From Tubiluchus corallicola (lineage: Eukaryota > Animalia > Priapulida): a stretch of 64,000 nt of DNA. Position 1 is the first letter of the stretch, and each line of letters begins with the position of its first letter. The notes beneath the pieces were generated by a model that was not told the origin of the DNA, did no database searches, and saw only the letters and a list, made by a program, of their open reading frames with translations. This document shows, piece by piece, positions 1 to 64,000 of this stretch. The position numbers were made by a program, and so were the translations under genes. Location of the stretch: positions 1 through 64,000 of the forward strand of contig JAQGDQ010000925.1 in assembly GCA_030141605.1 (NCBI GenBank). The letters run 5' to 3'.

Positions 1-339
1 CTTATGAAAGCAATCCCATTCTAAGCTGGAGTCGCACTTATCTCAAAACCTTCATTTCACGGCCAGCTGTACCACAAGGCAAACTAGACAGTGCGCCTTG
101 GGAGTCAAATTCAGGAAGAAATTCTCTAATTTTTGAATTTAGCATAAGTAATAACATAATGTATATGTAAGTACTGCAGTGCATAACACTTAAATTAAAT
201 GAAACGAACTATTTCTCTTATTTTCCTGTCAAAATGTATGATTCCCGCAGCAAAACACCTCTACTTTTGCTTTATCTGGTTTCCAAAGGTAAAAAAATTA
301 CAGAAATTTCAAAGCCACGTCTAATCTAATCTGAAAGTG

Positions 340-475
340 CCTGTGTGTCCAAAGGAATCTGTGTTCAAATTACCTGTGTTGTCAAAAGTACGTTGTGTCC
401 AAATGATCTATATGACCAAAACATGTGGCGAAGCATCCAGTGTTCAAATGTCCGTGTCAAAATGTCTGCACACCC
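340..475. repeat. Degenerate ~15-bp tandem array (tgtccaaa/tgttcaaa units), probably the subterminal array of a non-autonomous DNA transposon
   Basis: Repeated units such as tgtgtccaaaggaatc, tgtgttcaaattacc, tgtgtccaaatgatc and gtgttcaaatgtcc, ending in cacacc. Confidence 0.5.
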
Positions 476-1789
476 ATTAAATGAAATGCATCAAAATGTC
501 AGAATAAACTGAAAAGTGAACTTACCACTAGCACAATTAACAATTCTAATTTCGGTGATCGTTAAAAAGGCAAGAAAAACGAACTTCGTGACAAGCGTCA
601 TTCTTGAAGATTTAATTTCCCTGAAAAAAACAAGTGAATTATGACAAAAATGAACAGTTTTCAAAAGCTAAGGGGTCACATACTTTTAGATATTAACGTA
701 TCACACACGCAATATTAATATTCAGATCGTGCAAGATTGTCCAATATATTGCGCATTATTTTATTCATTTGGCCACTTATAAATTATAATACCTGATTTG
801 ATCTCTTCTGATAAAGGGGTATTATTTCTGAGCCCTTTACAGTTTCGAATAGTGTTTATACAAGGAAGTCTACTGTCGCCCAATCTTTCTAATAAGTATT
901 GTTATGATTTACTCAAGCAAGCCAGCTGTGAAAAGTATCTGGGTCATGTCACGGACAATCAGAGAAGAAATGATAAAGATTTCGGTCTCTTTTTTACATG
1001 AGATCGAACAAACTTATTCGTCTTTCACCAAGTGTAGCTTGCAGGTCAAATTTTATTTGCCTCAATGTACAAAGATTTATTGCTCAGCACTTTGGCACAA
1101 CTTTTGCTATTATAGTTTTAAACATATAAAAGTCACTTATAATAAGGAATACGCATGCTTTTTTAACAACCTTTCGAAAACTCTGCCAGAAGCATGTGTC
1201 TTAATCTGTTTACAGAAAATTGTTTACAGTCTGCAGTTTACAGTCTTTTAATAGTCATAACAGTTTGATAAATGATTGTATCTTTTTATCTAAAGTTTTT
1301 CACTGTTGGATAAATTAGCTATACACAGAAAACATCTATTAATTTTAAATCTTTAATCTTGTACGTGTATTTCGCCAAATTTTTATCTGAAAATAATTTT
1401 GTTACGGTAGTATTTTATGTGGGAGACGTGGTAGATATTGTACATATGTACTACTTTTTACCTTATGTGTGTGCTGATATTATGGGCTTTTAACTGGAAT
1501 AAAGAACATCTTATCTTTTTTATCTTTAAGCCTGACAATTTCTTTCAGAAGTAATTAAACAAAAAGCAAGAGAAACTTTGACATTTTAAAATTTTAATTT
1601 TTGGTCGCCGATTTGCGCATGTCACATAATATATATTGATTTTATTGAATATTTAGTGAATATTAAAATCACAATTCTACATTTCAAGTTTACGTGATTT
1701 CAGAAGCAACTCTGACGTCAGAACGAAGAGGAGGTAATGATTCATAAAAAAGCTGTAAATACCTTGGTAGCTTGTTAGAAACCGAAGTC

Positions 1790-2346
1790 GACATACAAGG
1801 AAGGAAAATTCTTGCATTGTCTGCTTATTCAGGTCTCAAAATAGTTTTTGAAAACAGTAGACTTTCTCTTGAAACCAGCGTCCTGATCCTTTCAACTTAA
1901 GTTGAACCTGTGTTTTTGTACAATGCTGAGCTATGGACAATAAAAGTTAAGCAGCCAAAGGAAATTGACGTCTCTATAGGAAATTACTAGTAATTACATG
2001 GCCTGACAGAATATCCAATGCTGATCCGCATGATGTGGTGAAGAAGAATCCTTGGAGTAAACAAATCCAAGTAAGAAGACTGGAGAAGCGTTGGGCATGC
2101 ACGAAAACTACTTAAGAATCTGCTCTTTATATTACGCAAAGCTCTTGAAACGACAAAAAAGCCGAGAGGAGGTCAGCTACCGACGTATAAAGATATACTG
2201 CAAAAAGATTTAGCAAATGCAACTCTAAATTTGAGGGATGCATCGTGGGCAGTGGCAGCGGACAGAAATGCGGGGCATCAACAGGCGGGCGTGCCATGTT
2301 TTTTGGAACGTAGTAGCACCTAGACGACGACGACGACGACGACGAC
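1790..2346 (+). mobile_element. Decayed RTE-clade LINE, 3' end of ORF2, with a possible (GAC)n tail
   Basis: Frameshifted translation gives VEPVFLYNAELWTIK, ITWPDRISNAD and KPRGGQLPTYKDILQKDL, which match RTE C-terminal motifs (LLYGxExW, IxWxDxISN, RGRPxxxWxDxIxxDL). (GAC)n follows at ~2322-2346. Confidence 0.75.
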
Positions 2347-4009
2347 CTGACGTCATAACTGAGCTGCATGTTCTGCTGATCCGGCAGCACGTACTTGCCG
2401 CAAGCGAGTTTGAGAAGAGCAAGCGCTGTTACCTCACCATTCCGTACTTCTGGCTGAGATAACATGAAATAACGGAAAACTAACAAATTTCGGCCTATGA
2501 ATTAATGTAGAGTCCCAAAACACGTGACGTAAGTATGACGTCACGCAAGTATTTAAGAGTCTGTCACACACCCAATCCAGTGGTGGCTGCAGAACTCATC
2601 ATCCTTGTTGCCAAGCTTGTATATATGCTACGCTTATTATGTTTTATTTATAAACCTCATTGTTATTACTTATGTCAGCATCAGGGTTAAGTTCCTTATG
2701 TTGGGATCCGAGTTATAAGTTCACACGCATCACTACATTAAGTGGCGGAATGCGAATGCCGCATGTGGATGCGGAATAGATAAAAACCGGAATGTTTTCA
2801 ATTCACCCGATCAGACCTGCGCTATGCGTTATTTTTTCTGCAGCTATTCCGCAGGTGGATAACGAATAATGGGTACGCATTCAGGAGTCAAAGGGTGTTT
2901 CTTAGCTGTTCATATCTACTACAGTGTAGCAGCATGTGTATTTCTTGTTTGTTTGGGTCGCATTGTATACAGTATCTTTGATGCGCTGGGATTTTGTTGC
3001 AGAGTTAATACACATAAAATATTTTATAATTTAAAACTCACCGCAGTGGTTCACTCTCTATCGCTGAACTGTCAATATTCTTCTCATTTACACAATAATC
3101 CTTTCGATGCTTATAGCTTACTTCCACGCTTTTACTTCAATGACCCTGTCCTCTCCACTCAAAAAATTTAAGCCAGAGCAACTAATTGTTAAACTCGGTT
3201 TTGACACGAGACCTTGACTAATTAACCTAGTGACACTTTCACAATGAGCAGAGAGAGAGCTATGAGTGGCCGATATTTAATTTAGTTTGCTACTAATGGT
3301 TTACCGTAAATTAGCACAAAAAGTTGGCCGACAAAGACATAGTTTATATTTGTGTAACCGGCATTTATTTTATTTATTTATTTTATTTTACATTTAAATC
3401 AATACATAAAGTACATAAAGTGATGTAGATTATAAAACTATATACACAAGATAAAAAGCTGTGCCGATATCTCGATATCTGGTGAAACTATAAATTTTAT
3501 TCTGTTTTGTACAGTAGTAGTAAGACCTTGACTATAATGTATGCAACAATGAATTATTTCTGACATTTTGAAATAAACTTAAATAAACTGTACAAGAGGA
3601 GCATTGATTAGTTTAAATAAAAAATGAAGAAGTTAGTAAAGAGTTCCACTATTGGAAGTGCGATGACTTATATCGAAAACCTGCCCAATGTCTACAATGG
3701 ACGTGACGGGTGTATGATGAAAATGTATGATGATGATGAAAATCTGTTCTGCTCAACCGCTTACGTGTAACTCTTTGTCAATAGATGACGCCACGAGGAT
3801 TGCGCAACACGTAACCAGGTGTTTAAAAACAGTATCACCATCTACCATATAGATACGCTCACAGCTAAAAAGATGCATTTTGTTCTGCTGACTCACTAAT
3901 AACAAACTTGTTATTTTACACTGAAAATATTTTGAATGTAAAATTGCGGTGACAGAAGTTTTGATGCTGTCTCTGTTCACTGTTGGCTGTATATACCCAC
4001 CAGCAGCAT

Positions 4010-4387
4010 CAAGGCCTGGTTATCGTATAAGCTAGTATAGGCTGCAACCTATGGCCATAAGCTTAAGGGGCCCTCAAAAGGTTTGGTAGCATTTGGTAAA
4101 AAATTGATTTTCACTACATTTGTGTTGAAATATGTGCTAATTTGGTTTGCAATAAATAATAAAATAGTGGTATTTCTTAAAGAATATTTATTTGACAATC
4201 AAACGATGGCTACTCTAGTTCATTTGAAAGATTTGCATTCTGTTTGCTTCAATCTATGTAAAAGTTGCTAAAATGTATCAGAAGTAAAAATATTCAAGAC
4301 GAGTGCAGCGGAGTTAGAGGGTAACACCGTCTAAAGGGGCCCCCATCGTTTCACTAGAGGCCCCAAAAGGTCATAAACTAGCCTTGA
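4010..4387. mobile_element. hAT-like MITE
   Basis: Imperfect ~14-bp terminal inverted repeats (caaggcctggttat ... ataaactagccttg) and internal GGGGCCC motifs near both ends. No clean target-site duplication seen. Confidence 0.5.
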
Positions 4388-6239
4388 CTGCAGACCTATA
4401 CTTTTTACGCACTACATGCACACCAAGAGTTTGTCAAATGCTGCTGTACATTTAACATTTTACTTACAATAATACAAAACATATTTTACAAACTGCAAAA
4501 TCAAGACATTTAAAACATCGGTAAACAATTACAAGCACCAATCAATTAATTGTCTCAAAGCAATTACATTGTAACCACTAATATGCAACAACTACACCCT
4601 GGCAATTTCGGTTATACAGTTAAATCATTCCAATATTTCAAAGGTAACCAACTATCTTCAACTTCTTGTAGAATCCCAATATTTCCATCTGCATATTTCT
4701 CCACCTTATACATACATTTAATGCAGCTCATTGGGTGATTAAAATTCAGTGTTTGTAATTTGCTTCGAGTACACCAAATAATTATAATGTTTTACTATTA
4801 TACTGGTCTTATTTAAACATAGAAATTTTTAAACGGCAACTTTCCAAAAATTATCTGGGATATTAACTTATGTTGTTTAAGCTCATATTACTTACATAAG
4901 TCTTCATACTGATCATCTATAAATTTTATATACTAAGGCACTGCGAACTAATTTTGTAGCAGCATAATTAAAAAAAATTAGAATTTCACTATACGTTTGT
5001 ACGGGAATTGACATTTTTCATTTGCGCCCAGCATTTTGGTCATAAAATATAACAATAATGTTTAATTTTTCACACAAAATCTTGATGCACTGCACATACC
5101 CCTGATTGAAGTCTTTTTGCTTCAATTTGCTTGACAATTCATGTAGTTCGGTATGAACATAACTGCGATACATTTTCTAGAATGACTTACAAATCGTCAC
5201 TTATTGTTTATGGGTTTTTCCTGGTTTGTCTATAGATTTTATATTGTAGCCGCTGTCAGCGAGAGCAAAAGTTTATGAGACTGGGTCGCGTAAACGGGAC
5301 TTAGTACACGCTGCCGATGTCTGCCTTACCTTATTATACATATACAAAAATGATTGACGACTTATTATGAACAGCATACAAATGCACAAAAACTGTGTAC
5401 AAATGACTTATTAAACAATGAAAGAGACTGGTGCAAAAATTTTATATATTTTTTCTACTACGTATAACATTACAAAAATTGTGCACATAAAATTTTGGTT
5501 ATTTTGCTGTGGATCCGCACGTATCCAGCCGCAGTGCAACCAAAAGGTTCCTGGTTCAAAGCCATGCTGTATGCCAACTTTTTCATATTTCCTGTTTTTC
5601 AAGTTTAGCATTAAAGTTCAATTAGTTATGAGTCTGTGACATTATATACATCTATACTATATAGGCGTTGTGTCTGTTGGCTGTAGTTACTAATTGGTAT
5701 TATGTTACAAAAGGTACTAGTGCAGCTAGTGCAACTGTGGCGAAAATGACTCTCGTTCACGCCAAAACGGTGACCTGCTTATATTGTGAGCGCTTTCACA
5801 CATTCCAGTGACTCAAATTTGATGAGTGTGACACTTAATTAAGTGTCGCTCAGTCTAGAAAACTCTAGTTTCACTTTGGAAAATTTGAAGTAAAACTTGT
5901 AGGGCCTACATGTTTTGTTTTGTTTTGTTTGTTTTAATTTTTTTCACAGTAATTTTCAATTTGCACTGGACGCATTTGCCTTTAACAGTTGTGTGAATTT
6001 TTATTCTCATCCTGCGATGTTCTTATATGCTTTTATGCTTAAGAATATCGATTTTTAATGGCAAATAAAGATTATTATATATATATTGGTATATTATATA
6101 TATGGTATTTATATATATATGCATATGGCGTAGATAAAATGGTTTTTCATGATACTTTTTAGAACAAAAAATAAAAATTCCAGTATACAAAATGGAAAAA
6201 GAGTCACTAATGTTATAACAACCGCTGCAACAATGTCCT

Positions 6240-6240
<1 letters not shown>

Positions 6241-6335
<95 letters not shown>

Positions 6336-6530
6336 TTCGTTTATGACATAATCCAGGGACAACACCTTAGTAATTCAATACAATTACCCTCATGCTACTT
6401 CGATAAACTCGCGTGATTGGTTGAGGAACCAACAATACCATTTTTAGTCTTTGTTATGACTCAGATGGGAATTGAACTCGCGACCTCCCGGGTGGGAAGG
6501 GAGCACGCTACCATTGAGCTACCCCACATG
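6241..6530 (-). mobile_element. tRNA-Gly-derived SINE with a Meta-like central domain and (TTA)n tail
   Basis: Minus-strand head ggggtagctcaatggtagcgtgctcccttcccacccgggaggtcgcgagttcaattccc has A box, B box and a tRNA-Gly(CCC)-like anticodon arm. It is followed by gtcataacaaagactaaaaatggtattgttggttcctc and then ~31 TTA repeats (6241-6335). Confidence 0.7.
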
Positions 6531-6839
6531 GTATAATAACTGGGAAATGTTTGAATGAGAAAAGTGAAGTAATGCATAAAAACCACATAGCGAAAACTCG
6601 AAAAATATAAAACTATAAAACAACTCAAGTAACTAATTTGCACTTGCATCGCGTAGTTTGTTGCTTGGAATTTCTTTTATCTGCCAAACTGAACCATAAG
6701 GAAAATTTTGGGACTTTTCATACAGATGCAAATGACAAACTATACAATCTTGAATGTGAAAGCTACAATAAAAAGTGATCTACTGCGAATGGACTATACA
6801 TGTACTGGTTTCTAAATCTACTCTCTTGACTGATACAAA

Positions 6840-6964
6840 TTAAATTAAATATTTAGGCAGTTTACGGGCGTAGTCATCCTTTTTTGTTCTCGGCAATTGG
6901 TGAACCTGGATAGGTGCTCCAGGCGCGCCGGGTGGTCCTGCGGGTCCAGGCGGGCACTTGCAGT
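6840..6964 (-). CDS. Exon 3 (last) of small secreted EGF + short collagen-like protein: (D)CKCPPGPAGPPGAPGAPIQVHQLPRTKKDDYARKLPKYLI*
   Basis: Acceptor cttttatttattttag at 6965 with phase 1 matching the exon 2 donor. GC-rich Gly-X-Y codons stand out in AT-rich surroundings. TAA at 6842-6840. Confidence 0.75.
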
Positions 6965-7599
6965 CTAAAATAAATAAAAGTGGAAAAGTTTAGTAAACGC
7001 TAATAACCATTTCAATAGTAAATGTCAAAAACTTGCTAAATTACTGTTGTGAACACCACATTTTAACTGTTTGTGGTAGTTAAAAACCAAACATTATACC
7101 GGATTGCTTACACAGTTACAACTTAACCATATTACAATGAGGAAAGTTGCGCATATAAGCTGAAGCTGTTGATTAAATTCAGTTGTAATCTTAACTTAAA
7201 TGTACTTAACTTAATCGTCTTATATATTAGCTGCATTACACTAAATTCGAAAAACGCGTTCATGGACTGCACCACTGTCCGGCACTGTTTTGATGTGAAC
7301 TACTTTTACTAATGTAGTGCTCTGCGGCTGGCGTGTTTCTGTTGCTGTTAAGTTCTTGCGCTACTTTTGTATGTTATATTATTTTTACTTAATTTCTAAT
7401 TACGTGTTTACCCTTATACCGTGTTGTCGGGCTCATCAAAATACCAATTAATGAACGAAAATGTCGTGAAAACTAAAACGCAAAACGGCCGCCGTTATTC
7501 CCTAACTGTTTTATCGAGATTTGGCCACAGGTACCGCTAGAAGGCCTTATAATATTTCAATATTTCTGCAGTAACAATGTAACATTTATTCTAGCTATC

Positions 7600-8660
7600 A
7601 ATAAATAGCTTAACTGGGCAATTCAAGCCCAAACATGACGCAGTTCTGCAAGGTAAAGCATGTTGGTTACGGCAACCCGTGTCAGGACTACAATATCGAT
7701 GGAAATTTACTTATCAACCTAAGAGAAGAAATTGACCTGGGCGTTAAAATAAGTGACGATCTTAAGCCAGCATTAAATATAGCAGAAAAATTAAAGAAGA
7801 CAGCTCAACTACTTGGAATATTAAAAAGGAACTTTAATAGTGGTCAGAACAGTAATTCTACCCTTGTACAAACCCGCAATAAGACCAATTAAAGAGTACA
7901 CATCATCAGTCTAATATACAAAGAAGAGCCACAAAACTCTGTACTTCAATAAAAACACCTAGCTTGCTGCAAGAAATTGCAGCAACTGCAACAAAAGACA
8001 CTGGCAACAAGCAGAGTTTGGTGTGACTTTTGCTGCAAACATACAAATTTTTAGTTTAGTTCAATTTAGCTTAGTTTATTTTCAAAATGCCACAGATACA
8101 ATAATGTTATATATTTGACAAAGAAGCTGTTACTACCAACGCACAACAAAAAAGACAAAATTTCAATTCACCATATATTGATATATCCGCTCAGACCAAG
8201 AAGGTAGGCTTGTACCGGATTGAGCAGAAGGCAAAATGGAAAGAGAAGATGTAAAAGCTGCAAGATAAAAAAGCAAAAAAATGAAATACAAGGGTGGTAG
8301 TAAGGGTAAGGAAATGACAATGAGGAGTGAATGAGATGATAGTGAAAATGAAGATTAGATTCGCAGGAGAATTTAGCGAGAAAAGATCAATCGCTGAGTC
8401 ACTGCAAAATTTAAACGGCACAGACATTAACACAAATGTAACAACATGTTTCAAATGAAGACGCAGGCAAGAAGAGGCCACGACAGGCAGTTATATAAAC
8501 ATCGTACAAGACTGGATGTACGTAAAAACTTCTACTCCCAGCGTGTAATTAATCACTGGAACATCCTGCTACAAGCCACATTAGACGCTGCAAACATGAT
8601 TCAATTTAAAAACAAAATAGAATCGTATATCGAACAGTTGCAATACGCAAATCTAGAATA
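7600..8660 (+). mobile_element. Decayed CR1-clade LINE ORF2 3' fragments, interrupted by an insertion at ~8040-8390
   Basis: EEIDLGVKISDDLKP...LLGILKRNF (7635-7892) and RRGHDRQLYKHRTRLDVRKNFYSQRVINHWN (8446-8694) are typical CR1 C-terminal motifs (DLGV, TRGH, RxxFFSxRVVxxWN). Confidence 0.8.
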
Positions 8661-8914
8661 CTTACGTAACAGTTTGCAGTGCTGCCACATTTAATGTGCA
8701 TCAATAGCCCTTTTTACTGGGCTTTTGCACTTAACAGACCACCCAAGAAGTTTGAAACTCAAAGAAACTACGAAGTTGACAGTATGGGAGGTCTTTCCAG
8801 GTAAATTCAGTTAGAAAATACCAAAAATGGCAGAACGATCAGTACTTAGACGTCATATACAAAAGCGTTTGAGGTCGGTAGAAGGTGGCAGCAGGTAAAT
8901 AACAATAATTCGTA

Positions 8915-9088
8915 ATAATGATAGTGATGATGATGACGTCGATGAGGATGATATTGATGGTGATGTGCTGATGACGATGATGACGATGATAGTGATGATG
9001 ATGGTGGTGGCAACAACAACAACAATAATAATAATAATAAAAAAACAACAACAACAACAATTTCGACGACCACGACGACAATGATGAC

Positions 9089-9160
<72 letters not shown>

Positions 9161-9180
9161 AACAATAGCAATAATAATGA
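8915..9180. repeat. Compound trinucleotide microsatellite (GAT/CAA/TAA/GAC)
   Basis: Directly visible. It explains the low-complexity poly-His/Ser/Ile ORFs at 8839-9184. Confidence 0.95.
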
Positions 9181-9193
9181 ACATTTTCCAAAC

Positions 9194-9346
9194 CTTTTCC
9201 TCTGGCTAGTACTATTTCGCAGAATTCACCACGAGTTCTTTTAGGGCAGAGACACATGAATACTCCTTTTTTCCTGGGTGATATGACACCGTCGTCTATA
9301 CACGTGCCGCCATTTTTACAAGGTTCTTCCAGAGTACTACAAACAC
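9194..9346 (-). CDS. Exon 2 of small secreted EGF/collagen-like protein: single EGF-like domain
   Basis: Acceptor ttcctgtag at 9347. Translation GVCSTLEEPCKNGGTCIDDGVISPRKKGVFMCLCPKRTRGEFCEIVLARGK has the six-Cys EGF pattern C-x6-C-x5-C-x15-C-x-C-x8-C. It is a 153-nt phase 1-1 exon with donor AAG/gtttgg at 9193. Confidence 0.85.
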
Positions 9347-10337
9347 CTACAGGAACGTAATGCAAATTCTTAATGGCGAGAATAAGACAATTAATGAAAA
9401 AAATCTCACAATTAAGAAACAAAGAGAAAACACAACGTCTCAAGTCACAAGAAAAAGCGGAAAAATGACAAAACATAACTAAGGACTAACTCTCTTTTTT
9501 TATATTATTGACGCATTAAAAATATCACATTTACAAACAGTATAATCACTTAGGAAAGAAAATATTCATGTTCTTTTCCACGTAGTTTTTATTTGCTGCG
9601 TGTATGTATCTTTTTTACATGACTGTACATGTTATGTTTTAGGTGTCAATAAAAAAACTTCCAAATGCAATTCAAGTCAATTTGATATTTTCTTCAAAAC
9701 GAACCATAGCAATGAATGCATACTTATATAAAAAGAAAAACATTAAAACGTGTAACCGATCCACAGCACGACTAAGATAATTCTTGTAAGGGTGTCATTT
9801 GCATGATTAAATATTAATTACAGTGAGATCCGGCATGAATATTTGACAAACGGCACATTATGCAAATGTTGAGGCTTGGTTTAGAATACAGATCATCTAT
9901 GCAAAATATGGCTCCAGCATTGTACAACTATAAGCCTATGTATAATATCAGAAAGCCCTAGGATATTATTGAATTGTTCTTGGGTTTCAGGTGTTACCAC
10001 AGGCCAACGACAGAGTTACGAATGGTAACATAAAAGTGAGGCAGAATATTCTCTTGAACGAATGATGCTCTCGTATTATAAGCGCAGTGAAAAAGCGTCC
10101 AAACACCATATTATACTCTTTTAAGATGTTAAAACCTCAAGGACTTTAAATTCCTTCTATCCTGTTGCAGTGCGCTCTATCAACAGTAAATTTCAGTAAA
10201 TTTGCGATAATGTGGAGTGTATATAAAGTGAATTTACTTTGATTATCACTAAACTGAATTTATTTGTGTTAGTTTTCTTTTGTTAAAGTACTTAAAACCA
10301 CATAAATTTCGTTATATTATAACAAAATAACAATAAA

Positions 10338-10423
<86 letters not shown>

Positions 10424-10425
10424 TA
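10338..10425. repeat. (GCTT)n tetranucleotide microsatellite
   Basis: Directly visible. Confidence 0.95.
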
Positions 10426-10559
10426 TTACCTAGATTCGCTGGGATAAATTATAGCTTATTGATTTTTTCGCTGTTGTAAACTATATCGTGTATATTAGTA
10501 TAAGATTCAGAGACTTGTAAAAGACGTTGGAGGGAGAAACAGAAAGGGCAACCAGACAC

Positions 10560-10745
10560 AGGTCATCGGCATACAGAAAATGATCACTTAATCAACAGGT
10601 TGAATATTCCATATTGTACAGTGATTTAGAAAGATCTTTCACGTATACTGCAAAGAAATATACAGACAGCACATCATCCTGCCTCAGCCCATTACCAAAA
10701 GTAAAAAAATCAGAACAGTGGGCCATCAGCATGCAAAATGAGTTA
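10560..10745 (-). mobile_element. Non-LTR retrotransposon reverse-transcriptase remnant
   Basis: FTFGNGLRQDDVLSVYFFAVYVKDL (GVRQGxVLSP-like) followed after a frameshift by LYADD, the RT catalytic motif, at ~10562-10576. Confidence 0.65.
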
Positions 10746-10756
10746 AAAATGGTTAT

Positions 10757-10860
10757 TGGCTGGCTGGCTGACTGACTGACTGACTGACTGACTGACTGAC
10801 TGACTAACTGACTGACTGATTGATTGACCGACCGACCGACTGACAAACTAACTTACTCAC
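10757..10860. repeat. (GACT/GGCT/GACC)n tetranucleotide microsatellite
   Basis: Directly visible. Confidence 0.9.
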
Positions 10861-11398
10861 TCATCAACTATTTTTGCTAATGAAAGGAGTTCGAATTGGT
10901 AATTATATGCATTTTTCCGTTTTTCCTTTTTATTCTTTCGTCTCACGTAAAACCACAGCGATGCTTAAAACGTCGTGTTTTTCCCTGCATCTTGCGTTTG
11001 TTTTTTTCAGTTACTAACATGCAAGAATAAATTTTAAAAAGCAAGAATTTCAAGATGAACATCGAACGTCGCTAAAATTATGTCAATGTTTTAAATTTAA
11101 CGTACATTAAACAATTACATTTTTTGTAATTAAACCGACGTTAAATAAAGTACATTGTAACTGTAACTGTGTTTGATAATCTAGCATTAAAAACATAACT
11201 CAAAATTGTCTTTAATGTCACAGACACAGTTTTGCATTTTAACGAGACGTCGTTGGTTAAAATTTTCAATACCGAGCAACGAAGTCGCTGAGGTAAAACT
11301 AAAACTTTAACGAGATTCGAACTCGCGACCCTTTGATCGCGACTTTTCGTGCTACCTACTATATTTGTTGCAGATGAATCTTTGAAAAGTAGACTCAC

Positions 11399-11471
11399 CA
11401 CTACAATTAACATAGGTAATTTCCAAGATTACTAGAAGGCCAAAGAAGACGAACTTCGAGGCAAGCGACAT
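11399..11471 (-). CDS. Exon 1 (signal peptide) of small secreted EGF/collagen-like protein: MSLASKFVFFGLLVILEITYVNCS
   Basis: ATG at 11471. Basic n-region and hydrophobic h-region ending VNC-S. Consensus donor G/gtgagt at 11398, phase 1, in frame with the EGF exon. Confidence 0.8.
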
Positions 11472-11821
11472 CTTTGAAGGTATAAAGTTCTGTAAAATAT
11501 TAATTGGGATGTAATTATAATAACGAAACAATACAGGTTTAAATTTAAAAACATAGGGGTATAAACAGCTTTTTACTTGTTCATTCAAAATTGAAAAACG
11601 AAGATTTTTGCGTTCAAACTAAAATTAAGTAGACAAACAAAACAAGTGAATAAATTCAGTTTTAGTTTATCTTATTCTCCCATTTATTAAGCCATTCAGT
11701 AATTTACTTTGAAACATTTTAAAATTACCTTTTATACATGTACGTATATAATTGACAAAAGTGAATGACAGTGATGCAAATGCAGGTGCTTGAATGACTG
11801 ATTAAGTGAGTGATAAAATAA

Positions 11822-12089
<268 letters not shown>

Positions 12090-12177
12090 TCGATAATTTT
12101 TGGAATCTGGAACTGAAAAAAATCTTTCTAATGGCTTATAGCATAAATTTCTAAAATTTCTAAATCTGAGAAGTTAG

Positions 12178-12255
12178 AGCAGCTCTATAGTGTAATATTT
12201 AGCAAAGCTGCCCAGCAAGTGTAAGGTTTTGGGTTCGAATCCTAGCGGGATACGC
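12178..12255 (+). mobile_element. tRNA-like SINE head (degenerate)
   Basis: gctctatagtgtaatatttagcaaagctgccc...gggttcgaatcct shows an A-box-like element and a B box (GGTTCGAATCC), with poor cloverleaf pairing. Confidence 0.45.
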
Positions 12256-13464
12256 AAAATTTTCAGATTTTTTTGTTTAGTATTGCTTTCACGCGTTTAT
12301 ACAATTAAAAAGTAAATTAAATTAGGAACTTGAACTAGTTTTTTTCTGTCACAGAGAAGCTTGAATGTAAAATTACTTTCTAAGGTCCGCCTACAGTTAA
12401 CTTCTGCAATTTTTTACGTTCTTATCCTTGTATTGTTAAGATCCCCTCACAGGGCAAAATTTATTGTAGTCGCCCTCAGTTATTGAGCAATGTCAATTAT
12501 TTTAGGTCGTTTACCATGGAACATCCGTGCAAAATGAACAGAAAACAATACAGTAAGCGGGAACTGAATTTAAGTTCCTTTTTGATGCACAGAAACTTAT
12601 AATGTGAACTTCTTTCTGTAAAGTCAAAAGAACTAGAAACTTACATTAGCCCCTTTTGTCACGGGAGAAGTTTGAACTGGAATTAGTCCCTTTTCTCGCC
12701 CATAGATCTAGGAACTGAAACTAATTCCTATAGCTGAAGAGCTTTTATAACCTTGCTGTTACCTCCTTTCGGAAAGTACCTGGCGCAGTAGCTTACTGGC
12801 ATTCTTTTTAAGTAATCAATCCACGATCAATATCCATCAAAATTCAATAACCACATTAAGACATAAATAACCAGGGACGCGAACAGGAACTTTAAATAGG
12901 CAAGGTGCAAAAGTTAAGAGTTCTCTTAAAAGTTTGCCGCCCTGAACTTGGATCTGCCGGACGTCAAGTGTCTGAGTGGTGAGAGTCCCGTTGACCAGTC
13001 CGGAAACTACAAAGTTCTCTAAGGTTTGCAAGGTTTGCGTAGTTAAGCATGCACGCCATGATTCCAAAAGATCGGGTATCAAAATGAGTTAATGACTAAG
13101 CTAGAAATGTGAATGCATGGAACAAATTGCATTGCTAAACTGAATATAGGGGTGCAATGCTGTCATTTAGTAAACAGAAGACTCTTGCATCAAGCAAAGA
13201 ATGCACAGCTTCAGATCAGACAGCATGCGAACCGATAATAGAGGAAAACAGAAAATCGGCATCAAAAATTAACCTCTAATTCTATGTTCCCTGTAAAATA
13301 ATTGTCCATCTACAATAAAACTCACTCACATAGCAAACGCATTTCATTATCATTCCATTTTGCACATTCTAACGTATTTGCATAAACGCATGCATTTGTT
13401 TATTAGTATATAATATTGTACAATTGCTTTTGGTTTTATGTTATTTTGTACAGCATGTATTTAT

Positions 13465-13775
13465 GTCTGTCACTGTTTCGGCTATCTTAGCAACCATCCT
13501 CAGCAGATCAAAACCTACAAACAAAAGCAAAATGGATCTACTTTAGAAATTGAAATTATAAGCCACAAAAACGAACGTACAACTTAAACTTTAGGAAATG
13601 TGGAAAAGAGATCATCATCCTTACAGTTACTGAAAAAGTTAAGCTACAGTTCCGTATCCAAATTATTGCACGTTTATGTTGCCTAAAGTTCAGTTTGTAA
13701 AAAAGATCCATTCTGCTTTTGTTTCTAGGTTTTGATCTGTAGAAGATGACTGCTATGACAGCCGAAGCGATCAGA
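13465..13775. repeat. ~310-bp imperfect palindrome with hammerhead-like motifs at both ends (Penelope-like terminus remnant)
   Basis: cagatcaaaacctacaaacaaaagcaaaatggatc at ~13504 pairs with gatccattctgcttttgtttctaggttttgatctg at ~13705. The left end read on the minus strand is CTGAGGA-TGGTTG-ctaaga-TAGCC-GAAAC. Confidence 0.7.
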
Positions 13776-15702
13776 ATAAATTTTAAGGCTACTGCTTTAC
13801 TGCTTCGTTGGTGTTATTTCTTATTAGTTTTGTTTTATTTTATTTTATACTCGCTTTTATTTCTTGTTAAAGGAGTTTGATAAGTTTTTAGACTGTTATC
13901 CGCTACTACGTTTTATTCATTTTTTTCTTGTTATTGTTACTTTTTGCCACTTTTATGGTGTTCAATAAAAGTACTACAATTACTACTAATAATGTAATTT
14001 ATCAAAAAGTCTTTTTGTCAATGATGCTTACCAATGATAAATTTCACAGGATACTTACCTTGCTGGATTGCTGGCTCTCTCTAAAATTAATACTATGTCC
14101 ACTTTACACAGTAATCTTATCTACTATGTATCAGTTTCACTTTTGCCTTGGCTGTCTACCTAGATATTATTATACTGAAAAATTCTGGTACCACTGTCAC
14201 TTTTCTTTAGAGAAATTTGCCTCAGAACACGGGTCAGTTTTTAAACTCGACGTGCTAATAATTAGCCTACTCACCTACTGCGTAGCGCGATAGATTCTGA
14301 ATTTAAACGTTCTGTTTTTCTTTTTAAGTATTTAACCGAAATTGCAACATGTCAAAGCCTGCTGGCTGTTGGACCTGCATTAGCCTATTTCGTTATTTAG
14401 GACTCGTGGCGAAATTTTGCTGCAACTAAATAGTTGCGCGTTGCATAGATGTATGTCGGTTTAACATCACTGAAATTTACACAAATTAAAAAATTCTGCA
14501 TTTTCTGAACAACAACATTATTATTGCCTTCTTGCTTCATTTAACCTGTAGTGTATGTTAGATATTTTTATGTTGTGAAGGTCTTGAAATCCATAGTCTT
14601 ATTCACCTGTTTGTGTTGTAATGAATAGGGTCAACATACTCATTTTTGTTAGTTTTGGCCGATAAAAAATTTTAATGAGCGGCCTAGCTAAAAAGCATCA
14701 TTTACGAGTATCAATATATAGACTACATGATAAAGTGGAAAAAATATGGCTTCTATAATGCAATATGATGCTCAAGCAGCTCAACCTAAATTCACGTTTA
14801 ATAGAAATTAAATAAAATCGTTTTCAAATTGGCTTTTAGATGTTTCTAACAGTTGTTTCATTCAATGGCGCCTTAATATTTAATAAAATGTTTTAAATCG
14901 AAGGAATACAGAAGTAGTTTACCTGTCTAGTTTTGCTGACGTAAATATTATATTTGGTAAAAAATTAATCAAAAATATGTGCGTTTGTAACTTCATTTTT
15001 TGGAGTTTTTTTATTCATGAGTATTACGAAGACTTATTGTTGCGAAAAGTAATTAAACTAGTTGAAAACAGAAACGACGTATCTGTAAAAATACCTACGG
15101 ATAAAAACGTCCAAGACATCTCGCTGACACAAAAATTACTGTAACAATAATTAATATAAGACATCTTTTTGCAACGGTAATTAATAAGTTAGAGAATTTT
15201 CCCAGTTAATTCATTAATTTAATTTTGTACCTGCTCATAACAAGAAGTATACATGAACGCTTGCAAAAAACGCTTTTCGTCATTCGCAGTTTTTCAGAAT
15301 CTTAATTTTAGTTGGAAAAATGAAAATACGGTCATAGAAGTCAAAATATCGACAAATCGACCTCATGTATACCGGCATCTAACTTGTCAAATTATCAATG
15401 CAAATACTAAATATTTAAAGGACAAGAAATGAGAATTTTGAAGTGTCTCAAAAAATTGTTCGCGTCAGCTATTAAAACGTCAGTGTTTCACTATCCGATT
15501 GTACACTAAAAAACATGATCATCATTAATCTTATTCACGCATAAATAATTTTTATTGTTATTGTTTAGTTATCGAAGCGTTCGCTTCGAATTTTCAGGTT
15601 ATTTTAGAATTATTTTCAGAATTTTTTCGAGTTTCATGCAAAATTATCTAAGCTTGTTCCAAATCATTAACATTTTATCTAAATGACTGTCAGAATGGCT
15701 AT

Positions 15703-15815
15703 GCCTAACGGGTCACCACGGGAGTTTAAATTTACATGTTTTATACAGAGTTACTGCTAAAGTAGACTCTGTATGCCATAAGACAGCGCGCAGATAATGC
15801 AAAATTTCAAGACGA
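15703..15815. repeat. Dispersed repeat, with a second copy at ~52409-52520
   Basis: gcctaacgg(g)tca..cgggagtttaaatttaca.gtt.tatacag.gttac...aaatttcaagacga is shared by both loci. Confidence 0.7.
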
Positions 15816-18386
15816 CCAATCTTGCACCATCAACATTGCAAAAAATAATAATCAATAAATAAAAAATCGATTTTCGACGGGCGTCATCGATGGGAGGACA
15901 AAACAAATCAATCCAACTTGCAAGATTCAACCGTGGCTCTCAACTGACGCAGTAAGAGGATTAGTTTTTTTCACTGGTAGATGGAGACACAATGCATTAT
16001 CCATCTTGGAAACCTACAAAAGGACAGTCATTGAATAATGGAAATTACTGGCATTTTGTGCAGCTTATGTGCTACATCTTGGATACCTTTAAATAAAAAA
16101 CAAAACGAAATTGTAGTGTTTTTGAACACATGTACTAAATCCCCAAAATTTCATTAGAGGAAACATGCATATAAATAGGCCTAATGTTCAAAATATTCTT
16201 TGTTTGTATAATCCTACTGGACGCAGTCAATAATTGTTGCATTCACTACTAGGAATAAATTCCCAAGAGATACAAGGAAAGGCAAATAAATATCACACAA
16301 ATCAGGACACAAAATCAAGACATTGGGCTTTTCAATTGCTACAGGCATGCAAATAATAATTAAAGCCGCTAGCCCTGAAAGCCACTGGAAGACGTTTACT
16401 GCGGTTTAGCGCCACCTATTGCCAAACTAGTAAAATAATGAAATGTGGGTAAAAGTAATTAGTACCAGTTTAAAAACTCCCAGCTGAGTAAATATAGGCC
16501 TAGAGCAGATGGGGCATACAGACTATGCATTTTTGGATTTAATCCTAAAAGTTATCCAGTCAATCCAGGATGATGAATCACCCTCTACAGGCAAAAATAG
16601 AAGAAATTTTGATAACAAAATTGTCCGCACATCAACATTGATAATTAGCCAGACACTAAATAATGAACTGGTCCCTTAATTGAGTCTTTTAGATGTGTTT
16701 TATATGGGCTAACGCGGCGTAGATTATGCTCCTTTTATTACTGCTGAATCGACTAAATATCGTGAGCAATGTCAGTAAAAATTGCATGCAAAGCCACGCA
16801 TGTAGAGGGCAGTTCTCTCAACAGGGGACGCCACCGTGCATGCACCCGCAGAAACTACGTCACGAATAGATCCTATATTGAGACCCCAGATTTCCACAGT
16901 TTTCTTGTTTAGTGAAAACTCTTCATAAAATAATAACACTTTGTTAATAACCAGAGCAGCGAGGTAGAGTGGGCGGGGGGGGGGTGTTTAAACAACTCTC
17001 CCGGGCTGAGAGCGCCTACGCTTGCACCAATTTTATGAGCCCCGTTTCAAAACGCCATCAAAATAATACAGTATGCACCCAGTAATAAAAATATCAACAT
17101 TTCCATCACTTACATTATCAACAGATTGCCATCTAGTGCAGTTAAAGTTGAAGTTCTCAGTATCGAAAAAATTAAAAATAAATTTCAAGGAATAACAAAC
17201 CATCGTGAATGCGCGGTGTTTCTGTAATGCAACTGATATCTAGTCATGTCATCTCATTAGAACTTTGTTTAACTATTCTGTTCTGCTGAAGTCTTTCTGG
17301 CACTAGTAATAAAGGTTTACGGAAACCATTGTAGTTAATCGTATTGGTTGCTTAATTATTTCTTTTATGTTTCGACATATACAAAGTTATAAACTAACTA
17401 TGCATAATTATGATCATCTAATTAGGCTTAGGCCTACTGTTTTACATATATATATATATATATATATATATGTACTCAGATTTATCATTTTTCTGTAAAT
17501 TAGAAGGGGTAGAATTTATATAGGAAACTTGATACTAAACTGGCGAAAACTGACAAGTTTAGTTGGCAAGATAAGTCCACAAGTTTGCACATCCTCATAA
17601 CTTTATTTAATTTGGAGGGTTAGATTTAAGTGCCAGATACACCATTACAATCACAGTCAAATTTTTATTGGTCTACTAGCACAAACCTGCTCAAATGACA
17701 GATATTAAAACCAATTTTTCTAAATGGCCGTCGAAAATTTAATAACGGACTTTTGAGAACAGTTGCTGAATATAGCAGTTTGCTGAATATCACTGTCGCC
17801 ATTGTGATGTCTGTCAGAGCAGAATTTAGGCCCCTCCCTCTCCACAACTGGTGCTTAGTTACACTTTTTAAGGTAATCGTTTCTTACTCCTGTTGCTGGC
17901 TAAATGGCTGAGGATCGATGGCGAGGATTTACCAACTCTTTCTGCAGTAAAGATTCTGCTGTTTATCTCCCTTTCATAAACAGATTTGCCGTTTTATTGG
18001 AGACGTTCACCGGCGATGAATGGACGGCTTGTAAACGGCTTTACGACGTTGATTGATGGTGGCGCGCACTATCGGCCGTCAAGCGTAACGCGACAGCGCA
18101 TTGCTGAGTGCAGCAGCAATCATAACGTGCGAAGAGTACAAGTCTCTGTGCGTAATTTGTTAGCGTTGTTTGGTGATTACTATATAGGAATTTACGGACG
18201 CTGAACATCACGAAGTCAACTGGCAAGCTTCAGTATCATTCTACACTTGCAAAAATGCTTTAAGTGATTACGTGTTATTATTTTGAAAAAATTGCGAGTT
18301 TCTAAATCTTTGAAAAGCATGCGTCAACGGAATTGCGTCGGTGGTATCTCGTGATACGGATTTTTGGATGGATTTCTGTATGGATC

Positions 18387-18468
18387 ATGGTACCGTTTCG
18401 TTATCACGGTCCAGGACCTGGGATTTTTCTCTTCACCTTTTACTTTTCTTGGCAAGTCTATTATCAAG
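18387..18468 (+). CDS. RGM: RGM exon 1 (signal peptide region, MVPFRYHGPGPGIFLFTFYFSWQVYYQ)
   Basis: ATG at 18387 and donor AAG/gtatga at 18469. Phase 1 joins in frame to the first AG after the polypyrimidine tract at 21104. CpG-rich upstream region at ~18000-18240. An alternative reading is described in findings. Confidence 0.6.
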
Positions 18469-18754
18469 GTATGACCATCGCAGTGACGTTGTAATTGTTA
18501 CATAATTAATTAGTAATTATGTTTTATCCAAGAATTATTGATAAGATATGCATCTATTGTCACGAATATGATCATTCAGTATTAGCACTACTGCTTAAGT
18601 GGTTAATTGATAAGGCAGTGACTTTGTCGAAATGTATGATGTATGCAAGAGTGATGATGATTTTTTCGTCCAGAAATTTTTTAAATAAAGTGTGTGAGCG
18701 TATTTTTAAAGAAAGAGTGTGTGAAACGCCTGTATTTTAAAGGAATATGTGTAA

Positions 18755-18772
18755 GAGAGAGAGAGAGAGAGA

Positions 18773-18826
<54 letters not shown>
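18755..18826. repeat. (GA)n microsatellite. Others: (GA) 22219-22270, (CA)/(CG) 23335-23469, (CT) 28653-28686, (TATG) 33870-33940, (TA) 34181-34223
   Basis: Directly visible. Confidence 0.95.
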
Positions 18827-18830
<4 letters not shown>

Positions 18831-21104
18831 GGACAAAGAGGACAAAGAGGAAGAGACAGCAAGAGAAAGATACAGTTGATCCATTTTTAAATTCTTAAAA
18901 TAACGAAAAGCAATTGTAGCAATTGTAGATAAGGTAACTGGGCCCGTTATCTCGTTATTTTCATAGATTTAAAATTGGTGACAGTATAATATTTTCTCAA
19001 GTAAACATCTAGTTCGCCTTATTCTTTCATTGTATATTTGCACAAGCTTTTGCAGATTTACTGTAGAATAATTATGTGCTTCGACATAGCTTAGAGAAAA
19101 AGTCCACGTTCGTTCTGCAACTTCATATATGCGTATATTCGATGTGCTATTTTTGAAGTCTTCTTTTGGTCCGGTCTGTTAACTGAAAAGGGGGGATTGA
19201 TTGGACACAACTGTCAAACTTTCAGAAATGATTCTTTAGGCGATTCTAACAGCGTTTTGGGCATTTTTACAAAATTCGCTTTTTGGCCCGCTGTCCCGGG
19301 ACACTTAAAATTCAAGAAATGGTCCTACACTTTGGAGGTTTATAATTCCAAAAACGCTCGCAGAAGCACACTTGGCTATTATTAAGGACGAATAGGATGT
19401 GTACTTTCATTTGGTGGTACGATTAGCGACCTTGGAACAGACAAAGTTGCCAAATTACGTCATCAGTACCCTCAATCTATTTTACAAATTCAATAATCTG
19501 GTCTGTTGGCCGAAAAAAGAGAACTGACTGGAGTGATTTGGCGTTACTTTTATATCATACAATAGCTATACGAATTTGTGAAGAAAGACCTCGTGTTGTC
19601 TGATTTTATATACTGCAGCTACATAAGATAATAATACTGTCATCATATACCACCTCGAGAGGCGTCTGGTATCTTCTTCTCTTGGCAATTAGTTGCGCCT
19701 GCAGAAACTGTACGAGTATGCAGCTCTAGCACAGCTGCAACGCATTTACTCGAGGTGATAATCCATGGACGATAGATTAGTCAACTGCCTTAGCTACACC
19801 ACATGTATTGCCTACTGTAAATATTTCACTTAATTATGCGTATAGGAAACTGTTTAGCTGCAACTATCAGCAGGCCAAGCATAGGATGTTCGTGTAATGT
19901 ATCAGGCCAAATAATCGTCTACTAACATCATTGTACATGTAGTGTATCAATTTTATTTGCGAATAAAATGCATAATAACAATTATTATTATTACAGGAAA
20001 ATGCCACTGTCTTATATATTTATACAATAAGCTTTTTCACAGTTCCATTGATTGATGACTATCGTGAAAGGTCAAAGGTTAACTGTACCAGACAAGCATT
20101 TGTGTACACTTGACAGCCTCACCGCTCATGCTATTTTAATAGTAACAGCTAGCTAGAAACTTTTCTATTTCATTTTTTCTTGTTCCCAAGCAAGCTCCTA
20201 CTAGTAAATCCTTCTACACACAGACTAATGCATAAATAAGTAAAGTCCATATAAAACAACTGAACTGATGGCAAACGGCGTTGCTTTACCGACACGTCAC
20301 GTGACACTTGTAGTTAAGATGCATTGCTGTGATACACTTAATCTTTGACCTGCAGCAACTGCACGTGTGCACAACAAAACTGTGAAAAGGCTTATTTTTT
20401 AAGTATTCACGACTATGAATGTATTACCATTATCTCTACAATTTACCCCGTCATATCTAAAACTTACAACAAAGTTTTCATCCGAACACATTAAAAACTA
20501 TTATTGTGGTCGTTGTGGATGGAGATTTGTTAAGTAAAAACTTCAAGTAATGACCAAAATATCAGTTTATACTTGTGCTGTATTAAACACAAACCCACAA
20601 ATCGTAAGCATTTTCTTAGCACATAAAAGACATAATTTGCAGACTGACTTATAGAACAGCGTTTTGCCACTTAGTCACAATATTAGATTGTCATTCCTCA
20701 CACCCAGCTTGGGATCTGTGACCCTTGCCTGTAAAGCCACAACTGTGAATTGTCTTCATCGAAGGTCATTCTTACATAAGTACTACATGGATCGTTGTCA
20801 CATCGTTAATACACAAATTCTTAATGATGCATGATAAACCTTGCATATTTACCATAAGATGTGCCACAGCCATGCAACTGTGTAATGACACCAAATCCTA
20901 TCTTTTGACAACTGCACAGTCTATCAAACTGCTACAGTTAATACTGATAATCAATAATGTACGAACATTCTCATAGTTTCTGTACTCATAACTGAATACA
21001 GGTCTGCGTACTGTTAATAATTACTTAACGAGGGCGAATAATTTGTGGCTACATTTGGCGCGTAGTAAATCGGTTATAATGTCTCTTATTTCTCTCATTT
21101 ATAG

Positions 21105-21661
21105 GTGCAGCAATAGCCAGATCTTCCTGTAAAGTCGACCAGTGCAGCCAACAGTACGAAATAGGGATGCAGGGGGGCCGCGTGGAAAGAGGTCCCAACC
21201 TCGATTACTGCCGTGTGTTACAGGCATACGCTGAATGCATTCGGGGTACTGGACGCAAGTGTCGTGGAAACATCCAGTACCACACCACATCCACTCTTGT
21301 GGAGGCGTGGACGCTACAGTACAACTGCTCATACATTGTTCTTAATGCTCATATATTTGAATCAACAATGAGATCTCATAGACCTCGAGACAGAGAACAG
21401 CCCATCTGTGATTATAAACATAGAAAACATAGAAACCGACATTCCCATGGTAAAGACCATTTGAGAAATGCGAGTACTTCTGTGAATAAAGGATACGTGT
21501 ACTGTGGGCTGTTTGGCGACCCTCACTTGCGGACATTCAGTGGTGAATATCAGACATGTAGGGTCAAAGGGGCATGGCCCCTCCTGAACAACAAACATCT
21601 GGCTATACAGGTAACCAATGAGGAGGTGATTCCTGGATCCAGTGCTACAGCTACAACAAAG
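21105..21661 (+). CDS. RGM: RGM exon 2: N-terminal Cys-rich RGM domain and start of the vWD-like domain
   Basis: CKVDQC...YCRVLQAYAECIRGTGRKCRGNIQYH...YNCS and CGLFGDPHLRTF...QTCRVKGAWPLLNNKHLAIQVTN...SSATATTK are diagnostic RGM motifs. The GDPH autocleavage site is at 21515-21526. Acceptor tttatag at 21104, donor AAG/gtaatc at 21662. Confidence 0.95.
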
Positions 21662-22215
21662 GTAATCATTGATACTGAAAACGTTTAATTTGGAAGATGT
21701 TCAAGAGTCAGTGTCATGCCAATCCCAACTGAACTGTGTAAACTTTAATCTTTCATTAAAGGAACCTAATTCAAAATATTTTCATTGGCTATGTTAGCTG
21801 CTAAATGTTCATTGACATTGTTTAATGGGGACTTCTAAATTGTACTAGAATGACTTTTAAATATCTGTTATATATAAAACGGCAACTTTGGCATACCATT
21901 GTGGTTTTAAAAGTTGAGCAGCGACAAGTCTGTTGAGTGTTTGCATTGGTGGTTGCTGATGGACCTTGAAATAGTTCTCCCTCAGTAGGCTAAGTTGCAT
22001 CCAGTGTCAAATGAGTTAGGTATTTATAAAGAGAAATGATTATAAAAACATCTAGAGTTTAAAAAGAGAACTGTAATGAAAGATTACATACAATAATAAG
22101 AATGGCAAGTAAAAATAACAGAGAGACGTGGAGAGAAGGAAAGAGCAAGAGAGCATAAAGGAGGGAGAGAGAAATTGAGGGGGACTGAGGAGAAAAAGGC
22201 AAAAAGAGAGGGGGG

Positions 22216-22272
<57 letters not shown>

Positions 22273-23350
22273 GGACAAAAACAGGAAAGCATAAGGAGAA
22301 AATGAAGAATAACGATTCAGTACCATGTGCAAGCAATTGACTGGAGAGTCATCTACATACTTACGGTGCCTGTAGATGCATTTCACAACTTAATGTCAGT
22401 CAGACGGGCTAATGATTTGTTTATATGCCCCAGATTGCTTCAGTCTGTTTCCGTGCTTCAGTGACGTCATTGTATTTTTTACATGGCGGACTAAACAAAG
22501 TGTTCATTCATAGACACTCGCAAAATTTCACTCGTTCTTATGAAATTGAAGCTCTTTCCACAAAGTTAACGGCAAAGTCACGGAGATGGTAGGTGTTACC
22601 GTAACTTAGGTTCGCGCACATGCAGCAATAGGGTGTTGAGATCTACCTGAAATTAACTTCACCTTAAACGGTGTGGACATTATTCTGTAATTCATAAATG
22701 GTAAAGAATCACAGATGAAATTTCAGTTTTTTGTTGTTGGTGTACCAATTACAATTTTACATCACATCCTTAATAATTATACAATATACACTACTTATAC
22801 GTCGTTAAATACAATTATAAATCATTAACTGTCTGACAGCGTGGGGAATGTGTTTAAAGGCGACTTTAAAACGCTTTCCCCATCTTAATTTTTTTACAAC
22901 TTTTCATTAGTTTTTCTGGCTCATAGTCCATCATCCTGCTACTGCCAAAAATTTCAAAGCATCAGTCAATATTATAACTGGTCCCCTGAAAAAATAAATA
23001 TGACAGGCAAAACCAAGTATTATAATTTATCCAAATCTAACGTCATAATCTGGTAATGTCAAATGCTTCAACATTCTAATTGTACATACCCTATTTGCAC
23101 CTAAAACTCATACCACAACAGACAGCTTGTATTATTTGATTTTTTTTATTATTGTCTGTCTCTGTCTCCTTGCTAAATTTTGAAGCATGACGACCTAAAC
23201 CTGTAACTTTTTTTGCGTAGTTGCGAATGTCAGTTCGATATCAGTATCATTCATAACATTCGTAACAAAGTGTTTCGACGCGGTATAGCCGTATAGAAAT
23301 TGTTAATCATAATTACATTAACATATACAAGCTCAGACACGCGCGCGCGT

Positions 23351-23385
<35 letters not shown>

Positions 23386-23422
23386 CACCCCCCCCCCACA
23401 CACACACACACACTCACTCACG

Positions 23423-23471
<49 letters not shown>

Positions 23472-26400
23472 AGCTGTCTGTATGTACTTCCTAAAAATAT
23501 TACCATTCCTGCGACCAACCATTAGGTTCCAGAAAAGCAGCTGCATGTCCTAGGAGGCTGCTGAGCTTACCTAAGGCTATATGTCTGCTGTACTACAGTA
23601 CGTACGTGAAATTAGCAAATTCTTAATACCAAGAACAATAACATTGGTACTTAATATTTATCGGGGCAGGAGCTTGTTATAGCCTGCCTTCCTGTACTTT
23701 TCGTCGCGTGGTACGGCCCCAAGAGCTGGTGTATCGCAGCGTGGCCATCTTGGCGCCCAATCACCTACAGTACGATCCTTGCCGCCTGCCCGCCTGAATT
23801 GCTTAAAATGTTGAACAAATCTCGACAAGGCATCACCTGAATGGCACCTCTTAGCTATAAACAAGTCTCTATTGTGCGCAAGGTGGCAGAAAAGAAAATT
23901 TTAGCAGCTCGCCTTCACTTACCAACACATATCATTTTGCACGCTTCGGCGGCCATGAGAACAGCACGACATATGTAAACCAGAGGCAGGTCGGGCGCCG
24001 GGTGGTCGCAAGAGCCGCAAAAAACTCGATTTCATCTATAAATTTGGGAACTTTTTCAGCTGCAGTTTTTCTCGTCGTCCCCAGGTGGTTGGGCGCGTTT
24101 CGAGTTTGAACGAAATTTTCTTAGTCGGGGTGCTCTGTATGGTACAGCTCTTTTGCAAAGCCTTCCTTTCTGTTTAGCAGCATTAGTGTTTCGATAATAG
24201 TATAAGTACTGGTTTGACGCAGCGGGTCGCCCCAAGAACATGAAAAGATCTGCTGAGCGCATAACGAAATGTGTAAGCCAAAATCCCCAGTGTAAGGAAT
24301 TAGGCACATAAGTGCGATGGATTTTGGTTATAATTGAATAGTGAATACTCAGTCTTGGTAAGTACGTGGGCCGTTAGAAACTTATAATCATTTTTGAAAA
24401 GAGAATTGTAACTCCAGCTGCAAGTCAAGATGGCTCTGTTCACAGCCCATTCACTTGTACAGTTGTCTTTCAGAAGAGAATACACTTCATTGGAAAACTG
24501 GTATTTTAAAAGTTTGGCTGCGCTTCAGACATACTTAAAACCATTGTTTTTTGTGGGAAAACCATCTACAACTTTTTCGTAGTACAACTGTAATGTCTAG
24601 GCGTTACTCAATTGGGCAATATTTTACTGGCTATTTTATATAAGAAGTTTCGTGTTTCTATTTTTTTTGTTATTAGATCTTAACGAGCAATAGGAATCAT
24701 GGTTAAAACTGCTGTAACCAGCCTACATTACATTTTGTTCAGTTGAATCTAATCTTAGTAAGTTTTAAATATTGCTGTAGTGTAGTTACAATTTTGGACG
24801 GTCTCCTGAATTATTTGGTGCTGTCTACCCACAAAAGGGAGGAACTGTCATAAGCTGAAGAATTCACAGAAGTAGTGAGATACTTAAACGACTCTTGAAA
24901 AGTGTTGGCAACGTCTTTTCTGCTAGTATTGTTGAGCTGTGTTGCTTATACAGTTGTATGCACCCACTTGGGAGCACTCGAACCAGAATGGTGTAAAGTG
25001 AGTGTGAATTGTTAGAAATCTCGCCCAGCAGGCGCACCACCTAGCAGCTGCTTAGAGAACGGTTAAGTAGTTGTTCTAATCAGGGACTGAAAAAACTAGT
25101 CTTCAAGGTCTGGAAAAAACTAAGTTTGGTCTTTCTGCTCTTATGGATTAAAAAAGCGTTTAGCTCTATAAGCTACATCACATTTCACATTTTATGGGAA
25201 GACAACTGATGAAAAGACTGAAATTCCTAAAGCTTGATATTATAGAACCCAGTGTGGTTGGATTTCAGTACTAAATCGGGCCTGTGACTCACTTGAATAT
25301 TCCTATTTCCTCCTATGACCAACTAAATTAGATTTTTCTCATTTATCCTGCCCGGCTCTTGTATTCATTCTCGTAAATTGATTTATTTATAAGCTATTTG
25401 GTGGTATAAAATTACTTTATTTGTTACAAACAAAAGAAATACATACATTCTAGCTATTGGAGCTTTAGTCCAAAAGCAGAAATTACAAAAAAGTTGTTCG
25501 CAGCGACACACAAATAAAACATGTAATAATATGACTAACACCAGGTAAAACAGTTTTTTATAACTTATGAAGATGTATATTAATCTAAACACCTTGCCCG
25601 AATTTCAAGACAAAATAAATCAATACAATTATATGGATTATAAGTTACTTTCAATATTATAAAAAAGTTGTATATCGTCAATGATAACATAGTTGCAATG
25701 ATAATATAATAAAATTAAACTTCAAATCAGTATTAGAAATTCTTACGGATTAAAAAGGTTGGATCTGATCATGCACGTTCGTTTTTGGATTTAAGAATAA
25801 TAAAAGATGAGACGATAGCTAGTTTTGCAGTTTTCTGTTTGAAATCTTTAAACGTCAGGTTTTGATGGTTCGGATGTGACGCTGTAACCGCTGAAACTTT
25901 GTAACCTTTGTTTCCTTTGTTTTTCGAAGTGGATCTGCGACACCTAGTCTCAGTTACGAAATATTGCGCTGTAATGGCAGCTAGTTTCTTCAATGTCTGC
26001 TACCAAGCTTGCATATTTATTCTCTTTAAACTTTATTCTCTCCTCAAGTTGTATAGAATACGCATATGTCATGGATGAATGTAGTTTGTATACATTCAAG
26101 TGGTATAGTACTAATTCTATTGCTTTTAAAACCAGGTAAATCAACATGAACTATGAAGTTAGTAGGCAGATACTGAAGAAGCTGCTTATACCAAAAATGA
26201 ACTATGTTCATGTGGCGCCAAGTGTATCTTCAGTGGAATTGCAGTTTGAGTACTTGGCTGTGGTTTTCTTGCCGCAGACAGAAAAATTGTAATTCGTGTG
26301 TAGCGCATCGACTGCTCCATTTATACATGAATTGCAAAACACCTTTTGGGAGATTATAGACAATACTTTTCCAGTCAGTGCAATTTTTTTCTTCGATAAG

Positions 26401-28651
26401 TAATTAGAAAAACAATTTCAAAAAAGCGCCTTGCATCACCAGAGTTTTGGTTTTTTTCTTGCCAATCAGACCGAATAGTAGAAGTAGTAGTAGTTTTTAT
26501 TGACTAATTTTTTTACGACAACATATATTTAACAATGGCAGGGTAACGTAGAATTAGTCTACAGAGTTTACAACATAATAGTACACGACATCCAAACAAA
26601 CTTCACTATTAAACTATTAATTCACACAAGGTAATTTAACTATGCACACACTATTCAAACACGTCCTGTTTCAATTTTCAAACGATGTGATTGTTGACGC
26701 AATCGAGTGAAAGCTATTCGTTATAAGGTTTCTCTGACTAAGGTGCAACTTTTCCAATCGTTATGCAACGAAAAAATACACGTAAACCAAATGAATGCAC
26801 ACCAGGTAGTTCGTAAATACAAACAGGAAACGGAAGGACAACATGGAGATTGGCATCCTGAAAATCAAGTTACCTATTTATGTCGTTAATTTTATTTTGT
26901 GTAGTTCTGAACTGATAAGGTAGTCTATGATGTTGCAAGCTCATTTTTAAAGGAAAACCGGACCCAATCTTAAACTACAGCTTAAAGCAATCTATCTTCT
27001 AAAATATTGAAACGGAGCATAATATGTTTTGAAGAATGACTTAGATGAAAGAATTATTACCACAGAAACGTGCGCATGGCTAGTTGTTCGCTGTTACATG
27101 CATGTATTTAGTCTTTCGCTAGTTAGATGGTCACAGCACATGTATCTAGGAAACGCATTGCACAAAAAGAGGTGATGTATCTCTCAGTTCAAAGGTGTCC
27201 AATTCAATTGAACAAGCTCGAGAGCTCATGCGTAAACACAGCGGTAAACCTAAAATTTAAATTTTTAAACATAAAATTTATCGAGTTTTTGTATATCACG
27301 CTGAATGTTGTACATTAGTGCTGTACTTCAATTTTCGCTTTCGCAAACATGTTCAACGCGCTCTTGGAATGTCTGTGCTGTTGAAAATTATACTCGGTTG
27401 TAATGTCATCGCTAGTTGTGGTCGCCCACCGTTAATTAAATTCTTAACCTATTATTTAATTATTAGAAACGCTTTGGCATTATTATACGTGTTATAATGT
27501 ACACTTTTACCCTGCGTACTTGAAAATGGCAAATGATATGAAAAGAATTAGCCTGTTTACCTTTAATTAGGCTTACTTATTTGAAGCCAATCACTTGTAG
27601 TGTACAGGGTAGCCCAAATAAAATTTAATATTCTAGGACATTATTACAAGTTATTGTAATGTCGAGTGAGGTATATTTGTACTAAAATTGGTCAGTTTAA
27701 CGAAAAGGCAAAAATGTAACTATACTGCACCTTATTTATTAACGATGTGAACAAGATACCAGTTTATATGTTGTGTTCTTTCCTTTCATGTTTGCATTTA
27801 TAAAGTTTTTGGTGTACATACCGATCTGGTGTACGTGTGTTTTTCGGTTGTCATTGTTTAAATCTACAAAATGTGCTCTGTTGTATTTATGAGTGCTTGT
27901 CTGCAAAATATGCAAACTTTATGGAGTGTGAAGTAGTTTTAGGATGCAATAAAGCAGAGATTTTTATAGTAAAAAGATCTTGCTTGCTAGCTACCTTTAG
28001 CCAGTGGTTGCGCAGTTTAACAACTCTTTTGCTGTATATAATCTATCTTAACCAGCGTCAAAATTAATCATTTTATGTAGTTATACTTACCTCAGAAAGA
28101 GCGGTAGCTTTTTGTCAGTTTTTCTTGTTTTTTGCTAAGAGTGAACTGCGCAAAAGCACTTAAATTAAAAGAGCATTTTGATTGCAGTCTGTATCACATC
28201 GAAAACGGTATTCCAGTCTATTTAGTTCCCAAACAAGTATTATAAGACGCTATTCCAAAGTACGCCGCCTCTTCTACCATTACAGTGTCAGGAACAATCT
28301 TCATTGCAGGTGAACTGTCCATCTGCACATAACTGGAATTATGCCAAGAAATTATTAGTTTTATCCCATGTGAATATCGTCATCTTCAGTGCGAAATTGA
28401 TACGCGGTTGCAATTACTATCAAAAATCAGGATTTTTCGTGGCTAGTACAGGGATGCCTGTATAACTGCTGTAGTGCTATGGAAGAAAATTCCTGAGAAG
28501 AAGTTAAACACTTGGTGGTGAAACCGATACATCAGTTTCGCATAACTTACGAATGACAGCTGAATTTCTCACGTTTCACGCCAACAAATAGCGACAAATC
28601 CTTACCACGTCCAGAGCAACGTTTGCAGTATTAGCAAATTACAAGTTCTTT

Positions 28652-28687
<36 letters not shown>

Positions 28688-29124
28688 GGGATTCTTTTGT
28701 AAAGATTGCACCATGCTTATTTAATTAACTAACGTAACGATGACCATTACCCCTTAATCTCCCCTTTCTTTACATCAAGTAATTTATATATTAGTATTGT
28801 TTTTTTGGGAGATGGTATTGCTACATTGTTCTTGCGCCATGAGTTAAGTACAAAGTTCGCATTTAGCATGGCAAATGTTTTGTGTAAGTGGCATGATGCT
28901 TGGTGTTAGGCTCATTGCATTACCATGTTCATTCTAATCCTAGTAATTCCTCCCCTCCTACTGATGAATTGTAAACATCCTCTCCCCACAAGTTTCTTCA
29001 CAGTGGTGTTGATGGCACGAAGCAGAAACTTGATACAGCTGTAACTGACAGTGTCCCCCTGTGTGTATTCACATCTGCACAAACATGGGCTCCAGCAATT
29101 AACGAACTCCACTTATTTTTTCAG

Positions 29125-29772
29125 CTTACGGTGATCGTCAAGCGACACAACGTGTGCGCACAGGAAAAAACATACCACGCTTCTATGGGAAGCATCCCAG
29201 GGGAATTCGTGGACGGGAGCACGGGAAGTGGACCAGAGGGGAGTGTTACCATTCTGTCCAAAACTCTGAACAAACATGTGATTATTAAATTGAGATATGC
29301 AGGAGTGACCCTGATCGTACGACAAGTTCATGGTTACTTGACATTTGCAATGCGCATGCCCGAAGCGTTGTTGGACAAGCCCCAGAGAGGGCATTTGGAA
29401 CTTTGCACAAAGGGTTGCCCAGAGAGTGAAAGACTACTGTATCACAAACTGCCGATTGCTGAGCAGTCAAGCAACTCGGCAATAACAATGGGTCGTGTAG
29501 AAGCTGAAAAAGAGTGTCATAGTTTTAATTTAACTGGGTTTTATTTTGACTCTTGCGTTTTTGACTTGATGGCAACGGGTCAGACGAACTTTGCCGCAGC
29601 GGCACATGTTGCTCGAAAAGACATGATGAAGCTCAACTCTGGGAAGGAATTAAACATAAATGTGATTCAAAATGACAGTCCAGTCTCCTGTTCAAGCCCT
29701 GTCAGACCGTCCTACATTGTTCAATACCTCATCATTAGTTTCAGCTTGTTAATTTTCCATTGGGCAAGATGA
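29125..29772 (+). CDS. RGM: RGM exon 3: C-terminal domain and GPI-anchor signal
   Basis: Acceptor ttttttcag at 29124 gives phase 0 ATATTK/LTVIVK. Motifs include LIVRQVHGYLTFAMRMPE, LELCTKGCPESE and FYFDSCVFDLMATG. Hydrophobic C-terminus YIVQYLIISFSLLIFHWAR follows a Ser-rich spacer. Total CDS is 1287 nt, 428 aa. Confidence 0.95.
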   Translation, partial: LTVIVKRHNVCAQEKTYHASMGSIPGEFVDGSTGSGPEGSVTILSKTLNKHVIIKLRYAGVTLIVRQVHGYLTFAMRMPEALLDKPQRGHLELCTKGCPESERLLYHKLPIAEQSSNSAITMGRVEAEKECHSFNLTGFYFDSCVFDLMATGQTNFAAAAHVARKDMMKLNSGKELNINVIQNDSPVSCSSPVRPSYIVQYLIISFSLLIFHWAR

Positions 29773-30984
29773 CAAAGATGATTTTTTTCACTTATGTGAA
29801 AATTTGTTATTATTATTCAATTTAAGAATTTGTTCCATTGAATTTATCAAAATGCATCGTTACTTTTAACATCATAAGCAATTGTTGCAAAAAACCAGTT
29901 TTCTTCTTTTATAGTATTCATGGGTTTGTGACCAAAGTGTCAATTTCTCAGATCAAAATAATTTTGTGAGCACGCATAGTAACATATTTCTGCAGCAGTT
30001 AAATGTTGTTGGTTGTGAACACACCTTAACAAACATTTTGCAGGTAAAGCAGTTTAAACGCTATACATGTAATTATATATCTAGAATGTGTAATACTGCT
30101 TACAAACACCAGTTAGCACCATAGCTACAAATGCTGATGTTAACGTATAAATCCTATATCAATAATTCTATATAACTACAGCAGTGTTTGCATCAAATTC
30201 AGTCTGTTTTTAATATAATGAGTTTTTTAAAACTGCTTGTGGTTCTTGGAAATGTATAGACATTTTTAAGCTTTTCTGCCTGGCATTTGTCCCACACACT
30301 GTTTACACTAGACCAAAGTCGCAGTTGAAAGGTTTTTCTGGGGAACACCTCTGAAATATTTTAACTTACCTTACAGATGATTTATGTTTGCACAATAATT
30401 AAAAAACCGATGTCCGTGTTATTAATGAGGGTTTTCTCAAAGCAATGATTTTCTCTGAGTGAGAACTTTTCAAATTCAAGGTCAGGTTGATGAATCAGTG
30501 TTATTGAAATTTTTAGTCTCACAGTATAATTTAGAAATTCCGGAAAGTATATCTATTTATGCATGTTCTCTTTCTGCCTTTTGCTCCATGTAAATTTTTC
30601 ACACATGACTTTGAAAACATGTAGCCGGTTTCCACCCGTCATAAAATAGTGCTATGCATTGTAATGGGACGCAGGTGCGCATTTTTAAAGCTTGCGCACG
30701 GCTTGGTAGGAAAGTTTTACAGCGTTCCAAAAGACATAACTGAACAGTTTTATTGACCAATAAACTACGTTCTAGTTCGTAAAATTCTTTTTTCTACTGG
30801 TGATTCCTCACTGCAGTGCCATGAAGGTTGATAAAATTTCTATTTGGGAGGGAAGGCGCATATATATAAGCTGTAAAATAAGTGTAAATAGTTTGACACA
30901 TATAATTGTGCGCATCTAAGTTATTTCTGTACGTAAAAGTGTATTTTTGCAATCATGTTATTATTTCTAAACAAAAATTATATC

Positions 30985-30990
30985 AATAAA
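30985..30990 (+). terminator. Candidate polyadenylation signal for RGM (another AATAAA at 30759)
   Basis: AATAAA ~1.2 kb after the stop codon, followed by a GT/T-rich stretch. Confidence 0.4.
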
Positions 30991-32639
30991 AGTCTGATAA
31001 CTAAGAAGTTCATTGTTTCAGTTTAACTGTAGTGCATTTCTAACACGTTTTATGTTGTGCAAGTTCCTTGGCTTATTAACATAATTTAGCACATTATTGG
31101 AAACTGAACTTAGTGTGACGCCTAATGGTGGTTTAGCCACAATCAGAATGAACTACATTAGGTTCTCGTTTATCTCTATCAAGAGTATCTTGCTACAGTT
31201 TCTAAAGCTTTTAATGCTGCGTCAAATGACTAATTATTTCGCCCCTCTAGCAAAGACCACGTAGATGTTCCATGTACATAATGGCGCACAAAATGTTGGA
31301 ACACTTATTTTTTAGATTTTAGATTTAGATTTTTAGATTATTATTATTTCCTGCCACTTGGAACTACCCTTTAGCCCTCCATGTGCCTCTAAATAACCAC
31401 TCCTATGTCACTCTTTGTCCAACACTAGCTGCGCCGGATTAAGACTTCAAGAGGCCCTAAGCACTGAAAAGATTATATTTGCCCCATATATGTGTAATTT
31501 AGAATAAAATCAATGCTAAACGATAAAATGAAATACTAAACGACAAACTGAACAAAATGCAGTAATATACATTCACAGTAAATCTAGAGTATCAGCTTTA
31601 CATTGTATATTACATTAAAACTACAAAGACGACTAAATTTTATGGAGGGACAGCCATTCAATATACATGAGAACTGGATGCCAATATGCGAACTGTAGCC
31701 TATAGGCCAACGTTATAAAATTTCACATACCCATAGCCCATTAGACTAGAGTTGCCACCACTAATAATTTGACTCGGTGTTTCCTGAAATTCTGCCATAC
31801 GTCCGTAGTTCGGTCTGATTTTTTAAAAATTCCGAAATATCCTGTGATGATTTCGACCATCACACTAAAATTCAAGAGGAAAAAAGGGAAATACATCTTG
31901 CGTGCTATTGAACAGCTATATAAGGCTCAGCTAAAAACAGCGGAATCTTTGTTAAGTGAAATAGTAAACTTATTAAATTAAGTTTAAACAGTTAATGACT
32001 TCCGTTTAATGCATAATGCAAGTATTCTTCCGGTTTAAGTTTAATTCACTTAACATAAACCGTCTATCTCCAGAAATCTCAAAACCGTAAGAAATGTAGT
32101 GGGACTGGGAAGAATCAAACTCCAAAAATTGATGTGCACTGCTTACACTTTTGTAAATTTTAGGGTTATGGGGCTTTTTAGAGTCCAAAATCAAGAAATT
32201 TGTAAGACGTAGTGGTTTAAATTTCGTAATTTTTGTTTCCAAAAAAGGCCTTATAAAACGTCTAAATACAGGAAACGCGTAGGCTTCCAGGCCCCCTTCC
32301 TCGCTGGCTCTTAACTCTTGATTTCAGTTTGTGACGCGGTGGTAAGCCTACATCAGACATACAACCGCCATGTTGCTAGCTACCTGCATATTCATACATG
32401 CTAATAAATTACTCACTTCAACATCGTTTCTGACATGTGATTTTACACGTTACTTTTTTCTTCCTCAAATCACGCCTCAGGTCTTTCATACCTCTGTGGG
32501 GAGGATCAACGAAAAACCACTCTGCAGTATATATTCTCACAGAAAACACCGAAAAACTATACATAGAAACCGCTAGGTATCGTTCAATTATTATTTCCTC
32601 TTTTTTGAAACTTACTATGTTTGAAAAACCTGGACGAAA

Positions 32640-33200
32640 GACAGGGACGCTATCACTCAGCACCCTGCTCCCAGAGCAGCCCCCATCCTGCCATGAATAG
32701 CGTAGTTTAATAGGCTTGAAGTTTAACTGCTTAATAAAACGTGTCTTCCATGCCGCCCGCAGAGTGGCGTGAAGATTACACAAAAACAGTTCTTGTTCAA
32801 ACCGCCAAGCAGGGGTAAGTGCTGGTCTTCTCAGCGTGGCATCGCTGCAGGCGTAACAACTCTGATTTTAATGGCCTAAGTGATGGTCACTCTCTCGCTT
32901 GTAAAGGAGGTCAAGTAAATAAGTAACCGCTGTAACAGCGAGTTGCTTCCACTCGCACTGGGCAGTTATAGTGTAAAACTGAACAGCTTAAACAATGGAG
33001 CGACAAGTTCAGAACACAGTTCAAGACACCTCAGTGGCAATCCCACACTTGGGGTGTTGGTAGAGGGGACTGGCTCGAAAAGTGCAAAACAAGAAGCTGC
33101 ATACGTATCAGGCTCGCAGATTACGTTTAGCGCAAACAATACAGGATTGCTATGTCAAATTTGAGGTACTACAGAAAATGCAGAAATAGATTTCGCGAGC
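32640..33200 (-). mobile_element. Highly decayed LINE (L2/Jockey-like) ORF2 fragment
   Basis: Minus-strand fragments LELCSELVAPLFKLFSFTL and EWKQLAVTAV resemble the LKxCxxELAxPLxxLFNxSL...WKxAxVTP region preceding the RT domain. Many stops and frameshifts. Confidence 0.45.
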
Positions 33201-33887
33201 GAAGTTAAATAGCATCAAGGCAGGCAGTCAATGGGTGGGTGACCGCTATAGCAGTTTCATTCACTATACTGGTTCTGGCTTTTAAACGGAGGATGCAGTT
33301 ATTTGTAATCATGCTTTGGACACCTTTACCGATTGAGCGTCTCATTAAAAGAATAGCATTGATATTGAATGTGAGCTCAGTCTCGCCATAAACATTTACA
33401 TTGAGTGGATCCAGCCTTGCCATCACCATCTACATTAAGTTGATTAAGTATTGCCATAACAACCCACATTAAGTGAATCCAGTCTAGCTATAACTATTTA
33501 CATTAAGTGGATTAAGTCTCCCCTAAACACCCATATTAAGTGAATCTTTTTCCTATTTTTCCATTTGTGCCTTTTTCCTGCGCCATTTTTCCCTGTGCCA
33601 TTTCTTCCTGTGCTGTTTTTACCTGTGCCATCTTTACGGTGCATCGAAAAGTTTCTATAACGATTAAGAGGAAAATTGTACCTTATGCTGTTCACACGAA
33701 ATCATACTCTTTATTCCAAAATCATCATGCTTGACAACAACAATTCTGCGATAGAGAAAAAGAAAAACGCGACTTTTCAATCCAGCATAATCGCATAATG
33801 CCAACACCACAATGATAAAATGCACGGAGTGGCAATTAAAAGTAATAGTTGAAAATAAATTTATTTATTCATACATACATACATACA

Positions 33888-33923
<36 letters not shown>

Positions 33924-34179
33924 TGTATGTATGTATGTATACATGCACGGAGTACATCACAGTTATAGCAATATGTTTAATACCTGCTAGCGTGATTGTA
34001 AAATTCCTACTAATAGTAACTGTAGGCCTGCAAGAAAACAAGAAAATTATTCGGTTTTTAAAATCATCAGTTAGCTGTTAATCCACGTTTCATTAATGAG
34101 TCGATTTATGACTCGTCCATCCTAACTACAGTATTTACTAATTCAAAATTGGTCCCAAATAGATCCATTCACAGAATAC

Positions 34180-34229
<50 letters not shown>

Positions 34230-35545
34230 CTTTGTTTGTTCATAAAATTAGATTACAATAAAATGAGAATTCTCAGTGTTAAAAATATTTTTGCATATCA
34301 AGACATTGCTAAAGACAAATACAAATGCGTCAGGTGCAAAACTAAAAATTACTAATGCATAAAACTAAAACTAAAATTAAAGTAATACTTCAATTCACAC
34401 ATTCACATACATAGGTACAATAGTTACGTAATACAATGCATAGGCACAATATAATACGATGCAATACAATACAATACAAAATACAATACAATACAATAGT
34501 AAAATACGTAATGGTACGTCAGACAAAAATTACATCAAATTACTTTTATATTTACATATAAATGTACATATAAATATAATACATAGCAAAAGTTTCTTAT
34601 AAAACGGCCTTTCATCAACGATACTGTAGCAGCTGAAACAGCACCCCTGTTTTGCGAAGTAGATAAAGAAGGCGTATTAATCCGGCAAAAGCCTAATCCA
34701 TCAGGCAAATTACTATGTGCGTTACGCAACTAACACGCCGTGGCTTAATATCCTAACTCTTCCCGATCCGTCCAATTACCTTGTTTATACAGGACCAACG
34801 CTCCACGGGTCAGAAACCCGGGCATTTGTAAAACGATGTAAGCAGCGCTATTCTGGGCCGGTTTAGCCGAAGTTTTGTGTCCAACTAATGTGCGGCATTC
34901 GTGCGCAGCCATCTTGAAAATTAAACATCTTTTGAATGCAAATAGGTCTTTGTTAATTAGTCTTATTGTGCCCAGAACCGGTGTGGATAAATCTGTGCCC
35001 AGCTTATCCACTGTTCCAGGGTCTTGGTCAGCTTGAAGCACGTATTCAGTCCCACAGTGACTCTGGACCACTTGTTGACCGTTAATGACCACTCGTTCTC
35101 AAATGCATTGTAAACGTTGTAAAGCAGATACTGTACAAACTTGTAAGGATAATTAAGGAGACTATAAAATAGTATAAAAGTGGTTTAGAAAGGGCAATAA
35201 CACCTGGCTAGATTAAACGGTAATACCAGACTCTTGGGTCAAGTTAGTAACTAACTATTTTCCACTTTACTTACTAAAGTTTGTCTGATTACGAGCTTTG
35301 GTGCTTGTAACTACATGTAAGCCTTCACCACATGGAAATGGGAAAGAGTGCCACAGTTATATATTTTCTTGCTCAACTTTCTAAGTGCATATTCCGTATC
35401 CTAGCATAAGAAAAGAATGGACAATTAAAAATTCTATATTCAAGTATAATTTAATTTAATTTAGTCATTTGCACGTCTCTACTACTATTAGAATGTAGTA
35501 ACCAACACTACCAAAGTGTAGTATAGCAATGAATACAAATTGAAT

Positions 35546-35820
35546 GTAGGTAAAAACGACACATTTAAGAAAAAATGGCACAAATGTAAAGTATGAAAAA
35601 ATACACTTATGTTATTTTTAATAATTTCTATAATAAAATAGAATACGCTTAGTAAGAAGCAGTAAAAAAAAACAAGCATAATTTCCTTGGCAGAGGTAAA
35701 AATAGCTAAAATAATTATCCCCCACAGTAACTCTAACCCTAAACTCATATTTTATAAGTGTGCCATTTTTCGTATTTTTCCGTCCGTACCCCTGTTTCCT
35801 GTGTCAGTTTTACCGTACAC
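35546..35820. mobile_element. Foldback/MITE with aaaaatggcac / gtgccattttt subterminal repeats. Related copies at ~33550-33645 (one end) and ~55275-55575
   Basis: Inverted arrays of ggtaaaaatggcaca and tgtgccatttttcc flank an AT-rich core containing a taaccct/agggtta motif. Confidence 0.55.
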
Positions 35821-38299
35821 CACACAAGTCAGCAAGTACTTATAATTTTTTACAAGAATGTGACTTGTCAGACTAACCTGATAAGTAAAACTAATGTATG
35901 ACATTGCAATCGAGACACTTTTAGCTTTACCAGAACTTTGATAGCAAGTTAACAATGACCAACAACTGCATTTTTAGCAAACCGTTTCGTCAGTACTAGA
36001 GAAATAAATAGTTGCTTATGGAAACTGAAAATGGGTGGTTACTAATTATAACTTCGTAAACGTCAATTCCACAAATTATGAAAAAGATTAGTTTGTGTAT
36101 TATGGTATAAAACTTTATTTTATACTTCGGTACGCCATCTATTGAGGTTTGCAGTAATTGCACAGATAAACTTTATTTGTAGTGAGTTAACATACAGTAA
36201 TACATGTATTACTAATCATAGTATTTCCACGATGTGCAACAAATGCATTTTAGTTGAGAACTGATATATACCACAAGAATATATTTACATAGGTGGTTAG
36301 TTCAAATATACGAGTAATTTATTAAATAATACTTAAAATTTAATTACACAAAGCCCACAGAGTACGGAAGCGATACCAAAAACGATTATCAACGTGCATC
36401 ATCCTATTAGCCATAAAAAGTATGATTGCTCGATAACTGGTGTTTAATTCAAAAGTCCGAAATTAAAAATGATTCTAGTTACAACTCAATATACAATTAC
36501 ACGTGCAATCAATTAGCAAAACGTTTAGTAAACTTTATGTAGTTCTGCAACAATTTGAAGAGAATGCCACTGGATGAATAGCCTAATCTAAGTTTAGGAA
36601 ATATGTCGTTGTAAAATAGCATGTTTAGGATTGACATGTAATTCTTGAGTTATGTGTCGGTGATAATAGAGCTGGTCCAATAATAGTGTGCTGTGTGTGT
36701 TTGAATACTCAAAAAAATAATGGCTGGGACTTTCAGTCGAATTGTTGCAGTTTCATGAAACGTCGTCGATAATATTCCTGGAAAACAAATCACCTTTTAA
36801 TTGTGAAAAATTGGCAATGAATTTATTTGTTGAAATCTCGCTACTTTGATCATCATTATAATTGGGGCATACTGATTTACTACGAGCTCCTCATGGGTTA
36901 CACAATCTAATTTAAATCAAATCAAATGGAGAAAGGAAAGTCTGTCTGTTTTCAAATGGTAAATCATTCTAGGAAATATGATTTAATACAGGCAAAGATC
37001 CATTTTCTATGTAATTAGGCACTTCCCAGTTAGAAGTGTCAATGGTAGCCATTGAAAAAAAGAGGTTTAAACAAGTTTGCCTTACAGCATTGTCACAATA
37101 AACTACATCACTTCTAATAAGGGGTGGTGTATACTTTATTCCTTTCTTACCTAATAACCGTTTAGTAATTTTCCATCATGCTCTACAGGATATACTTGGA
37201 TCGCTAAGTGACGCATAAAGCATATTCTCGTGATTTCCTTTATCAGATCTACAAGCTTGGGTGTAAGAATGTCGTAATCTCTTATCATTAGACCAATCAG
37301 CCGAATTTTTGGTCCGGAGAGCTTTGTTGTATAACCAATTCACGTTTTTTTGAACAAAACGTTTTTAGTACACAGGGTTTTTATTGGGAAATATTATGGC
37401 AATTTCCCCGTTCGGTATTACACAGCGAATAACTATGTCAGCCTGACGTCATAATTTAACTGCCATTGCATACATGTGAATAATGTGAACTGTTTTAAAT
37501 AATAGCTTAAAAAATCAATATGTTGCATGAAAGTATAATTTTATTTCTTTTCCATTACATATTTCTTGCCTTTGTAAAACGAAATTTTAGGGCCTGTATC
37601 AGTGCCCAGGTGTATAGCCTATAGTAATTAGGGATTTCAGGAATTGTTTATTAATTTTTTATCAATAATTTCTTTGTTAATTTCTACAACCCATGACTGA
37701 ATGGTAAGGCCCACATACTTAATGTTCCACTAAAAATCCGACCTAACTTTATGCTGCTGACAAAGTGAGAATTAGTCAGGTCTGTTAAACGCCAAATGTT
37801 GATGAATTTGGGCCAAAATGCGAAATTTTACAAAAATGTCAAAAACGCTGGTAAAATGGTCCAAAGAATCATTCCTGAAAGCAGCTGTATCCAGTCAATC
37901 CCCTTTTCACGGCTAACAGACCGGACTAAAGAGGAATAAGCAGGAGCCACTAGACTAGACGGTGGCGACATCGTGTAGGGATAAACTCAAATTAAGAATA
38001 TTAAGCATTGCAAAATCCGAAACAGAATTCTAAAGAAGACAACGACGTGTACGCGCTATGTTTTGTATGCAGGTTTTTTGTGAGTTGCAAACTTTGTCTA
38101 TTGGGAGTGAGCATTCTCTACGAGAAAGCGAATTAGAATCGAATTTGGGACTTTCGATCTTGAATCAAGTCAAATTCAGCACTTTCGAATCTGAATGGAA
38201 TTTGAATTCAGTTTTAAATATTATCGAATTCTGAAAGATACTTCATACTGTTGTGCTCTCATGAGTACACTCATTGAAACCCCATATTTTTCCGGAAAA

Positions 38300-39245
38300 T
38301 ATTTGTCGATTAAGGATTTAAACTTTACTGTGGTTGGTGCGGCTAATCACCATGACAGACAGATTATTCATTTCATTCACAGCTCTCACAGAAAATGAAT
38401 ATTTACGAATGTCAAGATATAACTGCTCTTTAAACAGTTTTAAACTATGTCCTCTAGTTTTAGAATCAACAACTAAATTAGAGAATTTTTCGGGCAACAT
38501 GTTTTCTTTTCTAGTTAATATTTTATAAACTTGAATGAGATCTCAACGGGGTCTTCTTAATTCAAGCGTGGTCAAACTACAATATTTCAATCTTTCCCAA
38601 TATGTCACATTTTTACAACATAATATTATTCTTGTAGCACGCCTTTGTACACCTTCCATAAGCAATATATCTTTCTGATAATGGGGATTACAAAGCTGTA
38701 CAAAGTATTTTAGATGAGCTCTAACCAAACCAATGTATAATTTCAATATAATTTCTTTATTTCCAGAAACGATGTGCCGCTTTATCATCCCGAAAATCTT
38801 GTTTCCTTTCTTAACAGAGGATACACATTGCTGGGAAAATGTCAAGTCTGATGCTATTATCGCACCAAGATCATTTTTACTATTTGTACTTTGAAGAGTT
38901 GATCCATTCATAACATAATGACTTTTAAGATTCCCAAAACCGCAATGCATTACCTCATGTTTATCAACATTAAATAACATTTGCCAGTCATTACTCCATC
39001 TACATATTTGTTCAATATCATGCTGTAAAACTAATGAATTCGTTGCAGAGTTAATTGGATTATACAATTTTGTATCATCTGCAAATTTTAAAATGTGAGT
39101 GGAAATATCATTATCTATACACACCATGGGCTTTAATATTTTTAAGCAGTCGATGAGGCACTTTATCAAAGTCCTTGGCAAAATCAAAATAAACGATATC
39201 AACAAAACTTCCTTGATTAAGCATAGAAGTGACATCATCGAAAAA
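38300..39245 (-). mobile_element. CR1-clade LINE ORF2 pseudo-copy (RT and C-terminus), frameshifted and internally deleted
   Basis: Motifs VDIVYFDFAKDFDKVPH, LKFADDTKLY, WSNDWQMLFNVDK, LYIGLVRAHLKY, GVQRRATR, LTTLELRR and TRGHSLKL...RKYSFSVRAVN. The GVPQGSVLGP motif is missing (deleted). Confidence 0.92.
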
Positions 39246-40573
39246 ACTCATCAGATTGGTCAAGCAAGAATATTGGAGAGTAGCTAAGGATCGAATCACT
39301 TGGCAGCAGAAGGTAAGTAGTGTCATACCCCTCGACGAATAAACACATAATAATTATGGTGATTATCGAATCACCAATAAAAAGCAGTCTTGCAAATGTT
39401 AAGTATATTACTTGATTTTATTCTGCAATAAAAACACTTACTGGGTTTAAAAATTGTGCTCAGAAATCGCAGCAAAATTGTGCATGATGTTTTTAATGGT
39501 TTCAATGATAAAGAACGTATATGCATTTTGAAGTGCTGAATTATTCGAATCTATAAGTTTAGTTTTGAATCGTACGCTCACCCTTAATAACAACTGAGTG
39601 CATATGTAATAGTTTCTAGCTAAAGAAGTTACCAATACGCTAGTAAATCTTTAAAAAAATTACAAAGCTCAGGCGATCAATGATCCGTTTTCATAATCCA
39701 CTTTCATATATATAATATTTTTTGACATAAGCTAGCCAATATGACAAATGTCATAGTTAAAAAGCCAATTATTTTGAAAATACTAATAACAGTTAGTTGC
39801 TTAATTTACCTAATTACGCATGTTTTAGTTCTGAATAATTTGCGTGGTAGAGCTTTGATTTCTTTGTTTATCTTTTATCAAAAATATATGAAACGATTTT
39901 ATGAAAAATTGCAAAATGCATTAATGTCCAGAAACATTTTATCTGGTACCAACCAGTTTTTTAAATAAAACGATTTAAAACCATCCTATCTACACATGCT
40001 TCAATTTCAAATAAAGGTCTCCATGATCCCCCATCCATAATTTTATAAGTCATTTCTTATCTACTAAAAACAAATGACACCAATCACACCATACAATGTA
40101 AGTATATGGTTAGGAAAAAAACTTTTGTGACATCTATGCTCTAGATTTCTTTTTATCACATTATAAAATATTTTGCCCGTTAAACTCTGTTAAGCACTTT
40201 AACTAGTAAAGCAATTGCAACAGTTATTTTCGTTCCAAACTCACAAGTGAATCACAAGATTGTCAATGTGCTCGATTAGTGACTTCTGGTGATGAATCCG
40301 TCTGCTTCGTCACCACGAAGTTATTTGTTCCGTCTCTGTTTTTCACTTTGCTTTACTGTGATACAATACTATAAGATGGGAGTGAAGTCCTCCCAAAATT
40401 TCGTTGTGTATTAGAGCAACTGGAAATGGTAAGTTCTTTGAACTTCTTTTAGTAAATTGGCAGTGCTTTATTATTCTAGAGCTTATGTCTTTTCGAAAGA
40501 TTATTTGGCCCTAGAGATAAAATTCATGATTTTATTTTCATCAAAAATTTTCACGAAGTACTGTATCGGAACG

Positions 40574-40635
40574 CCGGAAGTAGCTACTGCGCATGCCCAA
40601 TAGAGAACTGCGACCGTTGAAAATCTCAAATTGAA
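40574..40635 (+). promoter_or_regulatory. TATA-less promoter: ETS/GABP site, NRF1-like site, CCAAT box and CHR-like TTGAA elements
   Basis: CCGGAAGT at 40574-40581, TGCGCATGC at 40588-40596, CCAAT at 40597-40601 and TTGAA at 40617 and 40631. The cluster lies ~60-125 nt before an ATG followed by a splice donor. Confidence 0.6.
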
Positions 40636-40697
40636 AAGGATTGAATGAGTTTTGCATCTTTCAAGAGGTTTTGTCATAGCTGTTTTGTAAATTCACG

Positions 40698-40705
40698 ATG
40701 GACAG
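40698..40705 (+). CDS. Exon 1 (MD-R) of small D-box/KEN-box protein
   Basis: acgATGG in good Kozak context and donor CAG/gtataa at 40706. Phase 2 matches the acceptor at 41734. Confidence 0.55.
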
Positions 40706-41059
40706 GTATAATTTTATGGTCACATATAGTAGCTTCTGTTTAGTATTGTTTTAGTACTTAAGTTTAGCATGGTCATTAAACTAGACATAGCTAATTGCAG
40801 TGTTATTTAATGTTGACAAATACTGTCGTGGTATCAGGTAATGCATTGCGGCTTTGGGAATCTTAAAACAAATTATGTTATGAATGGATCAACTCTTCAG
40901 AGTCTGCAGAATAGTAAATAAGTAGTAGATAGTAATACTATTAGTAAATAGTAAATCTTGGGGATGATAAAGAGGCATACTGTTTCTGAATATAATAAAG
41001 AAATCATTTTCAGGAATTCATGACCTAGTTGTTTGAAAACCAGTGGTCAGTTTTCAAGA

Positions 41060-41430
41060 TATCAGGCTGCTAATGATTTAATATGTTGTGTCTCAACCTC
41101 TGCTCATGTTTCTTCAGTATTAGAACTCACAGGTTTCTCTAGATCAGATGGCGAATGCCTGATAGCATGACTTTGATCCATATTTGACTGGCTTATCTAG
41201 TTATGCTGATTATTCAGCTCAATTATCCGAAAACAGAAAATTTACAAAATACAACAGTCTTTTGCCAAATTTCAATTTTGTACCAGTTCCCATTAAAACT
41301 TTTGGCTCTATTAGCACAGAAGGAAAAAAATTTCTTAGTACTTTAGGCAAACAAATTCAATGTGAGACAGGGTAGACTAGGTCTACAGGTTTTTTATTCC
41401 AGTGCTTATCTGTTGCTTTACAAAGAGGTA
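41060..41430 (+). mobile_element. CRE-like non-LTR retrotransposon remnant (restriction-like endonuclease C-terminus) in an intron
   Basis: ELTGFSRSDG..., ENRKFTKYNSLLPNFNFVPVPIKTFG and FLFQCLSVALQRG resemble the RxDGKRPDG / KxxKYxxL...FxPxxxETxG / FQRxSxAxQRGN motifs. Confidence 0.7.
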
Positions 41431-41734
41431 CCGACAAACTACACGACAATAGCACTACCTATACTAATTAATAATATAATATTCTTTATGTAAAGTCAGC
41501 TTTTAGATAAACGGTCTGTAGTTTTACACATGGAAAATAGAAATGCAAACAGTGCAAAATCTGTCGAACATTTCTGCCGGATCCAAATTCATTAAAATTA
41601 CCGGATCTGAATTGGACTCGGATCTGGTGCATCCCTAATTTAATATAATTGTTTGTGCACTTTTTATTACATTATTTTGATTTTCTGAATTGACTCTAAC
41701 TCCCAGATGATAATAAATTTCCATTTTTCTTTAG

Positions 41735-41990
41735 GACAAAATCATTAAGTGAAAGTGGACTCCTCGAAATTGAAAACCCCAAACCGGTTTGTGTGACCTT
41801 GCAAGAGCATTCACAACTGCGGACGTCACCATATCCGAAACCTGTGTCTTACTTTGCAAGTGCAGAACTGACATCTAGTGAAAAATCAGAAAAGAAACAT
41901 AAAAGTTCCACACGTTCTGTTCTGAAATGTTCGAACAAGGAGAATATTCAGAAAGGAAGTTTTCACTCTCCTTTTACAAAGCTACCAAAG
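41735..41990 (+). CDS. Exon 2 of small Ser/Lys-rich disordered protein with D-box and KEN box
   Basis: Acceptor tttttctttag at 41734, then a stop-free 256-nt exon TKSLSESGLLEIENPKPVCVTLQEHSQLRTSPYPK...TRSVLKCSNKENIQKGSFHSPFTKLPK. Donor AAG/gtatgt at 41991. Confidence 0.7.
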
Positions 41991-42586
41991 GTATGTTTGC
42001 ATTAAGTTGCAATTCAGGCCAACAACAATAATACTTCTGTTTCTGCCCAACCGTCTAGGTATTAATTTATAAAACACCCGACTGGGAATTTTATAATATT
42101 TTTTGTATGTTCATATACTTACCTGATGCAGTCACATAAAAACGTATTTTTTAATTTAAAATGTTAAACTCAATAATTATTATAATATCGTTGTTTTGGC
42201 GAGGATGCACTCTTGGCCAGGAATGTCGTTTTGTGTGATGCTGATTATCGTATTAGAGGCTAAAAAGTATCGCATTTTTGTGCCAAATCAGCGTATTAAC
42301 CGAGTAGTGTTGCCGCCTATACCTTAATTATCAGAACAAATTTTTTGTGGCAGGCCTCATCAGGGATTCGAAGACCCGCCGTTAATTTACTGGTGGAATT
42401 GAGTAAAATGTGAGTTGAGTGATATTTATATGCACAGAAATGGTGCTGACAAGACTGGCATAGCAGTGTGCCTAGTATTTGCTGGATTGCCGTGTTTACC
42501 TATCTTGAGACAGATTTAGAACTTTATGTGGGAATTCTGTCTGTTTTATATATATATATATATATGTGTGTGTATGTCTGTATATA

Positions 42587-42721
42587 CAGTTGACAGGAAT
42601 CTGGTTGACTTCAAATTTTAACTTATAGTCTTATAGCATATTTCTACTCTTGACAGACCCTATATAATAAGACTATAATTTAAGATAAAAAATTTGAAGT
42701 TAACCAGATTCGTTCCAACTG
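42587..42721. mobile_element. Tc1/mariner-type MITE (135 bp, nearly palindromic)
   Basis: TA|cagttg..gaatctggtt.acttcaaatttt ... aaaatttgaagttaaccagattc..caactg|TA: long terminal inverted repeats with TA flanks. Confidence 0.75.
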
Positions 42722-43183
42722 TATTATGCAATTAAGTGTAATACAACCAGTGTAGTGTATTTTCTTCTCAAGCAATTTAAATTTTACTTTAGATAAAATT
42801 AAACTGCATGATGAAGTTAATCTAGAGTTTAGAATTGGTAATTAATATTTCTTAGTGTTTACATGAAATTTAGATGAAAGTTACATGAAAACTTTCTCTT
42901 TTGCTAAAACCTGTTAAAAGGCAAAGTTGGTGAATTTCTAGTGCAGCTTGAAATTTTATTCACTTACGTAGACCATCTGTAGTGTGTGCATCATTTCATG
43001 AATAAGCATAGTAACAATTATTTTTGTGTTACTGATTGTGTAACCCTTCCCTGACAAAGTAGTAGTTTTACAAAAAAAATTGTAATATGTGGCACTTTTG
43101 AGTGGAGTGTTAATTTATAGAAAAAATTTTCACATTAGGTCACAAATAGGAGGGTATGACTGAAATCTATAAACTTGCATTAG

Positions 43184-43323
43184 GGTAACTGGACAAGATC
43201 CGAGGAACTCGCTAAAATGCGAGACCACAAAAGACTGCAAATCATGATTTGTGGTCATACTCTGAAATCCTTTGAACACAGGAGATCACTATTAAACTGT
43301 ACAAGTGCAAAAACTGTAGCTCA
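43184..43323 (+). CDS. Probable exon 3 of the D-box/KEN gene (GNWTRSEELAKMRDHKRLQIMICGHTLKSFEHRRSLLNCTSAKTVA). A last short exon probably starts at 43453 or 43459
   Basis: Acceptor ttgcattag at 43183, open in phase 0, donor CA/gtatgt at 43324. The downstream acceptor ttttttatag/tttcag gives a stop within a few codons in any frame, so the 3' structure is uncertain. Confidence 0.45.
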
Positions 43324-43742
43324 GTATGTTTATCATATGTTTTTCCTGTTAATTTATTTACATTGAGAGGAAGTAAAGAACAGTCACAAATTGGTCAGTC
43401 ACCTGTCTAAAAAATTAATGCTTTCATCTTTCTTAGTGACACTTTTTTATAGTTTCAGGATCTAACTTGGTAATAAATCCCTGATGCAAACTTATAGACG
43501 TGACTAAATACATTTAAACTGTCACATAAGACAGTTCAAGCATTTAGAAAGACACCTTTGTGAAAGTGACATCATTGATCAAGATTTTCATTATATTTAG
43601 ATTTTCATTATTTTTATATTTATATATACATTTCTATAATGTAGGCTTGTTGCAACTAATTTTTGTGAACTGATCAATTTTTACAGACTTTTGCATAAAA
43701 AAGTTAAAAAACAAAGTGTGACTAAAACATTTACTTATGGCT

Positions 43743-43748
43743 TTTATT
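43743..43748 (-). terminator. Candidate polyadenylation signal for the 618-aa gene
   Basis: AATAAA on the minus strand ~440 nt past the stop codon. Confidence 0.45.
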
Positions 43749-44190
43749 CTGCAAAACAAATCTTATGATATTTGCAAACACGCATATGCATCTGTGATAC
43801 CTGTGCTAATTTCATGTTAACACAATAAGTGTTGGTTTGTAACTAAATATCTACCATTAATGCAACACTGTACCAGCATCCACCCTGTACATAACCAATC
43901 TCTAAGATGATCCAGCTTAAACTATGCAACATAAATCTGGAAAACTGTTGTGAAATGTAAAATCATCTGTTACAGGTAGATAATTTAAAATGTTTCTTTT
44001 CTAATGCATCAATTATTAGTATTAGCCACTGCATTGAAACTGCATAATATCCACTTATGTAACAAGACTCATGTATAACATATGTTCAATAATACTCAAA
44101 ATTTGAAAATAAGGAGAAAAATAAAATAGGCAGCAACACATTTGTTCGAAGTTCATAATGCTTACATGCACATCTGCACTTTGAGTATCA

Positions 44191-46047
44191 TCAATTAATG
44201 CTTCTCTTCAAAGCTTCCATAACTCCGAGGAGAATTGCTTCAGAAGTTTCCTTGAATGATTTCTCTGTCACTCCAAATTCAGCTGTATATTGTATTGGTG
44301 TATCGCCAACAGTCACGTCAAAGGTAGCCGGATAAATGTTGTTGCGAAGTTCGCGCATTCTGTCTACATCAATCTTGTTGAACGATACCTGCAGCTTGTT
44401 AGGGTTCAAATATGTAACCCACTTATTTTGATCCGTGACATTCTTGTATGCATCCTGCGCTTTAACAAGTTCAGGACAGTAATGGTTTATGCTAACAGAA
44501 ATTATTTCTTTCTCGCAAGGACAATATTTCATGTAGAAGAGGCATGCAACATCTCTAGTAGCTTCATTTTCTACTAGGTGACACTCTGGTTCTTGTTGTG
44601 GAATTTGTGTAATCTCTGGAGCTGAATAGATTCGTGGATGGATGGCAGATCGTTTCAGGCGTCCACGTGCTCCAAACCAAGCAATGTTTCCGGGTCCTCG
44701 TCTATCAGGAAGTCTCTCGATTTTAACAGTCCATTCATATGCTTTGTTGTAAGCCTCCTGGAACTTGCTTTCGGACATTTTCTTCATTTTTGCTGCTGCA
44801 TGTTTGTCATTTGCCATCAAGTATGCTCTAGTATCTTCTCTGGTGGGAATGTTCGTTTCTAAATCAAGCCGTGACAGTGATCTCTTTTTTCGTTGGTGCG
44901 GGAACAATCTGTCAAATAGAGGAAACTCTCCCTTGTCTCCGCTGTGTGATTCCTGAGAAAAACTGTTTTTAATTCTGCCAAATAGCCCGGCAAAAGAGTT
45001 TTCAACTTTGTCAATAAGTTCATGCATCATTTTATTGGCTTCTGTCATTGCTTCTTCTACTTTTGACTCCATATCACCTAGAAAGCCATTAGTTGCATTT
45101 TTAACAATGTGAATTACAGTGCCATTTTCAAATGTCTTCTTGAATTCTGCCTCGAAAAAACTGGTAAAATTGTCCTTGAAGAAAATCTTCACCTCCATAA
45201 AAATGTCTCCAGCATGATCAATTGTTTCGTTTAGAAATTCACTCATATCGTCATCCATAAACGTTGGCATGGTATTTAAAAAGAAATCTCTAATATTATT
45301 GACAGGAGCACTTTCAGCTGCTTCATCGAAAAAATCTGCTAAGTCTTCGCTGGCGAAATTAGGAATGTCATCTCGAAAAAACTTAACAAAATGGTTTTCG
45401 AAAAAGTCTGGAACGTGATGTCCAAAGAAATCATGAAAATCATTCCTGAACCAATTTGTTGCTTCATCAAAGAAAACACCCATAGAGTGATCAATGTTGT
45501 CTCCAAAGCGTTGTCCGCAAGAATTCATGTGTCGCTTACAAGCAAACTCTGCAATGTTAGTACATGTACTCGTCCACAATATTTCCATGGGACATTCACG
45601 TCTATAATATCTACAAAGGTTTTCCAAGTCCCTAGAAGAAGTTACTCCTCTGAAATCATCACAGGTTGGTTCAGAGAGAGGAAGTCGATCCAGTTCACAC
45701 TTGGCAGTTTTTTGACTGCAAAGTTGTCGTGCACAGGGTAAGCAGTCCTTTAACCAGCGCTCTTCGTTTCTTCCCCGTATCTGTTCCGTGGCGTAATGTG
45801 TTACATTCTTGCAGATTCTCCCCTGCTCCTCCATGTTCTCTCTGGCTTCAATCATTTGCCTTTTGGCAGCTAAATACATGAGCTTTAATAGCTTTGTTCC
45901 TGCTCGAGAAAGTCCCGATACCATCTCTTGGGGGAGTAAATCGTTGCTGTCCACTGCTGCAACTGAATCATCTGATTTAGGCATTGCATTTGTCACCTGG
46001 CCTAGCAATGAAATTGCCACAAAAAGAAAGATCAATCTGATCTGCAT
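44191..46047 (-). CDS. 618-aa secreted, furin-processed, disulfide-linked protein; clusterin (apolipoprotein J)-like
   Basis: Long uninterrupted ORF with signal peptide MQIRLIFLFVAISLLGQVTNA. Cys clusters at C79/102/105/110/117 and C489/502/509/511/524. RKKR at 386-389 and RLKR at 463-466. Several NxT/S sequons. The CDS itself is well supported; the clusterin relationship is by-eye. Confidence 0.9.
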   Translation of the reverse strand: MQIRLIFLFVAISLLGQVTNAMPKSDDSVAAVDSNDLLPQEMVSGLSRAGTKLLKLMYLAAKRQMIEARENMEEQGRICKNVTHYATEQIRGRNEERWLKDCLPCARQLCSQKTAKCELDRLPLSEPTCDDFRGVTSSRDLENLCRYYRRECPMEILWTSTCTNIAEFACKRHMNSCGQRFGDNIDHSMGVFFDEATNWFRNDFHDFFGHHVPDFFENHFVKFFRDDIPNFASEDLADFFDEAAESAPVNNIRDFFLNTMPTFMDDDMSEFLNETIDHAGDIFMEVKIFFKDNFTSFFEAEFKKTFENGTVIHIVKNATNGFLGDMESKVEEAMTEANKMMHELIDKVENSFAGLFGRIKNSFSQESHSGDKGEFPLFDRLFPHQRKKRSLSRLDLETNIPTREDTRAYLMANDKHAAAKMKKMSESKFQEAYNKAYEWTVKIERLPDRRGPGNIAWFGARGRLKRSAIHPRIYSAPEITQIPQQEPECHLVENEATRDVACLFYMKYCPCEKEIISVSINHYCPELVKAQDAYKNVTDQNKWVTYLNPNKLQVSFNKIDVDRMRELRNNIYPATFDVTVGDTPIQYTAEFGVTEKSFKETSEAILLGVMEALKRSIN

Positions 46048-46096
46048 TTTTTCTCAGTTTGGTTGCTTAATAATCCAACTTGAGCTTGGTGAAACT
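46048..46096 (-). other. 5' UTR part of the coding exon and splice acceptor of a 5'-UTR intron of the 618-aa gene
   Basis: Minus strand catattttccag/tttcacc at 46095, 47 nt upstream of the ATG. A candidate upstream donor gtc/gtaagc lies at 46644. Confidence 0.5.
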
Positions 46097-48229
46097 GGAA
46101 AATATGTATGTGTATATGTATCTCAAAAATTCCTATTACACTTTGTTGCACTTTCTGGAATTACGTACGCATCAGAGTCATTGCCAGCAAAATATCAACT
46201 GAAACTGATCAGCAGAATAAGCTTGTTTTCTCCTCTACATTGTTGACAGATCATCTGATAAAGATCCTTTCGAGTTCATATGCCCCAATGGAAAGTTTCC
46301 ATGCATCCTAGTTGAACCTGCAATATACACAATAAATAAATTATAATCAATGATGATCATTGACATCAGCTTATTTAATGCATATGCAAATGTTTAACCC
46401 TATACTGGGGTAGGCGGGTCCCTAACACACTTGTCACGGACATTTAACAGCTTTCTGTATCCCAACCAAAAATTTTCATGCATCCTAGTTGAAATAAGCA
46501 GTTGTACACATTAAAGGAAAACCAAATGATTGGTTAGATTCACTCTCATTTTAATTTACTGTCCAAAATATACATTTTCTTGCCTATAAAAGTTCGCTAT
46601 TATTTCTTATATTTGAATAATTCGTTTGGAAAATTATCGCTTACGACACAAACTAACCACAGTTTGTGCAATGATGGGCATCTTCCCTGTCCGTCAAGCA
46701 CGTCTGCATAAGCGAACACTACTCTAAGATGCTGATGTGATGTCACAGAAATGGGCTCTACGTCACACTGACATCACAGGTAAACACTGCAATTCGTGAT
46801 CATGCTTATCACAGTACCACACCTATTTGTCGGCCACACAAATGTGACAAAACGGCACCATTGCCCGCCTTAGTGCATTCGCTAAACCTCGAGTAACTTT
46901 GAAAGTTGAACAAAATTTAACTATCCAAAGTAATTATTTTTTAATCTAAGCTTTGATTTAAAAAAGGTATAGTAGTTTTCAGTATTTTAGAGCATACATT
47001 ATGTTAAACTAATGTCTACGCAATTGTCCGGTTTTCCTTTAATTTACACACTGGTCAAACTATTTAATGCAGAGCAAATTATCCCAATAAAGATGCAAAT
47101 TAAGGAGAGTGGGGGCATACTACATGGTGCGTTCTTTATTCATTGTCTGTGGTGAAGTGATGACGTTTAACCCCCAGTTTTAATGGGCGACAAAAATTAT
47201 GTCAGTAATTTATAGAAGCGTGTGCCATGTTTCAAATTCGTATCATATTCGCAATCTTTAATCTTAAAGTTATACATATACTAGACCCACTCACATTGTG
47301 ATAACCCATTTTCACATTTTGCTTCTAGCAAAGGGCGGGGTGTGTCTGCTGTTTTTGACAGTTTTTTTTGTGTAGCGTAGTAGGTAATACTAGGCAGGGC
47401 TTAATTTTCCCATTTGGTTGGCTAATCATTTTCTCTGAAGTTTGAAAAGTGGGTAGTTTTTCCAAGTCTTAGTGTGAAATAGCCGGTGTAGTTGAGCTTG
47501 TCACTATTACACATTTGTTTATGTTCGTTTGAATTTAAATTGGCTGTGATGTGTGCTAACTAGGCTTGCAAATTAAACAAAAATTTGTGGCAGAACAAGG
47601 CCATCATGCACTGCATACGGAGCAGTAACAGAGAGGTGGAAAACTTGACATGACTATGCGTAAGTAGCATTATTATGTTGGTGACAATAATAAATAATGT
47701 GGCATGGTTGACCATTCACAGAGTAGCTAAGTATTGAAACTTCATACATTTAGAGTAATTCAAAGTTCGGCAGGATAGAATGGTTCCAAGTTTAGCCAGC
47801 ATCTTTCACGTGAGGGCTCTGTATTTTCTTAGCGGTCTTTCCAAAAGCAATTAATACGATTTTTTAACACCAAATTTCTTAAAAAAGAGAAACTGATGAC
47901 ATGAAAAATGAAGCAATTTGGGATGATAGTTATCAAGTTGTAACATTTTGCCGGGTTATGATGCAGAAAAATGTGCCAAAGTTTACATTAGAAGCAAGTG
48001 AGTGCCTTACAAAGTTGAAATTTCACAGTCTGGTATTACAATACATTAGCTTTTAACTGTGGATGTTACAAGTTTATAGCTTAGGTGTTCTTAAGTTATG
48101 GCTTTTGTATGTTAAAAAATTAAATGTTGGAACAGTGTTAACTAATATCAATTGAAAACAGCCACGTTTGGCCTATAAGGCACTCAGTACTGGCAGAAAA
48201 ATGTTGTTAAGGAGAAATGGGACTTGTTC

Positions 48230-48420
48230 TTCTGTCCGGAATTTATCTAAAGAAAGTATGTGACAGCGCACAGAGTCATTTGATACAGAGGAAAGGCAAA
48301 AATTGTTGAGTTGGTACCAAATACCCCTTACGGAAGTGAACGACTGTATTAACTGTTGGAAGAAATGCGTTCATCTAGATTCCATTGAAAATGGTGGCAC
48401 CTCGAAGGGTTGCTGTAAAT
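48230..48420 (+). mobile_element. Possible mariner/Tc1 transposase C-terminal remnant
   Basis: ...WYQIPLTEVNDCINCWKKCVHLDSIENGG resembles the WxxIPxxxIxxxIxxWxxRxxxxIxxxGG transposase ending. Heavily decayed. Confidence 0.35.
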
Positions 48421-50725
48421 CTCAACAATTTAGTGACACGAAGCTTTTTTGGCTTGTTAATTTAAAACTGCTGCATCTTTTGAAAAATGTGAGGGAATGA
48501 CCTAAAATTTTTGGTGTTTATTCATAAGCATATGTAACATCTATGAGGTAATTTTTAACGGATTCATTTATTTCCTGCTTATAAAATCATAATCAAAGTT
48601 TTGGCATATTTTTGCAAAAATGATATACCTAATTATAAATTTGTATAAATACATAATTTTATTAAGCGGATAAGATAAAGATAGACTCTTAATTTAAAAT
48701 TGATACAGTATATGTAACGTACTTTCGTGTTAAAGTTTTTTTGTGATGAATGATAGAGTACCCAGATACTAGTAACTGCCATTAATGATTTGGGTACTTT
48801 GTGCAATTCATTTAATTTGCAATTAAATTGGCTACTTGCACTTTAATAAGCTTACGCAGTACGTGAACCTTTAACGTTACGTCGAATGTCTGTTCACCTG
48901 TAGCCTCAATGATGAATTGCAATGTTCAGTGCTGCGTGGTTAATTAGGTTAACATCAATGTATGGCGTGTTCAGTCAGTAATGTCGCCTCCATAGTACTG
49001 TGCTCATAAGTGTATCGTGTTCAGTTTTTGTGGTTTATTAGCTATTGAGGAACAGGTGCTTCATGTGCAGTAGATTGTACATTATTGTATATTGAACGTT
49101 GCATTTTTTGTTATTCAAATTACAACTATTTAGCGATTTTGACGTGCCAAAAATGAAGAAAAATATACTCGGTATGTAAAATGTACTGTAATCACTTTGG
49201 TCTACACAGATTCAGTTCCTATGCACTTCAACTTCATTACAGAAAAGTGCTTTATATATGTGAGGTGAACTGTGAAAATCAAGCCAACGGCATGTAAGTT
49301 ATGCAAAATTTCAAGACGAATTTTTTAAGCTTTAATTTTGAAGAGTGTTCAAAATGAACAGTATAATATAGAATGTCTATCAGAACGTACTTTTAGAAAC
49401 ATTGCTGTATGTATTCGGAATAGGGGCTTAATAGGACAAAGTTGCTGGTCGACCTTTCAAGGTATTTTAAACAAACTGAGATTTTATAAATTTCGAGAGC
49501 TAAACTGTTGGGTTGTAGACATGACAAAAAGATCAGTATTGAACTTAGGTCCTTGAGTATATCTTGCAGAGCTTATCCTGTCTCAGGCTAAATCTATGTT
49601 CATCAGATTTACACTGGAGAGCTGTCTCAGGCTAAATCTATGTTCGTCAGATTTACATTGGTTTTTCTTTCACTGGAGAGCTCATAAGAAAGCTCATGTG
49701 TTCTATAGAGGTTTGAATCCTGACTTCTTTGAGTCCTTTTTCAGTCAGACGCTCACACTGCTTAAGAGGAAGCTATGCACTACATTGTTTACATTGATCA
49801 GATTTATCAAGTGTAGTCAAAAACTGATTAATTGTTAGCATTGCGTGTGAGTTCTCCAATAGCGGATTTAATTATTGACCTGATATTGCAACTTATTTAC
49901 TCAAGTAGTGTGATTACTGTCGCGTTCTCAACCTCGACTGTTTTCAGAAATGTTTATTTATGAGCGCTTAAGAACTAGGCCAAGTTTACCTTAACAAGGT
50001 AACGTTGGTGGTTAAGCAATCTGCAAAATAAAGTGATTTCACTGACGAATTTGTTATTTAACTCTTTTTTGTTGTTCTTTTTCAATAAATTGATTCACAT
50101 ACCATACGCAGTTTTGCTAAGCGTTGTACAAATTACAACAGAGATATTTACCGAATAGTAGTGGAGAAATTTTGTTATAAATAATACTGTTTTTGTTAAA
50201 ATACACATCTTTTTATGCTTACACCACTCATTTGTTCTAGCAGTCTAACTTCTGCAAAACTTCTAGTAACTTTTCCGAAATTTATAAGGTAATCGTCTTA
50301 ACCGTTTTGAAAGGACGACTTCCAACAAGAGACAAATTTTCACTGATTTTTGAGTCAGTGTTTCCTCACCAGACACTTTTATTGCTCTAGTGATGCAAAC
50401 AACATTATTCGGCATTAAATTTTTAAAAGTACATTAGTGCACCACGTTTTTTTCAACACAGTGATGCCACTTCAAACCACATTTACATTTATTTTTTGTG
50501 GTGGCATGTTGGCCAAAAAAAGAATAAAACTCTGTTCACACTGTGGCTCTTGGACCGAATGTACATGGTTAAAAAAACCTTAGAATTGAGCTGTCAATTT
50601 ACAACTGGAAGAAGCTTGAGTTTTTTTGCGAAGTGTCTTGTCAAACGCATTTTACAACTTTTGTTATCTTTCTGATTAATACTGACAGGACAGGTAAAAG
50701 CCAACCGTGAAACTTCTTCTGGGGT

Positions 50726-51050
50726 GGACCAAGAGCAAGTTGGTCCGGAATAAATTTGCAGAAATTCGCTATAACAGTGTCATCAAGTGATCCTTGTGCT
50801 GTCTACACAAATTTATGATATATTTCTTTAAAAAGCTATGAACTTGCACATTTGTGTGGTGAGTAAAAATGCTGTGAAATTAATTAATCTCTTTTACATA
50901 TATGATGCACATAAGCTGTTGGACCAAGAACAAGTTGGTCCGGAATAAATTTGTTGAAATTCACTATAACAGTGTCATCAAGTGATCCTTGTGCTGTCTA
51001 CACAAATTGATATATTTCCTTAAAAAACTCTGGACTTGCACATTTTGTGA
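50726..51050. repeat. Local direct duplication of ~130 bp (50726-50860 and 50921-51050)
   Basis: ggaccaaga.caagttggtccggaataaatttg..gaaattc.ctataacagtgtcatcaagtgatccttgtgctgtctacacaaatt occurs twice. A 44-bp tandem duplication is also at ~49578-49660. Confidence 0.9.
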
Positions 51051-51116
51051 AGTTTTACACTCTCGTATAAAAACGGCCTTAAATTCTTAATCAATATACA
51101 TAAGAAATAAATTTGC

Positions 51117-51245
51117 CTAAAGTGTACGATTCCCCACACACAAGAAATTAGTTCGTGAAACGGATTAAGGTTAGGATTACGATTGGGGCTGGGGTTAGGG
51201 ATAGGGTTAGGGTATTTAAGTAGTGTGGAGATTTGTAAACTCCTT
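51117..51245 (+). mobile_element. Short dispersed element with internal degenerate (TTAGGG)n. Further copies at ~51737-51857 and ~58428-58583
   Basis: Shared taaagt.tac.at.ccccacac.caagaaattagttcgt...(ggttag)n...ggtat...tgtaaact. The ends aaagtttaca / tgtaaact form short inverted repeats. Confidence 0.75.
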
Positions 51246-54200
51246 TCATAATTTTTTAGCACATTTTTATTTACCGGTTAACTTTCCTTGGATTTCGGTA
51301 ACACATACAGTAAGTTAACTCAATATTCGTTTTATCTTGGCTGCTTTGTTAAATATTTTTGTAAAACTGAGATTGTAAACTTTTTGTAAAGAAATTTGCA
51401 AACTTGATGACACAATAGTTTCAGAAGGCATGAGCCCACTGAAAGCAGACTGACTGCTACAGTTATGAGTTATGTAAAGTGTCAGTCCACAGAAAGAAAT
51501 GTTCAACTTTAATATTTGTTGACTGTGGGAATGTCTAACATTTTTAAATTGTACATAAAAGATTTTTCAATGTCAAAAAGCCATATCAAATTCGCTGAAG
51601 CTTTGATTGTGTCAAAAGCAGTCACATTGCCAGTTATTGGGTTTATGTGATAAAAAATTGCAAAAAATGCATCGAATTGCTATTATCTAAAGTTGCGGCT
51701 TGAATTTTGTAGATCATTTATAAACTTGTTTTTGGCTAAAGTTTACAATACCCCACACGCAAGAAATTAGTTCGTTAAGCAGATTAGGGCTAAGATTAAG
51801 GTTGGAGTTAGGGTTAGGGTTAGGGTATTTTAATTGTGCAGGTAATTGTAAACTCTTTCTGATTTTTACTTTTTTTCTGATTTAAATATATTTTTAAGCT
51901 GTTTTGCTTTCCATCGTGTAATTGTTTATTAACGGACAAGAAAAGGGGTAGCTGAAGTAGGTTTCAGAAAAATCGCCTTAAAAAGTAATTATAGTAATTT
52001 GGGTACATCGTACTCGCGTTGAAAGGATTTTTTGTACTTCCCGCGACACTGTTCCGACGGCGTCATTATGTGACGTCACTACGCAAACGTAAATCAGAGG
52101 AAGAAAGGCAATGTTAAATTAAATGCATTATGCCCCAAAAAACTTTCCGTGCAAATCTTGCTGGAAAGACTTGTGTGTAACTAAAAATAGTAATTTAAAA
52201 TGTTTGTGGCAATTGGTAAAATGTCGCCTGACTCTCCAGGGTGCGCCACTCACTGACCAAAAACGTATTTTTAATCTTATTGACAAGATACAGTAATTTA
52301 AAATTTTACTTAGTGAGCAATATGTATGCCACGAATGCTCTGATTCTTTTTTCAAACGTTACTCAGTGTTATCTAAATTTGTTGCAAACGACTACATCAA
52401 AATGCTGCGCCTAACGGTCATCGCGGGAGTTTAAATTTACACGTTCTATACAGTGTTACGGCCGACTTAAACCCTGCGTGCAAAAAGGCAGTATGTAAGT
52501 GGTATAAATTTCAAGACGAATTTTTTAAACTTTATGTAAGTGAAGGGTTATCTTATGCTTTAAGTTAACCATCTTAAGACTATTGGGTATTTTGTCTGTT
52601 TTCGTATGTCCCTTATTTCAACAGCAGTGGACAATACCAATTCACTGTATTTTTGTAATTACACATGTACATGACAAAAATACCTTCTTAAAATTCACAA
52701 GAAAACTGGAACAGGGGTGTTTCAAGCAGCGGAGCGTTTCTAATTCGCTAAAGAGCATTTCTGTGTTTTTAAAAACGTAGTCGGGTTTAGAAAAGATTGC
52801 AGCGCCAATAATTGACTTGGGTAAAAAGGCCATAAACTTTAATTGAATCCTGCTGGCTTTATTGTTTGCTACATGTTATCTGCCGGCAGGCGGAACTTAG
52901 AATGGATTTGTTTACAAATTCGAAGTGTTCACCAGTCGACTGGGTTTGGCTTAACAGAGCATTAGTCCTTTCGAGTGTTTTTCTTTTGCTAAAATTGTGC
53001 AAATAAATCGATAGGTCATTTGTGTAAAATATCAGTAGTTGTGCGACGTTGTTATATAAAATCCCATTGCAGTAGACCTTGAACTAAAACTTGACCTTGT
53101 TTACTAAATTAGTAAAGGCATTGTTTACTAAATTAGTAAATAATTGAAGTTTTAAATGCAATGCTGAATTCATGTATAGACCTAATTATTTAAAAAATTA
53201 CCCTATTTCCCAGCCGATTGCAGCTTTTAACTAGTGCTATATGGTAATGTTTTAGCAAACTATACTACATATAATAAACTAAAATACATATTTCACAAGA
53301 ATGCGAAAGTAGGTGATGTCAGCTAGTGAATAACTGTGGGCACTAACTGTATCTAGTCTTTAACGTCGTAAAATAGCCTTATTAATTATCTGAATTATTT
53401 CCACTTTATGATGCCTAGATTTTTCGGATTGATGGCCTTTGATGTATTTATATGCGTGTGAGAATGTCAATCTAGGCCTGTGTTTTGCATTAATATGTAA
53501 ACTCCATTCGACTCTGTGCAAGATAGTTCGTGATAAAGAAACGAAATGAGAAACTTATATAAATTGTAATTTCAACAAATTTTTCGCGGCATTTTTTCGA
53601 AAATTTAATACAAGTTTGGTGAGTACTCTTGATGCATTTTTGACCAATGATGCAGAGAAATTCATTTAAAACTATTTCACTAGAGGGCATGTTACCTGAC
53701 TAACCTGCTGATTTATTGTCCCACCTGTAAGGTGTCCTTGCCCAACAACACCTATGCAATTCTGCAAGTCCATTTCCACTTATAGAGAATGTTGAAGTGT
53801 TTTAAAATGGTCTGTTTATTGAGGAAATACACGTGTTTTGTATTGTTGGTGACAAGGTTTAAGTTGCATTCGACAATTATGACGTCAGAAGTTGATTGTC
53901 TCCATGGAACAAACTGAGAAAGTGGTGAGAAAGAGAGTTCGTGTTTGTAACTTGCTGTATAAGTCTCTGATTTAGCATGTATACATGTTGTAATGGTAGT
54001 CACTATTCATACAGCTGCGTGTAATAATTAAGGTTCCGCAATATTTGCAGAATTTTATTGGAAATCAGACGTTCATCATTTTTTTACTTTCGTAAATTCT
54101 TCACTTGAACACTGGTATTTCTTTAAGTGGTCTATTTAACTCAGGAATTGTTCATTAATTGTAATAAATACGTTTCGTATTTTATGTAGTTATTTTATTC

Positions 54201-57200
54201 CCAATTGATTACGCCGTTTTTACTGACAGAATTAAACTTGGAAAAGCAAGAGGTGCCTTTGTGGCCTCTCTATTGGCTTTGATAATAGCGTTTAGATAAG
54301 CAAGCACATTCCGTCAAGAGCCTTCCATTGCTGGTCTAAAGTTTTGGGCCTAATTACCCTTCATTTAAACACGTAGGGTGCCCGGGAGTGATGTGTCAAC
54401 TCATGTGGGTGAAAGAAACAAACAAATAGAGTGGCAGTATGAAATCATGACAATGCCAATCGCCACTCAAGCTAAGTTGTATATATAGTAAAAAGGCGAA
54501 GAGGCTACGTGAATAAGCATTCAGAGGCATATTTCATTTATTACTAATTTGCTTACTATAGGATATGTGTTGCTGCTCTTTTCAACAGAGGCAGATTGTA
54601 GTTTTCAGGGAAACACTTCTGGCTGGGAGAATTCCACAGATAAAAAGCCTTGTGGGAAAAATGGGTAAAAAATAAAAGTATCGGAAGAAGATAGTGCGTT
54701 AACTGTTTAATAACGCCTATGCACAAAATTGCAAATTTTTGCCTTATATATAGTCTGAATTAAGTTGAACTAGAAACTAGCAATCATTATCCTGCTTGAA
54801 CTTGCTAATTCTATAGGGTTTATTGATGCATTTAACTGGTGTCGCTGCCAGTTTTCAAACCAGCAGAACGTCCTTTTTACCTGGAGACTCGTTATGGCTT
54901 CATTTAATTAAACTTGAGTGGGATTAGATTAGGATTTGGCTTCTCTCTCATGTTCGTCCAATTCTCCTTGATCATAACAATGGTAAAACATTGATTAGTT
55001 TGCACAGTACAGCTCTCGCATGCTTGTAGACAAACCAGCCTGCGTGTGGGTTGCCTCATTCCAGGAGTTGTGATCGCTGATCACTGTGGTATGCTTGATG
55101 CCTATTCAGTAACTGGCTTCAGTAATAGAGTGACAGCCAGGGGATAACCATTCTGCGGTATCTATTAGTTAGCTAGGTTTATTAATAAAATATACGGCTT
55201 GCTGATATTAACCTATTTCTGGGGAAATACTGGTGTCCGAAGGTTGAACACAAGATTAACTAACTGGTATCGAATGTAAGTAAAAATGGCACAGGAAAAA
55301 ATGGCACACTTAGCAATATATGTGCTTAGGGTTAAAGTTATAGTGGATATAATTATTTTAATTATTTTTATCTCTGCCAATATAAATTTATTTAAAGAAC
55401 AAATATTTCATGAGTCTTTTGCTAGTCTACATAATACCAATGCATGTTTATCTTTATCTTTTTGTGAAATTTTTTTCGCATTTGGCAGAGATCTGCTTCC
55501 CACTGAGCGCATTCTAGTTTTATTATAGAAATCGTCTGCATCGAAATAACGTATGTGCCATTTTTCCTGTGTCAACAGCGCAGTAACAAATTTTATAAAG
55601 CATGCCAATATTAGACCGTGAAAGTCAGATATGTCTAGTTATACAAAGTTATATGTGGTATATAACTGTATATCGAAATATGCAGGATCATTGCATCTTT
55701 TCTGGAATCAGCCTTTCATGTTAGGAATCATTTATTGTCTTTAAAATCTAGGTACTATTGTGTAGACTGTAGAGAGTTATTAAGTACTACTGTATGTAAC
55801 ATTGTTGTGATAACTATTTTTAATGCTTGTATTAATTAGTTGTTATTTGTTCTGTACGTTTGTGCCACAATATTCCTTTGTAAGGGGATTTTGTCTCTAG
55901 TAAACGTCTCTTTCACTGTTGATTAAATCTGTCTTGTTTATTTGTAATGTAATGTATGTCATGGTGGTTGAATAAACAAACACGCGTATGGTAAGAAAAT
56001 CGGCATACTATTATTTTTGCGCAGAATTCCAGGTTTATTTTGTCATATTTCTACTGCAATATTTCTTTTGGAGCACCTTGTATATGTTTTTTACGATAAT
56101 GTGTTTCATTGTGGAATCTAACTAGCGTAATATCGTCACTGTAGTTCAATATTTCTGCAACTAAAACAGGATGATATCGTTCTATCCTTTGCTTTTTCAA
56201 GGTCAGTGGCGAAAAGGTCAGTGTCATACTTTACTGTATAGTGTAGACAATGTTAATGTACATTGCATGCAGCATTGTACTACTTACCATTCTAGCTAGT
56301 ACTTAGTAGTAAAAAAGCTACTACTTTTCAGAAACTTGTGCAAACTGAAAATTATTCATTTGTTCGTACTTTAGTCTTATTGGTATGTTTCGTTAAGCAT
56401 ATCACTGGCCAAAGATGTCATTCAAAGGTCAAAAAATCATTTCCTATTTTCCCGAACTACATCGATGAGCAGTTTTTCTTCAGAGACTTTCAATAACTGA
56501 TTTCATCCACTAGCTGAAATTTTTATTACATGTTTTTCATTTTATTCCTTTCGAATACACTGTCTGTCAGGCTTGTTTTAGTGAAAGATAGTTACATTAT
56601 TTTAAGATTTCGTTCATCTCTGAGATCATTCTCTACATGTACTCGTGTACTTGAATCGACTTTTTGTTACAAGTATGTGGTATACGTAAAGGGTAAGATT
56701 AGAAATGTACCTTAAACTGTTAGCTTTGGTTTAATTTGATAACACTTTATAAGGTTAGACTGGGTTAAGATAGGATAGATTGATTAAGTCATCATTTGTT
56801 ACATAGATCAGTTTGAAATAATTCACATTAAAATCTGTTTCTTGTTTCCCACTGTTTTTATGCCATTGCACGGCAGATGTTAGTTCTTTTTAAGAGTTTA
56901 TAGCCCTTGTTGAGTGCTGTATATTGATGTGTAAATGCTCTGGGAAGCTCTCAATTGGTGTAATTTTCCCTCGCCCGTCTAAGAAACGTGTGATTATGTT
57001 TGACAATAAACGTATTGTTTGCGGTTATGAAGAACAGTGTTGTAGCCAGAACCGAACTCATTGAAATCTAGTAGTCTAGTCAGCTGACTGACCTTAGGAC
57101 AGTAGCCACGGGAATATAACAGCCAAAACTAATGTAGTTTGTGGTGGGAAGTTTTTTGAATTTTGATATTTTAGCGATGATCAACATAGTTTAGCGTAGA

Positions 57201-60200
57201 AAGTTTTCTTGAATATTTAAGCGATGATTTGTGCTGCTTTCTCGCCACTGAAGACCCAGTTTTAAACTGTTGAACTTGTGCCACGTGTACTGTAATTATT
57301 GATTTTCTGATTAGTGGCATATCTGCTAGTGCTCGATGACGGGTTGATGATAAAGAAGCTTTGTACAGTAAGTAATCACCTATCTGTACATTTCATTGTG
57401 ACCTAATTTTGCACATTAATGGGGAGTAATATATTTCGTGTGTCTGCATGCACCGAACCTCCGGAATTAAGGATGCTGATTAATCAATTACTTTAATTTA
57501 CCAGTAGTAATAAAATTTGTAGAATTTTGTTTTCTCTTATTTAATTACATGACCGGCGAGATAACTGTATTGAACTATATGTACTATAATAATGATGCTA
57601 AACAGTACAAAACAGCTCTGCTGGACATCATTTCTTTTCTTGAATTTGTAAATACGTTGTTAAACATCATTCACAGTATGTAACTAACACAAATGCAAAA
57701 CTTAGTATCATGTCATTCATCATAGTCTAACGTGTGCATACAAAATTGTAAAGTTTCCTTCCAAATTATTGGTAAACGAACAGATGGACAGGCAAGCAAG
57801 CAAGCACAGTGTGATTTTCGATAACAGATCATCATATGTAAAATTTTATCTTGTTTTGTACTTTAAAAATCTTATTTTCTTAATTTGCCGCTTGTTGAGT
57901 CGATTACAAGTTAATTTCGTTAACATCCTGCCAGCGTGAGCTTTTGTCATTGGTTTATTACTGTTAAATCGATTTCAGATTTTCTAAGGTGCCCTTTGTG
58001 AATGTTGGTACGCCTTAACAGCAAGTCTCTCGTATCAGGCTACTCCCGCAGTTTGAAACAGCGCAGATTTCCCTCCCCTAACGTGGACTAATATGCAAAT
58101 GTTATAACAAACAAAAGTGCTGGAAAATAGAACTGAACGATGCTAGTTTTTGTTATTTCACTAGCATAATTTTACTGAGGCATTTTAAAAACACGAAATA
58201 AAATTCTCTAAGCATCAGTTTGCCATATGTGCGAGATCTATGGCAACTTCTTGTCTAGTTTAGCACCTACTTGCTGTCACTTTTCATCTTTTCAAACAGG
58301 AAATAAGTTCAATGTATTGATCTTAAATGGCGCCTTTTTGCACTGGAATCAATAACCTTTAAGAAGCGTTACGTCCAATGCAGAAATTTTTGATGAATCA
58401 AAACTGAAAAAAAAAATCGACCAGGACTAAAGTTTACAATTCCCCACACACAAGAAATTAGTTCGTGAAGCGGATTAGGATTAGGGATCGTGTTGGCGTT
58501 AGGATTAGGGTTAGGGTTGGGTTAAAGTTTGGGTTAGGGTTAGGATTGTGGTATCTAAATTGTGTAGGGACTTGTAAACTCCTTCCTAGACTTGTTAAAA
58601 CACAATTTTGTGTGCTTACTCGATATGTTTTTTCAAAAATTTTCAAGTATAGGCCTGAATGTTTACGATCATTGATTTTTCTTATTGCTTCTAGTCACTG
58701 ATCAATCACATTTATTCAGGTTGGGTAGTTGAACACAATCGCGCCAGCTTCCAGGATTATCAGAATGTCAGTTCTTGATGTTATGATAGTTGCCAGCGTC
58801 AAATAATGCTGTTGATTTTGGTGTATTCTGTTGATTTTGTTAGCAGACAGTCAAATTCAAGATTATGTTCGCAATATGTAAGCCTGCGATGTATGAAGCA
58901 AAACGAACAAAAACGCTTTCTTGCGCTCCGCGAGACTGTTTTTCTTTTTTTTCCTTTCTCGTTCTCTTAATAGGGTGCACTATAGGCAACTGTACATTGT
59001 ATAAGCCAGTGTTTGGTGGGTGTGGACTGGCTGTTCAGTACTACATTGATGAATCATTGTCACGTTCCAAGTAACTGTAGGGCGTTTCAGATCTCTAGAA
59101 CATTCGTTTTTGCATTTTGCTACTTTTGATACAGGTAATTATAAACTAACTAATTAATACGGGAGGTGACTCAGGTAAGGTCCTTTTAATATGTCATCCG
59201 TGCGGAAAATAGCACCCTCTGAAGCTACTGATACAGTTAAGTTACAGTATTTGGATTTGCAGGTAAGTGCTACCATCTATCAGCGAGTTTGCACAACTAT
59301 TTGGAACTGATTCTGACTCATTCGTGACTTATCGTTATCGACGAACCGTTTACATAAATTCTATATTAATGTATTATGTGTAAAACATGTTAATGAGATT
59401 ATCTTTGGAAGGCTATCAGTAAGGCTATAATTCTATTTATTCTGATATAGGGAGAATGTGAAAACATAACAATGTGACATTTAAAATTTTTGTTTTACAG
59501 CATTTTACACTTGCCATGATATGAGTCTTTATTCCTCAGTTGTTGCTAGATGTTAGTACGAGGTCTAGTCTAATTACCCAAAGCAACAGCCTAATTTATC
59601 ATAAAGTTTATAAATAAGATTGATCTTATAAAACTCTTGAAATTTATTAAATATTCAAGTAAAGTTTCTAGATATTTCTTTTGTTGTTTTCTACTCCATG
59701 CTTTTATCTGACCTGTGAATTACCTGCATTAATTATTTATGTAACTCATTAAACGTAATTGCAGTGGTGTATTTTTCTTTCGCTACTTAAAACTGAAGCT
59801 CTTCAACTCTTAATAACAAATTTCACAGATAGATGGAGCCAAGTCATAAGGGAAAACGTTGAATAATAGACTCAGTTTAGTAGATTGAATGTCTTTTTTG
59901 CATTGTGACACTAAGCTAAAAAAAACTTTATCCGTCAGTTTCGCTCCAGATGACATTTCTGCCAATGTAATTGGATTAAATGCCTACATCTTAACGTTGT
60001 TTTCACATGTTACGGATAGATGGAGCTAGTTGTATGTAGAGGAAAGTTTGAAGTAGCAGGACTTTGTTGAAATCTTTTCTTTATTAAGCATTGCGAAAAA
60101 ATATCTTTACTCTGAGATTACTTTCTAGCTAAGACAAAATGTCGGTGTTATGTTCTGGTCTAATATGTCCAGGTTTAGGCTTTTAAGTTAACAAGCTTTT

Positions 60201-60299
60201 AAACTGTGCTAGGACAATTGACAAGTCAGTTGGCTAGTCATCATGAACTGATTCTGGAGAAATGCATTAAGATTAGTGTAGATGCCTTCTTAAAATACG

Positions 60300-61715
60300 G
60301 GTCTCAAAACTTATAACTTTATCTCACATACCACTTATTTTCTCGGTAGACCAAATCAACAACGCATTTTTCCAACGGAATGTGACGATGGATGACAGAA
60401 ACTGAAATCCGAATCTCTAATTTTTATCCATTTTCTGTGGCTATAATTGTCGCATCAAGAAAATAAATTGTCTTCAAAAAATTGTGATTTTGACGCTGTT
60501 TACAGTTAGAATTGTTATTAAAGACGAACGGTAGATTTTTAAGACAGCCCTTTTTGTAACTTGCCTGTTAAATCGACCGTCTCCGTCGAGTTCCACGTGT
60601 GCACAGCCAACGTCTTCCGAATCAATACGACATACCTTAGTTTAAAAAGCTGCTTACTGACAACGCCGCGGCTAACATTAGGCGCTGGCTGCAGTGAACG
60701 CACTGAAATTAATTTATAACAATACTATCAACATGAAAACTATTGCAGATTGATAAAAAATACTGGAATTATTTTGGTAAGGTTCCGTTGTGAAATTTAA
60801 CCAGAATTCATTTGTGTACCTACAAACGCGGTGCCCACAAAGGATCATTTGTTCTCGGCGGCAAACGTCAGACCTACTTTAAAAAACAGCGGGATTTGAT
60901 ACAGTGGACTGGGTGGAAGAAGAGTCTGTAGATTTTTGTCGTGAACTTCGTGCGTGGACTGATTCGTGGAACATTGTGATATGTAGATGAATACAGTAAA
61001 TTAATTGGTCAATTTCCACTGGTGTTGATTAATTCATGCGTCTATGAGCTCAGCTGGTCACAGATGTTTGATTGCTGTAATGATTGCATACGCTTAATCT
61101 AAGGAAATTGAACTCGGCTAGCTCATAACTCTTGACAATTTGGACTGAATAAATAAGAAGTTCTGTACCAACGCAAAAATTGACTGTATGAAATTTCTCA
61201 ATACATTGGTGTTTTTTTCATTTAGTGAAGCTACAGTTTTAGAATTTACAACATTACAAAGTGCCATTTTGGATCTTACGTGACATTTCATCGAAGTGCC
61301 TTACTTGTACTTAAACTACTGTACTCCACATAGTGTACTGTACTTTACTATATTGTACTATATAAAATTATGGGTTACATTGCAGCTTGCAGGTACATAA
61401 CTGTTGATAACTTTTTCCTACATGGCAACGAATAATTATCTACTTCAATACTATTAACCTAGGCAAACAGCTCATGTTTGAATAAGTACAACAATCCAAC
61501 AGTTATTTCTGGCTAGCTAGCCTAGTCGAACTTTATTTGGTAGTATAGTATACTCAAGACTGGCTCTGTATGGCTACCTGGCTCCCACCGTCACATTCCG
61601 TTGGAAAAATCAACACGGATATTTTTACTGCGTTTTTGAAGTGGCCTACCGGAAAAATAAAAGTGCTGCGGTAGTTAGTGTGACTGTGACACGAAGCTAT
61701 AACTTTTAATGCGTG
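60300..61715. mobile_element. ~1.4-kb non-autonomous DNA element with ~100-bp imperfect terminal inverted repeats
   Basis: tttttccaacggaatgtgacg (~60367-60387) is the exact reverse complement of cgtcacattccgttggaaaaa (61589-61609). Weaker pairing extends outward (ttattttctcggtag / ctaccggaaaaataa). Confidence 0.6.
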
Positions 61716-63500
61716 CAGGTTCAAAGAGTTTCAGTCTACAGACTTCGTGTCTTTTGTGTCGACATTAGAAAATTTATATTGTTCTGAGGTTGAACTATTT
61801 TGAAGTGCGTGCGTTATATTACGCTTGTTATACAGAGTAAAAAAACTATACAGAGTAAAAAAAACTCCAAAAATCCACCAAAGTGACATGCTCAAAACTG
61901 TTTGTTCAAACTGTATAATTTTCAGCTTGTTAAGTTTTGATATCATCAGACACTCACAGACAGTCCTGTACTTCTAAGACTTTAACAGAGTGCCGACTCT
62001 TATCTTAACCTTGTGGTAAAATTAAGCGAATGTCGCGAAAATTAATCTTTAACGATATCTGAATTGAGTTGTTCAACTTGTTCGTGAACTTGAGAAATCT
62101 AAACGAGTTTCAAATCAGTCCAGTTGGCTTTTGTAGTTTTGTAACATGTTATTCGTTCATTTTGAATAGAAAAATCGCCGAATCGCAGCATAGTAGTTGA
62201 TTGCCGCGAAATTAAATTCAGCTTTTCCTTAGCAACAATATCGTCGATTAAGTATGTGTATAAATAACACGAGAAAGTGCTCGCATTAAAGTACTAGCTG
62301 GGATGGTTTATGTGCTTTGCGATTTCGAATTTGTTTTGCCTGTTCGTAGTTTACTGATCGTCTGAGAGATTACTGAGTGTATTAAAGCATTACTGTTGAT
62401 CCGTAACAAAGTATGTTATAATATCTAGCTAGCTAAATGACTGATCGTTATTGCGAAGGATCGAACGATTGATTTTGACTTTTATAAACGGCTGGGAACA
62501 TTTTTGGTTCGTTTTGTTTGCCTAGAATGTTGTGTCACGGTTAGTTCTCGTATTCTCGATTACACAGTATTATTTGAAGAATGCCACGGATCTAGATTTA
62601 TTTGTGAAACTGGGCAGAACTAAACGCGACCGCAAGGGATATGATAGTACTGTAGTGCCTGTGCTAAGCACTGGTTTATTATTATGGAGGATAGACAAAA
62701 TTTTCACGTTTGACTTCATGCATTCACAGCACATTGTTATCCGGGAAGTGTTTAACCGTGATTTCGTCGGAAATGTATGCGTTCGAAATGTTCGAATTTT
62801 CGCCATTTTATCGGATAAACCTAAGTGTGTAGGCGTGTGACGTATAATTGCTTAGCCATGAATTTTTACGTAAAGTTGATACCGCTGCTAAAGGTAAAAT
62901 ATTTCTTAGTACTCCATTGTTCTTTTACAAAATTTAGGTAATGCGATTTTGCTGGTTTTCACATTTTGAAAAAAAATACTGCTGTTCCCCCGTATGTATT
63001 AGTAATCGAGTGATACCACCAGAAACATCGTATAGAGTCTTCTTATTGGTACTTTAAACGAAAGATTGTATTGTTGAAGTTTTGTGTACAGTAGCAAAGT
63101 TAAAGTTTGATATTGTGCCGCTTTTATTCACAGTGGAAATTCATAATACAGGAAAATTGACCTAGGTTATGTACAAGGTGTTAAAATTTAAGTGTTGCAC
63201 TGTGCTTTACTCAGTATTACTGACTGTTGATCTAAATGCACTTGAACTACATTAGGTACTTCATTTATGTAGCGAATGAAAGTGGTTACAGTATATGCTT
63301 AGATACAGTATATGCAAAGTTAAGCAGTGACGAACTTGGTTAGTAACTGGCTGGGTGATAGTTGGGAAAACTACTTAGCGATTTCATCTATTTCTTTGAG
63401 GCAGGATGTATAAATGAACCATGATGAGACAATCGTCGTTAATTACATCATGACTGAATGTCATAAACGTTCATAAACCATTACGGTTTATGTTACAGCA

Positions 63501-63845
63501 GGGGCAATGAGTTGAAAAAAGAAAAGATACGCTGAAAAATTTTGCACTAGTCAAGATTTAAACTCGAGACTCCTGTCCTCTGGTCACCAGAGCAACCAGT
63601 TCAACATGACAGAGCAGGCCCGAAATTTCATCCTTGTAGTAGACAATTCAATAGCAACACCTCTACCCATGACAATAATGGGATACTTATAGTAGCAACT
63701 TTTTTCGGGCCTGCTCTGTCACGTTGAAGTGGTAGGACAGGTGGTAGAGCATGGGAGGTCTAATCCCATTCCCAGGTCTCAAGTTCAAGTCCCAGTTGGT
63801 TCACAAATTTTTCAGCATCTCCTTTCTTTCGTCAACTTATTACCC
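63501..63845. repeat. ~345-bp imperfect inverted repeat made of two divergent tRNA-SINE-like copies
   Basis: ttcaacatgacagagcaggcccgaaa (~63600) pairs with tttcgggcctgctctgtcacgttgaa (~63703). The right arm carries gtggtagagca (A box) and gttcaagtccc (B box). Confidence 0.7.
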
Positions 63846-64000
63846 ACAATTGGTAATAATTGTTGTGAAATAAATCGCGATGGTTTCTGAACATTTTGGC
63901 ATTCATGGTCATTTGCCAGTTAATTTGACAAAAAAAGCATGTTAAGACGCCGCTTCCATTTCAGGGTTTCTCGGAGAATACTGATGATCATGAGCTACAT

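Follow-up and report, generated by a model that had tools for sequence, protein, structure and literature searches.

Whether an invertebrate can encode a relative of clusterin, an Alzheimer risk protein, is the question raised by a single open frame at positions 44191-46047 (minus strand) of the window, that is, the whole 64-kb stretch of Tubiluchus corallicola DNA analysed here. A first-pass annotation had proposed that this frame specifies a divergent clusterin homologue. We found a link that is both more solid and more surprising than the likeness to clusterin, namely to the non-catalytic frame of PRSS56, an eye-size protease that is mutated in nanophthalmos.

The gene and its surroundings

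The frame was the longest among 13 ATG frames of at least 100 amino acids within the window, and its 618 codons specify a 618-residue protein, hereafter P0001. Its coding sequence was delimited as intronless using the ORF list, contigs from run X1, which were colinear with it in three pieces, and third-position bias. Specifically, differences between the ORF and the contigs of a related run fell at third codon positions in 23 of 32 cases (p = 1e-5), the 32 being those inside the ORF among 40 listed of 107 rows, and this bias indicates that the frame is under coding constraint. Because a relative of P0001 exists at 90% identity, alongside the third-position bias, the frame is more than a chance occurrence, and on these sequence comparisons we regard it as a real gene. 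Contigs from run X2, for which RNA is a guess as to source, were about 92-94% alike to parts of the ORF. No paralogues were found within the 64-kb window.

The 1857-base coding sequence lacks introns and lies in intron-rich surroundings; retroposition or intron loss are possible origins of this state. Two AATAAA signals were present near the gene on the minus strand (43743 and 43353), and an acceptor-like TTTTCCAG was located about 50 bases upstream of the ATG. A high-copy interspersed repeat, for which contig depths in run X1 summed to thousands, occupied positions 46473-47076, 430 bases upstream of the start codon.

Relation to PRSS56

All parts of the protein described here are on the minus strand. 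P0001 opens with a predicted signal peptide (residues 1-21; 45985..46047), recognized by hydropathy (Kyte-Doolittle peak of 1.75 at residue 5) with cleavage after A21 judged by eye, and no 19-mer above 1.2 follows after residue 30, such that the annotated signal-type N-terminus is borne out and no later membrane segment was detected by this measure. A long N-terminal helix (residues 38-121; 45685..45936) was delimited by AF2 and hhalign, with AF2 placing residues 40-121 in helix at a pLDDT of 84-95, and is predicted to pair with the C-terminal half. It carries the first of two five-Cys clusters that had been reported (79, 102, 105, 110, and 117; then 489, 502, 509, 511, and 524). All ten are where they had been placed, but the protein has 16 Cys in total, and the annotation omitted six (129, 145, 152, 162, 170, and 177) that come straight after the first cluster. 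These belong to a 6-Cys helical module (residues 125-177; 45517..45675; EPxC...CxxY...C...C...C...C) that scored 25.7 bits with a module HMM and had an AF2 pLDDT of 80-92.

Thereafter, composition and AF2 delimit a Phe-rich acidic helical region, then an amphipathic helix (residues 186-366; 44950..45492), with 30 Phe, 37 D/E, and 14 K/R in 181 residues, FF pairs every 8 residues, Phe/Trp spacings that peak at 8 and 16, and a pLDDT of mostly 52-68. This region is the candidate lipid- or client-binding part. Phe made up 16% of residues 186-389 versus 3% elsewhere, as expected from the central Phe-rich region described previously, and the basic cleavage sites of the same description were present as two furin-type motifs, RKKR at 386-389 (44881..44892), preceded by a 30-mer rich in Phe, His, Pro, and Arg, and RLKR at 463-466 (44650..44661). 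Cuts at both would free a basic 77-residue peptide (390-466). The second five-Cys cluster (residues 489-524; 44476..44583) was delimited by comparison with relatives, and a return helix, three-stranded sheet, and final helix (residues 525-618; 44194..44475; AF2 pLDDT 90-97, hhalign) complete the protein, ending in the C-terminus that the annotation had quoted.

An exhaustive phmmer search with P0001 alone against 1.84 billion proteins returned 10 matches, comprising the 90% relative, three uncharacterised Priapulus proteins, four vertebrate PRSS56, and two repeat proteins (P0009 and P0011), which were rejected as repeat-composition matches. The PRSS56 matches fell outside the trypsin domain. 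We collected at least 125 PRSS56 proteins (120 of 185 matches listed in one search), with complete pre-protease parts from 96 and post-protease parts from 116. An HMM of the post-protease part matched P0001 at 53.6 bits, colinear over residues 125-403 and 521-614 (best of 1000 shuffles, 7.0 bits), while that of the pre-protease part scored 26.4 bits (best shuffle, 11.5). In hhalign comparisons, the N-terminal part of P0001 aligned to PRSS56 with 97.9% probability, and the C-terminus did so at 98.7% (E 3e-16) over 94 gap-free columns.

The correspondence extends in the same order along both proteins, through the five-Cys N-terminal helix, the 6-Cys module, the Phe-rich helix after it, the basic site(s), the last Cys, the return helix, and the C-terminal alpha/beta domain. 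P0001 has the 11 conserved scaffold Cys of the PRSS56 N-terminal region, aligned in register, and the five that match 79-117 were all present in 96% of the 96 PRSS56 N-parts. The Phe-rich region 186-366 is colinear with the PRSS56 post-protease region, and both basic sites have positional counterparts, an R-x-K/R-R site at the place of RKKR 386-389 in 101 of 116 C-parts and, by a loose motif, the second in 105 of 115. Residues 525-618 correspond to the PRSS56 'C-terminal conserved domain', the only description given to the non-catalytic half, which is without a solved structure (PMC13238036); no Pfam family covers the non-catalytic scaffold parts. According to PMC5864079, PRSS56 is a matrix-located protease that loses its function when truncated at the C-terminus, even with an intact catalytic domain. 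In non-mammalian PRSS56 we noted 18 conserved scaffold Cys (11 + 6 + 1), with the module duplicated around the protease.

P0001 differs from PRSS56 in having no trypsin domain (no PF00089 match in Pfam), and tblastn detected no protease elsewhere in the window. PRSS56 carries the 6-Cys module twice, flanking the protease domain (copy 1 versus copy 2, about 39 bits), whereas P0001 has a single full copy (126-179) and no second was found. Half-matches to the module at residues 100-120 and 494-512 were weak, with 494-512 ranking 23 of 2001 against shuffles, and residues 485-511 as half of a second module were likewise too weak a match to be more than hypothetical. In P0001, moreover, the Cys79-Cys102 interval is 20 residues longer, four Cys are additional (489, 502, 509, and 511), and the Phe-rich block is much longer. 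From sequence, then, the assignment of P0001 as a protease-free PRSS56 frame is firm: a signal-type N-terminus precedes PRSS56 homology at both ends and in the middle, with no trypsin domain. This demonstrable relationship, like the 6-Cys module, had been missed in the first-pass annotation.

The closest named relative of P0001 was P0003 of Priapulus caudatus (LOC106806992; 38% identity, E 2e-97), which shares the 16 Cys and the FF octads but has little of the linker 390-466 and no clean R-x-K/R-R site. It grouped with P0001 (support 97/93, long branches) in an unrooted C-terminal tree of 18 rows that contains no clusterin. Two further P. caudatus loci, LOC106818513 (P0004/P0021) and LOC106821662 (P0007, partial), are uncharacterised as well, and P0003, P0004, and P0007 matched no Pfam family. 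P0004 has the same two five-Cys clusters and end domain as P0001 but lacks the 6-Cys module and Phe-rich block. In P0004/P0021, residues 26-51 are rich in His and Cys and separate the signal peptide from an RQRR site; this stretch, which the paralogue P0007 lacks, may be a metal-binding propeptide that is released. Word-based searches with P0001 and a 5-sequence profile returned near relatives only, the exhaustive search, with the single sequence P0001, found no other invertebrate members, and the ESM Atlas gave no usable match for P0001 or P0004.

Cys79 and Cys524 were kept in all groups and lie on paired helices, making a 79-524 bond the safest inference. Both clusters are kept in P0003 and P0004, including all five Cys of 489-524, so that a five-rung disulfide ladder is plausible for P0001 and the Priapulus proteins. 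PRSS56 keeps the five N-terminal Cys but only the last, Cys524, of the C-terminal cluster, implying that it is wired differently.

Likeness to clusterin and possible functions

By family tests of sequence, P0001 would not be classed as a clusterin. The HMM comparison that had been proposed gave no match to Pfam PF01093 at E up to 10 for P0001 or 16 A5 members, a further 10 relatives gave none up to E = 1, and the human clusterin chain in the PDB was not matched at E up to 10 by phmmer with P0001 or by protease-free profiles. The best 60 of 585 PDB matches to profile A3 were all trypsins and are uninformative. The claimed clusterin Cys pattern did not hold either, with P0001 spacings of x22-x2-x4-x6 and x12-x6-x1-x12 agreeing at 3 of 8 gaps with those that the annotation gave for clusterin (x10-x2-x4-x7 and x9-x6-x2-x7), and with six extra Cys in P0001. 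P0001 is also about 170 residues longer, has two basic sites, and, where clusterin has short disordered tails, bears a long helical block rich in Phe.

Structure comparisons, which had also been proposed, lent moderate support. Clusterin was the top structural match of P0004, the minimal Priapulus relative, in two different programs and in both crystal forms (PDB 7zet and 7zeu), end to end and in order, and for P0001 it was the sole end-to-end match among the best 50 in VIA-align. The models suggest that P0001 may share with clusterin a discontinuous end domain (first helix, three-stranded sheet, and last helix), antiparallel helices, and a disulfide head, and residues 525-618 match the layout of the clusterin alpha/beta roll (AB) domain (PMC12527946 section 6). 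Sequence motifs add the signal peptide, six N-glycan sequons, two five-Cys clusters, and a central furin-type site with a Phe/His/Arg-rich flank. Thus, the divergent-homologue claim found no match in sequence and moderate support in structure; a clusterin-type fold is likely from the models, and the initial intuition about architecture holds up moderately. Other matches, to a galactose-binding lectin (3wmp; E 0.3), cobalamin adenosyltransferase (E 0.004-0.02, on an amphipathic helix), ApoA-I, and ApoE, were rejected as too weak.

We tentatively propose, at somewhat less than even confidence, that P0001 is a protease-free PRSS56-frame homologue with a clusterin-type fold, likely secreted as a two-chain carrier of lipid or of proteins with exposed hydrophobic surfaces. 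Helix 38-121 is predicted to zip together with residues 489-618 into a clusterin-like rod that has an alpha/beta end domain, two antiparallel helices, and a head rich in disulfides. The two five-Cys clusters would lock the halves together, most likely through 79-524, and the additional 6-Cys module may form another small domain held by disulfides. Furin-type cleavage at 389 and 466 would then yield a disulfide-linked two-chain protein and a free Phe/His/Arg-rich tail. Chaperone, receptor, and lipid functions reside in such tails of human clusterin (PMC12527946 sections 7, 11); by analogy, the Phe-rich acidic helices, 180 residues in length, might act with the free tail in body fluid to bind lipid or unfolded clients, for which we would put the chances at not quite even. 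In vertebrate PRSS56, the same frame carries a trypsin domain between two module copies.

The main rival to a carrier function, less probable in our estimation, keeps the ancestry and fold but assigns the frame a structural or targeting role, for example as a storage, matrix, or receptor-binding scaffold in which the Phe-rich octads self-assemble. A shared fold proves no function, the strict 8-residue FF period suits repeating assembly, and P0004 lacks the Phe-rich block; furthermore, the loss of function in truncated PRSS56 with an intact catalytic domain, as reported in PMC5864079, points to a part for the frame in targeting or folding. Against this, Phe-rich segments precede the basic site in P0001, P0004, and PRSS56 P0010 (4 Phe per 30-mer), and this pre-site composition is what carries function in clusterin.

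Convergence of a PRSS56 relative on clusterin, with a long disulfide-bearing helical hairpin and its small alpha/beta cap having arisen twice, appears unlikely given the first rank of clusterin for P0004 in both programs and crystal forms, a match that spans the discontinuous end domain, helix pair, and Cys-rich head together, and the furin-type site at the matching place. Least probable by far is that P0001 is mainly a precursor, in which the rod chaperones and releases the basic 77-residue peptide, e.g., as a defence peptide. Two clean R-x-K-R sites flank this peptide, which has 17 K/R versus 10 D/E, but no other long part of the protein is less conserved (95 of 111 identical to P0012), and it is almost wholly missing in P0003 and P0004.

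More broadly, we consider it probable that a single superfamily, older than the protostome-deuterostome split, unites clusterin/CLUL1, the PRSS56 non-catalytic frame, and the invertebrate proteins described here as disulfide-clamped, furin-cut rods with interchangeable cargo. The cargo would be hydrophobic tails in clusterin, the long Phe-rich helical block in P0001, and, for PRSS56, the trypsin domain. On this view PRSS56 has the clusterin fold with a protease inserted into it, which would explain why C-terminal truncation abolishes function with the enzyme intact: the C-terminus would complete a domain with the N-terminus, a testable reason for the effect of the truncations described in PMC5864079. 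Clusterin, described as a vertebrate, 'phylogenetically younger' chaperone (PMC12527946), and the PRSS56 non-catalytic half would both gain a pre-vertebrate origin and a structural model if the link holds, and the invertebrate proteins offer natural variants with which to ask what in the clusterin frame confers chaperone activity.

Other features of the window

The window is intron- and repeat-rich animal DNA. On its plus strand, a repulsive guidance molecule (RGM) gene is represented by two exons, at 21080-21688 and about 29113-29772 (Pfam RGM_N and RGM_C), and no splice joint across the RGM introns was found among the run X2 contigs (RNA being a guess). The RGM product shows only a distant resemblance to human RGMB (88.5 bits over 153 residues), ends in a hydrophobic GPI-type tail, and reads RGN at the place where vertebrate RGMs carry RGD. 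This divergent gene and the 38% match of P0001 to a Priapulus protein both speak for DNA of invertebrate, possibly priapulid, origin.

On the minus strand, at about 9250-9400 inside the ORF 8853-9485, six Cys with EGF-like spacing (CSTLEEPCKNGGTC...CLC...C) lie beside simple repeats. This stretch is probably an exon of an EGF-domain gene, and Pfam reported no EGF domain in the whole ORF. Two fragments resembled the end of a LINE reverse transcriptase, one at 38543-39247 on the minus strand (RVT_1, E 0.013) and another, judged by eye, at 7614-7892 on the plus strand.
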